Shown one piece after another: positions 1 through 46,521 of a stretch of DNA of 46,521 bases (the stretch's first letter is position 1; each line of letters starts with the position of its first letter). The position numbers were made by a program, and so were the translations under genes. Where the stretch lies: sequence record SRR20825006_660; one strand, written 5' to 3'. The notes under the pieces were generated by a model. The model did not search any database and had not been told where the DNA came from. It saw nothing but the letters and a program-made list of their open reading frames with translations.

Positions 1-1035
1 CAACTGTACAACAAATTAAGCGCAAAAGAACGAGCAGCATTAATTGATGAGGCAGGCGAAGACCGCTTGACGCTCTCGTTCTATCAATATGCCAAAATTG
101 GCAATCCGCAACTTTTTAGAGATCATCTATTTTTAGCTTGGAATCAAATGGACGTCTTGGGCCGTATTTACGTGGCTCAAGAAGGAATTAATGCCCAACT
201 TTCGGTGCCGGCAAAACGTTTTGAAGAATTTAAAACCTTTTTAGACGGAATTAATTTCTTAGAAAATGTACGTCTCAATATCGCCATCGAGCAAGACGCC
301 AAATCCTTTTTAAAACTCAAAGTTAAAGTGCGTCCTAAGATCGTAGCAGACGGTCTTGATGACGAGACTTTTGACGTTACCAATAAAGGCGTTCACGTAG
401 ATGCTGCTACGTTTAACGAACTCATAGAAGCAGATGATGTGGTGCTTGTGGATATGCGCAACCACTATGAGAGCGAGATCGGGCATTTTAAAAATGCAGT
501 AACTCCAGATGTTGATACCTTTCGCGATAGCTTAGATCTTATTGAAGAAGACCTGCGCGATCACAAAGAAGACAAAAAATTGGTAATGTATTGCACCGGT
601 GGAATTAGGTGTGAAAAAGCCAGTGCGTACTATAAACACAAAGGTTTTAAACAAGTCTATCAACTAGAAGGCGGAATTATTGAATACGCACGTCAGGTTG
701 AGCAGTTAAAGCTTGAAAATAAATTTAAAGGGAAAAACTTCGTATTTGACCACCGGCGTGGCGAGCGCATTTCAGAAGACATTATTTCTAACTGCCACCA
801 GTGCGGAAAGCCTTGTGATACGCACGTAAACTGTGCTAACGAAGCTTGTCATTTACTTTTCATTCAATGTGACGAGTGTGCTGAAGCGATGAATCATACC
901 TGTTCAGACGAATGTAAAGAGGTGATCGCTTTGCCTTATGAAGTGCAAAAAGAACTGCGCAAAGGCATTCCTAACAGCAATAAGATCTTTAAAAAAGGAA
1001 GATCTGAAAAGCTGAAGTTTCAGAAGAAAGTATAA
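1..1035 (+). CDS. trhO: Rhodanese-domain tRNA U34 hydroxylase (TrhO/YceA family), 5'-truncated by the window edge
   Basis: Frame is open from base 1 (QLYNKLSAKERAALIDE...), so the true start lies upstream. Motifs GRIYVAQEGINAQ, DMRNHYESEIGHF, YCTGGIRCEKAS, LEGGI and a C-terminal Cys cluster. Confidence 0.9.
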   Translation, partial: QLYNKLSAKERAALIDEAGEDRLTLSFYQYAKIGNPQLFRDHLFLAWNQMDVLGRIYVAQEGINAQLSVPAKRFEEFKTFLDGINFLENVRLNIAIEQDAKSFLKLKVKVRPKIVADGLDDETFDVTNKGVHVDAATFNELIEADDVVLVDMRNHYESEIGHFKNAVTPDVDTFRDSLDLIEEDLRDHKEDKKLVMYCTGGIRCEKASAYYKHKGFKQVYQLEGGIIEYARQVEQLKLENKFKGKNFVFDHRRGERISEDIISNCHQCGKPCDTHVNCANEACHLLFIQCDECAEAMNHTCSDECKEVIALPYEVQKELRKGIPNSNKIFKKGRSEKLKFQKKV

Positions 1036-1055
1036 GAATTGAAGAAACAACGCAG

Positions 1056-1087
1056 AAAAAGTCGGTTTTAGGTAACCGACTTTTTTT
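1056..1087 (+). terminator. Intrinsic terminator after trhO
   Basis: aaaaaGTCGGTT-ttaggt-AACCGACttttttt hairpin plus T-tract. Confidence 0.85.
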
Positions 1088-1152
1088 ATGCGCAACAGCT
1101 TCCAAAATGCAAAATGCCGCACATTTGCTTTAATCCCCAATTAGAATTACTA

Positions 1153-1160
1153 TATTTTTG
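1153..1160 (+). promoter_or_regulatory. Bacteroidota -7 promoter element upstream of ricT
   Basis: TATTTTTG matches TAnnTTTG, about 120 bp before ATG 1279. Confidence 0.5.
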
Positions 1161-1278
1161 CATAGCTAAAATGTTATCTTTAGCAGCAATTAAGACGGAA
1201 GCTTTCCGTTGTCAACATATATAAATCATCAAATCCCGGAGTTTTTTAATCTGGAGATTTACAAACATATAGGATCTC

Positions 1279-2448
1279 ATGGCGTGTGGAAATTGTGGTA
1301 CGACCAAAAACGGTCAACCACGTGGTTGTCAAAATAATGGTACCTGTGGTACCGACGGATGTAACAAACTTACAGTCTTTGACTGGCTTTCAAATATGAG
1401 TCTGCCTGATGGGCAGGAACCCTTTGACTTTGTTGAAGTTCGCTTCAAAAATGGTCGCAAAGAATACGTGAAGAACGTAGATAAATTACAGATCAACGTA
1501 GGCGAAGTGCTAGCAGTTCAGGCGGCTTCGGGGCACGATGTGGGTATCGTTTCATTGACCGGAGAGTTGGTACGCATTCAAATGAAAAAGAAGAAAATCT
1601 CCTACACTTCAGACGATTTTCTAAAAATCTACCGCAAAGCCAATCAAAAGGATATTGAAGTTTGGGAGAGCGTAAAAGAGCGTGAAGAAGGCATTAAAGT
1701 ACGTTCGCGCCAGATCGCTATTCGTTTAGGACTTCAGATGAAAATCTCTGATATTGAGTTTCAGGGCGATGGCTCTAAAGCGACTTTTTTCTATACCGCA
1801 GAGGAGCGCGTAGATTTTAGACAACTGATCAAAGAATTTGCGCAGGAGTTTAGAACCCGTATCGAAATGCGTCAAATAGGCTTTAGACAAGAAGCGGCGC
1901 GTTTAGGCGGAATAGGCTCTTGTGGGCGCGAGCTGTGTTGCTCAACCTGGTTAACAGATTTTAGATCGGTGACCACAAGTGCAGCACGCTATCAGCAACT
2001 TTCTTTAAATCCGCAAAAATTAGCAGGTCAATGCGGAAAACTAAAATGCTGCTTAAATTATGAGTTGGATGCCTATTTAGATGCGCTAAAAGATTTCCCA
2101 AAAACAGAACAAAAACTGTATACAGACAAGGGTACAGCGGTTTGCCAGAAGATTGATATTTTTCAAGGACACCTTTGGTATGCTTATGAAGGCGAGTGGA
2201 TGAACTGGCACAAGCTCACCACCACGCAGGCCAATGAGATCATTGAAGCCAATAAGAAGAAAAACAAAGTAGCAAGTCTAGAAGAGTATGCTGCAGAACT
2301 TATTACAGACGCTAAAGTAGATTTTGGAAACGTTGTAGGGCAAGACAGTTTAACCCGTTTTGACAAACCTAAGAACAGCAGAAAGCGTTCAAAAAACCGT
2401 CGTAAAAAAGGAAATTTCCGAAAAAAGGGACCTAAGAAAAATGCATAA
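1279..2448 (+). CDS. ricT: PSP1-domain protein (RicT/YaaT family Fe-S regulatory protein)
   Basis: FYTAEERVDFRQLIK, RIEMRQIG, GGIGSCGRELCC, KLAGQCGKLKCCLNYE motifs; Cys-rich N-terminus; basic C-tail. Confidence 0.88.
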   Translation: MACGNCGTTKNGQPRGCQNNGTCGTDGCNKLTVFDWLSNMSLPDGQEPFDFVEVRFKNGRKEYVKNVDKLQINVGEVLAVQAASGHDVGIVSLTGELVRIQMKKKKISYTSDDFLKIYRKANQKDIEVWESVKEREEGIKVRSRQIAIRLGLQMKISDIEFQGDGSKATFFYTAEERVDFRQLIKEFAQEFRTRIEMRQIGFRQEAARLGGIGSCGRELCCSTWLTDFRSVTTSAARYQQLSLNPQKLAGQCGKLKCCLNYELDAYLDALKDFPKTEQKLYTDKGTAVCQKIDIFQGHLWYAYEGEWMNWHKLTTTQANEIIEANKKKNKVASLEEYAAELITDAKVDFGNVVGQDSLTRFDKPKNSRKRSKNRRKKGNFRKKGPKKNA

Positions 2449-2923
2449 ATACCTCTGTGCGCTTTTAGTTTTAAGCTGTTTTTGGTCTTGCGATAAAACA
2501 GCTGCTTTTCACGAATATAAATCGCTGCCCAAGCATTGGAAAAGCGATTCTGCGGTAAGGCTAAAAGTCGATAACTTAGACACTTTAAGTACGTATAATG
2601 CGTTTATAACCTTGCGCAATGACAATTCGTATGCATTTAGCAACGTGTTTTTGATCGCTTCGATGCAATTTCCTAACGGAAAAACCATTACAGATACGCT
2701 AGAGTACAAGATGGCAAATCCTGACGGAAGCTGGCTAGGCACCGGTTTTGGCGATATTAAGGAAAATAAACTTTGGTATAAAGAACATATACAATTTAGC
2801 GAAGCAGGCAGCTACACCTTTAAGCTGAAGCAGGCAATGCGTCGCAACGGGGACGTAAATCCAATTGCTGATTTAGAAGGAATCAGAGATGTAGGTTTGC
2901 GTATAGAAAAAACAAACGAATAG
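2441..2923 (+). CDS. gldH: Gliding motility lipoprotein GldH
   Basis: ATG at 2441 (MHKYLCALLVLSCFWSC lipobox); LRNDNSYAFSN, DTLEY, GSWLGTG, QAMR, LEGIRDVGLRIEK motifs; typical PSP1-gldH-PBP1A context. Confidence 0.88.
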   Translation: MHKYLCALLVLSCFWSCDKTAAFHEYKSLPKHWKSDSAVRLKVDNLDTLSTYNAFITLRNDNSYAFSNVFLIASMQFPNGKTITDTLEYKMANPDGSWLGTGFGDIKENKLWYKEHIQFSEAGSYTFKLKQAMRRNGDVNPIADLEGIRDVGLRIEKTNE

Positions 2924-2930
2924 AGATAAA

Positions 2931-5270
2931 ATGGCTCAAAGTAAAAAGAAGCCTGCAAAACAGGCGAAAACTTCAAACCATAAACCCTATATCAAAGGGT
3001 TTTGGATTTTGTTTTTAAGCGGATTAGCTGCTGTAATTTTAGTGTTTCTTCTTGCCTCTTGGGGAGCTTTTGGTAAACTGCCCACCTTTGAAGAGCTTGA
3101 AAACCCAGAAAGCAATCTCGCTACTGAAATTCTTTCTTCTGACGGAAAAACCTTAGGTAAATTCTATAATGAAAACCGAACTCCGGTAAAATATGAAGAT
3201 TTGCCGCAAAACCTTGTTGATGCCGTAGTTGCAACCGAAGATAGACGTTTTTATGAGCACTCCGGGATCGATATGCGAGGTACGGCTAGAGCCGTAGCCT
3301 TTTTAGGTTCAAAAGGAGGAGCAAGTACTATTACGCAGCAGTTGGCAAAGCTTCTATTTTCTGACACTCCAAGCAGTAAGTTTGAGCGTGTGCTGCAAAA
3401 GGTAAAAGAGTGGATTATTGCCGCGCGTTTAGAAAGTCAGTACACTAAAGAAGAGATTATTACAATGTATCTCAATAAGCAGGATTTCCTGTTTCAGGCG
3501 GTGGGAATTCGCTCTGCTTCAAAGATCTATTTTGACAAAGAGCCTCGTGAGTTGCGTCCAGAAGAATCTGCGATCATCGCCGGGATGCTCAAAAATCCAA
3601 GACAGTTTAATCCGTATCGGGAGATTTCAAGAGATAAGTCGCTAGAGCGAAGAAATACGGTTTTAGCGCTTATGGCTGAAACCGGAAAAATTACCGAAAC
3701 CGAGCGCGACAGTCTGATCGCAATGCCTATGGAGATCAAGTTCTCTCCAGAAGGTCACGCAGATGGAATCGCAACCTATTTTAGAGAATACTTAAGAGCC
3801 TTTATGTCTGAATGGATCGAAGAAAATCCAAAAGGTGTAGATGCTGATGGTAATGAAGAATATTACAACATCTATCGCGACGGACTCGTAATTACCACAA
3901 CGCTTGATTCTCGTATGCAACGTTATGCAGAAGAAGCCGTAACCGCACATATGGAAAATCTTCAACGCGAGTTTGACCGTCAAAACGAGAAGAATAGTAC
4001 GGCACCCTTTAGAGATATTAGTAAAGAGGAAGAAGAAGTAATTATTAATCGCGCGATGCGAAATTCTGATCGTTGGAGAAAGATGGCCGCTCAGGGTATT
4101 TCGGTAGAAGATATCAAGGCTTCTTTTGAAAAAAAAACTGATATGCGCGTTTTTGTCTGGAAAGACGGCGCAAAAGAAGTGGATACGGTGATGACTCCAC
4201 GTGACAGTATTTTGTACTACAAGCGTTTCTTACGCGCAGGTTTATTGAGTATGACTCCACAAACAGGAGAAGTTAAAGCTTGGGTAGGAGGAATCAATTA
4301 CAAGCATTTTCAATACGATCACGTAAAAACGGGTAGACGACAAGTAGGTTCTACTTTCAAACCGTTTTTATACGCCACAGCTATAGATCAGTTACACCTT
4401 TCGCCTTGCGATACCGTTCCAGATATTCCGTATTGTATACCTGCGGGAGAAATGGGGGCTCAAAAGGCTTGGTGTCCAGAAAATTCTAGCAGTGGCTTTA
4501 AGGGAATGGTAACACTAAAGTCGGCTTTAGCAAACTCGATCAATACCGTATCAGCGCGCTTAATGCATCGCGTAGGTCCTAAACCGGTTATTAACCTTAT
4601 TGAAAAACTCGGTGTGGATACAGAAAATATCCCGGAAGTGCCTTCTATTGCTTTGGGTACAGCAGACTTGAGTTTGTTTGAGATGGTTTCGGCATATTCT
4701 GCTTTTGCAAATAAAGGCGTTCACGTAGAGCCGCAGATCGTTTCTACAATTGTGGATAAAAACGGTACTGTTTTATATCAGAGTGTTCCTAAAGCTAAAG
4801 ATATTATCAGTCAAGAGTCGGCTTACGTTACTGTTAATCTGATGGAAGGGGTGACCCAGTATGGTTCTGGTGCTAGATTACGCTCAGGTGCGATCAATAA
4901 CTATGTGTACAACAATGTAGTTACAGGGCATCCTTATGCGTTTAAAAATCCAATTGCCGGTAAAACAGGAACTACACAAAATCAAAGTGACGGTTGGTTT
5001 ATGGGTATGGTTCCTAACTTGGTAAGTGGTGTTTGGGTAGGAGGCGATGACCGCTCGGTACATTTTCCTTCTATTACCTATGGTCAGGGAGCAACAATGG
5101 CATTGCCTATTTGGGCGGTTTTTATGAAAAAATGCTACGAAGACGAAGAGCTTAAAATTTCAAAAGGTGATTTTGAGCGACCTGAAAACTTATCAATCCG
5201 TGTAGATTGTTCGGCCCCGGTAGAAGGCGCAGCACAAGAGGTAGACTTACCAGATGAGTTGGACTTTTAA
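2931..5270 (+). CDS. mrcA: Class A penicillin-binding protein 1A (transglycosylase/transpeptidase)
   Basis: N-terminal TM anchor; EDRRFYEHSG, GASTITQQLAK; transpeptidase motifs STFK, SIN, KTGT. Confidence 0.93.
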   Translation: MAQSKKKPAKQAKTSNHKPYIKGFWILFLSGLAAVILVFLLASWGAFGKLPTFEELENPESNLATEILSSDGKTLGKFYNENRTPVKYEDLPQNLVDAVVATEDRRFYEHSGIDMRGTARAVAFLGSKGGASTITQQLAKLLFSDTPSSKFERVLQKVKEWIIAARLESQYTKEEIITMYLNKQDFLFQAVGIRSASKIYFDKEPRELRPEESAIIAGMLKNPRQFNPYREISRDKSLERRNTVLALMAETGKITETERDSLIAMPMEIKFSPEGHADGIATYFREYLRAFMSEWIEENPKGVDADGNEEYYNIYRDGLVITTTLDSRMQRYAEEAVTAHMENLQREFDRQNEKNSTAPFRDISKEEEEVIINRAMRNSDRWRKMAAQGISVEDIKASFEKKTDMRVFVWKDGAKEVDTVMTPRDSILYYKRFLRAGLLSMTPQTGEVKAWVGGINYKHFQYDHVKTGRRQVGSTFKPFLYATAIDQLHLSPCDTVPDIPYCIPAGEMGAQKAWCPENSSSGFKGMVTLKSALANSINTVSARLMHRVGPKPVINLIEKLGVDTENIPEVPSIALGTADLSLFEMVSAYSAFANKGVHVEPQIVSTIVDKNGTVLYQSVPKAKDIISQESAYVTVNLMEGVTQYGSGARLRSGAINNYVYNNVVTGHPYAFKNPIAGKTGTTQNQSDGWFMGMVPNLVSGVWVGGDDRSVHFPSITYGQGATMALPIWAVFMKKCYEDEELKISKGDFERPENLSIRVDCSAPVEGAAQEVDLPDELDF

Positions 5271-5354
5271 TCCTTTTTAGAATACCATAAATTACTGCTA
5301 AAAGATTGCGGTTAGAAAACGTATTTTGTAATTTTCTTAAACTAAAATGAGAAA

Positions 5355-6059
5355 ATGATAACAAAAACGGTTAACTCGGTTACAGAAGCATTAACGGGCA
5401 TTGAGGATAAAATGACCTTGATGTTAGGTGGTTTTGGGCTGAGCGGTATTCCGGAAAAAACGATCGAGCAACTCGTTAAACTTAACGTGAAAAATCTAAC
5501 CTGTATTTCTAATAATGCCGGAGTAGATGATTTTGGCTTGGGCTTACTGCTTCAGAAAAAGCAGATCAAAAAAATGATCTCGTCTTACGTGGGCGAAAAT
5601 GCTGAGTTTGAACGCCAAATGTTAAGCGGCGAACTTGAGGTCGAATTGATTCCGCAAGGAACTTTAGCCGAACGTTGCCGGGCAGCGCAAGCAGGTTTTC
5701 CGGCGATCTATACCCCGGCGGGCTATGGCACCGAAGTGGCTGAAGGCAAAGAAACCCGAGAATTTGATGGTAAAATGTATGTACTGGAACATGCTTTTAA
5801 AGCCGATTTTTCATTTATAAAAGCCTGGAAGGGAGATACCGCAGGTAATCTCATTTTTAAAGGAACGGCGCGCAACTTCAATCCGCCGATGTGTGGAGCG
5901 GCAAAAATCACAGTTGCTGAGGTTGAGGAGCTCGTACCTGCCGGCGAATTAGACCCTAACCAAATACATATTCCGGGCATTTTTGTTCAACGCATTTTTG
6001 AAGGTAAAAACTACGAGAAACGCATTGAGCAGCGCACCGTAAGGAAACACAACGACTAA
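5355..6059 (+). CDS. scoA: 3-oxoacid CoA-transferase subunit A
   Basis: [33 protein letters not shown] motifs. Confidence 0.93.
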
Positions 6060-6097
6060 CAACTAAACATATATAACAACCAAAAATTAATTTAATA

Positions 6098-6736
6098 ATG
6101 GCACATTTAAGATTAGGTGATGTTGCACCAGATTTTACAACAGATACCACAGAAGGAACTATAAATTTTCACGAATGGCTTGGCGACAGCTGGGGGATTT
6201 TATTCTCGCATCCGGCAGATTATACTCCGGTTTGTACTACAGAGTTGGGAACAGTAGCCAATTATCACAACGAATTTAAAAAGCGTAATGTGAAGCCTAT
6301 CGCACTCAGCGTAGATGGAGTGGCATCACATAAAGAGTGGATCAAAGACATTAACGAAACCCAGAACACCACAGTAGATTACCCAATCATTGGTGATGAG
6401 GACCGTAAAGTTGCAGAGCTTTATGATATGATTCATCCTAATGCAAGTGAGAAAGCTACGGTACGTTCGGTTTTTGTGATAGGACCGGATAAGAAAATCA
6501 AACTTACGTTGACGTATCCACCTTCAACAGGTAGAAACTTTGACGAAATTGTACGCGTGATCGATTCGCTTCAGTTAACTGCATACCATAAAGTGGCTAC
6601 ACCGGCCAACTGGAAGGATGGGGAAGACTGTGTGATCTCGCCAAGTGTAAGTAATGAACAAATTCCGGAGTTTTTTCCTAAAGGGCATACAGAAATTAAG
6701 CCTTACTTGAGAATGACTCCACAACCAAACAAATAA
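6098..6736 (+). CDS. 1-Cys peroxiredoxin (Prx6 subfamily)
   Basis: FSHPADYTPVCTTE signature, YPPSTGRNFDE, VATPANW. Confidence 0.93.
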   Translation: MAHLRLGDVAPDFTTDTTEGTINFHEWLGDSWGILFSHPADYTPVCTTELGTVANYHNEFKKRNVKPIALSVDGVASHKEWIKDINETQNTTVDYPIIGDEDRKVAELYDMIHPNASEKATVRSVFVIGPDKKIKLTLTYPPSTGRNFDEIVRVIDSLQLTAYHKVATPANWKDGEDCVISPSVSNEQIPEFFPKGHTEIKPYLRMTPQPNK

Positions 6737-6737
6737 G

Positions 6738-7394
6738 ATGCTAGACAAAAACGGAATCGCCAGGCGTATCGCACGTGAAGTTCAAGACGGTTTTTATGTG
6801 AATCTCGGTATTGGCATACCTACACTGGTTGCCAATTATGTGCGAGATGATATTGAAGTTGAATTTCAAAGTGAGAATGGGGTTTTAGGAATGGGGCCTT
6901 TTCCTTTTGAAGGGGAAGAGGATGCGGACATTATTAATGCCGGTAAACAGACCATTACTACGCTTCCGGGCGCTTCGTTTTTTGATTCTGCTTTAAGTTT
7001 CTCGATGATCAGAGGGCAACACGTTGACCTTACTATTTTAGGTGCAATGGAAGTTGCTGAAAATGGAGATATAGCCAACTGGAAAATTCCGGGTAAAATG
7101 GTAAAAGGTATGGGCGGCGCGATGGATCTTGTCGCGAGTGCCGAAAATATCATTGTCGCAATGATGCATACCAATCGTGCCGGGCAGTCTAAACTTTTAA
7201 AGCGCTGTACACTACCGCTTACCGGTGTAGGTTGTGTTACCAAAATAGTCACCAACCTGGCGGTGTTAGAAGTTACTGCTAAAGGTTTTAAGCTTTTAGA
7301 ACGTGCCCCTGGAGTTTCTGTAGAAGAAATCAAGAAAGCGACCGAAGGTACCTTAGAAATACCTGATGAGGTTCCGGAGATGATTCTAGCATAA
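6738..7394 (+). CDS. scoB: 3-oxoacid CoA-transferase subunit B
   Basis: VNLGIGIPT, catalytic QSENG, GMGGAMDL motifs. Confidence 0.93.
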   Translation: MLDKNGIARRIAREVQDGFYVNLGIGIPTLVANYVRDDIEVEFQSENGVLGMGPFPFEGEEDADIINAGKQTITTLPGASFFDSALSFSMIRGQHVDLTILGAMEVAENGDIANWKIPGKMVKGMGGAMDLVASAENIIVAMMHTNRAGQSKLLKRCTLPLTGVGCVTKIVTNLAVLEVTAKGFKLLERAPGVSVEEIKKATEGTLEIPDEVPEMILA

Positions 7395-7416
7395 ATAATT
7401 TGTAGTTTATCGATAT

Positions 7417-7445
7417 AAAAGAGCCTTTAAAGAGGCTCTTTTTTT
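7417..7445 (+). terminator. Intrinsic terminator after scoB
   Basis: AAAAGAGCCT-ttaaag-AGGCTCTTTT plus T-tract. Confidence 0.85.
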
Positions 7446-7570
7446 GTCTTTGAATGATGTATGTTATTCGTTGAAATACTTGTTTTAGAATTTTCAACGC
7501 TGAAAAACACTTAAATTCGGTTGAAAAGCAATAATTTTTAACATTGTTTTGATAAAATCAACTGATTTTG

Positions 7571-7601
7571 TTTGGAGCAATGAAAAAAAATCCTACATTA
7601 G
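7571..7601 (+). promoter_or_regulatory. Bacteroidota sigma-70 promoter (-33/-7) with no long ORF directly downstream
   Basis: TTTG (7571-7574), 19-nt spacer, TACATTAG (7594-7601; one mismatch to TAnnTTTG). Confidence 0.6.
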
Positions 7602-7605
7602 CGGC

Positions 7606-7740
7606 ATTCCAACTCGGTAAGATTTTATAACAACCCTAGGAATTGCAAACAGAGGTTGTTGTTTAGCTTCAAAATAGGAGTATTTTGATGTTATGATTTG
7701 TTAAAAAAACCGCGAGGGGAGCCTTGCGGTTTTTATTTTT
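7606..7740 (+). ncRNA. Candidate small RNA of about 130 nt with three hairpins
   Basis: Follows a promoter. Stems ATAACAACC/GGTTGTTGT (7627-7662), TCAAAATA-ggag-TATTTTGA (7669-7688) and terminator AACCGCGAGG-ggag-CCTTGCGGTT plus T-tract (7705-7740). Confidence 0.5.
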
Positions 7741-7777
7741 TAGAAACCCTGAATCGTAAGATTCCAATTATAAAAAC

Positions 7778-7806
7778 AAACACCTTTACTATCAAAGGTG
7801 TTTTTT
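7778..7806. terminator. Hairpin, probable (bidirectional) terminator
   Basis: AAACACCTTT-actatc-AAAGGTGTTT with A- and T-rich flanks, downstream of the minus-strand ABC gene. Confidence 0.6.
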
Positions 7807-7844
7807 AGTCTTAATAATCTATGTTTCATTAAAAGCATCGCCCA

Positions 7845-7967
7845 ATGCGTACACTTACCCAACCCGTGCCTTTCTTCCAAAAAATAACATATAGTTTTAA
7901 AGCAACCGTAGCGGTTATTGCAATGTTGTGGTACTTGGTACGTAAAGTGTTTTTCTTTATGTTTTAA
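7845..7967 (+). CDS. Putative 40-aa small membrane protein
   Basis: MRTLTQPVPFFQKITYSFKATVAVIAMLWYLVRKVFFFMF*; hydrophobic C-half; stop overlaps the stop of the convergent ABC gene. Confidence 0.5.
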   Translation: MRTLTQPVPFFQKITYSFKATVAVIAMLWYLVRKVFFFMF

Positions 7968-9655
7968 ATCCCTTTTGGGATTGAATTAATAAGGGCTTGC
8001 GTATAATCGCTTTGAGGAGCAGCGTACACCGCATCGGCCTCTCCCGTTTCTTCAAATTGTCCGTTGCGCATTACAAGTAAACGATCTGAAATGTATTTGA
8101 CCACAGCAAGGTCGTGAGAGATAAATAAATACGTAAAATTATACTCTTCTTTTAAGGTGTTCAGAAGATTGAGCACTTGAGCTTGCACCGAAATATCTAA
8201 AGCGGAGACCGACTCGTCACAAACAATAAATTTAGGCTTTACAGCGATGGTACGTGCGATACCTATACGCTGGCGCTGACCTCCACTAAACTCGTGCGGA
8301 TAGCGGTCATAATGCTCTGGAAGTAATCCTACCTGCTCCAGCAATTTTAAGGCTTCTGCTTTGCGCTCTTTTTTAGATGCATAAAGTTTATGAACTTCCA
8401 TCGCTTCGATGATCGCGTGACCCACTGTTAATCGCGGATTTAAAGAGGAATATGGATCCTGAAAAATGATTTGAATATCCCTTCGCAGTTTCCGCAATTC
8501 ACGGGTTTTTAATCGCGTCAAGTCGGTACCCTGATAAAAGATATGACCGGAAGTCACTTGATCCAATTGAAGAATTAAATTACCTAACGTAGACTTTCCG
8601 CAGCCGCTTTCGCCCACAAGCCCTAAGGTTTCGCCTTCGTAAATCTTAAAACTCACATCATTTACAGCCTTGATGGTTTCTTTTTTTCCAAAGAATGAAA
8701 CGTTACTATAATACTCCTTTTGAGCATTTTTAATCTCAAGCAACGGAGTTTTTGAATACAGTTTTTGGTGTTTCGCTGTTCTTACCGCCTCGCTTACCGC
8801 AGGCGCCATTGGCTTTTGATTTAAAAAATCAGCAACCGTGGGTAGGCGCTCCAAACGCTCTTTTGTAGAGGGCCGGGCATAAATAAGGGCTTTAGTGTAT
8901 TCTTCCTGAGGATTATTAAAAATAGATGCAGCACTACCGCGCTCAACAATTTTGCCCTTATACATTACAATGACACGATCTGCGATCTCGCTCACAAGCG
9001 AAAGGTCGTGTGAAATAAACAGGATACTCATTCCTGTTTCCTTTTGAAGCTCTCTTAAGAGCAGAATAATTTCTTTTTGCACCGTTACATCAAGCGCGGT
9101 CGTAGGTTCGTCTGCGATGAGCAATTTAGGTTTACAGGCGATCGCCATTGCGATCATCACGCGTTGTTTTTGACCGCCGCTTATTTCGTGTGGATACGCC
9201 TTAAAAACGCTCGCCGGTCTTGGTAATTTTACCTGTTCAAAAAGTTTGAGTGTTTCGGTTTTGGCTTCTTGGGCTGATATTTTTTTATGCCGTTGCAGTA
9301 TTTCGGTGACTTGTCTTCCGCAGCGCATTGAAGGGTTGAGCGAACTCATAGGCTCTTGGAAGATCATTGAGATCGCGTTGCCGCGTATTTCCTGAAGTTC
9401 TTGCGTAGAATAGTTGAGCAAATCTGCGCCTTCAAAAAGAATTTCGCCCGAAGAAATGTCAACACTCTTTTGAGGCAATAAACCTAAAACAGCCAGATTG
9501 GTTACCGATTTTCCTGAGCCTGATTCCCCAACGATTCCCACGATTTCATTAGGAAGAACATCAAAACTAATGTCGTGTAAAACCGCATTGGTGGTGTTAC
9601 GGGATTTAAATCCCAGACTTAGATTTTTAATCGAAAGAAGTGGCGCTTGATTCAC
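7964..9655 (-). CDS. ABC transporter ATP-binding protein, fused DppD/DppF-type double ATPase
   Basis: Two Walker A motifs (GESGSGKS, GESGCGKS), two signatures (ISGGQ, FSGGQ), DEPTTALD/DESVSALD. Confidence 0.92.
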   Translation of the reverse strand: MNQAPLLSIKNLSLGFKSRNTTNAVLHDISFDVLPNEIVGIVGESGSGKSVTNLAVLGLLPQKSVDISSGEILFEGADLLNYSTQELQEIRGNAISMIFQEPMSSLNPSMRCGRQVTEILQRHKKISAQEAKTETLKLFEQVKLPRPASVFKAYPHEISGGQKQRVMIAMAIACKPKLLIADEPTTALDVTVQKEIILLLRELQKETGMSILFISHDLSLVSEIADRVIVMYKGKIVERGSAASIFNNPQEEYTKALIYARPSTKERLERLPTVADFLNQKPMAPAVSEAVRTAKHQKLYSKTPLLEIKNAQKEYYSNVSFFGKKETIKAVNDVSFKIYEGETLGLVGESGCGKSTLGNLILQLDQVTSGHIFYQGTDLTRLKTRELRKLRRDIQIIFQDPYSSLNPRLTVGHAIIEAMEVHKLYASKKERKAEALKLLEQVGLLPEHYDRYPHEFSGGQRQRIGIARTIAVKPKFIVCDESVSALDISVQAQVLNLLNTLKEEYNFTYLFISHDLAVVKYISDRLLVMRNGQFEETGEADAVYAAPQSDYTQALINSIPKGI

Positions 9656-9685
9656 ATTTTAAAAGTACAATTTATCTGAAGCAAT

Positions 9686-10399
9686 CTAGACGGAAGTGAC
9701 CTCGTTTTCTTGCAGCAATTGCTCGTTACGCAACCGCAGGACGATTTGTGCAACAGCCACCACATCACGCTCACAATATTCTATAATACGTTTGATATCA
9801 TTCTCTTTGTAGAAAACTTCACAAACCTGACTGCCGTCGATATCGGTTTTGGGAGATGGAATATTTAAAATTTTGGTGAGTAATTTTAAAGAAGTGTAAT
9901 GTTTGTAGTCGCCAAATTTCCACAGTTCTAACGTATCTAAATGCGGAACTTCCCAAGGTTTCTTTCCGAATAAATCCAGCTTAAACGGAAGCTTTATTCC
10001 GTTGATGATCATTCTTCTTGCAATAAATGGAAAATCAAATTCTTTCCCATTATGGGCGCAAAGTACGTGTTGCGGTTTATTGTAATGCTCGGTCAATAGT
10101 TTCTTAAAAGCCAGCAGCTGCTGCTTTTCATCCCCGTGAAATGAGGTCGTTCTAAAGCTTCGGCCTTGTTCTGTGTTGTGAAAATATCCTACAGAAATAC
10201 AAACGATCTTACCAAATTCTGCCCAGATTCCTGCCCGGTCGTAAAAAGCTTCAGCGGTAAATTCGTCTTTTCGTTGATACTCTGTTTTATCGGCGTAAAG
10301 CTGTTGCAATTCGGGATCCAAATCGCTGAAATGCTCGTGCTGCGGAACCGTTTCAATATCTAAAAAAAGAATGTTTTCAAGCTGAAGTCGGGAGATCAT
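9686..10399 (-). CDS. PolB-like DEDD 3'-5' exonuclease
   Basis: FLDIET, HNGKEFDFPF, YCERDV ExoI-III motifs; ATG at 10399. Confidence 0.88.
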   Translation of the reverse strand: MISRLQLENILFLDIETVPQHEHFSDLDPELQQLYADKTEYQRKDEFTAEAFYDRAGIWAEFGKIVCISVGYFHNTEQGRSFRTTSFHGDEKQQLLAFKKLLTEHYNKPQHVLCAHNGKEFDFPFIARRMIINGIKLPFKLDLFGKKPWEVPHLDTLELWKFGDYKHYTSLKLLTKILNIPSPKTDIDGSQVCEVFYKENDIKRIIEYCERDVVAVAQIVLRLRNEQLLQENEVTSV

Positions 10400-10401
10400 A
10401 G

Positions 10402-11541
10402 TCAATTCATTTTATAAGCTTCTTCAAGATAGGCGTCCATTTCATCAGGATAACCGGTCGCATTGGTTTTACCGCGGCTGTGGCCCAGGCGCACGACAAT
10501 AAGGTCATCTTCAGGAATCACCATCACATACTGACCCAAGTGCCCGCGCATCATAAATACCTTTTTATCCTTAAAATCTTTCAGCCAAAATCCGTAGCCG
10601 TACGGTTCGCCTTCAAATCTGGGCATGATCGACTTGGCTACAAACGCGGAGTCTAGAATTTGTTGGCCATTCCATTCACCATAATCTTTATACAGTTTTC
10701 CTAAACGCGCAAAATCGCGAGCGTTAGAAGCGATACAGCAATAGGCTTTGACGAGGCCGCCTTCTTCACTGTCTAATTGCCAAAGCGCATCTTGGTTGGC
10801 GCCAAGCGGTTTCCATAAACTTTCAGAAAGATAATCGGCTAGTTTTTTACCGGTGGCGCGCTCTAAAACCATCGCGAGTAATTGCGTGTTTCCGCTGAGG
10901 TATTTATACGCGGCTCCCGGTTTTTCTTTCATTCCCAACCCGAGCATCACGGGTTCTAGATGGTCATCAAAATACGCACGCGTGGTTACAGAAAACGGAC
11001 TGTAATACGACTCGTCCCAATTGAGTCCGCTGGCCATCGATGCTAAATCGCCCACGGTCATTTGCGCTGCAGTTCCTTCTGAATATTCTGAAATAAAATT
11101 ACCTACAGGCTGATCTAAACTTTTTATGTAACCATCTTTAATAGCTTTCCCCAACAATGCCGAAACATAACTTTTGGCCATCGAAAAAGAATTGCTTTTA
11201 GAATCCTGACCAAACCCATCATAATAATCTTCAAAAACAATACTGTCGTTTTTGATCACCATATAGGCAATCGAACCAAACTCTTTATGAATCTGCATCA
11301 ATTCATCGCTCAAGCTGTAGCTGTTGTAGTTTTTAGCTTGTGGCCAGGGCTGAGCAGTTCCGGCTTCTATGGTGGTGTTGTCAAACTTTTTATAATCCTC
11401 GAGGTAGGCCGTGGTGTGACCCGTGAAATATATTGTGCGCACGGCTTTGATCAAATAGTCGTAATCAAACACATACAATGCGATGATGAGTATGAGGATC
11501 AGGCTGATTAAGCTTAAAAAGAAGCGTTTGAGTATTTTCAT
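10402..11541 (-). CDS. Serine hydrolase, beta-lactamase/class C family, membrane anchored
   Basis: SMAK catalytic SxxK, Y-x-S motif (YLSGNT), MRGHLGQ; N-terminal TM helix. Confidence 0.88.
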   Translation of the reverse strand: MKILKRFFLSLISLILILIIALYVFDYDYLIKAVRTIYFTGHTTAYLEDYKKFDNTTIEAGTAQPWPQAKNYNSYSLSDELMQIHKEFGSIAYMVIKNDSIVFEDYYDGFGQDSKSNSFSMAKSYVSALLGKAIKDGYIKSLDQPVGNFISEYSEGTAAQMTVGDLASMASGLNWDESYYSPFSVTTRAYFDDHLEPVMLGLGMKEKPGAAYKYLSGNTQLLAMVLERATGKKLADYLSESLWKPLGANQDALWQLDSEEGGLVKAYCCIASNARDFARLGKLYKDYGEWNGQQILDSAFVAKSIMPRFEGEPYGYGFWLKDFKDKKVFMMRGHLGQYVMVIPEDDLIVVRLGHSRGKTNATGYPDEMDAYLEEAYKMN

Positions 11542-11577
11542 AACTTAAAGATACCCAAAAAAATAAATGCGGAACGT

Positions 11578-12051
11578 TTAGAAAAGCGATTGCTGCGTCA
11601 CCGGACTTTCGTGCGCTAATAACCATTTTTTACGCCAGATGCCGCCTGCGTAGCCGGTCATAGATTGATCGCTGCCAATGACGCGATGACAAGGAATGAT
11701 GATTGCAATAGGATTTTTACCATTTGCCGAAGCAGCTGCGCGAATCACTTTAGGATCGCCCAGATTTTTAGCCATTTGCAAATAGGAAGTGGTCTTTCCG
11801 AAGGGAATCTGGCTGAGTTCTTGCCAAACGCGTTTTTGAAAATCGGTGCCTTGAGGATTCAGTTTGAGGTCAAAATGAGTGCGATTTCCTTTAAAATATT
11901 CTTGGAGTTGCGATACAGCAGAAGTTAAAGCTTCCGGAATTTTTTCGCTCTGCGGAAATTCATCCTCCAAAAAAGTTACCGATGAGATTCCGTTTAGATC
12001 ACTGCTGATTTCAAGCGTTCCCAATGGAGAAGCTATAAAGACTTGATTCAT
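11578..12051 (-). CDS. ogt: Methylated-DNA-protein-cysteine S-methyltransferase
   Basis: GTDFQKRVW and IIPCHRV active-site motif. Confidence 0.93.
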   Translation of the reverse strand: MNQVFIASPLGTLEISSDLNGISSVTFLEDEFPQSEKIPEALTSAVSQLQEYFKGNRTHFDLKLNPQGTDFQKRVWQELSQIPFGKTTSYLQMAKNLGDPKVIRAAASANGKNPIAIIIPCHRVIGSDQSMTGYAGGIWRKKWLLAHESPVTQQSLF

Positions 12052-13226
12052 TCTGAAGGTTTATCAGTATCCGGTCTGTCTTCGTGTTTGACATCGGTGT
12101 CGTGCTGCGGAGAAAGTTTTACCTCTTTAACCGGTTCCGGAGCTCGGTCTAAAACGATCCCCATACGTTTTGCGCGTCGTTCCCAGTTTTTACGTGCTTG
12201 TACCTGCATATCTTCGATATCATCGCTCTCATCCATAATCTCGAGTCCTAGAAGGGTCTCGATGATGTCTTCCATAGTGACGATACCAATGGTGTTTCCA
12301 AATTCATCGGTGACTAAAGCCAAGTGCCCGCGACTCGAAACAAAGGTGTCAAAAAGCTGTGGAATAGGTTGATCTGCATCTACGATCAAAATATCACGTC
12401 TGATGTCTGCTAGCGTTTTTTCACCGCGTTCTTCAACAATTTCTTCAAGAACATCGTCCTTAAGAATAAAACCGGTGATGTTATGCGATTTGTCTTTAAA
12501 AACCGGAATTCGTGAAAATTTTAAATGAGGGTGTTGCTTCTGAAATTCTTTGAGGGTAATGGTCTCATCTTCTGAAATAACCACCGGAAAAGGCGTCATC
12601 ACGTCTTTGGCCATCACCGATTTGAAAACCAGCAAGTTCTTAATTACAGTAGTCTCATTGTCCTCAAAAACCCCTTCTTTTTCGGCAGCATCAGTGAGTG
12701 CCATAAACTCTTCACGACTCATCGTACCTACGTGTGCAGATTTCCCTACGAGTTTGGTCACTTGCATTAAAAGCCATAAAACGCCGGTGTATTTTAAAAG
12801 AAGCAAAATGATCTTAAGTGATTTTGCGGTGAAATTCCCTAAGGATTTCCAGTAGGTTGCGCCAATGGTTTTAGGGATAATTTCTGAAAGAACTAAGATC
12901 GCCAAGGTCATTACTGTTGAAACCAAACCAACAAAATTGATTCCTAAGATGTTGACATCGTAGCCAGATTCTGCAGCCATTTTACCGGCTTGATCGCCCA
13001 CTAAGATCGCACCTACGGTATGCGCGATCGTATTTAAAGTGAGAATAGCGATAAGTGGCTTGTCGATATCCTTTTTAAAATTGGCTAAGGTTTCGGCATA
13101 TTTTTTCCCCTCTTTGGTTTTAATTCTGATAAAACTAGGTGTTATACTGAGTAAAACAGCCTCAAGAATAGAGCAGAGAAACGAGAAAAAAATCGATATA
13201 AATGCAAAAGCGATGAGTAGCAGCAT
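12048..13226 (-). CDS. CNNM (DUF21) plus CBS-pair membrane protein (CorC/hemolysin family)
   Basis: SFLCSILEA, SEIIPK, tandem CBS (FSRIPV, DEFG..GIVTMEDIIE). Confidence 0.9.
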   Translation of the reverse strand: MLLLIAFAFISIFFSFLCSILEAVLLSITPSFIRIKTKEGKKYAETLANFKKDIDKPLIAILTLNTIAHTVGAILVGDQAGKMAAESGYDVNILGINFVGLVSTVMTLAILVLSEIIPKTIGATYWKSLGNFTAKSLKIILLLLKYTGVLWLLMQVTKLVGKSAHVGTMSREEFMALTDAAEKEGVFEDNETTVIKNLLVFKSVMAKDVMTPFPVVISEDETITLKEFQKQHPHLKFSRIPVFKDKSHNITGFILKDDVLEEIVEERGEKTLADIRRDILIVDADQPIPQLFDTFVSSRGHLALVTDEFGNTIGIVTMEDIIETLLGLEIMDESDDIEDMQVQARKNWERRAKRMGIVLDRAPEPVKEVKLSPQHDTDVKHEDRPDTDKPSE

Positions 13227-13304
13227 AGTGTCTTAAGATATAGGCTAATATACCATATTGAAAAACGTGCGCCAAAAACTTATGAAAAGCTTAGGGGAAA
13301 ACAT

Positions 13305-13332
13305 AAAAAAGAGGCTTCTTAAGCCTCTTTTT
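13305..13332 (-). terminator. Intrinsic terminator after hemB
   Basis: AAAAAAGAGGCTT-ctt-AAGCCTCTTTTT. Confidence 0.82.
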
Positions 13333-13341
13333 ATTTTCAGT

Positions 13342-14331
13342 CTAAGAAATCAATTTCACTACATCTTTAGCAAAATAACTCGCGATAAGGTCTGCGCCGG
13401 CGCGTTTGATAGCGTAGGTTTGTTCAAGAACTACAGCGTCGTGATCAAGCCAACCTCTTTCGGCAGCGGCTTTGATCATTGCATATTCACCACTTACCTG
13501 ATACACAGAAACAGGAATATTCACCGCATTTTTAATATCGCGTACGATATCCAGATAACAAAGACCCGGTTTTACCATCACGATGTCTGCACCCTCGTCA
13601 ACGTCCATCAAGGTTTCTTTGATCGCTTCTTCGCGGTTGGCGTAATCCATCTGATAGGTTTTTTTATCTTTTGGAACATCTTTAAGATCTACCGGAGCAC
13701 TGTCAAGCGCATCTCTAAACGGACCGTAAAACGCCGAAGCATATTTCGCAGAATAACTCATAATCCCAACATCATGATGCCCTTCATCTTCAAGAAGGGT
13801 GCGCATTTCAAAAATGCGACCATCCATCATATCGCTGGGCGCAATAAAGTCAGCACCGGCATTGGCGTGTGATAATCCCATCTCGGCAAGAACCGCACTC
13901 GAGTCGTCGTTGATGATCTTTCCGCCGCCTACGATTCCGTCGTGACCAAAAGAAGAGAAGGGGTCAAGCGCAACATCGGTCATGACTACCATTTGTGGTT
14001 CGGTTTCCTTTACGGTTTTGATGGCGCGCTGCATCAATCCGTCTGGATTTAGCGCTTCGGTACCGGCGTTGTCTTTTAATTTATCGTCAACTTTCACAAA
14101 AAGCAAAACGCTTTTAAGGCCCATTTTCCAGAGTTCTTTAATCTCCTTCTGAAGATTATCTAAACTCAAGCGGTAATAGCCCGGCATTGATGCGATTTCG
14201 TCTTTTACACCTTTTCCTTCTACCACAAAAAGCGGAACGATAAAATCACTTGGGGTTACGATGGTCTCACGCACCATTGCGCGTAAAGCTTCTGAAGTAC
14301 GTAATCTTCTATTTCTTCTTAATGGGAACAT
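13342..14331 (-). CDS. hemB: Porphobilinogen synthase
   Basis: APSDMMDGR, SAKYASAFYGPFRDA, MVKP, YQVSGEY. Confidence 0.96.
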   Translation of the reverse strand: MFPLRRNRRLRTSEALRAMVRETIVTPSDFIVPLFVVEGKGVKDEIASMPGYYRLSLDNLQKEIKELWKMGLKSVLLFVKVDDKLKDNAGTEALNPDGLMQRAIKTVKETEPQMVVMTDVALDPFSSFGHDGIVGGGKIINDDSSAVLAEMGLSHANAGADFIAPSDMMDGRIFEMRTLLEDEGHHDVGIMSYSAKYASAFYGPFRDALDSAPVDLKDVPKDKKTYQMDYANREEAIKETLMDVDEGADIVMVKPGLCYLDIVRDIKNAVNIPVSVYQVSGEYAMIKAAAERGWLDHDAVVLEQTYAIKRAGADLIASYFAKDVVKLIS

Positions 14332-14365
14332 AATATTCTTTTTACTTAATTCTTATTACAATTTT

Positions 14366-15268
14366 TTACACCCAATCCTTAGGATTCTCTAAAACGTCTA
14401 CCAGTTGCGCTTCGGGGCTTCCCGGCTCGGGATGGTGATCGTAGCGCCACTGCACCGCCGGGGGAAGACTCATCAAAATACTTTCAATTCTTCCGTTAGT
14501 TTTTAGCCCGAAAAGTGTGCCTTTGTCGTGAACAAGATTGAATTCTACATAACGACCGCGGCGCACTTCTTGCCAATCACGCTCTTTTTCGCCGTAGGCT
14601 AGATCTTTTCGCTTTTCTAAAATAGGAGCGTAGGCCGTGAGAAAACTATCGCCAACCTCGGTCACGAAGTTGTACCAGTCTTGCATTGAGCGTTCATCGG
14701 TAGCTTTGAGGTAGTCAAAAAATAAGCCGCCAAGACCACGGGCTTCCCCGCGATGACTGTTGTAAAAATACTCGTCACAACGCTTTTTATACTGCGGGTA
14801 AAACTCCGGATCATGCTTGTCACAAGCTGTTTTACACGTCTGGTGAAAATGCTGCGCATCTTCTTCACAAAGATAATAAGGCGTTAAATCTTGCCCGCCA
14901 CCAAACCAAGAATCTACAAGGTTTCCGGCTTTGTCAAGCATTTCAAAATACCGCCAATTGGCGTGTACTGTAGGCGCATAAGGATTTTTAGGATGAATGA
15001 CGAGACTGAGTCCGCACGCAAAAAAATCAACGTCACCTACCTTAAAATACTGTTGCATCGCCGGGGCTAGTGGGCCGTGCACTTCAGAAATATTAACGCC
15101 GCCTTTCTCGATCACATTTCCATTCTCGATCACTCGGGTGCGGCCACCGCCACCTTCTTCACGTTGCCAAAGATCTTCTTTAAAGGTAGCCTTGCCGTCA
15201 ATAGCTTCAAGCTTTGCGGTAATCTGGTCTTGCAGGTTTTTTATATAGCTAACAAACTGTTCTCTCAT
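14366..15268 (-). CDS. hemF: Oxygen-dependent coproporphyrinogen III oxidase
   Basis: EKGGVN, HPKNP, WFGGGQDLTP, RRGRYVEFNL, SILMSLPP. Confidence 0.96.
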   Translation of the reverse strand: MREQFVSYIKNLQDQITAKLEAIDGKATFKEDLWQREEGGGGRTRVIENGNVIEKGGVNISEVHGPLAPAMQQYFKVGDVDFFACGLSLVIHPKNPYAPTVHANWRYFEMLDKAGNLVDSWFGGGQDLTPYYLCEEDAQHFHQTCKTACDKHDPEFYPQYKKRCDEYFYNSHRGEARGLGGLFFDYLKATDERSMQDWYNFVTEVGDSFLTAYAPILEKRKDLAYGEKERDWQEVRRGRYVEFNLVHDKGTLFGLKTNGRIESILMSLPPAVQWRYDHHPEPGSPEAQLVDVLENPKDWV

Positions 15269-15286
15269 AAAATTTTATTTGTGGTC

Positions 15287-15913
15287 TTAACGCGTGGCAA
15301 TAGAAGATTTTTGTGCACGATTAATGAGTTTGACCTCAATTAATGCTAGAATTAAATAATAAACACAACCAAGACATAAAGCTGTTTTGGGATCTTCGTT
15401 GAAAAGTCCGCCACTACTGTTTTGTTCAAAATACCCCGATTGTCTTAAAAAGGGTTCATTTAAACCTAAATCGGGTAAAATAGATTGGCTAAACAGGACT
15501 ACAAATATCAAAACAAAATAGATGCCTGCCGCCAGAATAGAGGTTAAAATAGCCCGGGAGCGTATCGCTTCGGAAACATCAGAAAACGCAAAACGCATTC
15601 TGTTTAGCATAATGAGCAAATAGCTGACAATGATAAAAGGGTTGTTTCCGGCTTTAAAAAATCCGTAAGCGAAAACGCCGTAAAAGGGAAAAAACAGGAA
15701 CAAGGACATCTTACGGGGTGCCAGCGCCATAAAAACACCACTATGTACCAGAATAAATTCAAAAGTTATAAAAAGCGTAAGCGTGGTAATGGTATCAATA
15801 TCCCCATACTGCGGCCAGCACCAGAATTTAAAATATTGAAAGGCCAGCAAAAGATTCATGGCCACGCCGGTGTAGACTAATGAAGTGTCATATTTTTCTA
15901 AAATACGCATCAT
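15287..15913 (-). CDS. Hypothetical multi-pass membrane protein
   Basis: 208-aa ORF with several hydrophobic helices; ATGA overlap with the upstream gene. Confidence 0.75.
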   Translation of the reverse strand: MMRILEKYDTSLVYTGVAMNLLLAFQYFKFWCWPQYGDIDTITTLTLFITFEFILVHSGVFMALAPRKMSLFLFFPFYGVFAYGFFKAGNNPFIIVSYLLIMLNRMRFAFSDVSEAIRSRAILTSILAAGIYFVLIFVVLFSQSILPDLGLNEPFLRQSGYFEQNSSGGLFNEDPKTALCLGCVYYLILALIEVKLINRAQKSSIATR

Positions 15914-16650
15914 AGACTTTGCTTTTTAAGAAGCTGAAGGGTAGTCGTACTTGCTGCAGTTACCGAAATAGGCAACACCAAAATAATTCCCACAAACGGA
16001 ATGAGCAGAAACAGCATAAAAACGATACCGTTTCCGGTGGCAAACCCGCGATGCGCTTTAACAAAGTTGATGCTTTCGCGATAGCTAAAATGGCGCTCCA
16101 GCGTATAATCCATATTCCCAAAACCGGCATAATAGGCCTGAATCAGAAAGAGACTTGCTGTTGCCAAAACACCAACAATAGGAATCAGACTCAAAAGCAA
16201 AAAAGGAATGCTCAAAAGTAGTTCCCAGGCTAAATTGCGCAGGTTGATCTTAAGACCGCGTAAAAGCTGACTCGCATTTGAAGTGTTGCGATGTTGATGC
16301 ACATTAGCATATAAATGGGCTTCTATTTTCTCTGAAACCGGACTCATAAACGGAGCGGACAAGGCCATTACAATGTGTTTGTAAGCGATGAGGCCGAGAG
16401 CAATGATGAGGAGCGCGCCGGCGATAGTGCTTATGGTGCGTACAGTGCTGGCTCCCCATTCCCAAATCCATAAGGAAGAAATCAGGCCTCCAAGATCGTC
16501 AGAAAAGCCATATGCACTAAAGCCAATTTTTAAAGCCGTAATAAAGCTAATGAGCATGGGGACTGCAAAATATTTCCACAGGTTTAGCTTACTTATGAGC
16601 GGCAGCGCATCTTTGTAAGCTAGGAGTCCGTTGAGCAATGCTTTAATCAT
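15910..16650 (-). CDS. EI24/CysZ-like membrane protein
   Basis: APFMSPVSEKIE, GFGNMDYTLERH, LIPFVG pattern typical of EI24-domain proteins. Confidence 0.8.
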   Translation of the reverse strand: MIKALLNGLLAYKDALPLISKLNLWKYFAVPMLISFITALKIGFSAYGFSDDLGGLISSLWIWEWGASTVRTISTIAGALLIIALGLIAYKHIVMALSAPFMSPVSEKIEAHLYANVHQHRNTSNASQLLRGLKINLRNLAWELLLSIPFLLLSLIPIVGVLATASLFLIQAYYAGFGNMDYTLERHFSYRESINFVKAHRGFATGNGIVFMLFLLIPFVGIILVLPISVTAASTTTLQLLKKQSL

Positions 16651-17138
16651 GACTTAGGAATATAAACCAATCTATTTTGGTGATTTTCTGCTTCGGCAGG
16701 ACTGGCTATTGCGATCGCATTTTCGGCAGCTTCTCGTAAAAAATGAATTGCTTCAGCTTCGGGTCTGTTTGCAAACATGCGAAGGGCTTGAATACCAAAT
16801 GCATTATTATGCAAATCCATCACACGATCCATTTTTCGGTTTACAAAAAGTTCTTCATGTAAATCTGTAAAACGCTGTGCCCAATCTTGCGCCTGGCGCA
16901 GGCTTTGTGTTTTTTTGTACACCGCCTGGCCTAGAAGAACATTCCAAACGGCGTGTCTAAACGCATTTGCTTTATTGCTTTTATGGTGGGTATTCCCGTA
17001 GTATTTAGTGGCGATGCTCAAGGCTTTTTTAGAGGCCTTTGCCGTCAAAAAAACGTATGCCGGGTTTTGAACAAAAAGACCCGCCAGCTTAAAAAGCTGA
17101 GAAAAACTCAATCCTTTTAAACGGGCAAGTATGCTCAT
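16647..17138 (-). CDS. Hypothetical protein, DUF6973-like
   Basis: NAFRHAVW ... HE ... MDLHNN motif. Confidence 0.7.
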
Positions 17139-18166
17139 CGCTCAGCTTTGTATTCTTTTACGGCTTCAATAAACGCACCGGCATTTTCTAGCGGAATATT
17201 CGGTAGAATACCATGGCCTAGATTCACAATGTATTTGTCTTTTCCAAAAGCGTCAATCATTTCGGTAACCATACGTTTTATTTCCGCAGGAGGCGAAAAC
17301 AAGCGCGTAGGATCAAAGTTTCCTTGAAGCGTAATGTTGCCTCCGGTTAAGTAGCGCGCATTACGTGGGCTGCACGTCCAATCTACACCTAATGCCGAAG
17401 CACCACTTTTTGCCATTTCGCCTAGCGCAAACCAGCAGCCTTTTCCGAAGGCAATCACCGGAATTTCTTCTTTTAAAGCATCAATGATCTGCTGAATGTA
17501 TTGCCAGCTGAATTCTTGATAATCTACAGGAGAGAGCATTCCGCCCCAGCTGTCAAAAACCTGAACGGCATTTACCCCAGCTTTTACTTTCTCTTTTAAA
17601 TATAAAATTGTGGTGTCTGTGATTTTCTGAAGCAGTGCGTGTGCAGCTTCAGGTTGGGTAAAACAAAACTCTTTTGCGATATCAAAGTTTTTTGAACCTT
17701 GACCTTGCACACAATAGCACAAGATCGTCCATGGACTACCGGCAAAACCAATCAACGGAATCTCGTCGTTGAGTTTTTCCTTAGTCATTTTAATGGCGTC
17801 CATCACATAACCCAGTGTGTCGTTAATATCTGGTACGATCACACGCTCTAGGTCTTTGTAAGAACGAATAGGATCTGGCAACCACGGCCCGATGCCCGGC
17901 TTCATCTCCACGTGAATATTCATCGCCTGCGGAATTACCAAAATATCGCTGAATAAAATCGCGGCGTCCATCCCATAACGACGAATGGGTTGCACGGTGA
18001 TCTCACTGGCAAGCTCTGGAGTTTGGCAACGAGTAAAAAAGTCGTATTTCGCTTTGATCTCTTGAAATTCGGGTAAATAACGCCCCGCTTGACGCATCAT
18101 CCACACCGGAGGGCGCTCTACCGTTTCTCCTTTTAATGCTCTTAAAAATAAATCGTTCTTGATCAT
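17135..18166 (-). CDS. hemE: Uroporphyrinogen decarboxylase
   Basis: [36 protein letters not shown] at 18166 (MIKNDLFL). Confidence 0.96.
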
Positions 18167-18199
18167 AATAGTTTCTTGTCGTCTCGAGCGCACCCGAGG

Positions 18200-19252
18200 T
18201 TAGTTTAAAGCCTTTACCGCCCGCGCAATAACGCTCTCAATGGCAGTGGTATTGGCAACGGTAACGTTTTGGGTATGTTTTTGAACTTCGGCAGCAGTGG
18301 TGTTACCAATGCAAACCGAAAGCATATTCTTAAAATGATTTACAGCCGAAAAACTTTGTACTCCAGACGGACTGAAAAAAAGAACGGCGTCAAATTCCTG
18401 CTTAAATTCTTGCGGATTACTTTTTGTTTTATAGCAAACGATTTCCTCAAAAGACACTTGATTTTTAGTCAAATGTTCCGGAAGTTCGTCTCTTCTTATT
18501 GCACTGCAAAAGAATGAGAAATGCGCGTTTTTATGGTTTTTTACGATAAAATCGGCTAAATCTGCTGCATTTTGAGCGGTTTTCACCACTTTAAAACCTT
18601 TTTTGATTAAGGACCTTTCGGTTTTAGAACCTACGCAAAAACAGCTGAACGTTTCGGTATTTAAATCGGGTTGCTTGTTTAAAAAAGCCTGAACCCCATT
18701 TTTACTCGTGAAAATCAGATTTTCTAAGTTCTTCGGAAATTCAACATCCAGAAATTCAATTTGAATCGCATCATATTCAACCACCGAAAAACCAGCGCCC
18801 AAAATCAAATTCTTTTGAGCAGAAGTGAGTTTTTTTGTGGAAAGGATGCTTTTTCCCTCACCCCCGGCCCCTCTCCCGACGGAGAGGGGAGCGGAAGAAT
18901 TCATTTTAGAACTTTTATATTTTGCAATTGTATCTGTAATAACCTTAGGTTCTTTTAAAACTGTTGTATTTGAAAAACGCAGTACCTTGTAGCCAAGAGC
19001 TTTCAGATGTAAATCTCTCAGTTCATCCTTTTCCTTTTGCTCTGGATGGTTATGATAACCACCATCCAACTCGATGACTAGTTTTAATTCATAACAGAAA
19101 AAATCAACGATATAACCTTTAAGAGGATGTTGTCTTCTAAATTTTAGTCCGTTTATTTTACGATCACGAAGCAATTCCCAAAGCACCTTTTCTACTTCGG
19201 TTGAGTCTTGTCTAAGCAAGCGAGCAAGTTTTATGTGATTGCTTCTTTTCAT
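18200..19252 (-). CDS. hemD: Fusion: N-terminal DUF559 (Vsr-like) endonuclease domain plus uroporphyrinogen-III synthase
   Basis: Residues ~1-110 carry LR..ST..E..LW, FRRQHP, YIVDF, LVIELDGGYH, D..RD..L...GYKVLRFSN. From KSILSTKKL the protein is HemD-like (IFTSKNGV, CVG, FFSPSGV, IGNTTA). Lies between hemC and hemE. Confidence 0.88.
   Translation of the reverse strand: MKRSNHIKLARLLRQDSTEVEKVLWELLRDRKINGLKFRRQHPLKGYIVDFFCYELKLVIELDGGYHNHPEQKEKDELRDLHLKALGYKVLRFSNTTVLKEPKVITDTIAKYKSSKMNSSAPLSVGRGAGGEGKSILSTKKLTSAQKNLILGAGFSVVEYDAIQIEFLDVEFPKNLENLIFTSKNGVQAFLNKQPDLNTETFSCFCVGSKTERSLIKKGFKVVKTAQNAADLADFIVKNHKNAHFSFFCSAIRRDELPEHLTKNQVSFEEIVCYKTKSNPQEFKQEFDAVLFFSPSGVQSFSAVNHFKNMLSVCIGNTTAAEVQKHTQNVTVANTTAIESVIARAVKALN
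18855..18889. repeat. REP-like hairpin repeat, copy 1 (inside the fusion CDS)
   Basis: CCCTCACCCCCGG-CCCCTCTCC-cgac-GGAGAGGGG; translated on the minus strand as PLSVGRGAGGEG. Confidence 0.85.
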
Positions 19253-19259
19253 AAGGGCT

Positions 19260-19294
19260 TCCTTCTCCTTTGGGAGAAGGATTGAGGATGAGGG
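19260..19294. repeat. REP-like hairpin repeat, copy 2 (inverted relative to copy 1)
   Basis: Reverse complement is CCCTCATCCTCAA-TCCTTCTCC-caaa-GGAGAAGGA; 25/35 identical to copy 1 with two compensatory stem changes. Confidence 0.85.
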
Positions 19295-19296
19295 TT

Positions 19297-20214
19297 TTAA
19301 ATTTCTTTCTTAATAGCTTCCATCAATTCGCGGCCGCCTTCTTCCAAAATTTTTAAAGCACATAGCGCACCAAAATCCTGACATTCTGAAACCGGAATGC
19401 TTTCTTTGATCTCTAATTTTTGAGTTCCATCCAGACTGAAAAGCGCTCCGTGAAAATGAATATGGTCGTCTTCAATTTTTGCGATCGCACCAATAGGAGC
19501 GGTACAACCTCCTTCTAATTTCCGAAGAAATTCACGCTCTACTTTTGTGGTAAGCGCTGCATCAGCATCATTGAGTTTTGCACAAGCTTCTTTGCAAAAA
19601 GCATCGTTATCCATCACAGCGATCACCATCGCACCTTGTGCCGGAGCCGGAATCATCCAGTCTAAAACTTTGTGATTCTCGGGCTTTAGATTGATGCGTT
19701 CTAAACCGGCTTTTGCAAAAACAGCCCCCGCCCAATCATTATCGGCAACCTTTTGCAGGCGGGTGTTCACGTTTCCGCGGAGATCAACCACCTGATGCTT
19801 TGGGTGTTTGTTAAGCCATTGCGCTTTGCGGCGTAAACTTCCCGTAGCAATGGTAACAGAATCTGAAAAATCTGTAGCGTTTTTATCAGCTTTAAAAACA
19901 AAAATATCTTCGGTAGCAGCACGAGGTAAAACCGCTCCTTGCACAATGCCTTTAGGGAGTTGCGTGGGAACATCTTTCATAGAATGCACCGCAATATCTA
20001 CGTCGCCGTTGATCATCGCAACATCAAGAGTTTTGGTAAAAATACCGGTTATTCCTAGTTCGTAAAGCGGTTTGTCAAGGATAAGATCTCCGGTTGATTT
20101 TACCGAGATCAACTCGGTTTTATAACCTAAAGATTCCAATTGATTCTGTACGGTGTGTGCCTGCCAAAGCGCTAGTTCGCTATCGCGGGTACCTATGCGT
20201 ATGGTTTTTGCCAA
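19297..20214 (-). CDS. hemC: Hydroxymethylbilane synthase
   Basis: IGTRDSELALWQA, VHSMKDVP, GSLRR, LRGNVNTRL, LEGGCTAPIG. Confidence 0.96.
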   Translation of the reverse strand: MAKTIRIGTRDSELALWQAHTVQNQLESLGYKTELISVKSTGDLILDKPLYELGITGIFTKTLDVAMINGDVDIAVHSMKDVPTQLPKGIVQGAVLPRAATEDIFVFKADKNATDFSDSVTIATGSLRRKAQWLNKHPKHQVVDLRGNVNTRLQKVADNDWAGAVFAKAGLERINLKPENHKVLDWMIPAPAQGAMVIAVMDNDAFCKEACAKLNDADAALTTKVEREFLRKLEGGCTAPIGAIAKIEDDHIHFHGALFSLDGTQKLEIKESIPVSECQDFGALCALKILEEGGRELMEAIKKEI

Positions 20215-20217
20215 AGC

Positions 20218-21483
20218 TTAGTTATTTTGAAGTTTAAACACTTTTTGAATCAACTCCAGACTTTCGGTATTTGAAAAATCCTCGGTTTTTAAGTGTTTTG
20301 CAAACTGAGTAGTAATTTTTTGAATGATGCGCTCGCTTATGATTTCGGCTTGTTCTTCATTAAAACCATCAATTTTTTTGCGCTGATTGTCGATCTCTCC
20401 ATCTTTAAAATCGGCCAATTTCATCTTTAAAGCGCGAATGGTGGGAGCAAATTGGCGCGCGGTTAACCACTCGTAAAATTCCTCCTGAATTTCCTCGATA
20501 ATGGCTTCAGCCTGCGGCAATTGCTTTTTGCGGCGATTGAGCGTATCGTTGGTGATTTTTGAAAGCTGATCAAGATGCACCAGGCTCACGCCGTTTACTT
20601 CTTCAACGTTTTCATTTACGTTTTTCGGAATGCTCAGATCGAGAATAAGTAAAGGTTTCTTGAGGTATAAAAGCTCTTTTGAAATGGTAGGCTTTTGTGC
20701 GCCAGTTGCCACAATGAGCACATCTGCTTGAGCGATTTCCGACTGAATATCAGCGTAATCCTTTACAATAAGATTGAATTTCCCCGCGATACGTTCGGCT
20801 TTATCTTTAGTGCGGTTGATGAGCGTGATGTGGTCGTTTTTGGTGTGTTTTACCAAATTTTCACAGGTATTACGCCCAATTTTTCCGGTTCCGAAAAGCA
20901 AAATGTTCTTTTCTGAAATAAAAGGAACACGGGATAACATATATTGAACCGAAGCAAAACTCACTGAAGTTGCTCCGCTCGAAATATTGGTTTCATTTTT
21001 TATGCGCTTACTCGCCTGAATCACGGCATTGATCAATCGCTCCATAAACGGATTGACCAGATTGAGTTTTTTAGCACGTTTAAAGCCGCTTTTTAACTGA
21101 CTTATAATTTCAAAATCTCCTAGAATCTGACTGTCAAGACCAGTGCCTACTTTAAAAAGATGCTCGACGGCTTGCTCGTTTTTGTACTCGTAAGAGACCG
21201 CTTTAAACTCTTCAATGGTGCCGCGCGTGTGCTCGCATAACAATTTGATGAGGTCTAAAGGTTCTTGAGCAAAACCATACAATTCGGTACGGTTGCAGGT
21301 AGAAATAATACTCAAGCCTTCAATACCTTCCTCGTGAGCACGACTTAAAATCGCTTCTTGAATGGTACTATCAACACTAAAATGCCCGCGCGTTTCAGCA
21401 TCAGCTTTTAAATAGCTTAAGCCAATGGCGAAAAAATCACCGGGATAAGCCGGGTAAAAATGTCGTTTGCCGTTTGTATTCAT
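20218..21483 (-). CDS. hemA: Glutamyl-tRNA reductase
   Basis: STCNRTELY, GLDSQILGD.EI, GTGKIG, DLSIPKNV; ATG 21483 lies just downstream of a promoter box. Confidence 0.95.
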   Translation of the reverse strand: MNTNGKRHFYPAYPGDFFAIGLSYLKADAETRGHFSVDSTIQEAILSRAHEEGIEGLSIISTCNRTELYGFAQEPLDLIKLLCEHTRGTIEEFKAVSYEYKNEQAVEHLFKVGTGLDSQILGDFEIISQLKSGFKRAKKLNLVNPFMERLINAVIQASKRIKNETNISSGATSVSFASVQYMLSRVPFISEKNILLFGTGKIGRNTCENLVKHTKNDHITLINRTKDKAERIAGKFNLIVKDYADIQSEIAQADVLIVATGAQKPTISKELLYLKKPLLILDLSIPKNVNENVEEVNGVSLVHLDQLSKITNDTLNRRKKQLPQAEAIIEEIQEEFYEWLTARQFAPTIRALKMKLADFKDGEIDNQRKKIDGFNEEQAEIISERIIQKITTQFAKHLKTEDFSNTESLELIQKVFKLQNN

Positions 21484-21494
21484 AAGTTCGGGTG

Positions 21495-21502
21495 CAAATG
21501 TA
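21495..21502 (-). promoter_or_regulatory. -7 promoter element of the hemA operon
   Basis: Reverse complement TACATTTG is a perfect TAnnTTTG, 11 nt before ATG 21483. Confidence 0.7.
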
Positions 21503-21634
21503 TTTCGGTAAAGCTTCAAAAAATAACGCTAGAGGTATGATTTTTAACGATGACCGAATAAATTGTCCTTTTTTTGAGGAAAATGCTGCAAATAGGCTAA
21601 TTTAGTGAGGTGTTGTAAGATGAAGAAACGATAC

Positions 21635-21656
21635 TGTTTAGAATAAATCTAAATAA
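21635..21656. promoter_or_regulatory. Fur-box-like palindrome upstream of the araC gene
   Basis: tgTTTAGA-ataaa-TCTAAAtaa, resembling the Flavobacteriia Fur consensus ATTTAGA-N5-TCTAAAT. Confidence 0.65.
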
Positions 21657-21673
21657 AGTTTTTTTTTAAAGTT

Positions 21674-22561
21674 ATGGAAGCAGTCAAAAATATCGCTACA
21701 GGTTTATACAGTGAAACCACCATTGAGGAGGGATTTTTTATTCTAAAATTTAATAATGAAACCACTGAAGCCCAACAGATAGCCCGTGAAGTTGATAGTA
21801 GTTTTATTCAATTTCATTTTTGTGCAAAGGGTAATTCGGTCTTTCAGTTTAACGAAGGAAATTATAAGCTTCCGCTTGCGGAGGAACATTCTTTATTGCT
21901 GTATAATCCGCAACGGGATTTACCCATTAATTTGGAGATCGCTCCGGAGAGTTGGGTGATTTCGGTGTTTATTTCGATCAAGAAATTTCATTCCCTCTTT
22001 TCAAGGGAAGCCGATTTTATCACCTTTTTAAGTGACGAAAATCGAGACCGAAAATATTACAAAGACGGTTTGATCTCACCTTCCATGGCCATTGTGCTCA
22101 ACCAATTGATGAATTATAACCTGCATCCTTCGGTCAAAGCGTTGTACTTTAAAGGGAAGGTTTATGAATTGATCAGCTTGTATTTTAACCGTCCGTCTGA
22201 AGCTGATGTGGAGCAGTGTCCTTTTCTGGTAGATGAAGATAATGTGGCAAAAATCAAACGCGCTAAAGACATCGTGATCGCACGAATGGCCGAACCGCCA
22301 TCGCTACAGGAACTCGCCGATGAGATCAATCTTAGCCTCAATAAACTCAAAGAAGGTTTCAAACAGATCTATGGAGATTCGGTTTATAGTTTTTTATTCG
22401 ATTATAAGATGGAAGTTGCCCGCCAGTTGCTGGCAAGCGGATCGCATAATGTAAATGAAGTAGGGCTGAGAATTGGTTACAGTACTGCAAGTCATTTTAT
22501 CGCGGCTTTCAAAAAACAATACGGGACTACGCCCAAAAAATACATTCAATCTTTAAGCTAA
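21674..22561 (+). CDS. AraC-family transcriptional regulator (PchR-like)
   Basis: C-terminal double HTH: PPSLQELA...KLKEGFKQIYG, NVNEVG..IGYSTASHFIAAFKKQYGTTPK. Confidence 0.93.
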   Translation: MEAVKNIATGLYSETTIEEGFFILKFNNETTEAQQIAREVDSSFIQFHFCAKGNSVFQFNEGNYKLPLAEEHSLLLYNPQRDLPINLEIAPESWVISVFISIKKFHSLFSREADFITFLSDENRDRKYYKDGLISPSMAIVLNQLMNYNLHPSVKALYFKGKVYELISLYFNRPSEADVEQCPFLVDEDNVAKIKRAKDIVIARMAEPPSLQELADEINLSLNKLKEGFKQIYGDSVYSFLFDYKMEVARQLLASGSHNVNEVGLRIGYSTASHFIAAFKKQYGTTPKKYIQSLS

Positions 22562-22563
22562 TT

Positions 22564-23298
22564 ATGAGAAAATTAATCCCGGTTTTAGGTCTGTTGCTGA
22601 TTCTTTCGAGTTGCAATTCGACCAGAACTACAAACCAACCTGTTACAAAACACGTTTTAGTTTTTACCAAAACGATGGGTTGGCGTCACGGTTCTATTGA
22701 AAAAGGAGTTGCAACGCTCAAAGAGATAGGAGCTCAGGAAGGTTGGCAAATTACGCAAAGCGAAGACTCTTTGGCTATCAATACTGAAAATTTAGCTAAA
22801 ACCGATCTTGTAATTTTTTTAAGCACTACCGGAGATATTTTAGGTCCTGATCAGGAAGCTGCTTTCAAAAAGTACATTCAAAACGGCGGTGCATTTATGG
22901 GAATCCACGCGGCCACAGATACCGAATTTGACTGGCCATGGTACGGTAAATTAGTGGGTGGTTATTTTAAAGATCACCCTAACGATCCCAATGTGCGCAA
23001 GGCTTCTCTAAAGAAAGCGGCTCCACATGTAACCACCAGTATGTATTCTAAAACTTTTGAGCGCACAGACGAGTGGTATAACTACTACAATTTAAGTGAC
23101 GCGGTGACCGCTACTTTATATTTGGATGAAAGCAGCTATGAAGGCGGAACCAACGGCGACTATCATCCCATTGCCTGGTATCAGGATTTTGATGGAGGTA
23201 GAATGTATTACACCGGCGGCGGCCACACCGACGAAGCGTATGATGAGGTGGCTTTTAAGGCACATCTGGAAAGTGTGATGCGCTGGTTGATGGAATGA
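22564..23298 (+). CDS. ThuA-domain lipoprotein
   Basis: Lipobox LSSC; VLVFTKT.GWRH, GIHAATDT, DEWY, YTGGGH. Confidence 0.85.
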   Translation: MRKLIPVLGLLLILSSCNSTRTTNQPVTKHVLVFTKTMGWRHGSIEKGVATLKEIGAQEGWQITQSEDSLAINTENLAKTDLVIFLSTTGDILGPDQEAAFKKYIQNGGAFMGIHAATDTEFDWPWYGKLVGGYFKDHPNDPNVRKASLKKAAPHVTTSMYSKTFERTDEWYNYYNLSDAVTATLYLDESSYEGGTNGDYHPIAWYQDFDGGRMYYTGGGHTDEAYDEVAFKAHLESVMRWLME

Positions 23299-23372
23299 AT
23301 CACAATAAATTTTTCTGATAAAGTTTCACATAAGCTTTATAGTTATCGTATTTCTAAAAAATTGATAAGTCG

Positions 23373-23380
23373 TAATTTTG
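23373..23380 (+). promoter_or_regulatory. -7 promoter element upstream of hemH
   Basis: TAATTTTG 18 nt before ATG 23399. Confidence 0.6.
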
Positions 23381-23398
23381 ACGCACTAAAAAAAAGGC

Positions 23399-24439
23399 AT
23401 GAAAAAAGGAGTACTTCTAGTGAATTTGGGATCGCCTAAAAGCACCGATCCTAAGGATGTAAAAGAATATTTAGGGGAGTTTTTGATGGATGAGCGCGTG
23501 ATCGACGTCCCGCTTTGGGCGCGCACCTTGCTCGTAAAAGGAATCATCTTAAACACCCGACCAAAAAAATCTGCTGAAGCCTATTCAAAAATTTGGTGGG
23601 ACGAAGGTTCGCCTTTGATCGTCTTAAGCGAACGCCTGCAGGCAAAAGTTTCAGAGAAGGTTGATGTTCCTGTGGCATTGGCGATGCGATACGGCACACC
23701 GTCCTTAAAAGAAGGTCTTGAAGAGTTGAATGCAAAAGGTGTAGATGAGGTTTTGATTCTTCCCTTGTATCCTCAGTTTGCTATGGCGACAACAGAAACC
23801 ATTCTTGTTTTAGCTGAAGAGTTGCGTAAAGCACATTTTCCGCATATGCGTTTTTCAGATATTCCTGCGTTTTACAACAAGTCGGAGTATATTGAAGTAC
23901 TTTCAAAAAGCATTCACGAGAAAATTGAAAACCTCGACTATGAGATGTTGGTTTTCAGTTATCACGGAGTTCCTGAGCGACACATTCGCAAAAGCGACGT
24001 TACAAAAAGTCATTGTAAAATAGACGGCAGTTGTTGTCAAATGCCTTCTCAGGCACATCAGTTTTGCTACCGCCACCAGTGTTATGAAACCACACGCCAA
24101 GTTGCTGAAAAACTCAATTTAAAAGAAGGAACCTATTTCACTTCATTCCAATCCCGTTTAGGTTTTGACCCGTGGTTGCAACCCTATACCGATCGTACCA
24201 TAGAACGTTTTGGTAAAGAAGGCATCAAAAAAATGGCAATAGTTACTCCGGCTTTTGTGAGTGATTGTCTTGAGACGCTGGAAGAAATCGCGATGGAAGG
24301 CGAGGAGATCTTCCACGAGATGGGCGGTAAGGAGTTTACAACCATTCCTTGCTTAAATGATCGCGACGATTGGGCGCATGTTGTTGCTACCTGGATCAAC
24401 GATTGGGCGCTAGTAGAAGCCTCAAAAGCTATAGCATAA
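23399..24439 (+). CDS. hemH: Ferrochelatase
   Basis: LLVNLGSP, AMRYG.P, LPLYPQ, FSYHG, FQSR, WLQPYT, FVSDCLETLEEI. Confidence 0.96.
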   Translation: MKKGVLLVNLGSPKSTDPKDVKEYLGEFLMDERVIDVPLWARTLLVKGIILNTRPKKSAEAYSKIWWDEGSPLIVLSERLQAKVSEKVDVPVALAMRYGTPSLKEGLEELNAKGVDEVLILPLYPQFAMATTETILVLAEELRKAHFPHMRFSDIPAFYNKSEYIEVLSKSIHEKIENLDYEMLVFSYHGVPERHIRKSDVTKSHCKIDGSCCQMPSQAHQFCYRHQCYETTRQVAEKLNLKEGTYFTSFQSRLGFDPWLQPYTDRTIERFGKEGIKKMAIVTPAFVSDCLETLEEIAMEGEEIFHEMGGKEFTTIPCLNDRDDWAHVVATWINDWALVEASKAIA

Positions 24440-24442
24440 CTC

Positions 24443-24471
24443 CATTCCCGCGTAGGCGGGAATCTTTTTTT
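24443..24471 (+). repeat. ATTCCC-N8-GGGAAT palindrome (dRS3/REP-like), probably acting as the hemH terminator
   Basis: cATTCCCGCgtagGCGGGAATc followed by a T-tract. Confidence 0.65.
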
Positions 24472-24537
24472 GTAAGCATCTGGAATTTTTATTTTCGAAA
24501 ATACTTACAAGCATGAATCTTTTTAACCCAAAACAAA

Positions 24538-25881
24538 TTGCTAAAAACCGAACGTTCTGAAGCTTTAGGAAACGAACCTGTCAGCACGCTGCTTATCAAG
24601 CAAGCGGTGCCGGCATCTATAGGCATTCTAGTCATGTCGCTCAATATTCTTGTCGACACCATTTTTGTGGGCAATTGGATTGGGAGTATTGCGATCGCAG
24701 CGATTAACGTGGTGCTGCCGGTTTCTTTTTTTATTGCAGCTTTGGGGATGGCGATCGGGATAGGTGGTTCTTCTATTATTTCTCGCGCGTTAGGAGCTAA
24801 TGATAAGAGCAAGGCGCTAAAAACCTTTGGTAATCAAATAACCATAACCTTACTGTTGACCATCAGTATGGTGATTTTGGGCCTGGTTTTTATCAATCAA
24901 CTGATCCCTGCTTTTGGAGGAAAGGGCGACATCTTTGAGCCCGCAAAGATCTATTACCGAATTGTACTTTACGGAGTGCCGGTGCTAGCGCTGTGTATGA
25001 TGGGCAACAATGTGATCAGGGCCGAAGGCAAACCTAAATTTGCAATGATTGCAATGATTATTCCGTCGCTGGGTAACCTGATTCTTGACTATCTCTTGAT
25101 CAACATCCTAGATATGGGGATGGAAGGCGCCGCCTGGGCAACCACAGCATCGTATATCTGTTGTTTCTTTTACGTGTTATGGTACTTCCTAAGCGATAAT
25201 TCTGAACTGAAAATTGATGTCAGCCATTTTGGTCTTGACTGGCCTATTTTAAAAGAAATGTCTGCTTTAGGTTTTGTGACCCTTGCGCGACAAGCAGTGG
25301 TAAGCTTGACCTATTTGTTGATGAACAATATTCTGTTTGAACTGGGCGGCGAAGCTTCGGTCACAGTGTATGCGATCATAGGGCGTATGCTTATGTTCGC
25401 TTTGTTTCCCGTCCTTGGGGTTACCCAAGGTTTTCTACCGATCGCCGGTTACAATTACGGAGCGCAAAATTATGATCGGGTGCGTCAAAGCATCAAGTTA
25501 GCGATCTATTATGCTTGCGGGGTTGCCGTACTGATCTTTATAGCAATTATGGCATTTCCAAAAGCTATTGTTTCGGTTTTTACCCAAGATGAAGCGGTGC
25601 TGCACGATACACCTTGGGCGATGCGCTGGGTGTTTGCGGCGATTCCTATTATAGGGATTCAGTTAATTGGTTCGGCGTATTATCAAGCGATTGGTAAAGC
25701 AACTCCGGCATTGCTTTTAACGCTCACCAGACAAGGATTTTTCTTTATTCCGCTAGTGCTAATACTTCCCAATTACTTTGGCGAATTAGGCGTTTGGATT
25801 TCTTTTCCCATTGCTGATACCTTATCAACAATAGTTACGGCTTACTTTTTATGGCGAGAAACACGCCTAAAATTAGACTAG
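24538..25881 (+). CDS. MATE family efflux transporter (MepA-like)
   Basis: LVDTIFVG, two hydrophobic halves, RAEG.P, GYNYGA, GVWISFP. Confidence 0.92.
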   Translation: MLKTERSEALGNEPVSTLLIKQAVPASIGILVMSLNILVDTIFVGNWIGSIAIAAINVVLPVSFFIAALGMAIGIGGSSIISRALGANDKSKALKTFGNQITITLLLTISMVILGLVFINQLIPAFGGKGDIFEPAKIYYRIVLYGVPVLALCMMGNNVIRAEGKPKFAMIAMIIPSLGNLILDYLLINILDMGMEGAAWATTASYICCFFYVLWYFLSDNSELKIDVSHFGLDWPILKEMSALGFVTLARQAVVSLTYLLMNNILFELGGEASVTVYAIIGRMLMFALFPVLGVTQGFLPIAGYNYGAQNYDRVRQSIKLAIYYACGVAVLIFIAIMAFPKAIVSVFTQDEAVLHDTPWAMRWVFAAIPIIGIQLIGSAYYQAIGKATPALLLTLTRQGFFFIPLVLILPNYFGELGVWISFPIADTLSTIVTAYFLWRETRLKLD

Positions 25882-25941
25882 AGGTATTCAAAAAAGATTG
25901 TAATGATTAACTTAGTTAGCTACTAACTAAGTCTTTTAATT

Positions 25942-28900
25942 ATGCACAAACTTTTACTCGTTAATCGAGGGTCAAATGCCGCAAGTGGTTACACTCCAAC
26001 AACGCGAAGCGCGCACAATGCATTTCGCAGTGTATCTTGTTTGCTTGGTTTATTTTGCTCCTTGTTCTTTCTTTCATCAACCAATATTCAAGCACAGGAG
26101 GTTGATGAGTCCCTTTATGAAGCTTTAGAATATCGTCTTATAGGTCCGTTTAGAGGCGGTCGTAGTGCGGCGGTGACCGGCGTTCCGGGCAAACCCAACT
26201 TATTCTATTTTGGAGCTACCGGTGGTGGCGTATGGCGTACCAAAGATGGTGGTCGTTCTTGGGACAATATTTCTGATGGTTATTTCGGCGGAAGTATAGG
26301 CGCGGTGGAAATTGCTCCTAGCGATCACAATATCATTTATGTGGGTGGTGGTGAAAACACGCTGCGCGGAAATGTTTCTTCCGGTTATGGAATGTGGAAA
26401 TCTACAGATGCCGGTAAAACCTGGGAAAAAGCTGGCTTGCCTAAAAGCCGACACGTTTCAAAAATACGGATACATCCTACCAATCCAGATATCGTTTATG
26501 CTGCGGTTTTGGGAGATATTTATAAACCTACGCAAGAGCGTGGAGTTTACAAATCTACAGATGGTGGCGCCAATTGGGAGCGCGTACTTTTTGCTACCGA
26601 AGATGCCGGTGCGGTTGACTTGACATTCGACCCAAATAATCCGCGTGTTTTATACGCTTCGACCTGGCATTCGCGCAGAACGCCATACAGTTTTATCAGT
26701 GGTGGTGAAGGTTCAGCCTTATGGAAATCTACCGATAGCGGTAAAACATGGAAAGAAATTTCAAAAAACGACGGATTCCCAACAGATACTTTAGGAATCA
26801 TTGGAGTTGCGGTTTCGCCTGTAAATTCTGAACGTGTTTTTGCGATGGTTGAAAATAAAGATAAAGGTGGTTTATACCGAAGCGAAGACGGCGGTATCAG
26901 CTGGAAACTCATCAACGACGATCGCAACTTAAGACAGCGCGCGTGGTATTATACTAAAGTGTATGCAGATACTCAAGATGAAGATGTTGTGTATGTGCTT
27001 AATGTAAGCTACCATAAAAGTACGGATGGCGGTAAAACTTTTGAAAGCAATAATGCTCCGCACGGCGATCATCACGATCTTTGGATCGCTCCAGAAAATC
27101 CTATGCGTATGGTAATGGGAGACGATGGAGGCGCTCAGATCACTTATGACGGTGGAGAAACCTGGAGTACTTACGGCAATCAGCCTACTGCGCAGTTTTA
27201 TAGATTAGCAACAGACAATCAGTTTCCGTATCGTATTTATGCGGCGCAGCAAGATAACTCTACGGTGCGCATTCCGCATAGAACAGATGGCTACAGCATT
27301 ACCGAAGAAGATTGGGAAAGCACTGCCGGTGGCGAAAGCGCGCATATTGCGGTAGACCCAGAAAATCCAAATATCGTTTATGGCGGAAGCTACGACGGTT
27401 TCTTAACCAGAGTGAATCACGAGAACAATTCGGTGCGTTCAGTTTCGGTTTGGCCAGATAACCCAATGGGCCACGGAGTAGAAGATATGAAGTACCGTTT
27501 TCAGTGGAATTTTCCCATTATGTTCTCCCGACACAATCCAGATGTGTTGTACACCTTCAGTAATCACGTGCATAAAACCACAAACGAAGGCCAAAGTTGG
27601 GAAGTGATCAGCCCAGACCTTACCACTGATGATAAGTCAAAACAAGGTTCTTCCGGAGGGCCGATTACGCAAGACAATACTTCCGTAGAATATTACTGTA
27701 CCATTTTTGCTGCTAATGAAAGTCCGTTGAAAGAAGGCTTGCTCTGGACGGGTAGCGACGACGGTTTGGTTTATGTGTCGCGCGACGGCGGTGAAAACTG
27801 GGAGAATGTGACGCCAAAAGGAATGCCCCAGTGGATGATGATCAACAGCATTGAGCCGAGCTATTTTGATGAAGGTACCTGCTACATCGCCGGAACCAAA
27901 TATAAAACCGGTGATTTTGCACCATATTTATACAAGACCACAGATTACGGTAAAAGCTGGGAAAAGATCACTGACGGAATCGAAGCAGAACACTTTACGC
28001 GTGTCGTACGGGAAGACCCTGAAAAAGAAGGTTTATTGTATGCAGGTACCGAAACCGGAATGTACATTTCGTTTGACGCCGGTGAAAACTGGAAACCATT
28101 TCAGCTGAACTTGCCTATTGTTCCCATCACTGATTTGGCGCTTAAGGAGAACAATTTGATCGTAGCGACACAAGGGCGCAGCCTTTATATTATTGATGAT
28201 TTAAGTATGTTGCATCAGGCGATCGAAGCAGAAGATACCGATGCGGTGCATTTGTACAAGCCAAAAGACACTTATAGAATGGACGGTGGTAGCCGTAAAT
28301 CAAATTCGGCGGGGACCAATCACCCAAGCGGCGTGATGACCTATTTCTACCTTCCGGAATATGATGCTGAAAAAGACAGCATTGCGTTGACGTATTTTGA
28401 CGCTAAAAACGATACGATCAAATCGTACAGCAGTAAAGGAAGTGACGATAAATTAAAAGTCAAAGAAGGTGCGAATCAGTTTAACTGGGATATGACCTAT
28501 GACGGTGCAGAGCGGCTACCGGGAATGATCTTATGGTGGGCGAGTACGCAGGGGCCACAGCAAATCCCTGGTGAATACACTGTAAAATTGAACGTAAACG
28601 GAACCAATTATGCGCAACCCTACACCGTTCTGGCAGATCCACGTTCTGAAGCGACTGTTGCAGACATGCAGGCGCAATTTGATTTTATTTCAGATGTAAA
28701 TGAGACTGTAGATCACGCGCACCAGAGCATCAAAAAGATCAGAAATATTAACACGCAGTTGAGTGCTTTTGAAAAGCAGTACAAAGACAATCCCGATACT
28801 GAAGAACTTCGGGAAAAGTCCAAAACCCTGCGGGAAGATCTTGAGGAAATTGAAAAAGCGCTGTATCAAACCAAAAACCGAAGTGGGCAGGATCCGCTTA

Positions 28901-29124
28901 ACTTTCCGATCAAGTTGACCAATAAATTGGCGCATTTGAATTCATTAGTGAGCATGGGAGATTTTGCGCCTACAGATCAGGATGTCGCGGTGAAAAATGA
29001 ACTAACGGCTAAAATAGATGCGGAATTAGACAAGTTTGATACGCTGGTAAACGATGAGGTTGCCGCGTTTAACAAAGAATTCAATGCGATGCAGCTCAAT
29101 TATCTGTTTGTAGCAGAAGAATAG
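25942..29124 (+). CDS. VPS10/BNR-repeat beta-propeller protein (glycosyl hydrolase-like)
   Basis: IGPFRGGRS, many SxDGGxxW Asp-box repeats, PHGDHHDLWI, coiled-coil C-terminus. Confidence 0.88.
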   Translation: MHKLLLVNRGSNAASGYTPTTRSAHNAFRSVSCLLGLFCSLFFLSSTNIQAQEVDESLYEALEYRLIGPFRGGRSAAVTGVPGKPNLFYFGATGGGVWRTKDGGRSWDNISDGYFGGSIGAVEIAPSDHNIIYVGGGENTLRGNVSSGYGMWKSTDAGKTWEKAGLPKSRHVSKIRIHPTNPDIVYAAVLGDIYKPTQERGVYKSTDGGANWERVLFATEDAGAVDLTFDPNNPRVLYASTWHSRRTPYSFISGGEGSALWKSTDSGKTWKEISKNDGFPTDTLGIIGVAVSPVNSERVFAMVENKDKGGLYRSEDGGISWKLINDDRNLRQRAWYYTKVYADTQDEDVVYVLNVSYHKSTDGGKTFESNNAPHGDHHDLWIAPENPMRMVMGDDGGAQITYDGGETWSTYGNQPTAQFYRLATDNQFPYRIYAAQQDNSTVRIPHRTDGYSITEEDWESTAGGESAHIAVDPENPNIVYGGSYDGFLTRVNHENNSVRSVSVWPDNPMGHGVEDMKYRFQWNFPIMFSRHNPDVLYTFSNHVHKTTNEGQSWEVISPDLTTDDKSKQGSSGGPITQDNTSVEYYCTIFAANESPLKEGLLWTGSDDGLVYVSRDGGENWENVTPKGMPQWMMINSIEPSYFDEGTCYIAGTKYKTGDFAPYLYKTTDYGKSWEKITDGIEAEHFTRVVREDPEKEGLLYAGTETGMYISFDAGENWKPFQLNLPIVPITDLALKENNLIVATQGRSLYIIDDLSMLHQAIEAEDTDAVHLYKPKDTYRMDGGSRKSNSAGTNHPSGVMTYFYLPEYDAEKDSIALTYFDAKNDTIKSYSSKGSDDKLKVKEGANQFNWDMTYDGAERLPGMILWWASTQGPQQIPGEYTVKLNVNGTNYAQPYTVLADPRSEATVADMQAQFDFISDVNETVDHAHQSIKKIRNINTQLSAFEKQYKDNPDTEELREKSKTLREDLEEIEKALYQTKNRSGQDPLNFPIKLTNKLAHLNSLVSMGDFAPTDQDVAVKNELTAKIDAELDKFDTLVNDEVAAFNKEFNAMQLNYLFVAEE

Positions 29125-29151
29125 ATAAAGCGCTTCAATATAATAGAAATT

Positions 29152-29195
29152 AAAAAACGATTCTCGCCTTTCGCTTAGGCGACGAATCGTTTTTT
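29152..29195. terminator. Long hairpin terminator after the VPS10 gene
   Basis: AAAAAACGATTC-TCGCCT-loop-AGGCGA-c-GAATCGTTTTTT. Confidence 0.8.
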
Positions 29196-29219
29196 ATTAT
29201 TTCGGGTTACCTTTGACTT

Positions 29220-29768
29220 ATGGAATACTACAACTACTTTAAATCGCTGCACCTCATATTTATCGTGACGTGGTTTGCGGGCTTATTCTATGCGCCACGC
29301 TTGTTTATGTATCAGATTGAAGCTTCCCAAAAACCCGAACCAGACCGAAGCATTCTGGGCGATCAGTTGGCTTTGATGACTAAACGTCTTTGGAAGATCA
29401 TCACCTGGCCTTCTATGATTTTAGCTAGCCTTTTTGCATTTGTGATGTTGCATTTTAATCCGGGGCTTTTGTATGCACCTTGGATGCAAATTAAATTAGC
29501 ATTTGTCGTGTTGTTGTATGCCTATCACTTCAAAAGTCATCAAATATTTAAGCAACTGCAACGCGGTGAGATAAATTATACGACCAGATATATGCGCATC
29601 TGGAATGAGGGCCCAACCTTAATTCTATTTGCGGTGATCTTTTTGGTAATTACTAAAAGTGCTACCAACTGGATTTGGGGATTAGCCGGTTTAATCTGTC
29701 TAGCAGTGCTTTTAATGTTGGGAATTAAACTTTATAAAAGCATTCGCGAAAAAAATCCTAATGCCTAA
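29220..29768 (+). CDS. hemJ: Protoporphyrinogen IX oxidase HemJ
   Basis: KSLHLIFIVTWFAGLFY.PRLF, ITWP, W..IKL, RIWNEGPT; heme-cluster context. Confidence 0.88.
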   Translation: MEYYNYFKSLHLIFIVTWFAGLFYAPRLFMYQIEASQKPEPDRSILGDQLALMTKRLWKIITWPSMILASLFAFVMLHFNPGLLYAPWMQIKLAFVVLLYAYHFKSHQIFKQLQRGEINYTTRYMRIWNEGPTLILFAVIFLVITKSATNWIWGLAGLICLAVLLMLGIKLYKSIREKNPNA

Positions 29769-29796
29769 CGGCGCGATTTTTGATAACTAGTTTTCG

Positions 29797-31260
29797 ATGA
29801 AATTTAATAAGCTTTCTTTACGCCTGCGTATCTTTTTTGGGATGGTGTTGCTCATTTTAGGAGCTTCTATTCTCATCGGGATCATCAGCGTGGTTCAGTA
29901 TAAAGAGGAAGCAAAAGAGTATCATCGCGACCGTTTATTGCGTAAGGAAGATCAGATACGCGCAGAGATCGATTATGTACTGGACCAGACCACTTATGAG
30001 GTTATCTCTAAGAACATTCCGTTTATTTTAAAGTATAACAATGATATTTACCGCATTGCAGATGTTCACGAACTGCCTATAAATATCTATGATCTTAACG
30101 GAAAACTGCTTGTCAAATCTAAAGAAACTTTTACCGAAGACACTCTGGAAACCAGCTTGAATCCTTCGGTTTTAGAAGGACTCGCCAACACGCCCACAAA
30201 ACGATGGATCGTACAATCTGAGATCGATGGCGTAAAATACCAATCTTCCTATACCTATATCAACGATAACAAATTCAAGCCGCTGGCAATAATGAATTTG
30301 CCCTACATTCAGGATGATGATTTTATCACGCGCGAACTTGACGAATTCTTACGTAGACTGGCAGAAGGGTATTTATTTATGTTGCTCATTGCGACGGTAC
30401 TCTCTTATTTTTTATCTCGCTATATAACTTCCAGCTTAAAAACCATAAGCGATAAGATGATCCAGACGCGGCTTGATAAACGTAACCAGCGTATTGAGAT
30501 CGATGATGCCAGCGAAGAGATTAGCAACCTGGTGCGCTCGTATAATGGAATGATCGACGAACTTGAAAACAGTGCGGCAAAATTGGCACAAAGTGAGCGA
30601 GAAGCGGCCTGGCGTGAGATGGCAAAACAGGTGGCGCACGAGATCAAAAATCCGTTGACACCAATGCGTCTTACCGTACAGAGTTTTCAAATGCGTTTTG
30701 ATCCCAACGATCCGGACATTCATAAAAAGTTAGATGAATACAGTAAAACCTTGATTCAGCAGATAGATACGATGAGTTCGATTGCTGAAGCGTTTTCCAA
30801 TTTTGCTAAAATGCCGGCGCAGCAAAACGAGACGCTAAATGTGGTTTTCGTGACCAAATTGGCACTGGATATTTTTACAGAACATTACCTTACTTTTGGC
30901 ACCGATGCTGACGAGATCACGGTAAAATTAGACCGCACCCAACTCATACGGGTAATCACCAATCTGGTTAAAAATGCAATTCAGGCGACAGAAGGGGTTG
31001 AGGATCCTAAGATTCGTGTGGAGATCAAAAGTGATGAAGACCAGGTTTGTATTTTGGTTTGTGACAATGGTCACGGAATTCCGGAAGAAAATATCGAAAA
31101 GGTCTTTGAGCCAAAATTCACCACCAAGTCAAGCGGAATGGGGCTTGGGCTAGCAATGGTTAAAAATATTGTGGAAACCTATAACGGAACCATTACCTTT
31201 ACTTCTAAGGAAGATCGAGGCACTGTTTTTAAAGTGACCTTCCCTAAAGCTGAAGCTTAA
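29797..31260 (+). CDS. Membrane sensor histidine kinase (NtrY-like HisKA/HATPase)
   Basis: Two TM helices, HAMP, AWREMAKQVAHEIKNPLTP, NLVKNA, DNGHG, FTTK..GMGLGL. Confidence 0.93.
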   Translation: MKFNKLSLRLRIFFGMVLLILGASILIGIISVVQYKEEAKEYHRDRLLRKEDQIRAEIDYVLDQTTYEVISKNIPFILKYNNDIYRIADVHELPINIYDLNGKLLVKSKETFTEDTLETSLNPSVLEGLANTPTKRWIVQSEIDGVKYQSSYTYINDNKFKPLAIMNLPYIQDDDFITRELDEFLRRLAEGYLFMLLIATVLSYFLSRYITSSLKTISDKMIQTRLDKRNQRIEIDDASEEISNLVRSYNGMIDELENSAAKLAQSEREAAWREMAKQVAHEIKNPLTPMRLTVQSFQMRFDPNDPDIHKKLDEYSKTLIQQIDTMSSIAEAFSNFAKMPAQQNETLNVVFVTKLALDIFTEHYLTFGTDADEITVKLDRTQLIRVITNLVKNAIQATEGVEDPKIRVEIKSDEDQVCILVCDNGHGIPEENIEKVFEPKFTTKSSGMGLGLAMVKNIVETYNGTITFTSKEDRGTVFKVTFPKAEA

Positions 31261-31290
31261 TTTCCGCGCTGCGGAGCAAAAATATTGACT

Positions 31291-32073
31291 ATGAATTTTG
31301 AGAATCTCATCTATGAGGTTGATGATCAATTGGCGATCATCACCATAAACCGACCTAAAAAATTAAACGCACTCAATAAAGAAACCATTCAAGAACTGCA
31401 CGACGCATTTGCTGAAGCTGATGCCGATGAAGACATTGGGGTGATCATCTTAACCGGAAGCGGCGAGAAAGCTTTTGTGGCCGGTGCAGACATCAGCGAA
31501 TTTGCTGATTTTGAAGAGGAAGAAGGCGCTTTGCTGGCGCGAAAGGGCCAAAAAATACTTTTCGATTTTATTGAAAATCTAAGCACACCGGTCATTGCGG
31601 CGATTAACGGTTTTGCTTTGGGTGGCGGCCTCGAACTCGCGATGGCAGCACACATACGTATTGCGAGTCACAACGCGCGCATGGGCTTGCCGGAAACTTC
31701 GCTGGGCTTGATTCCCGGGTATGGCGGCACGCAGCGATTGCCGCAGTTGGTAGGCAAAGGCCGCGCTTTTGAAATGATTATGACTGCCGGAATGATCGAT
31801 GCCGATCAAGCTTTTCAATCGGGCTTAGTGAATCACGTGACTTCGCAAGAAGAGTTGATGGCACTTGCCGAAAAAATTGCGGGTAAGATCTTAAACAATA
31901 GCGGTGTTGCCATTGCCACCGCGATACAAGCGGTAAATGCCGGTTTTAAACCCGGAGTAAACGGTTACGACGCCGAGATTGAAGGTTTTGGTGCCTCTTT
32001 CGCCACTGAAGATTTTAAAGAAGGAACCACCGCATTCTTAGAAAAACGCAAACCGGAGTTTCCGGGGAAGTAA
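31291..32073 (+). CDS. Enoyl-CoA hydratase/isomerase (crotonase family)
   Basis: NRPKKLNAL, AFVAGADI, ALGGGLELA, PETSLGLIPGYGGTQRL. Confidence 0.93.
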   Translation: MNFENLIYEVDDQLAIITINRPKKLNALNKETIQELHDAFAEADADEDIGVIILTGSGEKAFVAGADISEFADFEEEEGALLARKGQKILFDFIENLSTPVIAAINGFALGGGLELAMAAHIRIASHNARMGLPETSLGLIPGYGGTQRLPQLVGKGRAFEMIMTAGMIDADQAFQSGLVNHVTSQEELMALAEKIAGKILNNSGVAIATAIQAVNAGFKPGVNGYDAEIEGFGASFATEDFKEGTTAFLEKRKPEFPGK

Positions 32074-32095
32074 AAGGCGCTGCCTTAGAGAATTT

Positions 32096-32121
32096 AAAAA
32101 CCCGCTTTTCAGCGGGTTTTT
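32096..32121 (+). terminator. Intrinsic terminator
   Basis: AAAAACCCGCT-tttc-AGCGGGTTTTT. Confidence 0.88.
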
Positions 32122-32236
32122 GTTTACTTAATTGTTTTGTTCATAACATATTTAAATTAACCTTATGATCTGATTATTAACTTGGTGTTCGATTATATTT
32201 GTTTGGCGTATTAGTTTAGCAAAAATTTAGATTAGA

Positions 32237-32791
32237 ATGAAAAGTATTACCTGCATCTTATTTCTTTTTTCCTTAATCTCTTATTCACAAAATGAAGACC
32301 AGCTTATAGAGGATAACTGCAATTGTGTGAAAACAATTGAAAAAAACATTTCATTAGAACAAAAGAGAAAGCTAATAATGGACTGTAGTTTGAATGCTTT
32401 TAAGGAAAATAGATTATATACTGAAAAAGTTGTGAAGGAATTCACAGGTAAAAATTCTGTAAATGGATATGATGTTTTCAATTATCTACAGGAAGTTTTT
32501 GACTATACAATGACTAATAATTGCTCTGAATATAAAGATTTGATGGCAGAAATATTAGGAGCAACCTCAATTAATCCAACTGTCAAAGAAATCGGCCTAA
32601 AAGTTTGTTCAGAATTAAGTCAAGATTTCTCAGAAGAAGAAGCAAATACAATTATTGAAAAGCTTACAAAAGAAAAAGGGCAAAAGTTAATCAAGCTATA
32701 TGGGCCAAATTTCAAAGAGAATTATAAAAATGAGTTGAACTTATTTCTTTTTTATAATTGTGAGGTTTATAGACTTAATACTAATAAGTAA
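32237..32791 (+). CDS. Hypothetical exported protein, AT-rich
   Basis: Signal peptide (…SYSQ), CxC and spaced Cys residues; strongly A/T-ending codons. Confidence 0.75.
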   Translation: MKSITCILFLFSLISYSQNEDQLIEDNCNCVKTIEKNISLEQKRKLIMDCSLNAFKENRLYTEKVVKEFTGKNSVNGYDVFNYLQEVFDYTMTNNCSEYKDLMAEILGATSINPTVKEIGLKVCSELSQDFSEEEANTIIEKLTKEKGQKLIKLYGPNFKENYKNELNLFLFYNCEVYRLNTNK

Positions 32792-32794
32792 TAA

Positions 32795-32902
32795 AGAAAA
32801 TCCGATTCTGAAAACCCAAAATTTGAGTATCACGTTTTAGCTGATGCAATTGTTTGGGAAGATGAAGGAATTGAAAAGTGCAATCCTAAATTGCAAAATT
32901 GA
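32795..32902 (+). pseudogene. Possible start-less gene fragment
   Basis: 35 open codons RKSDSENPKFEYHVLADAIVWEDEGIEKCNPKLQN* in AT-rich DNA with no start codon. Confidence 0.3.
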
Positions 32903-32948
32903 GAAGATTAAATAATATTTTAATTCTTTAATTTAAAAATAAACCACT

Positions 32949-33536
32949 TTGAAGAAAATTACGTTATTCATACTTTTATTTGTCAATTTATGCACTGCTC
33001 AAAGCAAGGATAATCTAGAGTTTGGGATTATCACCGCATTGTCTATCAGTAATGTTTCTGATAGTTATAATCAAAGGACTAAGTCATTGGTCGAATATAG
33101 TGGTGGAGCTTTTGGAAACTATTATTTGAGCGACCAATGGAGCTTAAAATTAAAAGCTATCTATGAGAGAAAGGGTTATGCAGAGGGATTATATGAAAAT
33201 AGAGAAACCGATGTTGCTTTTAATATGATATCGGTCCCTGTCACCGCTAATTTCTATTTTGGAAATAATAACAATTGGTATATTAATTTAGGACCATACA
33301 TAGGCTTTATGATTGCTGCCAAAGCAACTTCTTTCAACGTTGACGTAACGAGATTATTTAATTCTACTGATTTCGGAATTGCTGGAGGTATTGGCTACAA
33401 ACTTCCTATTGGAGAAAACCTAGATGTATTTGCAGAAATTGATAATCAAACTGGTTTATCAGATATTCTCATTGACAATCCTGGCTCTGCTGTTAGAAAC
33501 AACAGGCTCAGCTTTAATCTTGGAATTATCTTCTAA
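32949..33536 (+). CDS. Outer-membrane beta-barrel (porin/PorT-like family) protein
   Basis: Signal peptide, YERKGY, ISVPV, GPYIGF, DFGIAGGIGY, C-terminal F. Confidence 0.82.
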   Translation: MKKITLFILLFVNLCTAQSKDNLEFGIITALSISNVSDSYNQRTKSLVEYSGGAFGNYYLSDQWSLKLKAIYERKGYAEGLYENRETDVAFNMISVPVTANFYFGNNNNWYINLGPYIGFMIAAKATSFNVDVTRLFNSTDFGIAGGIGYKLPIGENLDVFAEIDNQTGLSDILIDNPGSAVRNNRLSFNLGIIF

Positions 33537-33593
33537 ATTTATAAAACGTAAAACTCATGATTTAACCGAACAAATTTCAATGGTAAATAAATA

Positions 33594-33613
33594 GGAAATA
33601 TTCCATATATTTG
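33594..33613 (+). promoter_or_regulatory. Bacteroidota SOS box abutting a -7 promoter element
   Basis: GGA-aatat-TCC (33594-33604) followed by TATATTTG (33606-33613). Confidence 0.7.
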
Positions 33614-33629
33614 TAATAAATCCTATTTT

Positions 33630-34706
33630 ATGCAAGCCGAAGGAGAACACTTAAAAGGGCGTGGTGCACAGCGTCATATCGCTAATAGATTTGATGCAAA
33701 CAGTCACGAGCTGCGAGATGATTTTCTCAATTACTGCGCGCAAGAAGGGGATGAGCCTCAAAATCTGAAAACTCTTTTTATAGACACCTTCCCAAAAACC
33801 ATCGTCAATAAAGTAGAAAGCCCAGATGTGGGAATGGGTTATTCTTTAAATCCATATCAGGGTTGTGAGCACGGTTGTGTGTATTGTTATGCGCGTAATT
33901 CGCACGAATATTGGGGCTACGATGCAGGCTTGGATTTTGAGAGCCGCATTCTCGTAAAACGCAACGCGGTGCGTCTGCTCGAAAAACACCTGGCTAAAAA
34001 ATCCTGGCAAGCGTCGCCCATTGTCCTTTCAGGAAATACCGATTGTTACCAGCCTGCAGAAAAGCAATTTAAGATTACCAGAAAATTGCTTGAGACCTTT
34101 CTCAATTATCGGCACCCGGTGGCGATCATTACTAAAAATGCGTTGATTCAGCGGGATTTAGACATCATTAAAGAGTTGGCTTCTTACAACCTGATTCAGG
34201 TCAATATGTCGATCACTACTTTAGAAGAAAAAACGCGTCGCTTGTTAGAGCCGCGAACTGCTAGCATCAAAAAACGCCTGGAAACGGTTAAAAAACTCGC
34301 AGAAGTTGGGGTTCCAGTAAATGTGATTACCGCGCCCATCATTCCGGGAATCAACAGCCATGAGGTGTTGCCTTTGATCAAAGCCGCGGCAGATCACGGA
34401 GCAAAATCGGTAGGATATACCGTGGTGCGTTTGAATGGTGCGATAGGAAAGATCTTTGAGCAGTGGCTAAAAACGGCGATGCCAGACCGCGCTGATAAAG
34501 TGCTTAACCAGATCGCTGCGTGTCACGAGGGCAACTTGAACGATTCGCAATTTGGTCGCCGTATGCGTGGCAGCGGTGAGTTTGCGAAGCAAATCGCTGC
34601 GCAGATGGAGCTCGGCAGAAAGAAATATCTCAAAGGCCGCAGTATCGCTCCTCTCAATTGCGAACTCTTTGAGCAATATCGCCCTGGACAACTCTCGCTA
34701 TTTTAG
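33630..34706 (+). CDS. PA0069-family radical SAM protein
   Basis: KGRGA N-terminus, NPYQGCEHGCVYCYAR (CxxxCxxC), GNTDCYQP, LEPRT, FGRRMRG, C-terminal QLSLF. Confidence 0.92.
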   Translation: MQAEGEHLKGRGAQRHIANRFDANSHELRDDFLNYCAQEGDEPQNLKTLFIDTFPKTIVNKVESPDVGMGYSLNPYQGCEHGCVYCYARNSHEYWGYDAGLDFESRILVKRNAVRLLEKHLAKKSWQASPIVLSGNTDCYQPAEKQFKITRKLLETFLNYRHPVAIITKNALIQRDLDIIKELASYNLIQVNMSITTLEEKTRRLLEPRTASIKKRLETVKKLAEVGVPVNVITAPIIPGINSHEVLPLIKAAADHGAKSVGYTVVRLNGAIGKIFEQWLKTAMPDRADKVLNQIAACHEGNLNDSQFGRRMRGSGEFAKQIAAQMELGRKKYLKGRSIAPLNCELFEQYRPGQLSLF

Positions 34707-34742
34707 CGCAATTGGCACAGTTTCTGATTATTATCAGAAGCT

Positions 34743-35873
34743 ATGAAAAATCATTTATTAAAATTTATTGGAGTCGTTTTAGTGCTCCTCTGTTTTTCCT
34801 GCGGAAAGCTTACCGAAGTGACCGATGTGATCACGCAGCCTACTGCACGAGAAGTTTATGCGCGTAATTTTGAGGCAGATTCGTTGCCGTATCACCTGTG
34901 GACGAATGCTTTTCAAAATGCGCTGAACGATAGTTTGCAAATTACTTCTCCCTATCAGGAAACCGGAATGTTCAATTCGGAGATTCATCCGGTGTATGCT
35001 TATGATCTTGATCTGGAACGCGGCCGCAGCTATGCCTTCAGTATTCAAACAGACACGCTTCAACCGAAGGTTTTTATTGACCTCTACGAAAAAACTTCAG
35101 ACAGTATCCGGCCGTATAAATTGGTACAGCAAGCCGATGATAAGGCTAGCACTTTAGATTTTTCACCTAAAAATTCAGGAATTTATAAAGTGCTTTTTCA
35201 GCCGGAATTGAACACGAGCTCAAGTTTTGCAATTCGTATTCAGAGCAAGCCTTCATATTATTTTCCGGTAAGTGGCGCTTCAGCAAAATCCATTCAGAGC
35301 TTTTGGGGAGCAGCGCGCGATGGCGGCAAACGCAGTCACGAGGGTGTAGATATTTTTGCCAAGCGCGGTACGCCGGTCGTTGCGAGTGTTGACGGCTATA
35401 TAAGCAGAACCGGAAATCGCGGTTTGGGCGGGAAGCAGGTTTGGTTGCGTGAGGGGTTGTTTGGCAACAGCCTGTACTATGCGCATTTGGATAGCATTAT
35501 CGCGACCAGCGGCCAACGTGTAAAAGTGGGGGACACTTTGGGGCTCGTGGGCAACACAGGAAACGCACGTACCACTCCGCCACATTTACATTTTGGCGTG
35601 TACAGCCGCGGAGCGATCAATCCGTTGCCGTTTGTAAAAGAAGAGCCGGAGTTACCGGCCCTTAATACTTCAACTGAATTTTATAAAACTTATGCGATCA
35701 AAACTGCACAAGCTAATTTGAGAAGTAGCGCTTCGGCGAAATCACAAAAAATTGGTTCGCTTTCGCGAAAAGATACTGTGCATTTATTAGGCAAAAGTGC
35801 CGATTGGCTCCACGTTGAAACGTCTACTGCCCAGCGTGCTTTTGTGCATCAGAGTTTAGTAAAAGCTTTGTAA
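34743..35873 (+). CDS. M23 metallopeptidase lipoprotein with C-terminal SH3b-like domain
   Basis: Lipobox CFSC; HEGVD, YYAHL, GNTG, HLHF; ANLRS…W tail. Confidence 0.9.
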   Translation: MKNHLLKFIGVVLVLLCFSCGKLTEVTDVITQPTAREVYARNFEADSLPYHLWTNAFQNALNDSLQITSPYQETGMFNSEIHPVYAYDLDLERGRSYAFSIQTDTLQPKVFIDLYEKTSDSIRPYKLVQQADDKASTLDFSPKNSGIYKVLFQPELNTSSSFAIRIQSKPSYYFPVSGASAKSIQSFWGAARDGGKRSHEGVDIFAKRGTPVVASVDGYISRTGNRGLGGKQVWLREGLFGNSLYYAHLDSIIATSGQRVKVGDTLGLVGNTGNARTTPPHLHFGVYSRGAINPLPFVKEEPELPALNTSTEFYKTYAIKTAQANLRSSASAKSQKIGSLSRKDTVHLLGKSADWLHVETSTAQRAFVHQSLVKAL

Positions 35874-35895
35874 TTTTCTGATACTACGAGATTGT

Positions 35896-36942
35896 TTATG
35901 CGGTAGCTTTTGGAAAGTATTTTTTTCTAAACCAAAACGAAACACGCACCAAAAAAATCAACGCCGGAACTTCAACTAACGGACCAATAACACCCGCAAA
36001 TGCCTGCCCGGAATTGAGCCCGAAAACAGCGATGGCCACTGCGATCGCCAGTTCAAAATTGTTGCCGGCCGCAGTAAATGCAACAGAAGCCGTCTTGTCA
36101 TACGTCGCACCCATTGCCTTGGTGAAAAAGAAACCTATGATAAACATCAAAGCAAAATAGATCAAGAGTGGGATGGCCACGATCAAAACATCCTGCGGAA
36201 TTTCGACAATGAGTTCGCCTTTAAGCGAGAACATCACTACGATGGTAAAAAGCAGGGCAATCAAGGTAATTGGAGAAATCGTTGGGATGAACTTCTCGTT
36301 ATACCAAGTTTCGCTTTTTAATCGTATCAAAATTGACCGACTCAAAATCCCCAACACAAACGGAATTCCTAGATAGATGGCAACACTTTCCGCAATGGTA
36401 GCGATGGAAATATCTACGATCGCACCTTCAAAGCCAAAATAGGGCGGAAGCACCGTAATAAAGATCCACGCATAAAAACTGTAAGCGAACACTTGAAAAA
36501 TGCTGTTCAACGCTACGAGTCCTGCGCCGTATTCGCTGCTTCCCTCTGCGAGGTCATTCCATACCAGAACCATAGCGATACAACGCGCAAGACCTATTAA
36601 AATCAATCCTACCATATATTCAGGATAGTCTTGAAGAAAGGTAATGGCCAGGATAAACATCAGTACCGGCCCAATGATCCAATTCAGGATTAAAGAAATG
36701 GAAAGAATTTTTACATTTTTAAATACTTTGTGTAATAGAGCGTAATTCACTTTTGCCAGCGGCGGATACATCATCAAGATTAATCCTATCGCCAGCGGAA
36801 TATTAGTGGCGCCACTACTCATCGTATTGACCACTTCGGGGAAGGATGGAACAAAGTAGCCTATTGCAACGCCTATGGCCATCGCGACAAAGATCCATAA
36901 AGTTAAGTTTCGATCTAGGAAGCCTAGTTTTTTGGTGCTCAT
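35896..36942 (-). CDS. acr3: ACR3-family arsenite efflux transporter
   Basis: [41 protein letters not shown]. Confidence 0.95.
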
Positions 36943-36943
36943 G

Positions 36944-37570
36944 CTACTGGCTTATTTTCGAAAATACATAAAACAATTCCGTAGCGATCTGCACGCTGCG
37001 CTCGTGATATTTTTCAGCTTGCTGTGGCGTATCGTCAAATGCTTTGGGATCGTCAAACGTGATAGGAATACGTTTTTCAGCTCCCGGAACAAACGGGCAG
37101 CCGGCGTCGGCTTGTGAGCACGTCATAATCGCCGCAAATGCTGAAGCAGGATTAAATGCGTCATCGAGACGTTTAGAAAATCCAATTACGGGATGTGCGT
37201 TTTCGGCATATTTAATACTATAAACCGGATTCTTTTCTTGAGAAAGTTTTGCGATCCGAAAACCTGTATTTGTTAAGGTTTCTGCAACCATCGGGAACAA
37301 AGCCGTTGCTTCGGTTCCTCCGGAAAAACAAACTACATTATCAATATTAAAATGTGCGGCCATCGTTTGTGCCCAAACTTGAGAAAGGTGACTTCTGCGT
37401 GAATTGTGCGTACAAATAAAATTGATGCGTACCGCTACATTGGCACTCACTTTTTCTTGAATAAAAGCGATCAAAGGCTGAAGCGTCGCTTTGCGTTCTT
37501 CGGAAATAGTTTCCGGCTTTAGCGTGGTTATAAATTGGTCAATTTCCGGAAATAAAACAGTGTTCATCAT
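36944..37570 (-). CDS. arsC: LMW-PTPase-fold arsenate reductase-like protein
   Basis: [11 protein letters not shown]-loop, [19 protein letters not shown]; located in the ars operon. Confidence 0.8.
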
Positions 37571-37586
37571 AACGTGATTAAATGGG

Positions 37587-38054
37587 TTAACAACAGTTGC
37601 CATCAGGCCCGCAACAAGGCTCTTGGTTTAAATCTGATAGTTTTACTCTAGGTTTTTCAGCGGGAATTCCGCAGGCATCTTTAGCAAGACAATCGGTTTG
37701 TTTGGTAGTTAATAAGAAATTTGTTCCGTCAAAATCGATCCCAAATTTTCCAATGGTTTCGCCTTGATACTCCACTTCAACCTCGTGGTCTTCAATCTTC
37801 AATACTTTTTCAGAAAGCTCAATGATGCTGAGCAATTTTACAGGATGTAGTCGGTGATCGTAGTCATCAGCATTCCATAATTGAAAATTCACAACCTCTT
37901 CTTGGCGCAATGTGCCGCCACAATCAATAAAATGCTTAGACACTTTGCCTACTTCGGTAACGTGAAAATGATTAGGAACCAGACTTCCGTCAGGTAATTG
38001 AAACCCTATTTGTTCTATGCTTTTTAAAACGATTTTGACCTGTGATAGTTTCAT
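37587..38054 (-). CDS. DUF6428-family Cys/His-rich protein
   Basis: HFHVTEVG, FIDCGG, FQLW, HRL, TDCLAKDACG, C-terminal CCGPDGNCC. Confidence 0.8.
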   Translation of the reverse strand: MKLSQVKIVLKSIEQIGFQLPDGSLVPNHFHVTEVGKVSKHFIDCGGTLRQEEVVNFQLWNADDYDHRLHPVKLLSIIELSEKVLKIEDHEVEVEYQGETIGKFGIDFDGTNFLLTTKQTDCLAKDACGIPAEKPRVKLSDLNQEPCCGPDGNCC

Positions 38055-38061
38055 ATTCTTT

Positions 38062-38087
38062 ATTGTTATATCGCAATATTACGATGA
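38062..38087. promoter_or_regulatory. Putative ArsR operator, copy 2
   Basis: ATTGTTATATCGCAATATTACGATGA; imperfect palindrome ATCGCAATATTACGAT. Confidence 0.7.
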
Positions 38088-38103
38088 TTGATTTTAAATT
38101 TTT

Positions 38104-38436
38104 TTAGCAGCAATCTGCGCTGTTAGATAGATCTTGGTCGAGAAAATGAGTCATTAATTTTTTCATCTCTGTCCAGTTTTCTTTGTCAATACAATAGCAA
38201 ACACTAGTGCCCTCAACGCTTCCTTTGATCAAACCAAGATGCTTAAGCTCTTTTAAATGTTGAGAAATCGTAGGTTGCGCCAGACCAATCTCATTAACCA
38301 GATCACCACAAACACAAGAGTCTATTTTAAACAAGTGTTGTAAAATAGATACCCGGGCAGGGTGCGCAAATGCTTTCGCAAACTTGGCGATCGCATTTTG
38401 GCTATCAGAGAATATTTCAGTTTTGGCTAAGCCCAT
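38104..38436 (-). CDS. arsR: ArsR/SmtB metalloregulator
   Basis: KAFAHPAR, CVCGDL, AQPTISQHLKELK, C-terminal CC. Confidence 0.93.
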   Translation of the reverse strand: MGLAKTEIFSDSQNAIAKFAKAFAHPARVSILQHLFKIDSCVCGDLVNEIGLAQPTISQHLKELKHLGLIKGSVEGTSVCYCIDKENWTEMKKLMTHFLDQDLSNSADCC

Positions 38437-38442
38437 TGTTTA

Positions 38443-38468
38443 ATTGTTATATTGCAATATTACGATGA
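38443..38468. promoter_or_regulatory. Putative ArsR operator, copy 1
   Basis: ATTGTTATATTGCAATATTACGATGA; 25/26 identical to 38062-38087. Confidence 0.7.
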
Positions 38469-38600
38469 ATGAAATTTATGACAAAGAAATGGTCTCATTT
38501 TTTTTACGCTGCGCTGTGATCATCCTGTTATTAACAGTTTTTTGGCTGCACACCCAATTAAAGCTTGGTATTTTTAGGTTGAAATTTTAAACCGCAAACG

Positions 38601-39965
38601 ATGTCGTTATTTGGAAAAGTAAAGAATACCATAGGCCTTTTAAAGTCGGTTGACTTAGAAGCGCTTAATAAATTATCTCAAAAAGTAGATTTATCGCAAG
38701 TTATGGCCGCGGTGGGCAACTTAGATGACCGCCAATTGAAAGGCTTGATGAAGATGCTGAATTCGCAAGCGAAAAAAGGACAGCACAAACTGCCGCCAAT
38801 TGATGGTGATTTTTACAACCTGGCACAAAAACTCACTCCTGAAGAGCGTGAAATTCAAATGAAGATGCGCAATTTTATGGAAGATGAGGTAAAGCCAATT
38901 GCCAACCAATATTGGAATAGAGCCGAATTTCCACACGAGATCATACCGAAGTTTGCCGAATTAAACTTAGCAGGAATTGCTTATAAAGGCTACGGATGTC
39001 CCGGACAATCCTTTTTGATGGAAGGAATTCTGGCGATGGAACTGGCGCGTGTAGATGTGTCTATCTCTACCTTTTTTGGTGTGCATAGCGGTCTCGCCAT
39101 GGGATCAATTTACCTTTGCGGAAGCGAGGAGCAAAAGCAAGAGTGGCTGCCTAAAATGCAAAAGTTTGAAAAAATTGGAGCTTTTGGTCTTACCGAACCT
39201 GAAGTAGGCTCAGGAGCTGCCGGCGGTCTGGGAACCAGCTGTAAAAAAGTAGGAGATGAATGGGTTTTAAATGGTGAGAAAAAATGGATTGGGAATGCGA
39301 CCTTTTCTGACATTACGATCATTTGGGCACGCGATGAAGATAGCGGTAGGGTTAAAGGCTTTATTGTACGTAAAGAAAACCCCGGTTTTCACGCTGAGAA
39401 AATGAAAGATAAAATGGCGTTGCGTACTGTACAAAACGCCCTGATCACCTTATCCGATTGCCGCGTACCGGAAAGCGATCGCTTACAAAACGCAAACTCC
39501 TTTAAAGATACGGCCAAAGTGCTGCAAATGACGCGTGCGAGTGTAGCTTGGCAGGCGGTGGGTTGTGCGCGCGGAGCGTATGAAGCTGCATTGAAGTATA
39601 CTAAAAAACGGGAGCAATTTGGTAGACCTATTGCAAGCTTTCAGCTGATTCAGAATCATTTGGTAGAGATGGTTTCCAATCTTACGGCTATGCAAACTTT
39701 ATGCTTTCGCCTTAGCGAAATGCAAGACGGTGGTCAGTTGACTGATGAGCACGCATCTCTTGCTAAGGTGTTCTGTTCTATGCGCACAAGAGATGTGGTG
39801 AGTAGAGCACGTGAAGTAATGGGTGGTAACGGTATTTTATTAGAATATGATGTAGCGCGTTTTGTGGCTGATGCCGAAGCGATCTATAGCTATGAAGGTA
39901 CAAAAGAGATCAATTCGCTCATCGTAGGTCGAGCAATTACAGGCTACAGCGCTTTTGTAAGCTAG
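38601..39965 (+). CDS. Acyl-CoA dehydrogenase (glutaryl-CoA DH/ACX4-like)
   Basis: FGLTEP..GS, LNGEKKWIGN, REQFGRPI, MGGNG, YEGT. Confidence 0.92.
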   Translation: MSLFGKVKNTIGLLKSVDLEALNKLSQKVDLSQVMAAVGNLDDRQLKGLMKMLNSQAKKGQHKLPPIDGDFYNLAQKLTPEEREIQMKMRNFMEDEVKPIANQYWNRAEFPHEIIPKFAELNLAGIAYKGYGCPGQSFLMEGILAMELARVDVSISTFFGVHSGLAMGSIYLCGSEEQKQEWLPKMQKFEKIGAFGLTEPEVGSGAAGGLGTSCKKVGDEWVLNGEKKWIGNATFSDITIIWARDEDSGRVKGFIVRKENPGFHAEKMKDKMALRTVQNALITLSDCRVPESDRLQNANSFKDTAKVLQMTRASVAWQAVGCARGAYEAALKYTKKREQFGRPIASFQLIQNHLVEMVSNLTAMQTLCFRLSEMQDGGQLTDEHASLAKVFCSMRTRDVVSRAREVMGGNGILLEYDVARFVADAEAIYSYEGTKEINSLIVGRAITGYSAFVS

Positions 39966-40046
39966 AAAACACAATCAACTCTAAAAGATTTTTATAGGTG
40001 TTTTAATATGCCGTTATTTGCATCTGAAATTTTTAAAAACTATAAA

Positions 40047-40772
40047 ATGAAATTCAATAGATTATTTCTGGCGTTACCTGTTGCGCTTACTTTGGTGAAT
40101 TGTAACGATTCAAAAATGGGTTCAGGAGGCGATGTTGAGCTTAAAACCTTTAAAGATTCTGTTTCATATATTATCGGTGCTAATACCGGAGCGCAATTCA
40201 AGCAAGCTTTAGGAGATAATGCTGAAGAGTTTTTTGATGCAGATGTATATTATAGCGGAGTACAAAAAGCACTTACTGATAGTGTTGAAATTCCGCAGGC
40301 AGATATGCGTCGTATTATGAATCAGTTTCAAACGCAATTACGCGAGAAACAACAAGAAGAGCAAGCTGCAGTTGCTGCTGAAAAGAAAGAAGCAGAGCAA
40401 GCATATTTAGCTGAAAATGCTAAGAAAGAAGGCGTGCAGACTACAGAAAGCGGTCTTCAATACAAAGTGATCGAAGAAGGAAACGGGGAATCTCCGGCAG
40501 AAACAGATCAGGTTCAGGTAAATTACGAAGGAAAATTACTTGACGGAACCGTTTTTGACAGTTCGTATGAGCGTCAGCAGCCGGCTACATTTGGTGTAAA
40601 CCAAGTAATTTCAGGTTGGACTGAAGGACTTCAGTTAATGAAAGAGGGTGCAAAATATGAATTTTATATCCCTGCAGATCTTGCTTACGGTCAGCGTGGT
40701 TCTGGGCCTAAAATTGGTCCTGGTGAGACTTTGATCTTCACTGTTGAGCTTCTTGACGTAATCAAACAATAA
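40047..40772 (+). CDS. FKBP-type peptidyl-prolyl isomerase lipoprotein (FkpA/Mip-like)
   Basis: ATG 40047, lipobox LVNC, DSVSY, ESGLQY, YEG.L.DG.VFDSS, VISGWTEG, LAYG. Confidence 0.92.
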   Translation: MKFNRLFLALPVALTLVNCNDSKMGSGGDVELKTFKDSVSYIIGANTGAQFKQALGDNAEEFFDADVYYSGVQKALTDSVEIPQADMRRIMNQFQTQLREKQQEEQAAVAAEKKEAEQAYLAENAKKEGVQTTESGLQYKVIEEGNGESPAETDQVQVNYEGKLLDGTVFDSSYERQQPATFGVNQVISGWTEGLQLMKEGAKYEFYIPADLAYGQRGSGPKIGPGETLIFTVELLDVIKQ

Positions 40773-40779
40773 GTAGATT

Positions 40780-41472
40780 TTGACATATCTTGTAATTGCC
40801 GTAGTCTCGGGAGCCCTTATTTTAGGAGCGATTTGGGGCATTTACGGAAATTTACAAAAGAAAACAGAGGGCTTTCTCGTTGCTTTGGCAGGAGGAGCCC
40901 TTATTGTTTCTACCGTATTAGAGTTGATCAATCCGGCTGTAGAAAAGGCTAATGTATTGATCGCGCTAGGTATTGTTTTACTGGGAGCAGGGGTATTTAC
41001 GGGCCTTGATTATCTGGTAAAGCAAAAATGGGGATCAGATAGCGGTGGCGGTTTACTTGCCGCGATTACGCTTGACGGTATTCCCGAAAATTTAGCTTTA
41101 GGCGTGGCGCTCATAGGTGCTGATGCTTTGACAGTGGCCGCACTTTCCGGATCTATTTTTCTATCTAATCTTCCTGAAGCCGCCGGTGGCGCAAAAGAAA
41201 TGACCGAAAACGGCGCATCAAAAAAGAAGATTCTTCTGCTTTGGGCAGCAACCGCTTTAATACTCTCTTTAGCGGCTCTAATAGGAAATTGGGCACTTGC
41301 AGATGTTTCTGAAGAACTGCTTGCTTACATTCGCTGTTTTGCCGGTGGGGCCGTAGTAGCTTCGCTTGCGATTGAAGTGTTTCCTAAAGCGTATAAACAA
41401 GATTCATACTGGGCCGGTATCGCTACCGCGATTGGGTTGGTGCTGGCATTTTATCTCAATAGTTTGGGATAA
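40780..41472 (+). CDS. ZIP-family metal transporter
   Basis: Polytopic; LDGIPEN.ALG and SNLPEA motifs; FAGGA…EVFP. Confidence 0.82.
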   Translation: MTYLVIAVVSGALILGAIWGIYGNLQKKTEGFLVALAGGALIVSTVLELINPAVEKANVLIALGIVLLGAGVFTGLDYLVKQKWGSDSGGGLLAAITLDGIPENLALGVALIGADALTVAALSGSIFLSNLPEAAGGAKEMTENGASKKKILLLWAATALILSLAALIGNWALADVSEELLAYIRCFAGGAVVASLAIEVFPKAYKQDSYWAGIATAIGLVLAFYLNSLG

Positions 41473-41551
41473 ATGAATCAGTTGAATAAAACCCTTAGCA
41501 AACTGCGCATTAATGAGTAGTTTAGCAGCATAACTAACGAATTTAAGTTCA

Positions 41552-42253
41552 ATGAAAAAATTAGTGCTTGCAGGAGCTGCGGCAATTGCATTGGCAAGCT
41601 GTGGCGGAACTAAAAAAATAGCAGAAACTCCAGAGCCGCCTTTATTTCAATCGTTTCAAGATTCGGTGGCGTATTATATGGGTGTTTCTATTGCTGAAAA
41701 CATAAAGAAAGACAAAGCCACGTATGAGAATTACTTTGACGAAAAAGTGTTTTTAACCGGTTTTCAAGAAGCCTTAAAAGACAGCGCGCAAATTTCTGAA
41801 AAGGAAGGGCGCCAGGTAATGGGCAGATATTCTCGAGGGTTGCTGGAACTTCAAGAAAAGCTGAAGGAAGAGCGCATTGCCGCGCAAAAGGCTTTTTTAG
41901 AAGAAAATGCTTCAAAAGAAGGCATATTTACGACCGAAAGTGGTTTGCAGTATGAGATTATCACCGCAGGAACAGGCGCTTCACCAGAAGCTTCAGATCG
42001 TGTAGAAGTGCATTATGAAGGCACTTTAACTGACGGAACCGTTTTTGATAGTTCGTACGAGCGAGGCGAATCTATCACTTTTGGTGTTGGTCAAGTCATC
42101 GCAGGCTGGACGGAAGTCTTACAATTGATGAAAGAAGGCGCAAAATATCGAGCATACATTCCGGCAGATCTGGCGTATGGAGATCGAGATATTGGTGAAA
42201 TTCCACCGGGATCAACCTTGATTTTTGATATCGAATTGATCAAAGTGAAATAA
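41552..42253 (+). CDS. FKBP-type peptidyl-prolyl isomerase lipoprotein, second paralog
   Basis: Lipobox LASC, DSVAY, ESGLQY, HYEG.L.DG.VFDSS, VIAGW, LAYG. Confidence 0.92.
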   Translation: MKKLVLAGAAAIALASCGGTKKIAETPEPPLFQSFQDSVAYYMGVSIAENIKKDKATYENYFDEKVFLTGFQEALKDSAQISEKEGRQVMGRYSRGLLELQEKLKEERIAAQKAFLEENASKEGIFTTESGLQYEIITAGTGASPEASDRVEVHYEGTLTDGTVFDSSYERGESITFGVGQVIAGWTEVLQLMKEGAKYRAYIPADLAYGDRDIGEIPPGSTLIFDIELIKVK

Positions 42254-42263
42254 CCAGAAAATT

Positions 42264-42290
42264 AAAAAAGCCGCGAAACGCGGCTTTTTT
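42264..42290. terminator. Bidirectional intrinsic terminator
   Basis: AAAAAAGCCGCG-aaa-CGCGGCTTTTTT between convergent genes. Confidence 0.88.
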
Positions 42291-42369
42291 AGTGGTAGTA
42301 CCAAAAAATTTTAAATTGGTGTTCTAATGAATACCTCCAAGACTTCTCCTGAAGTTAGTTTACTACTTT

Positions 42370-43404
42370 TTAAGGAGCAGGATTGGGTATAGCATTATGA
42401 ATTGCTTCAATCTCTTCTATAAGCTCTGAAGAAAGCTGAATATTCACACTGTCAATATTCTCTTTCAATTGTTCCAAGTTCGTTGCACCTATGATATTTG
42501 CGGTCATAAAAGGTCTGTCGGTTACAAAGGCTAAGGCCATTTGGGTAAGCGACAAATCGTGTTTTTTGGCCAGGTCAAGATAGCGTTTGGTTGCTTCAAC
42601 AGCTTGCTCGTTAGAATACCTGCTGTACTGCGGAAACTTATTGATACGTGAAGCTTCGGTATCTTTTTGCTCAATATACTTTCCTGATAGCGTTCCGAAA
42701 CCTAACGGTGAATACGCCAGATAGCCCACTTCTTCGCGTTGCATTACTTCGGTAAGGCCAATTTCATCTTTTCGGTTTAATAAATTATAAGGATTTTGAA
42801 CCGTGATCATTTTAGGAAGTCCTTTTCGGCTTTCTTCCATATAACGTGACAATCCATAAGCGGTCTCGTTGCTCACTCCTACGTGACGAATGAGTCCTTC
42901 ACTTACAAAGTCTTGTAAATACCCTAAAACTTCAGCAAAATTATCTTTCCATTCTTCGTCTGGATCGTGTGTATAGCCTAGTTTACCAAAATAGTTAGTA
43001 TTGCGCTCGGGCCAGTGTAATTGATACAAATCAAGATAATCTGTTTGCAGGCGCTTTAAGCTTTTGTGAATCGCATCTTTAAATTCAGCTTTAGTATAGC
43101 CACCGGTACGAATGTGTTTTGACATAGCTGCCGGTCCCACAATCTTTGAAGCGATGATAAGATCATCACGTTTGCCTCTGTTTTTGAGCCAAGAGCCAAT
43201 TATACGCTCTGTGCTGCCATGGGTTTCCGCGCGTGACGGAACGCTGTATAATTCTGCAGTATCTATAAAATTGATGCCTTGATCTATTGCATAGTTAAGT
43301 TGTGCGTGTCCTTCTGCTTCGGTGTTTTGCTCGCCCCAGGTCATAGTGCCCAGGCAAATTTTACTTACTTCAATGGAAGTTCCGGGGAGTTTTGTGTATC
43401 GCAT
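42370..43404 (-). CDS. NADP(H)-dependent aldo/keto reductase (Tas-like)
   Basis: LGTMTWGEQN, DTAELY, LYQLHWP, GVSNE, YSPL, IGAT. Confidence 0.92.
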   Translation of the reverse strand: MRYTKLPGTSIEVSKICLGTMTWGEQNTEAEGHAQLNYAIDQGINFIDTAELYSVPSRAETHGSTERIIGSWLKNRGKRDDLIIASKIVGPAAMSKHIRTGGYTKAEFKDAIHKSLKRLQTDYLDLYQLHWPERNTNYFGKLGYTHDPDEEWKDNFAEVLGYLQDFVSEGLIRHVGVSNETAYGLSRYMEESRKGLPKMITVQNPYNLLNRKDEIGLTEVMQREEVGYLAYSPLGFGTLSGKYIEQKDTEASRINKFPQYSRYSNEQAVEATKRYLDLAKKHDLSLTQMALAFVTDRPFMTANIIGATNLEQLKENIDSVNIQLSSELIEEIEAIHNAIPNPAP

Positions 43405-43442
43405 AATTAAAAATTGATGTTGCGAAAGTATTGTAAAAATGC

Positions 43443-43470
43443 AAAAGCCCCACCCAATTGGTGAGGCTTA
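43443..43470 (-). terminator. Probable terminator after the MotB/OmpA gene
   Basis: AAAAGCCCCACC-caatt-GGTGAGGCTT. Confidence 0.6.
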
Positions 43471-43492
43471 AGATTTTTATAACAGGAAGTGT

Positions 43493-44452
43493 TTAAATAT
43501 CGTTGAGCAACTTGGTCACTTCATCTAGTTTTGGTGTGAGAATTACTTCGATTCTTCGGTTTTTTGCTTTTCCTTCTGCGGTACTGTTGGTCGCCACGGG
43601 AGCAAACTCGCCTCTACCCGCCGCTGTAAGGTTTTTAGGATCAATCTGCGCATTTTGGCGTAAGATCTCTACAATTGCTGTAGCCCGTTTAGTAGACAGA
43701 TCCCAGTTGTCTTTTAATGGTCCGTTTCCGCCGTAAGGCACATCATCAGTATGGCCTTCAATCAAGACCGCGATTTCCGGATTTTGAGCCAGTACACTTC
43801 CTAGCTGGTTCACGGCTTGTTTTCCTTTAGCACCTACATTCCAGCTTCCGCTTTCAAAAAGGAGTTTATTTTCTAGAGAAACATACACTTTGCCATCACG
43901 CTGTTCAACGGTGAGACCGTTGCCTTCAAAATCCACTAGAGCTTTAGAAATCGCATCTTTTAACGCGCGCATTTTTGCATCTTTTGCAGCGATCATCGCC
44001 TCTAATTCTTCAACACGGCGAGAACGTTCGGTGAGGTCACGCTGCATTTTTTCAAGACGGGTTTGTTCAGCAGCAAGATCAGCTTGTTTCTCATCTAACT
44101 GCGCGAGAAGCTCCCGGTTTTGTTTAGAATTTTCGGCTAGTGCCTTAGAACTATTGGCTTCAAGTGCGTCGTAAGATTCTTGGAGGTTTTTAAGGTTGGT
44201 TTGTGCAGCGGTGTATTTGCGCTGCAAATCATCACGCTCACTAGTGGCCTGAGTCAGGTCTTTTTCAAGCTGTGCCGCCTGATCTTCAAATTGTTTTCTC
44301 AGGCGTTCTTCTTGAGAAAGCTCTTGTTGTAATTCTTGATTTTCGGCTTTGAGACCGGCAAAACGAGATTCTAAGTCTTTATAGACTTTGGCCGAAACAC
44401 ACGAAGATAAGGTAGCTGCGGCGCCTGCAATGATGCAAAATTTTCTAAACAT
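43493..44452 (-). CDS. OmpA/MotB-family coiled-coil lipoprotein
   Basis: Lipobox LSSC, long coiled coil, LLFESG, EGHTD, NWDLSTKRA, NRRIE. Confidence 0.9.
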   Translation of the reverse strand: MFRKFCIIAGAAATLSSCVSAKVYKDLESRFAGLKAENQELQQELSQEERLRKQFEDQAAQLEKDLTQATSERDDLQRKYTAAQTNLKNLQESYDALEANSSKALAENSKQNRELLAQLDEKQADLAAEQTRLEKMQRDLTERSRRVEELEAMIAAKDAKMRALKDAISKALVDFEGNGLTVEQRDGKVYVSLENKLLFESGSWNVGAKGKQAVNQLGSVLAQNPEIAVLIEGHTDDVPYGGNGPLKDNWDLSTKRATAIVEILRQNAQIDPKNLTAAGRGEFAPVATNSTAEGKAKNRRIEVILTPKLDEVTKLLNDI

Positions 44453-44531
44453 AAGGTTAAGTTTGTTTTTTAATAATCAACGCCGGCTATGTAAAAATAT
44501 TGGCACGGCTTTGACTAAAAAAGCAGCAATT

Positions 44532-45299
44532 TTAAGATTGATGATCAAGTTCTAAAAGGGCAGGGCAGTGGTCACTGTGCTTAGCTTCAGGCAAGATCAC
44601 TGCGCGTTTTATTTTATCTTTTAAAGGCTCACTGACCATATTATAATCAAGGCGCCAGCCCTTATTATTTGCGCGGGCATTTGCGCGATAACTCCACCAG
44701 CTGTATTGCTCAACATCGGGATTAAGGTGTCTGAAGCTGTCTGTAAATCCGCTGTTGATAAAACCGCTTAGCCACTCACGTTCTACCGGGAGAAAACCGC
44801 TTACATTTTTCAGTCTAACAGGATCGTGAATATCTATAGGTTCGTGACAGATGTTGTAATCGCCGCTCACAATAAGGTTAGGTCTGGTTTTGCGCAATTC
44901 TTCAGCATATTCCTGAAAATCTGCCATATATCTTAGTTTATGCTCCAAGCGGTCAATATTGGTTCCGCTAGGTAAATACATACTCATAATGCTCAGATCA
45001 CCAAAATCTGCTCTGATATTTCGGCCTTCGTGATCCATATAATCAATTCCGGTGCCGTGCACGATATTGTCTGGTTCTTTCTTGCTTAAAATAGCAACGC
45101 CGCTATAGCCTTTTTTTTGAGCACTAAACCAATAATCGTGGTAACCGGTTTCTTCAAAAAGATCAATGTCTAATTGTTCTTTATGGGCTTTGGTTTCTTG
45201 TAGTAAAAGCACATCTGGGTTGGCTGCTTTTAACCAATCAAGGAGCCCTTTGCGTATTGCAGCCCGAATTCCGTTTACGTTATAAGTGATTATTTTCAT
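44532..45299 (-). CDS. xth: Exodeoxyribonuclease III
   Basis: ATG 45299 MKIITYNVNGIRA, LQETK, GYSGVA, GDYN, GWRLDY, SDHCP. Confidence 0.95.
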   Translation of the reverse strand: MKIITYNVNGIRAAIRKGLLDWLKAANPDVLLLQETKAHKEQLDIDLFEETGYHDYWFSAQKKGYSGVAILSKKEPDNIVHGTGIDYMDHEGRNIRADFGDLSIMSMYLPSGTNIDRLEHKLRYMADFQEYAEELRKTRPNLIVSGDYNICHEPIDIHDPVRLKNVSGFLPVEREWLSGFINSGFTDSFRHLNPDVEQYSWWSYRANARANNKGWRLDYNMVSEPLKDKIKRAVILPEAKHSDHCPALLELDHQS

Positions 45300-45417
45300 G
45301 CTAAAATTTTGGATTTTGGCGAAGTTAGGTATTTCGGTGTAAAATGGGTGTTGGCGGTTGCAATACAATTCTATTGAGCATAGTAGGTTTTAGGCTTTTT
45401 CCATAGTTTTATAGCCG

Positions 45418-46521
45418 ATGCGTCACCTTATTTTGATATTGTGCTTTGGGATTGCTGCAACCGGTTTTGCGCAGGATTTTCAATTTAGTGACAGCAGGGT
45501 CAAACACCTGGCGGTGCGGGACACGATGCTGATTGATTCGGTAAGTATCAATCCGGTGGAATTTGCCGTTTATACGCTTTCAGGAATGCAACTCGACAGT
45601 ACCGCCTATGCTATTGATTATGGGCGGGCTCTTTTCAGCTTAAACGCGCAAGCGCCTAAAGTAGATTCTTTAAAGTTTAAGTACCGGGTGTTTCCTGATT
45701 TTTTGACCAAAACCTATTTTGAATATGATCCTGATCGCGTAGTTAACAGTTCGGGTAATCTGAATAAAGTCTACGCGCTAAAAGAAGAAGAGAATACAGC
45801 GGTTTTTACTCCTTTTGACGGTTTGACCACTTCCGGGAGTTTGGTGCGCGGTGTGACTGCCGGAAACAATCAAAACAGTACTTTAACTAGTGAATTAGAT
45901 CTACAGATCACGGGGAAATTGAGTGAAAAGGTATCGCTGCGCGCGTCATTGCAAGATGCTAATCTTCCGCAGCAAAATGGAGGTTACTCTCAACGGCTTG
46001 ATGAATTTGACCAAATTTTTATCGAATTGTTCAGCGACGATTGGAACATTAGAGCCGGTGATATCAATCTCGAAAACAACACCTCTTATTTTGGAAGGTT
46101 TACAAAAAAGGTTCAGGGGTTATCGCTTTACGGGCGTATCAATCACGAGTCTTCACAAACCGAAGCTTTTGCCACAGGAGCGCTCGTGCGCGGTGTTTTT
46201 ACTCAAAGCAGATTTACCGGTCAGGAAGGCAATCAAGGTCCTTACAAACTTACGGGTCCCAACGGCGAACTGTATGTACTCATCGTTAGCGGAAGCGAAC
46301 GCGTGTTTGTGAATGGGGTTTTATTAGAACGAGGAGAAACTGCAGATTATGTGATAGATTATAATGCGGGAGAACTACGTTTTAATCCCACATTTCCCAT
46401 AACCAGCGAGATGCGTATTTCTGTTGAATATCAGTATAGTGAGCAAAATTACACGCGAATTATCGCGTATGCCGGTGGTGGGCATCGCAGTGACGATGGC
46501 AAACTGCAGTTGAACGCACAC
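45418..46521 (+). CDS. Large exported/outer-membrane protein, 3'-truncated (absent from the ORF track)
   Basis: Open frame from ATG 45418 to the window end: MRHLILILCFGIAATGFAQ signal peptide, SGSLVRGV..GNNQ, LDLQITGKL, GQEGNQGPY, GSERVFVNG…DYVIDYNAGE. Confidence 0.85.
   Translation, partial: MRHLILILCFGIAATGFAQDFQFSDSRVKHLAVRDTMLIDSVSINPVEFAVYTLSGMQLDSTAYAIDYGRALFSLNAQAPKVDSLKFKYRVFPDFLTKTYFEYDPDRVVNSSGNLNKVYALKEEENTAVFTPFDGLTTSGSLVRGVTAGNNQNSTLTSELDLQITGKLSEKVSLRASLQDANLPQQNGGYSQRLDEFDQIFIELFSDDWNIRAGDINLENNTSYFGRFTKKVQGLSLYGRINHESSQTEAFATGALVRGVFTQSRFTGQEGNQGPYKLTGPNGELYVLIVSGSERVFVNGVLLERGETADYVIDYNAGELRFNPTFPITSEMRISVEYQYSEQNYTRIIAYAGGGHRSDDGKLQLNAH

Follow-up and report, generated by a model that had tools for sequence, protein, structure and literature searches.

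The junction between hemC and hemD in the analysed stretch of DNA (46,521 nucleotides, below called the window) is occupied by a candidate cassette that is apparently an example of a widespread, undescribed kind of selfish DNA. The cassette consists of a small gene encoding a DUF559 nuclease, fused in frame to hemD and flanked by two structured inverted repeats, the arms. It is inserted in some alleles and missing from others, and presence and absence alternate recurrently among relatives. The nuclease is under purifying selection, and nucleases of the same family are linked to such arms across phyla. We consider it probable, at about 55%, that the cassette belongs to a widespread selfish family behaving in a homing-like manner at the start of hemD, the mechanism being inferred. 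The first-pass annotation had proposed a transposase-free mobile unit, which is a plausible description of this candidate cassette.

The genes in this part of the window follow each other on the minus strand in the order hemA, hemC, a 350-aa ORF, and hemE (Table 1). The ORF matches the Pfam domain DUF559 (PF04480) at residues 7-111 (E 1.6e-36, 124.9 bits vs the cut-off of 20.6), covering positions 4-106 of the 109 in the profile, and the domain HEM4 at residues 149-342, spanning positions 6-230 of 231. The DUF559 motifs noted earlier (FRRQHP, IVDF, IELDGGYH, RD, VLRFSN) are all present in the translation. Beyond these two domains and a sub-cut-off match to MTES_1575, Pfam reported nothing else on the fused ORF: no Y1 or other transposase domain, no Hint/splicing domain, and no NUMOD-type or other separate DNA-binding domain. 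The nuclease part, about 115 aa long, thus consists of DUF559 alone. HemD proteins of insert-free relatives align to the fused ORF from residue 134-135 on. The same in-frame DUF559-HemD fusion is present in nine Leeuwenhoekiella genomes as well as in the window.

Table 1. Features of the hemC-hemD junction, in window coordinates
Feature	Position	Strand	Description
Filled-only stretch	18854..19281	-	About 428 bp, missing from empty alleles
Fused ORF	18200..19252	-	350 codons/aa: DUF559, repeat-encoded linker and full HemD
DUF559 nuclease part of fused ORF	18905..19252	-	Vsr-like PD-(D/E)xK; own ATG 19252-19250; Pfam domain 18920-19234
HemD (uroporphyrinogen-III synthase) part of fused ORF	18200..18853	-	Without own start codon; Pfam HEM4 18227-18808
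hemC (porphobilinogen deaminase)	19297..20214	-	Upstream neighbour in the hemA-hemC-hemD-hemE operon
hemE (uroporphyrinogen decarboxylase)	17135..18193	-	Downstream neighbour of the fused ORF
Left (hemC-side) arm	19260..19294	-	Triplex-motif-type module between the hemC stop codon and the cassette ATG
Left arm blocks	third block and spacer 19294-19282; pyrimidine stem arm 19281-19273; loop 19272-19269; purine stem arm 19268-19260	-	
Right (hemD-side) arm	18855..18889	+	Module of the same kind in inverted orientation
Right arm blocks	third block and spacer 18855-18867; stem 18868-18876; loop 18877-18880; stem 18881-18889	+	

The two inverted 35-nt repeats have 25/35 bases in common by manual count. 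Each contains a 9-bp stem, perfect in both, with a 4-nt loop, and two compensatory pairs separate the two stems. These observations agree with the first-pass annotation, which compared the repeats with REP hairpins and noted their CCCTCA terminus. The analogy with a REP-plus-nuclease arrangement holds, but the repeats are of the BoxC/PIT/TMECO triplex-motif type rather than classical REPs. Similarly, CCCTCA is present but is more than a terminus, as it belongs to an overlooked third block that mirrors the purine arm. One pair of mirror partners is CCTCACCCC with GGAGAGGGG, where 8/9 positions are triplex-compatible; in the left arm the purine arm GGAGAAGGA has the third block CCTCATCCT as its mirror partner, again with 8/9 compatible positions. 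The stem and the third block co-vary between the arms. The longest inverted pair within 18600-19500 is formed by 18855-18892 and 19257-19294 (38 nt, 74% complementary). The folding energies of the arms are -13.1 and -9.2 kcal/mol (z -2.8 and -4.1). A degenerate module pattern has two matches in the 46.5-kb window, exactly the two arms, with 0.01 expected. On the coding strand the right arm is translated in frame as a Gly-rich linker, ..PLSVGRGAGGEG...

The third block recurs in other such hairpins, and the blocks covary across modules. Among 619 distinct 8-bp pyrimidine/purine hairpins from the loci analysed, a third block in which 7/8 or more positions are compatible accompanies 193, vs 55/619 in the backwards-read control, where both counts are inflated by the separate counting of overlapping 8-mers of one stem. 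The mean compatibility with the own partner is 6.93/8 vs 6.03 with permuted partners (maximum 6.13 in 500 permutations). A scan with terminator and promoter consensus patterns yielded nothing at either arm and totals not above those of shuffled sequences, and the arms were dropped as candidate transcription terminators or promoters. The Rfam family whalefall-1 has a sub-threshold match at the left arm (19.2 bits vs the gathering score of 37) and another at one arm in L110 (27.3 bits). Membership of the arms in this known RNA family was dropped, the scores being below gathering, and the match is kept as a lead.

The DUF559 family of proteins is very large, and hardly any function has been assigned to it. 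A profile constructed from 12 DUF559 proteins, with that of the window as the first, matched PDB entries 3hrl (E 5.2e-32) and 3r3p (I-Bth0305I, E 3.6e-5). Positions D50, E61, D63, H67, R79, R92, and N95 do not vary among 12 relatives in the alignment, and the window's copy has all of them; the candidate catalytic residues among them are read from the family. An inverted-repeat score of at least 28 between the two flanks was observed in 49/78 loci of DUF559 relatives vs 4/146 shifted controls. Arms of the triplex-motif type were found at DUF559 relatives in Bacteroidota, Chloroflexota, Proteobacteria, Planctomycetota, and others, and within the genus each DUF559 clade has its own arm sequence family. 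Open frames of at least 190 aa contain 43 of 80 relatives, and 35 of the 37 long-frame relatives scanned carry host domains: HemD, MnmE, QueC, LeuRS, DegT, restriction-modification methylases, and others. Those associated with HemD group in one clade (15 rows, support 94) and, to judge from this tree, are one lineage that is faithful to its site in several genera of Flavobacteriaceae. Other clades of the family have near-identical nucleases in different host genes (FemAB-like, DegT, GT2), and thus some family members do reach new sites. Among the literature matches listed, none on DUF559 concerned repeats or cassettes; in the same searches of main texts no paper was found on mobile Vsr-like nucleases with inverted repeats, and none that links DUF559 to triplex-motif repeats.

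The modules also occur without the gene. Genome-wide counts were taken from the nearest genome, G001, and from the genus. In G001 there are nine exact matches to the module pattern, seven of them away from the hemD locus, and in Leeuwenhoekiella as a whole there are 50 exact matches in 13/23 genomes, 2-9 per genome, with none in the control. Hence the repeat does have other copies, as had been supposed. Co-location with DUF559 genes, also supposed earlier, is seen at the level of the family (the 49/78 loci above) but not for the solo copies of G001, which have no DUF559 gene nearby; the fused DUF559-HemD gene is the sole DUF559 of that genome. A backwards-pattern control in G001 (8 vs 15 matches) is invalid for a mirror-symmetric motif, and we relied instead on the exact-match pattern in the genus. 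Solo modules are also found in frame within a loop of HemD in relatives.

In E. coli, TMECO copy no. 9 is situated about 170 nt downstream of the DUF559 gene ycjD. The ycjD region is polymorphic, being covered to at least 80% in 3346/5426 genomes. The one alternative allele examined has a different, larger segment, which is uninformative on the mobility of cassettes.

The considered Leeuwenhoekiella genomes, 23 in total, include nine with DUF559 and HemD fused in one frame, twelve with HemD only, one where the gene is fragmented (G010), and one undetermined (G003). A scan of metagenomes with the end of hemC produced five loci, and a scan with a 25-nt hemD word produced none. The insertion at the hemC-hemD junction is therefore well founded: the empty site is seen in 12/23 genomes of the genus and in 2/5 metagenome alleles. 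Both of the latter (L190, L192) belong to the seven-row subclade that contains the window (100% support), and they differ from the window by no more than about 5-6% of nucleotides. The junctions were listed for 10 filled and 13 empty alleles, including 11 of the 12 empty genomes, and three filled and four empty alleles were aligned across the indel. In this alignment the gene and the arms are gained or lost as one unit. The closest empty alleles have five nucleotides, (T/C)AATG, holding the hemD start codon, in the place of the stretch of about 428 bp. The 10 filled alleles examined all keep the reading frame and share one orientation.

The comparison of junctions changes the boundaries of the element. 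They had been placed at 18855-19294; however, the left terminal 13 nt (CCCTCATCCTCAA) are common to the empty sites of the window's clade, and the boundaries are corrected to those of the filled-only stretch in Table 1. The TTTT runs at 18851-18854 and 19295-19298 exist, but their earlier reading as a target duplication is rejected: one is the hemC stop codon with the spacer, and the other is the Lys codon 2 of hemD, which is kept in empty alleles. All empty alleles of the window's clade retain a CCCTCAYCC tag directly before the ATG. This tag could be a footprint, could belong to the target, or could be what is left of a solo repeat. Simple deletion does not seem to explain the empty alleles: those of G016 and G007 have a common ATG and first codons that the filled sister G012 lacks, and the filled alleles vary in the retained length of the hemD 5' end. 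Neither are the empty junctions cleanly derivable from the filled ones, or the reverse, without extra small changes. We therefore dropped the attempt to distinguish gain from loss by sequence logic.

The preferred scenario is as follows. A family cassette is a DUF559 gene of about 115 codons between two inverted triplex-motif modules. Here, it has taken the place of the few bases holding the hemD start codon, so that HemD would be translated from the cassette ATG as a DUF559-linker-HemD fusion, and the host operon would thereby express the nuclease. The nuclease may nick or cut empty alleles at or near the junction, including the CCCTCAYCC tag, or, alternatively, at the folded arms. Recombination by the host may then copy the filled allele in, and empty alleles may be regained when the cassette is deleted or an empty allele is imported, creating a cycle of gain and loss. 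The solo modules elsewhere would be gene-less derivatives of such cassettes. A more tentative extension, which we would put a little below even odds, is that DUF559 is the missing partner of BoxC/PIT/TMECO repeats, and possibly of whalefall-1, in pan-bacterial, nuclease-driven cassettes that would spread by copying of a homing-like kind and persist within essential genes through being read in frame and unspliced, with the site-specific HemD lineage cycling between filled and empty states across Flavobacteriaceae.

The main alternative, which we regard as rather unlikely, is that the cassette is an old resident. It would have entered the start of hemD once, in an ancestor within Flavobacteriaceae. 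Vertical inheritance of filled and empty alleles would have followed, with ordinary homologous recombination exchanging them between related species, and the nuclease would be retained for a host-level or selfish reason unrelated to movement. Indeed, the divergence of DUF559 follows that of the hosts: the more distant the host, the lower its identity to the copy in the window (96, 96, 75, 73, 73, 74, then 56-58%), and the DUF559 tree, in which 1/8 inner branches is well supported, is compatible with the host tree. Thus long vertical residence and loss explain much of the pattern. The contrast between the two trees was dropped as a discriminator because the resolution is too poor. The existence of a single clade of HemD-associated nucleases also fits an old resident, and so does the DUF559-hemD segment of G011, which is nearer to the window's clade than are its hemC and hemE, by the hemD tree and dS.

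The same alternative is consistent with the tracts of about 400 identical nucleotides that the window and G001 have over the cassette and elsewhere. Between these two, the cassette has 8/427 differences vs 59/960 in the flanks (p 0.00035). However, the difference-free tract, from -51 to +347, reaches into the end of hemC, and a similar tract of 420 nt is found 700 nt upstream; the signal is thus not specific to the cassette and is ordinary recombination mosaicism rather than proof of self-driven transfer. None of the other informative pairs has significantly less divergence in the cassette than in the flanks (G020 and M191 are identical). The idea that the cassette is younger than its flanks was dropped, the tract extending into hemC in the sole significant pair.

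On the other hand, the PBP1a host tree requires at least seven changes between filled and empty states in 24 rows, four of them forced by well-supported branches. They include changes within clades only 5-13% apart (silent or total sites), which is a high turnover for one neutral indel. The states are no more clustered on this tree than shuffled labels (mean 7.9), and the filled/empty sisters G023/G006 and G012/G007 differ by 8-13% at third codon positions of the flanking genes. Further, an old resident accounts poorly for strong purifying selection on a nuclease without an evident host role, and for the near-identical nucleases in different host genes elsewhere in the family. In eight pairs dN/dS of DUF559 is 0.03-0.14, and in the same pairs it is 0.04-0.06 for hemC and 0.13-0.21 for hemD. 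These values suggest that the nuclease part is kept intact by purifying selection and is putatively functional. The cassette reading is also favoured by PMC12907096, according to which a DUF559 protein provokes a DNA-damage response in Caulobacter.

A function for the host is improbable. The protein could act on mismatches or in repair as a Vsr-like nuclease, or be an adaptive bifunctional DUF559-HemD protein, with generic intergenic repeats nearby by chance. A precedent comes from Caulobacter, where, in the available text of PMC12907096, the DUF559 protein VsrA has a functional link with a cytosine methyltransferase and a proposed role as a repair nuclease; the conserved nuclease, in frame in 10/10 filled alleles, would also be expected. 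However, the cassette is dispensable for half of the genus and for environmental relatives that are nearly identical, and the gene and the arms come and go as a unit. Chance repeats are also at odds with the pairing of arms and nucleases across phyla, far above the control, with the clade-specific arm families, and with the presence of the same kind of cassette inside unrelated genes.

Slightly less probable still is single-strand "peel and paste" in the manner of IS200/IS605 and REP/RAYT, where DUF559 would excise and reinsert the unit beside the CCCTCAYCC tag without target duplication. Recognition of the folded arms would take place at the replication fork, where the DNA is single-stranded, and excision would be precise. 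The arms can fold on either strand as a hairpin with a third block, there is no target duplication, the empty alleles of the window's clade all retain the tag before the ATG, and gene-less modules are dispersed in genomes, even in frame in hemD of relatives. However, clean excision cannot yield the empty junctions, in which the ATG and neighbouring bases differ, and the fused ORF has no Y1 or other transposase domain. PD-(D/E)xK nucleases hydrolyse DNA, and we know of no covalent strand-transfer intermediates of the Y1/HUH kind in them. A programmed switch, in which the segment flips via its inverted arms and turns hemD on and off, can be practically dismissed in spite of the enrichment of "DUF559 domain-containing protein" (odds ratio 14.3) among the predicted targets of programmed inversion in a survey of inverted repeats (in the available text of PMC9881135), since the arms are 74% complementary over 38 nt only, the neighbours are haem genes, no recombinase domain was found among the 12 longest of the window's other ORFs, 10/10 filled alleles have one orientation, and flipping would destroy a gene of an essential pathway.

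If the link between DUF559 and the triplex-motif repeats is true, the repeats gain an enzyme and DUF559 gains a role. For years these repeats have been catalogued with no explanation of how they arise, and the main survey found no mobility function nearby, as far as the available text of PMC4666352 goes. The link would also mean a new lifestyle for selfish DNA in essential genes, that of a permanent translated extra domain. For annotation, DUF559-HemD, or MetH with an internal DUF559, are insertions and not designed multidomain enzymes. The hypothesis is directly testable at the hemD locus, because filled and empty alleles a few percent apart exist in harmless, cultivable marine bacteria, the junction is known to the base, and hemD provides a selectable phenotype.

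The arms are most similar to BoxC/PIT/TMECO repeats, with which they share a pyrimidine block, its purine complement, and a mirrored third block, although the triplex is here read from the sequence. The published TMECO consensus is CCCTCNCCC N3-6 GGGNGAGGG N3 GGGNGAGGG (Holder et al. 2015, PMC4666352). The right arm can be written as CCCTCTCC-N-GGGAGAGGG-N5-GGGTGAGGG; by eye, its blocks 2 and 3 agree with this consensus at every position, block 1 deviates at one, and the second spacer has 5 nt where the consensus has 3. Copies listed as "type B" in Table 1 of PMC4666352 are similar to this arm, and the left arm is a T-rich variant. TMECO repeats, too, are dispersed, multi-copy, and often in inverted pairs. 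Unlike the modules described here, which are the arms of a nuclease cassette, they have no associated mobility genes in the available text of PMC4666352, which contains neither of the words "endonuclease" and "DUF". Among the literature matches listed, the word "TMECO" occurs in Holder et al. alone (137 occurrences).

The cassette resembles REP/REPIN-RAYT (TnpA-REP) systems in having one small gene between inverted hairpin repeats that are also found gene-less elsewhere, and in repeat families specific to the gene lineage. The likeness is one of layout only: the enzyme is a PD-(D/E)xK DUF559 protein and not a Y1/HUH transposase, the repeats carry a third, mirrored block, the cassettes are often in frame inside host genes, and the solo copies are few (2-9 exact matches per genome). 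Palindromic DNA tolerated in frame within genes is known from Rickettsia palindromic elements and in-frame MITEs (PMC10969869, available text), and here the right arm serves as a linker and solo modules reside in the HemD loop of relatives. However, those elements have no enzyme gene and are unrelated in sequence and structure. As in inteins, a selfish nuclease-bearing insert is translated within a housekeeping protein; unlike inteins, it has no Hint/splicing domain and so is not removed from the protein.

Finally, the cassette can be compared with homing endonuclease genes. The fold family of DUF559 includes a proven homing endonuclease, I-Bth0305I (3r3p; PMC3239194), and the window's nuclease is related in fold to these EDxHD Vsr-like enzymes (E 4e-5). 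According to the available text of PMC3239194, I-Bth0305I has a NUMOD DNA-binding region, which the cassette protein of about 115 aa does not. Whereas homing endonuclease genes reside in an intron, in an intein, or as free-standing genes, the insert here has no intron or intein to remove it and remains an additional domain of the mature host protein, and the cassette has structured inverted arms. What the two have in common is a site-faithful lineage with presence/absence polymorphism at one conserved gene position.

The fused reading frame (Table) encodes a DUF559 domain (residues 7-111, Pfam, E 1.6e-36) followed by HemD at full length (HEM4 at residues 149-342, matching 6-230 of 231 Pfam profile positions), and the linker between them is the right module translated in frame. 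The HemD part has no in-frame ATG, GTG or TTG ahead of it in the window sequence. All ten filled alleles, that is, those with the DUF559 cassette at the hemD start, are in frame with hemD. The two domains are expressed as a DUF559-HemD fusion. In several genomes of other genera (G024, G025, G027, G030, G031, G035) HemD matches lie inside open frames of 529-545 aa, approximately the summed length of HemC and HemD, and hence a hemC-hemD fusion or read-through is possible in these genera.

Table. Features of the hem locus (window coordinates) and of two further DUF559 loci (L067 and L099, fetched loci with their own coordinates)
Feature	Position	Strand or orientation	Remarks
hemA		minus	upstream of hemC; operon order hemA-hemC-ORF-hemE
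hemC	19297-20214	minus	adjoins the 350-codon ORF
Left module	19260-19294	inverted relative to right module	35 nt, flanks the nuclease part
Fused ORF	18200-19252	minus	350 codons, between hemC and hemE
Right module	18855-18889	inverted relative to left module	35 nt, flanks the nuclease part
hemE		minus	after the fused ORF
MetH (B12-dependent methionine synthase) with cassette	L067:2049-4544	minus	in-frame DUF559; 14/23 genomes including that of L067
ycjD (E. coli K-12 DUF559 gene)	L099:1530-2340		stretch fabI-ycjD-sapF

The nearest genome compared, G001, has the same arrangement with 96% identity. Among the 23 genomes of Leeuwenhoekiella, DUF559 and HemD share one frame in nine and HemD stands alone in twelve; the fragmented assembly G010 has the DUF559 and HemD pieces on two contigs, and the incomplete genome G003 has no hemD match. 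The aligned relatives with HemD alone provide empty sites, which confirms the insertion at the hemC-hemD junction proposed in the first-pass annotation. Junctions were compared in the window, nine filled genomes, eleven empty genomes of the genus and two empty genomes of other genera; G015, whose hemD has no adjoining hemC, was left out. Relative to its closest empty alleles, the window has approximately 428 bp (18854-19281) replacing five nucleotides, (T/C)AATG, which hold the hemD start codon. The bounds initially assigned to the element, 18855..19294, do not hold, since empty alleles of the window's clade carry the left module's outer 13 nt as well. Nor are the TTTT runs at its ends a target duplication: one is the hemC stop codon with the spacer, the other is lysine codon 2 of hemD. 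Scanning metagenomes with the hemC end yielded five alleles, three filled and two empty. Both empty ones (L190, L192) belong to the subclade of the window itself (seven rows, support 100), and L192 is the row nearest to the window, with 36/690 hemC differences versus 40/690 for G001. The nuclease and its inverted triplex-type arms form a discrete cassette inserted over the hemD start.

The modules are the longest inverted pair of the region (38 nt, 74% complementary), and each has a perfect 9-bp stem with a 4-nt loop. Their pattern occurs at two places in the window, both at the cassette, with a chance expectation of 0.01. The earlier counts of 25/35 common bases and two compensatory stem pairs are correct. 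The CCCTCA described as a terminus is indeed present, and it is more than a terminus: it is a third block mirroring the purine arm of the hairpin, CCTCACCCC corresponding to GGAGAGGGG in one arm, and CCTCATCCT to GGAGAAGGA in the second. The third block varies jointly with the stem. The fetched loci contain 619 distinct hairpins whose 8-bp stem is of pyrimidine/purine type; 193 of these have a third block triplex-compatible in at least 7/8 positions, versus 55 in the backwards-read control, all these counts being inflated by overlapping 8-mers of single stems. Mean compatibility with the block's own stem is 6.93/8, compared to 6.03 under permuted pairing (maximum 6.13, 500 permutations). Repeats of the "intrastrand triplex motif" type (BoxC, PIT, TMECO) are built in this way; their published consensus is CCCTCNCCC N3-6 GGGNGAGGG N3 GGGNGAGGG (PMC4666352), and the right arm is close to TMECO copies tabulated by Holder et al. 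2015 (PMC4666352, Table 1). According to that paper, neither transposase nor integrase was found near these repeats, and the words "endonuclease" and "DUF" are absent from its text (PMC4666352). Sub-threshold matches to the Rfam family RF01762, whalefall-1 RNA (gathering score 37), were observed at window 19259-19295 (plus strand, 19.2 bits) and in the fetched locus L110 (1127-1161, minus strand, 27.3 bits). In the printed whalefall-1 consensus a CUCUCC/GGAGAG hairpin precedes AGGGUGAGG, and this metagenome "sRNA motif" may be the same sort of DNA repeat.

All residues invariant in 12 DUF559 relatives are intact in the window's copy. The DUF559 profile matches 3hrl, a DUF559 protein of solved structure (E 5e-32), and 3r3p (E 4e-5), the catalytic domain of a homing endonuclease, I-Bth0305I (PMC3239194). 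In eight genome pairs, with dS above 1 counted as saturated, dN/dS is 0.03-0.14 for the DUF559 part, 0.04-0.06 for hemC, 0.13-0.21 for hemD and 0.01-0.03 for hemE. Judging by these sequence comparisons, the nuclease is kept working, under selection.

The wider search produced 513 candidate stretches, 425 of them encoding DUF559 relatives, and the best 80 of these 425 were analysed. An inverted-repeat score of 28 or more between the two flanks was reached by 49 of 78 loci (two more had flanks too short for scoring) and by 4 of 146 control placements shifted by 800 bp, so flanking inverted repeats accompany DUF559 beyond this locus. The arms are triplex-motif-like in all 22 loci inspected, from Bacteroidota to Planctomycetota. 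The link between nuclease gene and arms holds across phyla. Open frames of at least 190 aa hold 43 of the best 80 relatives. Host domains were found by Pfam in 35 of 37 such frames scanned, six Leeuwenhoekiella loci being left out; among these domains are HemD in eight, other Flavobacteriaceae lineages included, and further DegT, FemAB-like, LeuRS, MnmE, QueC and restriction-modification methylases. In the nuclease-domain tree the 15 HemD-associated rows group together in a single clade (support 94), and another well-supported clade contains near-identical nucleases within FemAB-like, DegT and GT2 genes. TMECO copy no. 9 of Holder et al. (PMC4666352) lies approximately 170 nt downstream of ycjD, whose 3' end has a degenerate hairpin. 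The ycjD stretch is at least 80% covered in 3346 of 5426 complete E. coli genomes; one O157:H7 genome carries another segment in this position, which includes a TetR regulator and an efflux operon.

Other DUF559 genes of the genus are likewise bracketed by inverted modules, with arm sequences specific to each nuclease clade. The CCTCAYCC motif is found downstream, in antisense, in 10/10 HemD-type loci and 0/18 others; AACCACCY brackets 9/13 loci of a second clade and 0/10 HemD-type loci. Two further clades (loci L049-L066) are bracketed by their own inverted modules, and several copies have stop codons. Arms are double hairpins ending in GGGGTGGTT in the "MKKQIHNLK"-type clade and CATCCCCTCC in the "MANKIIPYR"-type clade. 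The MetH cassette lies between the B12 cap domain (B12-binding_2) and the B12-binding domain, with poly-C/poly-G triplex-like modules on either side; the five genomes checked for an intact gene (G001, G020, G011, G016, G006) all have an uninterrupted metH. The G016 MetH linker ..SPAEDERGAG.. looks like a repeat remnant. A HemD surface loop, at approximately window 18655 and empty in the window, has an in-frame repeat-encoded insert, e.g. KLPSPAGEGPGMR, in about 10 of 22 aligned relatives, G007 (L030), G016 (L029), G012 (L023), G019 (L026) and G022 (L025) among them. Exact matches to the triplex-motif pattern lie inside hemD of G007 and G016. Solo modules therefore come and go within coding sequence too. 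In G001 (L006-L016) solo copies cluster in a few regions of two contigs, within long gene-poor stretches dense with other repeated modules, e.g. the CCCGATAGCTATCGGG palindrome, and with conserved flanks ahead of the module. The suggested co-location of repeats with DUF559 genes fails in this genome: the HemD fusion is its sole DUF559 gene, and the solo copies are elsewhere.

On the tree of PBP1a, a gene 15 kb from the locus (24 rows), the filled/empty state changes at least seven times, four changes being forced by well-supported branches; shuffled labels give 7.9 on average and are equally low in 174-177 of 500 shuffles. The flanking genes track the host tree, with filled/empty sisters G023/G006 and G012/G007 differing in only 8-13% of third codon positions. 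Gain and loss of the cassette are recurrent. One insertion followed by random deletions is unlikely, because the clade's empty alleles have a common junction form with the tag CCCTCAYCC immediately before the ATG, the empty G016 and G007 have common start-proximal bases absent from their filled sister G012, and the retained hemD 5' end varies among filled alleles.

Vertical descent nevertheless contributes a great deal. The more distant the host, the lower the identity of its DUF559 to that of the window, and the DUF559 tree shows no conflict with the host tree. In G011, hemD groups with the window's clade (support 94), hemC, hemE and PBP1a group with G012 and G007, and its DUF559 and hemD have a lower dS to the window than its hemC and hemE do; its DUF559-hemD segment is therefore recombinant, from the window's clade. 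The window and G001 have a 398-nt identical tract across the hemC end and most of the cassette, and a comparable one 700 nt upstream. Thus alleles are exchanged by homologous recombination, which, taken alone, is no proof of self-driven spread. Over window positions 17000-20800, approximately, differences from G001 (L019) form a mosaic, in which tracts of about 400 nt without difference (hemC end plus cassette; hemA/hemC border) are interspersed with 5-12 differences per 100 nt; this pattern suggests frequent homologous recombination between the two lineages.

The reading we prefer, with a probability of approximately 0.55, is a homing-like cycle at the hemD start: the nuclease would nick or cut the empty allele near the junction, or else folded arms, host recombination would copy in the filled allele, and empty alleles would return by deletion or import. 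The main rival, less probable, is that filled and empty alleles are an old pair, passive by now, which ordinary recombination reshuffles. A single-strand transposition model is less likely still. So is a host repair or bifunctional-enzyme role; a Caulobacter DUF559 protein provokes a DNA-damage response upon methyltransferase loss, read by its authors as repair (PMC12907096), and beyond this case we found no sign of in vivo activity of the family in the literature. An inversion switch is also less likely. DUF559 proteins are listed as enriched among predicted inversion targets in one survey (PMC9881135), and this enrichment is an indirect trace of the inverted DUF559 arms.

The triplex-motif repeats are an already known repeat type, previously without a known enzyme, and no paper linking them to DUF559 was found in the main texts searched. 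The analogy with REP-plus-nuclease elements drawn in the first-pass annotation holds for the layout, which is like that of REP/RAYT; however, the modules are of the triplex-motif type and the enzyme class is different. In behaviour the cassette resembles homing endonuclease genes, but intron, intein and extra DNA-binding region are all absent, and the protein retains the insert. Its in-frame tolerance is similar to that of Rickettsia palindromic elements, as these are summarized in PMC10969869. The locus adds a series of filled and empty alleles that differ by a few percent and are resolved to the base, a cassette lineage faithful to its site, and a host gene whose own start codon has been replaced.

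Follow-up and report, generated by a model that had tools for sequence, protein, structure and literature searches.

A DUF559 nuclease cassette with hairpin repeat ends and no stop codon at the start of hemD

The gene for uroporphyrinogen-III synthase, hemD, lies in a single open reading frame with an upstream DUF559 nuclease in the 46,521-nucleotide stretch of DNA from sequence record SRR20825006_660 analyzed here (the window). The account we prefer, to which we assign a probability of roughly 55%, is that a 426-nt DUF559 cassette without a stop codon sits on the start of hemD, that HemD forms the tail of a 350-aa fusion and that the cassette represents an old lineage specific for hemD. The cassette would lie between hemC and hemD as an insertion at the site of the hemD initiation codon, and would be made up of a GC-rich hairpin, a gene for a 116-aa DUF559 protein (Vsr/EDxHD-like, PD-(D/E)xK) with its own ATG and no stop, and an inverted copy of the repeat. 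Ribosomes would start at 19252, traverse the nuclease and the repeat, the latter yielding some 12-24 aa of disordered linker, and enter HemD at codon 2. Upon such read-through, the uroporphyrinogen-III synthase encoded in the operon would therefore be the C-terminal part of the 350-aa fusion, and the nuclease frame would be shielded from decay because a frameshift or nonsense mutation in this part would abolish HemD as well. The nuclease itself would additionally be held intact by selection.

The fused frame extends over 18200..19252 on the minus strand, the strand that also carries all other features described below, with the ATG at 19252-19250 and the stop at 18200-18202, and is uninterrupted in the ORF listing of the window. 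Pfam assigns residues 7-111 (18920..19234) to DUF559 (PF04480; 124.9 bits, cutoff 20.6) and residues 149-342 to HEM4 (116.3 bits, cutoff 27.5), and DUF559, MTES_1575 and HEM4 are the only families in the protein. With both domains above their cutoffs in a single frame, the initial annotation was right in describing one continuous 350-aa ORF that joins a nuclease to HemD. The order of elements is DUF559 nuclease, a linker translated from the hairpin repeat, and HemD from codon 2 (K134) to the end (18203..18853). The peptide KSILSTKKL had been taken for a HemD N-terminus lacking its methionine, and stand-alone orthologues indeed start with MKSILSTKKL, MKTVLSTKKL or MQSILSTKRL. An AlphaFold2 model of the fusion (mean pLDDT 89.7) predicts two folded domains, with values below 50 for residues 120-131 only. 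The HemD part matches 1jr2 (E = 1.8e-12) and 3p9z (TMt 0.80), both at E values of about 1e-12. Upstream of the cassette lies hemC for porphobilinogen deaminase (19297..20214; 305-aa ORF; Porphobil_deam 230.9 bits, Porphobil_deamC 59.5 bits; stop 19297-19299), and hemE for uroporphyrinogen decarboxylase (17135..18193; URO-D 443.6 bits) follows downstream of HemD. A 433-aa ORF upstream of hemC (20218..21519), taken from the ORF listing, is probably hemA, encoding glutamyl-tRNA reductase, going by position alone. The position of HemD is thus that expected for a hemD gene of the heme operon, and the order hemC-HemD-hemE recurs in 21 related loci.

The window was compared with G001, its nearest genome, with a genus sample of 23 genomes and with a family sample of 401 Flavobacteriaceae. 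The same fused frame is present in G001 (96% nucleotide identity), in eight further Leeuwenhoekiella species and in two metagenome contigs, and the fusion occurs in nine of the 23 genus genomes. G014, with two HemD pieces in different frames, and G015, with no hemD match (each 81% complete), were excluded from the fused/plain counts and from the trees. At family level the cassette resides at hemD in 11 of the 401 genomes, being fused in ten and split in one, G394, where the cassette is a gene apart that ends in its own stop, and hemD has an ATG of its own. Database proteins of the DUF559-HEM4 type, 42-95% identical, come from Leeuwenhoekiella, Aquimarina, Dokdonia, Flagellimonas/Muricauda, Ulvibacter, Cochleicola and other genera. 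In an alignment of 121 sequences, made up of the window and the 120 database matches listed, 100 are fused; for the 100 fused database proteins the shared frame follows from the way in which they were found. The frame from nuclease to HemD is open in all ten Leeuwenhoekiella alleles (nine genomes and the window), with linkers of 32, 33, 40, 41, 43, 50, 55 and 73 aa, and is shared by the two domains in eight of eight loci that carry HemD downstream of a DUF559 relative. In one protein (P0112) the nuclease core is deleted and the frame is still intact. The fusion is therefore no artefact, and the window is not the only place where it occurs.

The boundaries of the insert are given by two metagenome alleles (L117 and L118) that lack the cassette, while their hemC and hemD genes are 94-96% identical to those of the window at the nucleotide level. 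Their junction reads head-A-ATG-AAA-AGC; in the window this place is taken by 19280..18855 and the hemD ATG is missing. The 426-nt insert, which comprises the upstream hairpin, the stop-less DUF559 ORF and the downstream inverted repeat, thus covers 18855..19280, a boundary that is ambiguous by one A. We rejected the idea that a simple deletion turned the filled allele into the empty ones, as excision of the insert restores no in-frame ATG. With the original ATG gone, the start of HemD must fall inside the insert. The initial annotation is supported in three respects: the module is an insertion, the HemD start lies within it, and the element supplies the start codon of a heme gene, the hemD ATG having been lost and the frame being open in the ten genus alleles.

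The linker peptide PLSVGRGAGGEG is encoded at 18855-18892 by a 9-bp GC stem, a 4-nt loop and the tail GGGGGTGAGGG, in agreement with the earlier proposal that the junction peptide is the hairpin repeat read on the minus strand. According to pattern search and folding, this downstream repeat consists of the hairpin (18868-18889) and the reversed head (18855-18867) and is translated as ..APLSVGRGAGGEG... A second copy in opposite orientation occupies 19257-19294, between the hemC stop and the nuclease ATG. It is composed of a C-rich head (CCCTCATCCTCAAT; 19281..19294) and a hairpin (19261..19280) with an 8-9 bp stem and the loop CAAA. The upstream hairpin folds with -14.6 kcal/mol (z = -4.27; none of 200 shuffles as stable), and the linker copy has a z of -1.6, with 12 of 200 shuffles as stable. 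Since the empty alleles also have the C-rich head, it lies outside the insert, and the presence of the head motif at junctions without a cassette counts against the preferred account as far as the upstream repeat is concerned. The strict hairpin pattern has just these two sites in the window. It recurs in 4-10 copies per genome in four related genomes, where the reversed control gave 0; the dispersed copies are mostly intergenic and represent the same head-plus-hairpin unit as the upstream repeat. In seven relatives the hairpin repeat is translated in frame within a HemD surface loop, and hairpins also flank DUF559 insertions in other host genes.

The nuclease part of the fusion is better conserved than the HemD part. 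The dN/dS values amount to 0.03-0.15 for DUF559 and 0.11-0.27 for HemD, compared with 0.03-0.13 for HemC and 0.01-0.07 for HemE, and on this measure the DUF559 nuclease is under purifying selection. The putative catalytic residues D50, E61, D63, H67 and D76 are conserved to at least 90% across 98 fused proteins. In the structural model, the nuclease domain adopts the fold of a solved DUF559 member (3hrl; E = 1.4e-20; Foldseek TMt 0.87, rmsd 2.4) and of proven homing members, as judged from the catalytic domain of the homing endonuclease I-Bth0305I (3r3p; Foldseek TMt 0.77, E = 1.6e-3, 26% identity). The domain is presumably active as a nuclease. A reading as a defence system was dropped, the PADLOC matches being weak (DpdF 2.3e-6, mREase_II 1.4e-5, HEase 2.5e-4).

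In phylogenetic analysis, 99 HemD-linked DUF559 domains group together as a single clade (SH-aLRT 98), to the exclusion of those linked to RecG, QueG, MetH or restriction-modification (RM) enzymes and from stand-alone ones. Sister cassettes were detected in frame with Pfam-confirmed hosts: inside RecG (L061), MetH (L084) and an MmeI-type restriction-modification enzyme (L068), and ahead of QueG (L090). In the preferred account, the hemD cassette is an old lineage specific for hemD and belongs to a wider family of DUF559 cassettes with hairpin ends and no stop codon, which would be tolerated in frame at linkers or N-termini of housekeeping proteins. On a genus tree of HemC and HemE the state, fused or plain, changes at least seven times, five of these changes being forced by well-supported branches, and sister pairs of differing state have flanks that agree at 91-99% as far as the junction. 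In the clade of the window, fused and plain alleles interleave among relatives of about 95% identity, and the row nearest to the window is plain. Judged by these comparisons, the hemD cassette behaves as a presence/absence polymorphism among close relatives. Such a pattern would be expected of a homing-type selfish element, or of spread and loss by homologous recombination, and the patchy distribution as such fits gain or loss alike.

Dating of the cassette by dS failed, as dS between most species is saturated (> 1) for the cassette as for the flanks. The identities of DUF559 and of HemD are correlated (r = 0.65 over 4950 pairs), none of the 4950 pairs combines near-identical cassettes with diverged hosts, and at 100-nt resolution no co-conversion tracts surround the junction in the sister pairs. 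Taken together, dS, identity co-variation and the flanks of the sister pairs give no clear sign of recent horizontal transfer of the cassette. The dS, identity and tract data fit equally with vertical descent plus repeated loss and with a neutral polymorphism shuffled by recombination. Mobility of the cassette, with the nuclease driving its spread, would be in keeping with the polymorphism. The proposal that the element is locked in by selection holds only partly and is not supported as originally written: empty and filled alleles interleave at about 95% identity, the state changes at least five to seven times on the genus tree, the cassette of G394 is separate from a hemD with its own ATG, and protection of the frame alone does not explain why the amino acid sequence of the nuclease is conserved. 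The notion of a homing-like element without splicing, on the other hand, gains support from the absence of Hint or intein families in Pfam, from the predicted homing-endonuclease-like fold and from the in-frame sister cassettes in other genes.

Translation of the window's HemD presumably begins at 19252. A different possibility is that HemD is made mainly from the internal in-frame ATG at 18904-18902 (Met117), which the initial annotation had pointed out and which is present in the window. The product would have 234 aa with a 17-aa leader including the translated repeat, the 350-aa product would be minor or absent, and the DUF559 frame would run into hemD simply because the cassette has no stop. 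We consider this unlikely. The sequence ahead of the ATG at 18904, which lies 19 codons before ILSTK, is A-rich, and a GTG occupies the matching codon in G001 and G004; G021, G008 and G018 have no equivalent, and Met117 is not conserved beyond the closest relatives of the window. Moreover, in these last three of the ten fused alleles the stretch from the nuclease core to ILSTK holds no in-frame ATG, GTG or TTG at all, although dN/dS shows purifying selection on their HemD. In G019 the sole alternative start is a TTG inside the hairpin, and in G012 it is an ATG 55 codons upstream. Beyond the first 15 residues, the linker is devoid of methionine in 69 of 100 fused proteins; the other 31 do have a linker methionine, which in 11 of them lies no more than four residues from ILSTK. 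Independent initiation is also suggested by G011, where the original hemD ATG is kept inside the fused frame, by the plain protein P0098, which begins at that methionine, followed by the same translated repeat, and by G394, where hemD uses its own start beside the cassette. An internal start would, however, not hold the nuclease in the HemD frame, which is maintained in all ten genus alleles and in ten of the 11 family genomes despite many indels, and a 9-bp GC hairpin follows 13-37 nt downstream of the ATG at 18904. The comparative data therefore favour the nuclease ATG as the start of HemD. Because G011 keeps the hemD ATG and 31 of 100 linkers contain methionine, read-through and independent initiation may coexist. 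A contig from an RNA library of relatives (X2, record 16; 1683 nt, about 93% identity) spans hemC, cassette and hemD, which is weak evidence of transcription, DNA carry-over being possible; such contigs are assemblies from metatranscriptome libraries of relatives, from which transcript ends, strand and translation cannot be read and in which gaps in coverage carry no meaning. Promoters of the Bacteroidetes type have the -7 consensus TAnnTTTG. This motif is absent from the coding strand of the cassette, the nearest copies being located at 19906 and 21502, which is a weak negative.

The arrangement of repeats and enzyme calls to mind a resident, vertically inherited DUF559 enzyme that maintains or disperses the head-plus-hairpin repeats, as RAYTs do for REPINs, with the fusion to hemD being accidental and no homing involved. 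The nuclease gene does lie between two inverted repeat copies, a unit found dispersed and mostly intergenic in the four genomes with 4-10 strict copies against none in the control; a search of G001 with the 350-aa window protein returned a single DUF559 match at E <= 1e-3; the cassette has a long history and has diverged along with its host; and single-copy, repeat-flanked genes with vertical inheritance are what PMC3116915 and PMC3337134 describe for REPIN-RAYT systems. Nonetheless, we give this reading little credence. The plain genome G007 has as many repeats (9) as its fused sister G006 (10), the strict hairpin was absent at the examined stand-alone DUF559 paralogues (L048-L052), REPINs reach far higher copy numbers, and the enzyme is a PD-(D/E)xK nuclease and not a Y1/HUH transposase. 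Presence and absence among relatives of about 95% identity is also unlike the stable vertical inheritance which is reported for RAYTs. The strong purifying selection on DUF559 and the single clade of HemD-linked domains, staying with hemD across many genera, could instead point to a domesticated bifunctional enzyme, in which the nuclease fold was recruited for a role in HemD function or heme synthesis (regulation, localisation or stability) and benefits the cell. This is improbable to a high degree, as close relatives lack the cassette, which is a separate gene in G394 and rarely occurs among the family genomes sampled (11 of 401), as cassettes of the same kind occur in the unrelated RecG, MetH, QueG and a restriction-modification enzyme, and as the linker arises by translation of a DNA repeat and has a disordered prediction. 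Almost no weight, finally, falls on the reading that the fusion is an artefact of sequencing or assembly, or a dead pseudogene, and that another HEM4 protein serves heme synthesis. A second HEM4-family paralogue of about 25% identity is indeed encoded in 23 of 23 genus genomes, so that dependence of the cell on the HemD of the operon is only presumed. The fused HemD also misses the NCBIfam equivalog cutoff (best 62.6 bits against 275), and neither HEM4 protein receives an equivalog-level assignment from NCBIfam. The plain, stand-alone orthologue of G003 misses as well (67.4 against 332), which makes this an effect of the lineage and not of the fusion. This reading is contradicted by the recurrence of the fusion in independent assemblies from nine species and in metagenome contigs and by the low dN/dS of the HemD part; the RNA-library contig and the confidently predicted HemD fold also speak against it.

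Returning to the preferred account of an inserted, stop-less cassette, several known systems resemble it in part. The Vsr-like 'EDxHD' homing endonucleases, among them I-Bth0305I, are an established family (PMC3239194). As with homing endonuclease genes, a small Vsr-like nuclease is found at a single, exactly defined position of a conserved housekeeping gene. Further likenesses to these genes are the alternation of presence and absence in close relatives, the single lineage per host gene and the decayed copy in P0112. Unlike these genes, the hemD cassette resides in no intein, Hint and intein families being absent from the Pfam result, is in frame for translation within the host protein and is bounded by hairpin repeats; its nuclease has only about 116 aa and carries no NUMOD or HTH DNA-binding extension. 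Homing genes can be free-standing between genes, which applies to the hemD cassette in G394 only. With REPIN-RAYT systems (PMC3116915, PMC3337134), the cassette shares an enzyme gene between inverted copies of a short, dispersed, GC-rich hairpin and an old, largely vertical history. It differs in that its enzyme is a PD-(D/E)xK nuclease instead of a tyrosine (HUH, IS200/IS605-like) transposase, and in being stop-less, fused to a host gene, polymorphic and accompanied by few repeats (4-10 strict copies). A palindromic repeat that is read in frame at a permissive site, here the linker and in relatives the HemD surface loop, is reminiscent of the Rickettsia palindromic elements and of further repeats that are translated in frame inside genes, as reviewed in PMC10969869. 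The repeat unit at hemD measures about 40 nt, compared with about 150 bp given there for the Rickettsia elements. It also accompanies a complete nuclease gene, and its insertion removes the host start codon and is not placed inside the protein. Inteins differ by their Hint domain, which is lacking here, and there is no N-extein because the insert sits at the N-terminus of the protein.

As a tentative extension, which we hold to be possible but doubtful, the hemD cassette could be one lineage of an undescribed class of mobile elements. Their homing-type, Vsr-like nuclease would manage without intron or intein, their hairpin ends would serve as linkers, and they would invade essential genes (HemD, RecG, MetH, QueG) in frame, replacing the start codon in the case of hemD, where the need for HemD would guard the frame while the element segregates. 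If so, selfish nuclease genes would have a third route into essential genes besides introns and inteins, namely as a tolerated extra translated domain, with the repeats at the cassette ends acting as ready-made linkers, and the large, uncharacterised DUF559 family would gain a concrete biological role to test. A test would be cleanest at hemD, where the empty site has been mapped to the base and culturable, harmless marine bacteria carry filled alleles alongside empty ones; the host gene allows an easy complementation assay, and the loss of its own ATG gives the question of the start site a sharp experimental answer.

Literature searches for a DUF559-HemD fusion yielded no description, and DUF559 appears in no title or abstract among the matches listed. 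Database entries for the DUF559-HEM4 proteins of Flavobacteriaceae are annotated without comment on the architecture. The consequences for annotation are substantial in number, as at least 99 database protein clusters that bear the name 'uroporphyrinogen-III synthase' or 'DUF559 domain-containing protein' are chimeras of this kind.

On the reverse strand of the window, an uninterrupted 350-aa reading frame (18200-19252) resides between hemC (19297-20214) and hemE (17135-18193), both identified by Pfam, and a 433-aa reading frame ahead of hemC, also on the reverse strand, probably represents hemA. In the 350-aa protein, Pfam places DUF559 at residues 7-111 (124.9 bits) and HEM4 at residues 149-342 (116.3 bits). 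A repeat at 18855-18892 on the same strand, consisting of a 9-bp GC stem, a 4-nt loop and a GGGGGTGAGGG tail, is translated between the two domains (..APLSVGRGAGGEG..), and a copy inverted with respect to this one occupies the gap between the hemC stop codon and the nuclease ATG (19257-19294). A pattern search of the whole window for the strict hairpin did not yield a third copy, while four related genomes contain 4-10 strict hairpins each, mainly in intergenic positions, versus none for the reversed control. ORF listing, Pfam and pattern search confirm everything described in the initial annotation about the DUF559-HemD fusion and its repeat linker. The fusion is real and more general than that annotation could know. 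No description of it was found with a four-term literature query. Among the matches listed, DUF559 never appears in a title or abstract, and no title or abstract on Vsr-like, mobile or in-frame repeat elements concerns such a fusion. Related features are touched upon in parts of the literature: DUF559 is mentioned in work on the Caulobacter Vsr-like protein VsrA, in-frame translated repeats are described for Rickettsia (PMC10969869), and repeat-flanked enzyme genes for REPIN-RAYT systems.

The organism is a Leeuwenhoekiella, with L. palythoae DSM 19859 and L. blandensis MED217 as the nearest named records. Two metagenome contigs, L117 and L118, were reached via a plain HemD (P0008) that is 92% identical to the HemD part of the window protein. 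Both lack the cassette, and their hemC and hemD share 94-96% DNA identity with the window. In these empty alleles the hemC stop codon is followed by a C-rich spacer of 15-17 nt (..CCCTCATCCTCAA..), A, ATG, AAA and AGC; in the window the same spacer is followed by 426 nt (19280 to 18855) and then by A, AAA and AGC. The insert sits at the exact place of the hemD start codon, the ATG is lost and the boundary is uncertain by a single A. Derivation of the empty alleles from this filled allele by simple deletion was considered and rejected, because excision of the insert leaves no in-frame ATG. L117 and L118 already have the C-rich head owing to which the upstream hairpin resembles a complete repeat unit; this head may be left over from an older repeat or belong to the target. 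These two contigs also carry three additional bases between spacer and ATG at about 1485-1503 (..CAAT-A-ATG and ..CAAC-A-ATG), perhaps a footprint. When L013 and L014 are compared, the corresponding sequences are ..CCTCA-ATG in G022 and ..CCTCG-ATG in G007.

Nine of 23 genomes of the genus contain the fused frame and twelve a stand-alone hemD, with two incomplete genomes (G014, G015) assigned to neither state. The N-terminus of the stand-alone protein is M-(K/Q/P/D)-(S/T/A)-(I/V/L)LSTK; G023, counted among the twelve, has no Met ahead of the conserved ILSTK motif. In a sample of 401 Flavobacteriaceae genomes from 302 genera, the fused form occurs in ten and a split form in one (G394). A search of a protein collection gave 1983 matches at E <= 1e-10, and an alignment of the window protein with the 120 matches listed contains 100 DUF559-HemD fusions, from Aquimarina, Dokdonia, Flagellimonas/Muricauda, Ulvibacter, Cochleicola and others. 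Nearly all linkers are recognizable translations of one kind of repeat in either orientation, PSPxGEGxGVR-like one way and LTPxLSxRRG-like or HPHPxLLPQGRR-like the other; a rough regular expression assigned a type in 83 of the 100. The junction is uniform in that the Met of M-K-(S/T) is replaced (..GEG-KS, ..GEV-KT, ..VR-EKT, ..MR-VKT), or alternatively HemD lacks its first three residues (..GVR-VLSTK). In one fused protein of 395 aa (P0057), the first ~35 HemD residues (ILSTKKLTSSQKK..) are present twice with a second repeat-like linker in between, which points to local duplication of sequence at the junction.

That the cassette supplies the start codon of HemD, namely the nuclease ATG at 19252, is the best-supported reading of these sequences, and we assign it a probability of roughly 0.55. 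In all ten Leeuwenhoekiella alleles a single open frame covers nuclease and HemD, although the linkers, counted from the end of the nuclease core, measure 32, 33, 40, 41, 43, 50, 55 and 73 aa. This implies at least six indels, every one of which kept the frame. Free of ascertainment, the shared frame is seen in 10/10 alleles of the genus, 10/11 of the family sample and 8/8 loci reached via the nuclease, six of the latter being genus genomes already counted. In an Aquimarina protein (P0112), the nuclease core has been removed by an in-frame deletion and the fusion is retained. The main rival for the window is that HemD starts internally at ATG 18904 (Met117). This codon has A-rich surroundings and corresponds to GTG in G001 and G004, a Met occurs in the linker of 31 of the 100 fusions, and the fused frame of G011 retains the original hemD ATG. 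Against an internal start stand, besides the ten open frames, G021, G008 and G018, which have no ATG, GTG or TTG whatsoever between nuclease core and ILSTK; the sole candidate start codon is a TTG within the hairpin in G019 and an ATG 55 codons upstream in G012. The split form of G394 (L114, reverse strand, ~1370-1540) speaks for the rival: the nuclease ends at a TGA inside the GGGGTGAGGG of the repeat, and beyond a further repeat copy hemD begins at an ATG of its own, so the nuclease domain is not needed by HemD. The TGA also means that one of the three frames of the repeat contains a stop; the other two give G-G-E-G or G-V-R. While supply of the start codon by the cassette remains the preferred reading, the further proposal that the element is locked in by selection is too strong, since empty alleles persist in close relatives. 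Within an allele, the fusion does shield the frame of the cassette.

A HemC+HemE tree (22 rows) requires at least seven changes between the fused and the plain state, with five imposed by well-supported branches. Two sister pairs (G008/G003, G006/G007) are in opposite states, with flanks 91-99% identical up to the junction. In the clade of the window (seven rows), filled and empty alleles are interleaved, the nearest row to the window is empty, and support for the shallow forks is 87-93. Judged from sequence comparison, the cassette is old. Between species, dS is saturated in cassette and flanks alike, identities of nuclease and HemD co-vary (r = 0.65, 4950 pairs), and the same 4950 pairs included no near-identical nuclease in a diverged host. 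In a tree of few columns, whose rows were sampled via the fusion itself, the 99 nuclease domains linked to HemD group as a single clade (SH-aLRT 98). The patchy distribution fits a site-specific selfish element passing through cycles of gain and loss in recombining populations, and equally fits an old insertion held as a polymorphism with many losses. That the nuclease drives its own spread is an interesting possibility.

Pairwise dN/dS values (NG86) for the fused genus alleles are 0.03-0.15 for the nuclease, 0.11-0.27 for HemD, 0.03-0.13 for HemC and 0.01-0.07 for HemE, and across 98 fused proteins D50, E61, D63, H67 and D76 each show conservation of 90% or more. An AlphaFold model based on a 98-sequence alignment (mean pLDDT 89.7) has two well-folded domains, with pLDDT < 50 only at residues 120-131, the translated repeat. 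Its HemD part matches the solved uroporphyrinogen-III synthases 1jr2 and 3p9z, and its nuclease part matches the DUF559-like 3hrl (TMt 0.87) and 3r3p (TMt 0.77), the catalytic domain of the homing endonuclease I-Bth0305I, described in PMC3239194 as prototype of the Vsr-like 'EDxHD' homing family. All 23 genus genomes, whatever their hemD state, have a match to another gene of the HEM4 family (250 aa, ~25% identical to the HemD of the operon), so heme synthesis may not strictly depend on the fused gene. In G001 this gene (L113:602-1354) adjoins one for a multi-pass membrane protein.

Relatives of the nuclease were viewed in 60 loci, with host proteins identified by Pfam or by eye. In-frame DUF559 hosts are housekeeping or restriction-modification genes of other Bacteroidota: RecG, with an insertion separating its two helicase lobes (Pfam for L061; by eye for L062 and L064), MetH, ahead of the B12-binding domain (L084, Pfam), an MmeI-type restriction-modification enzyme (L068, Pfam) and QueG, as an N-terminal fusion (L090 by Pfam; L091, L092, L097 and L098 by eye). 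GC hairpins border the insert in L061, L084 and L090, all of the loci viewed for this; in the MetH case the two flanking repeats are direct and each is read as TPLLRGAGGVS. Fifteen more nuclease matches in the family sample belong to frames of 845-881 aa and, on this size criterion only, resemble the RecG form. Five stand-alone DUF559 paralogues of the genus (L048-L052; 40-47% identity) have differing neighbour genes; the strict hairpin was not found at these loci, and L048 has a PPLRRGG-like peptide upstream, perhaps of another repeat family.

A marine metatranscriptome contains one contig (1683 nt, ~93% identity), from a relative, that spans cassette and linker and reaches into hemC on one side and hemD on the other; as an assembled contig with possible DNA carry-over, it attests only the existence of the joined form. 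Two contigs of another RNA library (X3) agree with the window on the cassette side as far as 18855, where the linker repeat has its outer end, and continue into unrelated sequence, as if a related cassette adjoined something other than this hemD. In G010, one species of Leeuwenhoekiella, the hemC-hemD gap (L021:790-1461) contains a different reading frame of 224 aa with HNH_3 and NUMOD4 motifs, a make-up like that of free-standing homing endonucleases, and selfish nucleases of more than one kind may be able to settle at this junction. At seven loci (L007-L011, L013, L014), in fused or plain alleles, the repeat is found in frame inside HemD, in the loop between ..AFLNK.. and ..CFCVG.. (e.g., ..KLPSPAGEGPGMR.. 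or ..SLLLEERAEVR..); the window lacks this internal copy. In five genomes of the family sample (G176, G202, G146, G409 and G178), HemD resides in open frames of 527-546 aa, about as long as a HemC-HemD fusion would be.
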